Origin: Candidatus Iainarchaeum sp.
GTDB taxonomy: Archaea; Iainarchaeota; Iainarchaeia; Iainarchaeales; 0-14-0-20-30-16
Reading direction: 5' to 3'
DNA length: 6,560 nucleotides
NCBI GenBank assembly: GCA_903916665.1
Contig: CAIWXP010000058.1
Location: forward strand, 1-6,560
In this document: piece by piece, positions 1 through 6,560 of the stretch
How positions within the stretch are numbered: the first letter of the stretch is position 1
Layout of the letters: every line of letters begins with the position of its first letter
Position numbers and translations under genes: made by a program
The notes under the pieces: generated by a model
What the model saw: the letters and a program-made list of their open reading frames with translations, nothing else
Databases searched by the model: none
Told to the model about the DNA's origin: nothing

Positions 1-270
1 AATGTCTATGAATTAGTTAAAGCACATATTTTAGAATTGGATAATTTAAAAAATTATATTAATTTAGAATTGGATAAAATTGCAAAACAAAAAAACCTAC
101 AAAAAGCATTGCAACAAAAATTTTCAAACAATGTTGTTGTTGAACAAAGTCAAAGTGGAACATTCAAAATTGATTATTCTGATGAAGATGTAAATAAAAT
201 AAGCGATGACACTTTAATCAGCAAAAAACTAATAACTTCATTAAAAGAAAGTGTATTTGGTAAGAAATAG
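1..270 (+). CDS. C-terminal part of a hypothetical protein whose start lies upstream of the window
   Basis: Frame 1 is open from base 1 (NVYELVKAHILELDNLKNY...) to the TAG at 268-270. The ORF-track start at 37 is a TTG inside this open frame, so the true start is probably off the left edge. The product is K/E/Q/N-rich and looks helical. No family recognised. Confidence 0.5.
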   Translation, partial: NVYELVKAHILELDNLKNYINLELDKIAKQKNLQKALQQKFSNNVVVEQSQSGTFKIDYSDEDVNKISDDTLISKKLITSLKESVFGKK

Positions 271-278
271 GTGATATT

Positions 279-539
279 ATGGTTATTAAATCAAAAAAAA
301 CAAAAACAGTTAATAAAGAAAAATTAGATGCTTTAATTATAAAACATGCAAAGACTAATTTCAAATTAATTGGACTATCTAAAACAGACATTAATTATTT
401 AATAACTAAAAAAACACCCCTAGAATTATACAATATTCTTAATCAAATTCACGATGAATTAAATAGTAAAATAGATCCTGAAGGTATTGAAACACTAATC
501 GCAGATATGATTAAAAAAGAACAAAAAAAGAAAAAATGA
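279..539 (+). CDS. hypothetical small basic protein (86 aa, Lys-rich at both termini)
   Basis: ATG at 279 follows a near-perfect SD, AGGTGAT (269-275), and lies 8 nt after the upstream stop. The stop is TGA at 537-539. The Lys-rich N- and C-termini (MVIKSKKTKT..., ...KKEQKKKK) suggest nucleic-acid binding, but no family is recognised. Confidence 0.6.
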   Translation: MVIKSKKTKTVNKEKLDALIIKHAKTNFKLIGLSKTDINYLITKKTPLELYNILNQIHDELNSKIDPEGIETLIADMIKKEQKKKK

Positions 540-545
540 ATATTT

Positions 546-1256
546 ATGGCTAAGAAAGATATTGGTGCTAACAAAGACGCAATATTAAAACTAAAACAAG
601 AGATTGCAGGAGAAATATGTATTTCTGAGAATCCAGGAAATACCTTAAAGAAATGGCAAAGTATTTTTGAAATCAGCCAAATAAGTTTAGCTAGAGCAAT
701 GAAACTTGCAGGATCAACTATTTCAGACTATGAAAACGGCCGAAGAAATAATCCAAATATAAAATTTATTCAAAAATTTGTTAACACTCTAATTGAATTA
801 GATCTAAAACAAAAAGGACAAATAATAAAAAAACTAATTACTATTCCACAAGAGCAAACAGTTGAAACCAAAGAATTTAAAAGAGGAGTAAAATTAAGAC
901 ACACTCCAGAATTAAAAGATTTTGAACAAATAAATTCTAAAATTCACAATGAATCTGTTTTTGGAATAAGTTATTTAGATGCAAATGATATTCCAGATTT
1001 AGATTTAAACGATTTACAAAAAGTATTTGGCAAAACTAATAAAAGAATTTTATTTATTTCCAATACAAACAATGCTTTGATTATACATTTATTTTTAAAA
1101 ACTTTAAAAATGGCAACCAATCAACATCCAAGTATATTAATTTTAGACACAGATTTAGACAAAGATGATATATTAAAAGTATTAGATATAAATGTTCCAA
1201 TACATATAACTAAAAAAACAAAAGATGAAATGAAAAATCTATTAAAAGAATTATAA
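546..1256 (+). CDS. XRE/Cro-C1-type helix-turn-helix transcriptional regulator with an uncharacterised C-terminal alpha/beta-like domain
   Basis: The segment ISQISLARAMKLAGSTISDYENGRRNNPNIKFIQKFVNTL fits the HTH_3/XRE pattern (Q-x-LA...S-x-IS-x-E-x-G). The ATG lies 6 nt after the upstream stop, which suggests an operon with the two preceding ORFs. The C-terminal half (RILFISNTNN...PSILILDTDLDKDD...) alternates hydrophobic strands with an acidic cluster. It tentatively resembles archaeal 'predicted transcriptional regulator' proteins of about 240 aa. Confidence 0.8.
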   Translation: MAKKDIGANKDAILKLKQEIAGEICISENPGNTLKKWQSIFEISQISLARAMKLAGSTISDYENGRRNNPNIKFIQKFVNTLIELDLKQKGQIIKKLITIPQEQTVETKEFKRGVKLRHTPELKDFEQINSKIHNESVFGISYLDANDIPDLDLNDLQKVFGKTNKRILFISNTNNALIIHLFLKTLKMATNQHPSILILDTDLDKDDILKVLDINVPIHITKKTKDEMKNLLKEL

Positions 1257-1275
1257 TTATTTAAAAAAATTGAAT

Positions 1276-2013
1276 TTATCTTTGAAAATCTACTTCTTCT
1301 TTCTTTTTTTCTTCGTGTTTTCTTACTAAATAAGTGTATCTTACTTTATCTTTTCCACCAGGAAGCAAACCTACTAATTTGAAACTATCTTTTTTATCTA
1401 CATTATATTGATCTTTAATTCCACGAATAAATGATTGAGCCAATTGTTTTGAACCTAAATAATAATCAATACCATTGTTTACCAATTCAAATTTTTGAAC
1501 AAAAGCACCATAGTTTCCTTTTCTTAATTCTTCTTTTATTGCTTTATCTAAAATTTTCAAAAAAGTTTTATGAGTATCTTTACCAGAACCAAAACCTCTT
1601 AATTGAACCAATGCTTCAAAAAAATCTGCTACCTTTTTATAACATTCTGGACAAAACTGCAATTTAGGTGTAAAAGTTATTTTATAATCAAAACAATCTT
1701 TCTTTGCTTTTCCCGAACTAATTTCCATTTTTGCGGTTATTTTATTCTTATAAAAAATCAAATCAAAATTCTTTATGGTATATTCAAAATTAGCTTTAAT
1801 ATTCATTTTTATTACTTCTTCAAAAGTTTCTTCAGCAAATGCTTTCCAAAAAAATTCTGATTTTAATCGACCACAGGATTTACATAAAATGATTTCTTTT
1901 AAATTTATATCAAACTTAGCATCAGTTTTATAGTAACAATTTTTACAAATATTGCCTATAAAAAGATTCTTATTTCGCTCTAACCCACAAGACGGACAAA
2001 TTAGTGTTTGCAT
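1276..2013 (-). CDS. NMD3-family protein (archaeal homologue of the 60S-subunit export/biogenesis adaptor)
   Basis: Four CxxC pairs in the NMD3 arrangement: CPSCG (6-9), CKNCY (23-26), CKSCGR followed by W (44-47) and CPECY (about 121). A following alpha/beta region and a charged C-terminal tail complete the protein. An SD-like AAGGTAATGAT sits upstream of the ATG at 2013. Confidence 0.72.
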   Translation of the reverse strand: MQTLICPSCGLERNKNLFIGNICKNCYYKTDAKFDINLKEIILCKSCGRLKSEFFWKAFAEETFEEVIKMNIKANFEYTIKNFDLIFYKNKITAKMEISSGKAKKDCFDYKITFTPKLQFCPECYKKVADFFEALVQLRGFGSGKDTHKTFLKILDKAIKEELRKGNYGAFVQKFELVNNGIDYYLGSKQLAQSFIRGIKDQYNVDKKDSFKLVGLLPGGKDKVRYTYLVRKHEEKKKEEVDFQR

Positions 2014-2110
2014 AAAATATCATTACCTTTTTTATGCACTTTGTTCTAAATTTCTACCAATTAGGAGGAATTTATAACTATGCATATTATATCATTTATT
2101 CAATGTTTAT
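2014..2110 (-). promoter_or_regulatory. putative promoter and 5' leader for the NMD3-family gene
   Basis: On the minus strand, a TTATAAAT TATA-like box (plus-strand 2070-2077) lies about 60 nt upstream of the ATG. It is followed by an AAGGTAATGAT SD-like element. In this AT-rich background a TATA-like match carries little weight. Confidence 0.3.
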
Positions 2111-3334
2111 TTATTTCTTTTGGACTTTTGGCTTTAAATCAGCTGTTTCTTGATTCTTTTTTTCCAAAGGAGAATTATGTTGTTCTTTTTCCTTAAGTAA
2201 TTTAGCAATTAAATTAGAATTTTGTTCTCTATATAGCTCTAATTCTTCTAATCTTGAATTAATATCATCTTGATCTATATTTGTCTTATTCTTTGAAAAT
2301 TTCTCTAATTCCATCATTCTTCTATTAATATCAGTAATTGATTCCTCATAGTCTACACTATTATTATTGCTATTTGATAATGCTATTGAAATCTTATTAT
2401 CAACTATTGTTCCTATCTTAGAATCAAAATCTTTTATTGTATTTAATTTATCTAAAGCTAATTTTATATCATCAACATTTAATTTTGTTTGTAAATCTTT
2501 CATAAACAAATCTAATTTATCATTACAATAATTATCAATTTTTGATCTTGATGCATTTACTAAACTTTCTAAAATTTTACTTGCCAAACTTAAAGTTGAA
2601 TTTGTTCTATTGGTAATATTTTCAACCTGTGCTTTATATTGATCAAACATTTCCTGTAATTCCCTTGTACTTTCTCTTTTAAAATTATCTAAAGTAGCAT
2701 TTAAACTTTCTTTAATATTCTGAACCGAATCAATTTGTTCACTTAGAGATCGTTTCATATCATTTAATGTTTTTGTTAAAACATCAATTTCTTCTAATTT
2801 TTTTTGGGTATTTTTATTTATTTCTTGTAATAAATTCAAATTGTTATCCACTTGTTTTTTAATTTCATTTAATTTTTGTGTTGTTAATAAATCAATTTTA
2901 CTTGATAATAATGTTCTTTGAGAATCTATTATTGTTTTCATTTTTAATAATTCTTGAGAAGTAATTTCATTTACTTTTGTTTTTATTGTCTCGTCAATTT
3001 CTCTTTCTTTTTCCTCAATGGTTTCTAATTTTTGCGTTACAATAGTAATAATTCCTTCTTGCCATACTCCTAAAGATGTTTTATCCACTTCTTTTAGTGA
3101 AGGATCTTCTGAATTTTTAGAATTAGATATTTGTTCATCAAATAATTGATCTTCCTGTTTTTTTGTGGGCTTCTTTTCATCGGGTATTGCTTTATTATAT
3201 TTTATACTTTCAACCATTTTTTGAGAATAATCATAGTCTACGCCCGCATCTACCAAACTAGCAATAATTTCATCTTCTGGCATTTGCAATTGCAACATTT
3301 TTTTAATACTATCAACAACTATTTCATCACTCAT
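2111..3334 (-). CDS. long coiled-coil protein (407 aa) with a small N-terminal helical, UBA-like domain
   Basis: The long ORF has consistent codon usage. Residues from about 90 to 390 are heptad-like and rich in K/E/Q/N/L/I (LETIEEKEREIDETIKTKVNEITSQELLKMK...). The N-terminal 45 aa (VDSIKKMLQLQMPEDEIIASLVDAGVDYDYSQKMVESI) look like a three-helix UBA/CUE-type bundle. No enzymatic motif is present. Confidence 0.8.
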   Translation of the reverse strand: MSDEIVVDSIKKMLQLQMPEDEIIASLVDAGVDYDYSQKMVESIKYNKAIPDEKKPTKKQEDQLFDEQISNSKNSEDPSLKEVDKTSLGVWQEGIITIVTQKLETIEEKEREIDETIKTKVNEITSQELLKMKTIIDSQRTLLSSKIDLLTTQKLNEIKKQVDNNLNLLQEINKNTQKKLEEIDVLTKTLNDMKRSLSEQIDSVQNIKESLNATLDNFKRESTRELQEMFDQYKAQVENITNRTNSTLSLASKILESLVNASRSKIDNYCNDKLDLFMKDLQTKLNVDDIKLALDKLNTIKDFDSKIGTIVDNKISIALSNSNNNSVDYEESITDINRRMMELEKFSKNKTNIDQDDINSRLEELELYREQNSNLIAKLLKEKEQHNSPLEKKNQETADLKPKVQKK

Positions 3335-3398
3335 TAGCTAAGCACCTGTTATATATAAGATATATAGGTTTATATTCTTTCTGGTTTTTCTTTATTCT
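3335..3398. promoter_or_regulatory. divergent promoter region with stacked TATA-like boxes
   Basis: This 64-bp gap separates divergent starts at 3334 (-) and 3399 (+). TTTATATT at 3369-3376 is centred about 26 nt upstream of the ATG at 3399, and no SD precedes that gene, so a leaderless mRNA is plausible. A palindromic TTATATATAA (3349-3358) and GATATATA (3359-3366) could serve the minus-strand gene. An AGGTG (plus-strand CACCT, 3342-3346) could instead act as an SD for that gene. Confidence 0.4.
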
Positions 3399-3911
3399 AT
3401 GGGTTTTGAATTAACAATAACACAAACAATATACAATTTTTTTAATGGTCTAGGACTAATTGGACTGTGGAATATAATAACAAATACCTATGTGATATTA
3501 TGTCTTGGATTTTTATTGTTTGCATTTTTACAAAGACGTTGGATTTTAATTGCATTTTATGCAATATGTAATGCAATTGGTTTTGGTTTAAAAGAACTAA
3601 TAACTTTATTTTATTTTAGAGCAAGGCCCTATGCAGTTTTAAATTTAAATATAAAAGCAAATCTAACTGCAAATTCTTTTTATAGTGCACATGCTTTTGT
3701 TGCATTTATTTCTGCATTTTTCATTTTCTTTTTAACAAAAAATAAATGGTTAAGAATTGGTGCAATTGTTTTAGCAATAATAATTGCATTTTCAAGATTG
3801 GTGTTAGCAGAACATTATATTTCTGATGTTTTTGCAGGTTTCTTAGTAGCATTAATATTATATTTAATTAGTAAAAAGATTTATGATAAATATTATACTG
3901 AAAAACCCTAA
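3399..3911 (+). CDS. PAP2-superfamily (type 2 phosphatidic-acid / polyprenyl-diphosphate) phosphatase, integral membrane
   Basis: The PAP2 signature blocks occur in order: ...FRARP (C1, with the Lys offset from the canonical Kx6RP), YSAHA (C2, an SGH-like variant) and SRLVLAEHYISD (C3, SRx5Hx3D, an exact match). About five hydrophobic helices are present in 170 aa. Confidence 0.85.
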   Translation: MGFELTITQTIYNFFNGLGLIGLWNIITNTYVILCLGFLLFAFLQRRWILIAFYAICNAIGFGLKELITLFYFRARPYAVLNLNIKANLTANSFYSAHAFVAFISAFFIFFLTKNKWLRIGAIVLAIIIAFSRLVLAEHYISDVFAGFLVALILYLISKKIYDKYYTEKP

Positions 3912-3916
3912 TATTT

Positions 3917-3930
3917 AAAAAAATAAAAAA
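3917..3930 (-). terminator. oligo-T tract (T6-A-T7 on the minus strand), candidate archaeal termination signal
   Basis: The plus strand reads A7-T-A6, so the minus-strand RNA would read UUUUUUAUUUUUUU directly after the closing stem of the structured element. Oligo-T tracts are the main known archaeal termination signal. The same A/T block could also act as a TATA-like box for plus-strand transcription. Confidence 0.3.
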
Positions 3931-3935
3931 CAACA

Positions 3936-4100
3936 CCTAACCTATTGCCAAAGGCGTTTCTTTTTGAAATTGTCAAAAACTGTGCCTCTAACTTATAGTT
4001 TGAGACACTTTGTAAAACATTTCATTTCTTAGACAGAAATGTTCTACACTTTCTTCTTTCTCTAAAGAAAGAAGTTGTTGGCGCTTTTGGCAAAGTTAGG
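3936..4100. ncRNA. candidate structured RNA or palindromic element: four hairpins enclosed by a long-range stem (family unknown)
   Basis: Closing stem: CCTAAC 3936-3941 pairs with GTTAGG 4095-4100, and TTGCCAAAGGCG 3945-3956 pairs with CGCTTTTGGCAA 4082-4093, with one G-T position. H1: TTTTTGA 3961-3967 / TCAAAAA 3973-3979. H2: 3982-3993 / 3997-4008, 12 positions with 2 mismatches. H3: CATTTCT 4023-4029 / AGAAATG 4035-4041, with an alternative register of 4016-4023 / 4037-4044. H4: CTTCTTTCT 4053-4061 / AGAAAGAAG 4066-4074. The strand is unresolved. The G-T position in the closing stem favours the plus strand, and the C-A position in H2 would be a G-U pair on the minus strand. Confidence 0.35.
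3957..3965 (+). terminator. oligo-T tract (TTTCTTTTT), candidate terminator for the PAP2 gene
   Basis: This is the first T-rich run downstream of the PAP2 stop (3909-3911) on the plus strand. Confidence 0.25.
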
Positions 4101-4117
4101 CTTTTCTAAAAAGCCTA
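4097..4117. terminator. perfect 9-bp hairpin overlapping the AMMECR1 stop codon
   Basis: TAGGCTTTT (4097-4105), loop CTA, AAAAGCCTA (4109-4117). On the minus strand this reads TAG(stop)-GCUUUUU..., a hairpin containing a U5 run directly at the stop codon. Its 5' arm (TAGG) is shared with the outer closing stem of the structured element, so the two pairings are mutually exclusive. Confidence 0.35.
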
Positions 4118-4690
4118 CTTATTATCTTTACTATCATCTTCTGCGAATGTATCTGCAGTAAATTGATATAGGCTTATTGGAACTCTTCTCCATGATGCCT
4201 CTTGCATTTCTGCTTCACTACATAAATGATTCAAAAATTCATCTTTATCAGGATACATTTTCCACATGGTTGGCAAAAATACTTGCTTATGCATTCCTTC
4301 TTTTAAAATTAAACCTAATCTTGAATTTATTTTTGACAATAAATCTTCTGGACCTTTATAATCTAATTTTTTAATTTCACTCAAAATAGAAATTTCAATG
4401 GTTATATTTGGCAAATCATTTTTTGCAACTTTTTTATACTTTGAATTATACAAAGCAGCATTTACTGCTGATTCTTGTATGCTAATGTAAATTTCTTTAT
4501 TTGGTTCTGTTACTCCTGCCATGGCTCGTATAAAATTATTTTGAATTAAAACAACAAATACCCCTGCTCTTTCATAACAATCATCTGAAAACTCACTAAA
4601 ATCAGGCGAATAATCTCTACCATCTAATTTTGATTCTATACTTAATCTAGCAATTCTTAATAATTCATTTTTTGTGTCTTTTGATACCAT
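4115..4690 (-). CDS. AMMECR1-family protein (divergent)
   Basis: The sequence is collinear with the AMMECR1 fold pattern: LLRIARLSIE..., GVFVVL, the motif region IRAMAG (canonical LRGCIG), SAVNAAL, ITIEISILSE, GLILKEG...VFLP and EFLNHLC. I prefer the ATG at 4690 because it follows AGGTGGGGGGAG (4696-4707) with a 5-nt spacer. The longest ORF starts at 4714, giving 8 extra residues and no SD. Confidence 0.85.
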   Translation of the reverse strand: MVSKDTKNELLRIARLSIESKLDGRDYSPDFSEFSDDCYERAGVFVVLIQNNFIRAMAGVTEPNKEIYISIQESAVNAALYNSKYKKVAKNDLPNITIEISILSEIKKLDYKGPEDLLSKINSRLGLILKEGMHKQVFLPTMWKMYPDKDEFLNHLCSEAEMQEASWRRVPISLYQFTADTFAEDDSKDNK

Positions 4691-5054
4691 TTTTTCTCCC
4701 CCCACCTTTCCCATTTGATTTTTTATTATTTTCTTTAATATTATTTTTCTTGATATTCTTTTTAATTTTTTCTTCTAAATATGATTTATGTAAATCATCA
4801 GCTACTTTTTCATGATGTGCTTCTTTTGAATCATCATTCCCTTGTTTTTCTTCTTTTTCTGATTTTGATTCTATTTCTTGTTTATTCTTTTCAGTTTCCT
4901 GATTCCTATTTCCAGTTTCTTGATTTTTCTTTCCCAAAGAAGAATTTTGTGAATTAATAATTCTCTTATTTAAATAATTAAAGAATATGATTAAAAAGAC
5001 TAGTACGAAAATCAATATTACCAAAATCAATGCAATTAAACCATATATTGTCAT
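4665..5054 (-). CDS. single-pass membrane protein with a highly charged, low-complexity K/E/N/Q tail
   Basis: The N-terminal helix TIYGLIALILVILIFVLVFLIIFF is followed by about 100 aa of charged repeats (KKNQETGNRNQETEKNKQEIESKSEKEEK...). The ATG at 5054 is preferred. The ORF-track start is a GTG at 5063 that overlaps the upstream TGA as GTGA. The 3' end overlaps the AMMECR1 start by 26 nt. A low-complexity composition lowers confidence that this is a conserved protein. Confidence 0.55.
   Translation of the reverse strand: MTIYGLIALILVILIFVLVFLIIFFNYLNKRIINSQNSSLGKKNQETGNRNQETEKNKQEIESKSEKEEKQGNDDSKEAHHEKVADDLHKSYLEEKIKKNIKKNNIKENNKKSNGKGGGRKNGIKRHKK
4863..4925 (-). repeat. degenerate tandem 21-nt (heptapeptide) repeat inside the charged-tail gene
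   Basis: Minus-strand units are AATCAAGAAACTGGAAATAGG (4925-4905), AATCAGGAAACTGAAAAGAAT (4904-4884; 16 of 21 identical to unit 1) and AAACAAGAAATAGAATCAAAA (4883-4863; weaker). They encode NQETGNR, NQETEKN and KQEIESK. Confidence 0.4.
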
Positions 5055-5059
5055 AGCTA

Positions 5060-6202
5060 TCACAAAATCTTATGTATTTTAATATAATCTGAGAATTCAG
5101 TTCTTTTTATTATTCCCAATAATTCTTTACTTGAAGGACTAACAACAGGAATAACTTCCAAATCCTTTGCAACCATGTATTGGGCAACATAGGCTAGATT
5201 TTCTTTATCTGTAACACTGTCAACACCTTTAGCAACAGAACCCACCTTTGTAGTAGGCCAGTAGAGTTTATTTACCTTGGATATGATCTCAACATCAATA
5301 ATACCATATTTGCTGTCTCCATAGTCAACAACTGCATCTGGATTCATTGTTTTTTTCATTTCTTTAAAAACATCAGTAATAAATAAATCACTTTTAAATA
5401 TTAATTCAACAGGTATCATAAAAGATCTTACAGATTTGCCTTCCAATACACGAAGGATTTCATACTCTCTTAATTCCTTTACTGTTGAATAATAAATAAA
5501 CAAACCAATCAAAATTATTATAATATCCCAAAAGAACAATCCCGCCAATATTACAATTAAAGCAATTATTTTACTTATAGCTGGAACTATTTTATTTGCA
5601 GAATATTGACCAAATATCAAAGTTAGCACTGCTTTTGCTAATCTACCTCCATCCATGGGCATGGCAAAAATAAACATATTAAAGCAAAATAACAAAAAAG
5701 CAATCCAAAATAAAAAGAAAACAGGAAATTGCATTATTGTAAAATCAAAGGTTTGGGCAGTTAGTGTATTTTGTAGTATAACAGTTTCTGGCCAATAACT
5801 AGCTAAAACTGTCAAACCCAAAAAAACAAAGAATACCATTAAAATAAAATATACAAATAACCCCGAAAATGCATATAAAAATTCCTGTTTAGCATTATCA
5901 AAATCTTTACCAAATATTTTTTTAGTACCAAAGGGATAGATAATAAATTTTCTTAATTTAAGCGTAAATAAATGTGCAACTCCTATTTGCATCAAGTCAT
6001 GAAGCAAAATAAACACAATAAATGCAATAAAAAGCAAAACCACAAATAGACTTTTCATGCTATGAAAAATTATTAATCCTAGCAATAATCCTAAAATAAA
6101 GAAAATTAATGTAGAATCAATTTCAACTATGCCAAACTTCAAGCTAAACTTAGGCAGATTTGTATCCCCAAAAGGAGCCTTAAGCTTAGCCAAGAAAGAC
6201 AT
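5060..6202 (-). CDS. M50 / site-2-protease-family membrane protein with C-terminal tandem CBS domains; HExxH motif degenerate
   Basis: The architecture matches archaeal S2P-CBS proteins: multiple TM helices, the third-ligand motif FNMFIFAMPMDGGRL (NxxPxxxxDG type, D184 at 5651-5653) and a CBS pair in the last 130 aa or so (VRSFMIPVE...GIIDVEII... and ...VIPVVSPSSKELLGIIKRTE). At the position of HELGH the sequence reads HDLMQ (5987-6001). An SD-like AAGGTAAT precedes the ATG at 6202. Confidence 0.88.
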   Translation of the reverse strand: MSFLAKLKAPFGDTNLPKFSLKFGIVEIDSTLIFFILGLLLGLIIFHSMKSLFVVLLFIAFIVFILLHDLMQIGVAHLFTLKLRKFIIYPFGTKKIFGKDFDNAKQEFLYAFSGLFVYFILMVFFVFLGLTVLASYWPETVILQNTLTAQTFDFTIMQFPVFFLFWIAFLLFCFNMFIFAMPMDGGRLAKAVLTLIFGQYSANKIVPAISKIIALIVILAGLFFWDIIIILIGLFIYYSTVKELREYEILRVLEGKSVRSFMIPVELIFKSDLFITDVFKEMKKTMNPDAVVDYGDSKYGIIDVEIISKVNKLYWPTTKVGSVAKGVDSVTDKENLAYVAQYMVAKDLEVIPVVSPSSKELLGIIKRTEFSDYIKIHKIL

Positions 6203-6214
6203 AATATTACCTTA

Positions 6215-6505
6215 CTATAAAGTTTCTATTTCCAAACCCTTGGTTGTTTTCAAACAAACATTAATTATAAAACCAATTATATATGCCAAAATAAACATTA
6301 TTATTGGAACTAAAATCAATTGTGCCACTGCGCCCAATACCCAAGCACTCCATGTAGTAGCCTGCGCAACCATGTAGCTTTTACCAGTTACCGCTCTTAA
6401 AACCAAATCAACTACCAAAGTAATGAAAGTTAAAAGAAGCCCATACATTGTCAAAAATTTAGCCAATGAAAAGTACTTTATTTTTGAAATTATTATTCCT
6501 GTCAT
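6215..6505 (-). CDS. small integral membrane protein (96 aa, 2-3 TM segments), function unknown
   Basis: Hydrophobic segments are MYGLLLTFITLVVDLVL and WSAWVLGAVAQLILVPIIMFILAYIIGFIINV. GGAGGG (plus-strand CCCTCC 6513-6518) lies 7 nt upstream of the ATG at 6505. The stop is 12 nt before the S2P-like start, so this is the first gene of the minus-strand operon. Confidence 0.62.
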   Translation of the reverse strand: MTGIIISKIKYFSLAKFLTMYGLLLTFITLVVDLVLRAVTGKSYMVAQATTWSAWVLGAVAQLILVPIIMFILAYIIGFIINVCLKTTKGLEIETL

Positions 6506-6560
6506 TTATAAACCCTCCAATAATACCCTATTTATAAAAGCCTTGTTATAAATATAATAA
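6506..6560 (-). promoter_or_regulatory. putative promoter and RBS of the minus-strand operon
   Basis: On the minus strand the order is TTATATTTATAA (6546-6557), CTTTTATAAATA (6529-6540), then the GGAGGG SD (6513-6518) and the ATG. Either TATA-like box could be functional. The distal box would leave the SD within the transcript. Confidence 0.35.

Follow-up and report, generated by a model that had tools for sequence, protein, structure and literature searches.

A lineage-restricted hairpin array between the convergent AMMECR1 and PAP2 genes of a DPANN archaeon

The gap between the convergent genes for a PAP2-family phosphatase and an AMMECR1-family protein in a small, AT-rich DPANN archaeon is filled with hairpins. 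Our preferred reading, to which we give a probability of roughly 0.45, is that positions 3931-4117 of the 6,560 nt stretch of DNA analyzed (the window, which is an entire contig), read on the minus (AMMECR1-sense) strand, form a non-coding array in which each of the hairpins (S, Ha, Hb, Hc and Hd) stands by itself; the array would be restricted by lineage and have a role in the 3´ UTR or terminator region. The array most likely is an accessory 3´-end element rather than a new folded RNA machine. DPANN genomes are tiny and tightly packed, which makes 200 nt of hairpins notable, and to our knowledge their non-coding elements have barely been described.

Results

The convergent gap holds the most structured stretch in the contig

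AMMECR1, the last gene in the row M50-p132-AMMECR1, converges with PAP2 (Table 1), and this gene order is kept in ~14 related lineages (L001-L025; relatives labelled Iainarchaeota/Diapherotrites); PAP2 homologues also were found. As an earlier note made from the sequence had pointed out, the gap between the two genes is oversized, at 203 nt versus 6-97 nt or overlaps for the remaining junctions of the window. The element within it is ~165-187 nt long, lacks coding capacity and has a GC content of ~32%, versus a background of ~25%.

The note also had described a closing stem of 6 + 12 bp (P1) around four hairpins, together with a perfect 9-bp hairpin (S), and RNAfold returned these helices on both strands, with S and the outer stem having 4097-4100 in common; DNA parameters led to the same fold. 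T-runs were likewise found where the note had placed them, in the minus-strand tract T6AT7 and on the plus strand at 3957-3965 and 4102-4105. The density of hairpins is beyond chance: the minimum free energy (MFE) was -58.1 kcal/mol for the plus strand (shuffles -33.4 ± 4.4, z = -5.7) and -65.5 for the minus strand (shuffles -38.8 ± 4.1, z = -6.5), and 0 of 200 shuffles were as good on either strand. When the contig was scanned in 320 windows of 200 nt, the ten best z-scores all overlapped 3881-4240, the best being -7.5 and the next unrelated window scoring -3.4, and 3931-4117 is the most structured stretch in the contig (z -5.7 to -7.5).

Table 1. Genes and array components at the AMMECR1/PAP2 locus (minus-strand features written 5´ to 3´)
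Feature	Positions	Strand	Description	Basis
PAP2-family phosphatase gene	3399-3911	+	convergent with AMMECR1	Pfam PF01569, E 1e-15
AMMECR1-family gene	4115-4714	-		Pfam PF01871, E 5e-27
S	4097-4117	-	perfect 9-bp hairpin, TAGGCTTTT-tag-AAAAGCCTA	RNA and DNA-parameter folds
P1 5´ arm	4082-4100	-	CCTAAC (4100-4095), TT, box TTGCCAAAAGCG (4093-4082)	pairs with 3936-3956
Ha	4053-4074	-	9-bp hairpin, CTTCTTTCT-ttag-AGAAAGAAG	RNAfold
Hb	4012-4047	-	12-bp hairpin, GTAGAACATTTC-(12-nt loop)-GAAATGTTTTAC	RNAfold
Linker and Hc	3982-4011	-	AAA linker (4011-4009) and 12-bp hairpin, GTGTCTCAAACT-ata-AGTTAGAGGCAC	
Hd (B3)	3957-3979	-	7-bp hairpin, TTTTTGA-caatt-TCAAAAA, and GAAA	RNAfold
P1 3´ arm	3935-3956	-	CGCCTTTGGCAA (3956-3945), TAG, GTTAGGT (3941-3935)	pairs with 4082-4100
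T6AT7	3917-3930	-	predicted double U-tract terminator for AMMECR1-sense transcription	aligned with T-runs of relatives

On the minus strand, S includes the AMMECR1 stop codon TAG (4115-4117) and carries a U5 run in its loop. The two arms of P1 constitute an imperfect inverted repeat of ~20 bp (CCTAAC-TT-TGCCAAAAGCG versus CGCCTTTGGCA-ATAG-GTTAGG; about 19-21 bp, including a single indel and a single mismatch). Hd, read on the plus strand as TTTCTTTTT, is the first T-tract downstream of PAP2.

A single distant relative carries homologous hairpins in a different arrangement

Among the relatives, a single homologous hairpin array was found, in the distant lineage L007 (4565-4741), whose proteins are 48-74% identical to those of the window genome. 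The two gaps were the top two in structure among 1345 windows from 11 related loci, and in both the MFE is lower on the AMMECR1-sense strand. The best local alignment between them scored 43 (shuffles 19.9 ± 2.6, maximum 32), and the four best blocks summed to 103 (shuffles 67.5 ± 4.9, maximum 84; real-sequence controls at most 83). They have in common the stop-codon hairpin and three further hairpins. S has its counterpart at L007 4565-4585 (19 of 21 positions identical), where one G-C pair has been swapped to C-G with the pair kept; a different hairpin, ATGRAG..CTTCAT, occupies this position in the closest relatives of the window genome. The 12-mer box TTGCCAAAAGCG is identical at L007 4670-4681, but there it stands after Hc and lacks its distal partner. 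Ha comes after this box at both loci (block B1), and in the Ha homologue (4687-4711) two of the nine pairs have changed on both sides with pairing kept. Hb (4588-4622 in L007) retains nine identical pairs, alongside two compensatory changes (C-G to G-C and A-U to G-C) and one change from G.U to U.U, while Hc retains seven, with two compensatory and two mismatched. A 14-mer across Hb, the linker and Hc (TTTTACAAAGTGTC) is identical, and Hd aligns with L007 4712-4731 (TTTAACAATTGTAAAAGAAA) as the third-best local block. The loops differ, those of Hb being unrelated and that of Hc in L007 holding an additional inner hairpin.

In total, 31 of 41 stem pairs are identical, seven are changed on both sides and still pair, none is changed on one side only and three are mismatched, with S and Ha compared in a hand alignment that leans towards structure. 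The identical pairs of Hc include a U.G wobble which, like the G.U pair of Hb, forms on the minus (AMMECR1-sense) strand only. For Hb and Hc together, 29 of 500 shuffles reached the observed covariation in this comparison of two sequences, and since only two instances are known, covariation statistics are low in power. As far as two aligned sequences can indicate, the compensatory changes suggest four independent hairpins (S, Ha, Hb and Hc) and not a junction. The search for compensatory changes that the earlier note had proposed found them in seven pairs of these hairpins, but neither the closing stem nor the order of the modules proved to be conserved.

The note's view of the element as a five-helix multi-way junction was borne out in part, but not as a conserved RNA. 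The L007 hairpins are arranged like beads on a string, with blocks B1 and B2 in swapped order, no counterpart to the 3´ arm of P1 and no closing stem; the junction therefore is specific to the window. P1 forms in the window alone, where box TTGCCAAAAGCG pairs with its own inverted copy, and lies outside the conserved design. A conformational switch had also been suggested. The window does show both the slipped register of the hairpin labelled H3 and the competition between S and P1, but L007 has conserved neither, and with the alternative H3 register absent there, this register is no evidence for a switch.

The comparison with L007 also bears on whether the array is functional at all. It could be a neutral by-product of template switching or slippage that expanded terminator palindromes in an unselected gap: the modules look duplicated (Ha is like S, and Hc and P1 appear to come from inverted KTGYCAAAAGC boxes), the order of the blocks is fluid, and most relatives do without the element. 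We consider such an origin without function very unlikely. With proteins this diverged, neutral DNA should be randomized, but four hairpins still can be aligned and seven compensated pairs stand against three disrupted ones.

An independent gene for a stable small ncRNA, in which a dedicated promoter would give rise to a new archaeal sRNA that acts through its hairpins, for example as a protein-binding scaffold, would account for the strong structure, the GC enrichment, the compensatory changes in four hairpins, the T-runs at both bounds and a conserved single-stranded junction (UUUUAC-AAA-GUGUC). There also is a weak match to the archaeal sRNA162 family, obtained with Rfam on 271 nt with lax filters, but its 23.2 bits are far under the gathering score of 78 and it was not reproduced in L007. 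By sequence inspection, no TATA/BRE-like promoter is common to the window and L007 on either strand. Module order and loops are not conserved, and the absence of the array from the closest relatives argues against a conserved, essential ncRNA gene. We therefore judge a separate sRNA gene to be quite improbable.

The array is patchily distributed and lies upstream of a conserved T-tract

In relatives, the AMMECR1/PAP2 gap usually is 4-71 nt long and contains a short hairpin and a double T-tract. The PAP2 stop region and T-run of the window align with those of relatives having just a stop, a short hairpin and a T-run, from which it follows that ~165-185 nt separate the hairpin from the terminator. 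T6AT7 aligns with the T-runs directly after the short hairpin in L010, L009/L021, L020 and L004; judged by this alignment, it is ancestral to the AMMECR1/PAP2 locus, and it has the features of a terminator in containing at least two U4-tracts at a conserved position. Since the array has the AMMECR1 stop codon on one side and the conserved T6AT7 on the other, we read it as a 3´-UTR/terminator-region array.

The sister lineage L021/L009, whose M50 is 88-90% identical, lacks the array, as does L020 (PAP2 83%), and in other lineages the same gap contains HicAB, a toxin-antitoxin pair, or an ORF of 235 aa (ORF235). Confinement to the window and one roughly equidistant outgroup requires either several losses or horizontal gain, a distribution that a selfish or mobile element would explain no less well than a host function would. 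A non-autonomous mobile element (MITE or REP/REPIN/BIME-like) might have settled in a permissive convergent gap, where its hairpins would be recognized by a transposase encoded at another locus and would affect RNA only incidentally, if at all. One orthologous site is filled in the window and in distant L007 and empty in L021/L009 and L020, the gap has taken other insertions elsewhere (HicAB, ORF235), and the stop-codon hairpin of the window resembles that of L007, unlike that of its own closest relatives. The window copy is a non-coding unit of ~165-185 bp with an imperfect terminal inverted repeat of ~20 bp, and a short box recurs in alternating, BIME-like orientation, with two copies in the window and three in L007. 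Several observations do not fit: neither 76.7 kb of related loci nor viral, phage, plasmid and GTDB pattern scans yielded a second copy, there is no recognizable target-site duplication, the L007 copy has no terminal inverted repeat, no transposase is encoded within the 6.5-kb contig, and site specificity would be needed for distant genomes to have gained insertions independently at one position. We regard a mobile element as possible but doubtful. The candidates of the earlier note had included both a MITE-like element and a structured 3´ UTR belonging to the AMMECR1 operon, and these two remain the leading readings.

The odds are longer for an undescribed class of archaeal non-coding cassette that carries its own stop-codon hairpin, moves horizontally between distant Iainarchaeota-like DPANN genomes and lands site-specifically between the AMMECR1 stop and the terminator. 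Such a cassette would be a mobile structured RNA/DNA element or a transferable 3´-end regulatory module.

The outer ends of the array also invite comparison with a solitary integron-type attC site, in which the folded strand would be cut at the GTT of the R box; this would account for the presence of cassettes such as HicAB in the same gap of relatives. On the minus strand, the ends GCCTAAC (4101-4095) and GTTAGGT (3941-3935) are paired and are an exact fit to RYYYAAC/GTTRRRY (either motif has a background frequency of 0.00087 per nt), the site is a hot spot for insertions, integrons are present in archaea (PMC9668308) and large attC sites may bear a branched variable terminal structure (PMC2727003). 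Against the definition of such sites (PMC2727003), the L stem runs continuously through 12 pairs, with a single A.C mismatch but without a bulge or extrahelical bases, the spacer is 1/3 nt instead of an unpaired central spacer of ~5 nt, and the L´´/L´ boxes are unlike core sites. The L007 homologue has neither 7-mer motif, nothing attC-like flanks HicAB or ORF235 where these are inserted in relatives, and the contig contains no integrase or recombinase domain and no cassette array. We take an attC site to be highly improbable.

Searches for known families, coding potential and further copies

As the earlier note had anticipated, the gap corresponds to no known RNA family: an Rfam search of the whole window gave nothing in the gap at E ≤ 10, no match reached the gathering threshold of any family, among them tRNA, 5S, SRP, RNase P, C/D, H/ACA, group II intron and archaeal sRNAs, and ARAGORN found 0 tRNA genes. 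A split or unusual tRNA was rejected given the lack of a T-loop motif. An H/ACA guide RNA was rejected upon inspection; Hb and Hc are each followed by ACA, but their uninterrupted stems have no pseudouridylation pocket or K-turn. A retron msr/msd, a bridge RNA and an omega RNA were set aside, as the vicinity contains no gene for a reverse transcriptase, TnpB or IS110.

The note's statement that the longest ORF in the gap has about 10 codons is correct for ATG starts only, as there are five ORFs of 22-28 codons with TTG or GTG starts, none of them supported as coding or conserved in frame. The 10-codon ATG ORF was rejected as a peptide, being in a different frame in L007. A TTG ORF starts from box TTGCCAAAAGCG at both loci (MPKAPTT.. 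and MPKAST..); the common residues follow from the identical underlying DNA, and the remainder diverges and has no start context. The gap also is unlikely to hold a degraded gene, since tblastn of HicA, HicB, truncated HicA and ORF235 against both gaps gave a best E of 0.04.

Searches for further copies were conducted at several levels. A covariance model of Hb-Hc found 0 further copies in the 76.7 kb of related loci (17 sources), and a pattern fitting both the window and L007 gave one chance match in GTDB genomes, in a GC-rich bacterial gene. Four patterns run against viral contigs gave 0, 0, 0 and one chance coding match, and blastn against phages and plasmids gave short chance matches only. 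Short ENA contigs identical to the window stop at 3921 and near 4023; these ends are not evidence of repetition, since the contigs are low-coverage fragments, one of them chimeric.

Discussion

Under the reading that we favor, the array would be the 3´ UTR of an M50-p132-AMMECR1 transcript. RNA polymerase leaving AMMECR1 would pass the weak single U5 tracts in the array and stop mainly at T6AT7; in Methanococcus maripaludis, two U4-tracts are an efficient terminator signal and single tracts are weaker (PMC8716108). The 9-12-bp hairpins would form one after another in the RNA and, as 3´-end structures, could block 3´-to-5´ decay, add termination points for both convergent genes, or both, and the array may also hold the two convergent transcripts apart without overlap, working as REP/BIME hairpin clusters work between convergent genes in bacteria. 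It probably was gained by insertion or block replacement, after which local duplications and inversions reshaped its set of hairpin modules, and it would be dispensable and possibly of mobile origin. Archaeal termination works without hairpins (PMC8716108), and known biology thus does not call for the stems to act in termination; the near-perfect palindromes are equally compatible with a role at the DNA level.

If the array is a transcribed 3´-end module, REP-like clusters known from bacteria would shape archaeal mRNA ends too. If it is mobile, it would be among the first small non-autonomous elements in the DPANN group, and the AMMECR1/PAP2 gap, with its hairpin array, HicAB or ORF235, could be a usable marker of genome plasticity. 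With two instances known, both from sequence, the present value of the finding is modest.

Several known systems resemble the array in part. It is like an integron attC site in its paired outer 7-mers, large branched apical part and location in an insertion hot spot, but differs in having no extrahelical bases, proper unpaired central spacer, L boxes, integrase, cassettes or conservation of the motif in L007. Like a MITE, it is 165-185 bp long, non-coding and intergenic, with filled and empty sites among relatives and, in the window copy alone, an imperfect inverted repeat at the ends. In contrast to a MITE, no target-site duplication was recognized when the filled window was compared with the empty L010, L020 and L021 sites, whose flanks are too diverged for exact boundaries, and the sole homologue, at the same locus, has no such repeats.

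A REP unit is a 20-40-nt palindrome that bears a GTAG or CGTC tag and is repeated tens to thousands of times in a genome, the GTAG class being associated with a RAYT transposase (PMC3733652), whereas the array is known from two loci and its hairpins are mostly unlike one another; Hb begins with GTAG in the window and GTAT in L007, but the tetranucleotide is inside the stem. REPs moreover have been described in bacteria, and the host of the array is a DPANN archaeon. The likeness lies elsewhere. REPs are found mostly between convergent or co-directional genes near 3´ ends, show G-T pairing, vary between strains and have been proposed to act in mRNA 3´-end protection and termination (PMC3733652). 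The array similarly is a cluster of short stable hairpins between convergent genes, starting at a stop codon, with G-T pairs that hint at function as RNA and a presence that varies between related genomes; its KTGYCAAAAGC box runs forward and then reverse in the window, and forward, reverse and forward in L007, as in a BIME. Finally, although the described signal of archaeal U-tract terminators (aCPSF1/FttA-assisted) does not include 165 nt of hairpins ahead of the U-tract, the element resembles such terminators in ending at the conserved double U-tract T6AT7. It also carries, on both strands, several single U4-U5 tracts from which a ladder of 3´ ends could arise (PMC8716108).

The AMMECR1/PAP2 gap holds a strongly structured, non-coding element

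The whole contig comprises 6560 nt at ~25% G+C and encodes an HTH protein, NMD3, a 407-aa protein (p407), a PAP2 phosphatase, AMMECR1, a small membrane protein and an M50 peptidase. PAP2 has a 79%-identical homologue, named "Candidatus Diapherotrites archaeon CG08_land..." at NCBI, and because the taxonomy of that organism is Iainarchaeota, kingdom Nanobdellati, i.e. DPANN, we take the host to be a DPANN archaeon with a small genome.

Between PAP2 and AMMECR1, which converge, lies a gap with a genuine element that is non-coding and strongly structured. As the earlier note had remarked, this gap is oversized, at 203 nt, with the remaining junctions being 6-97 nt or overlapping. On both strands, RNAfold reproduced the fold drawn previously, a 6 + 12-bp closing stem enclosing four hairpins, and a perfect 9-bp hairpin that shares four bases with the outer closing stem. 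Folding energies were -58.1 kcal/mol for the plus strand (z -5.7) and -65.5 kcal/mol for the minus strand (z -6.5), and single-stranded DNA parameters gave z -6.3; in shuffled-sequence controls, of the kind the note had proposed, 0/200 shuffles were as good in each setting. A scan of the contig, both strands included, in 320 overlapping windows of 200 nt placed all of the ten best z-scores at 3881-4240 (top -7.5, best unrelated window -3.4). The claim that the gap holds only very short ORFs needed amending, since five of 22-28 codons exist with TTG/GTG starts, but none is credible. In line with the earlier failure to match known RNA classes, a whole-window Rfam search returned no family in the gap at E ≤ 10 and ARAGORN found zero tRNAs. 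Lax filters gave archaeal sRNA162 as the best Rfam match; it scored 23 bits where the threshold is 78, and it was not reproduced in L007, a distant relative with a homologous array.

Elsewhere on the contig, the 132-aa membrane protein ORF (GTG start) overlaps the AMMECR1 start by 50 nt, and a similar overlap is called among relatives, e.g. L001. Two distinct minus-strand genes contain, in frame, the copies of a 36-nt direct repeat (86% identity), which encode NSPLEKKNQET near the C-terminus of p407 and NSSLGKKNQET in the membrane protein. The short ENA contig L018 matches part of the window at 100% identity, but its last ~33 nt are unrelated and GC-richer; the assembly is probably chimeric at this end.

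Positions of features in the window and in loci of relatives (L numbers)
Feature	Locus	Position	Strand
PAP2 phosphatase	window	3399-3911	plus
AMMECR1	window	4115-4714	minus
T6AT7 terminator	window	3917-3930	minus
TTTCTTTTT tract	window	3957-3965	plus
Perfect 9-bp hairpin	window	4097-4117	both
Energy/G+C outliers	window; L007	3961-4120; 4561-4720	
132-aa membrane protein ORF	window	4665-5063	minus
Its overlap with AMMECR1	window	4665-4714	
Overlapping membrane protein/AMMECR1	L001	3679-4044/4001-4546	
36-nt direct repeat	window	2145-2180, 4915-4950	minus
Region identical to L018	window	2810-3810	
GC-richer end	L018	1213-1245	
HicB-HicA	L001	4568-5025	
Degraded HicB-HicA	L008	4008-4315	
235-aa ORF	L016	173-880	
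PAP2 absent	L014	2612-2750	
M50 start hairpin	window	6111-6210	minus
M50 start hairpin	L004	~2534-2700	
M50 start hairpin	L001	~2481-2650	
M50 start hairpin	L008	~1977-2140	
M50 start hairpin	L007	~2675-2840	
M50 start hairpin	L021	~4160-4327	minus

Gap content varies among relatives

The row M50 - small protein - AMMECR1 -> <- PAP2 - ~400 aa - NMD3 - HTH is kept in loci of ~14 lineages, with wide variation in the AMMECR1/PAP2 gap. The gap measures 4-71 nt in L004/5/6, L009/L021/L022, L010, L020, L023, L024 and L025, and in L004, L009/L021, L010 and L020 a 6-7-bp hairpin (ATGRAG..CTTCAT or GAAGAT..ATCTTC) is followed directly by a double T-run. Other gaps contain a HicB-HicA toxin-antitoxin pair (L001/2/3/11/12), a degraded HicB-HicA (L008/L013), a 235-aa ORF (L016) or, in L007, a 186-nt hairpin-rich stretch; no HicA, HicB or ORF235 remnant was found in the window's gap. 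The element is absent from the closest relatives, the L021/L009 lineage (M50 88-90%, p407 76-79% identical) and L020 (PAP2 83%), and L007 is among the most distant (p407 48%, NMD3 58%, PAP2 54%). Alignment matches the window's T6AT7, together with the region of the PAP2 stop, to the T-run region in L010, L009 and L020, which places ~165-185 nt between the stop-codon hairpin and the ancestral terminator.

The HicB-HicA pairs are packed tightly between both stop codons. The module is decaying in L008/L013, where only 55 aa of HicB and a truncated HicA of 47 aa are left. The L016 ORF has no detected family and carries internal repeats resembling G(L/F)xKNIxYF. L014 has a rearranged locus that lacks PAP2; the homologue of the ~400-aa protein comes directly after AMMECR1, with NMD3, all on one strand.

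A separate hairpin, long and imperfect, spans the M50 start codon, pairing codons 1-10 with codons ~22-32 (GTCTCTATTATC...GATAGTAGAGAT; -30.2 kcal/mol, z -2.7 in the window). It occupies the same position in six lineages, on the sense strand only, with a few pairs altered on both sides (e.g. UA to GC, AU to GC); it could sequester the M50 start region, but the signal is confounded by coding constraint.

Stems, not the junction, are shared with a distant homologue

The L007 gap folds at -60.2 kcal/mol (z -5.5). When folding energy was regressed on G+C (1345 windows, 11 loci), the two strongest outliers lay in this gap and in the window's element. Strings of 13, 14 and 12 nt are identical in both gaps. 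Their best local alignment scored 43, against 19.9 ± 2.6 in dinucleotide shuffles (maximum 32), and the four best blocks summed to 103, against 67.5 ± 4.9 (maximum 84) in shuffles and ≤83 in real-sequence controls taken elsewhere in L007.

Four blocks can be read on the AMMECR1-sense strand. The stop-codon hairpin is S; B1 consists of the box TTGCCAAAAGCG, CCA(A)C and hairpin Ha, in that order; B2 runs from hairpin Hb through AAA and hairpin Hc to A(A)G; and B3 is the Hd hairpin region. The window's order is S-B1-B2-B3, then an inverted box copy (CGCCTTTGGCAA); that of L007 is S-B2-B1-B3. The inverted copy has no L007 counterpart, and thus the window's closing stem is a pairing of two inverted boxes missing in L007, whose fold resembles beads on a string. 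Without a closing stem there and with a different block order, the multi-way junction suggested earlier does not hold up as a conserved RNA.

Comparison of 41 pairs over the four common hairpins (n = 2 sequences, the S/Ha part aligned by hand) gave 31 identical pairs, 7 changed on both sides yet still paired (1 in S, 2 each in Ha, Hb and Hc), 0 one-sided changes and 3 mismatched in one sequence. For Hb and Hc, the tool counted 4 compensatory pairs, and 93.5% of cells were paired, a share that fell to 29-55% on sliding the partners by 1-3 columns; in the shuffle control for this covariation, of low power with two sequences, 29/500 shuffles reached the observed value. The loops are unrelated, and the L007 Hc has an additional inner hairpin. 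At the 48-74% identity seen between proteins of the two genomes, unconstrained DNA is no longer expected to be alignable. We conclude from this alignment that the individual stems appear to be maintained and the overall junction not, so that the compensatory changes sought in the earlier note were found only at the level of stems. Two pairs form on the AMMECR1-sense strand only, a U.G wobble kept in Hc and the G.U of Hb in the window, and this strand folds slightly better in both the window and L007, weakly suggesting a preference for it.

Origin of the array

The window's stop-codon hairpin matches that of L007 (19/21, one compensated swap) and not that of the sister lineage, which argues that the whole block was gained or exchanged rather than grown in place; several independent losses are the alternative. 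Ha is similar to S, and inverted KTGYCAAAAGC boxes pair to form Hc as well as the closing stem, a mutual likeness that points to remodelling via local duplication and inversion. Such remodelling of like modules, and the other insertions at the same site in relatives, would suit a mobile palindromic element (MITE/REP-like), the main rival. The Hb-Hc model found zero additional copies in 76.7 kb of related loci, a single GTDB pattern scan gave only a chance match in a bacterial gene, and searches of viral, phage and plasmid sequences gave chance matches or nothing. We consider a mobile element less likely than the leading reading below, but still a serious competitor. At its outer ends the closing stem reads GCCTAAC...GTTAGGT, an exact integron R''/R' consensus, as in an attC site, but the extrahelical bases, unpaired central spacer and L boxes that define attC (PMC2727003) are lacking, as are an integrase and cassette array on the contig; the motifs are missing both in L007 and beside the HicAB and ORF235 insertions, making attC very improbable.

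A putative role at 3´ ends

The element is a hairpin array, lineage-restricted and with a single, rearranged homologue. Our leading, still tentative reading (probability roughly 0.45) is an accessory 3´-UTR/terminator-region module of the AMMECR1 operon, with REP/BIME-like action. In Methanococcus maripaludis, more U4-tracts before the 3´ end give higher termination efficiency, and for aCPSF1 the minimal strong signal is two tracts, hairpins being unnecessary (PMC8716108). T6AT7 is a double tract of that kind and the conserved part of the locus. Only single U4-U5 tracts precede it on the AMMECR1-sense strand (S loop, Hb 3´ arm, Hd), and a substantial share of AMMECR1 transcripts would therefore carry the array as 3´ UTR. 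PAP2-sense transcription meets TTTCTTTTT and further tracts within the array, which would thus separate two convergent transcription units, each of which in relatives runs into the coding end of the other. The most economical function would be that of independent 3´-end hairpins, offering exonuclease protection and additional termination or pause points. A like mode of action has been proposed for REP/BIME clusters lying between convergent genes of bacteria (PMC3733652).
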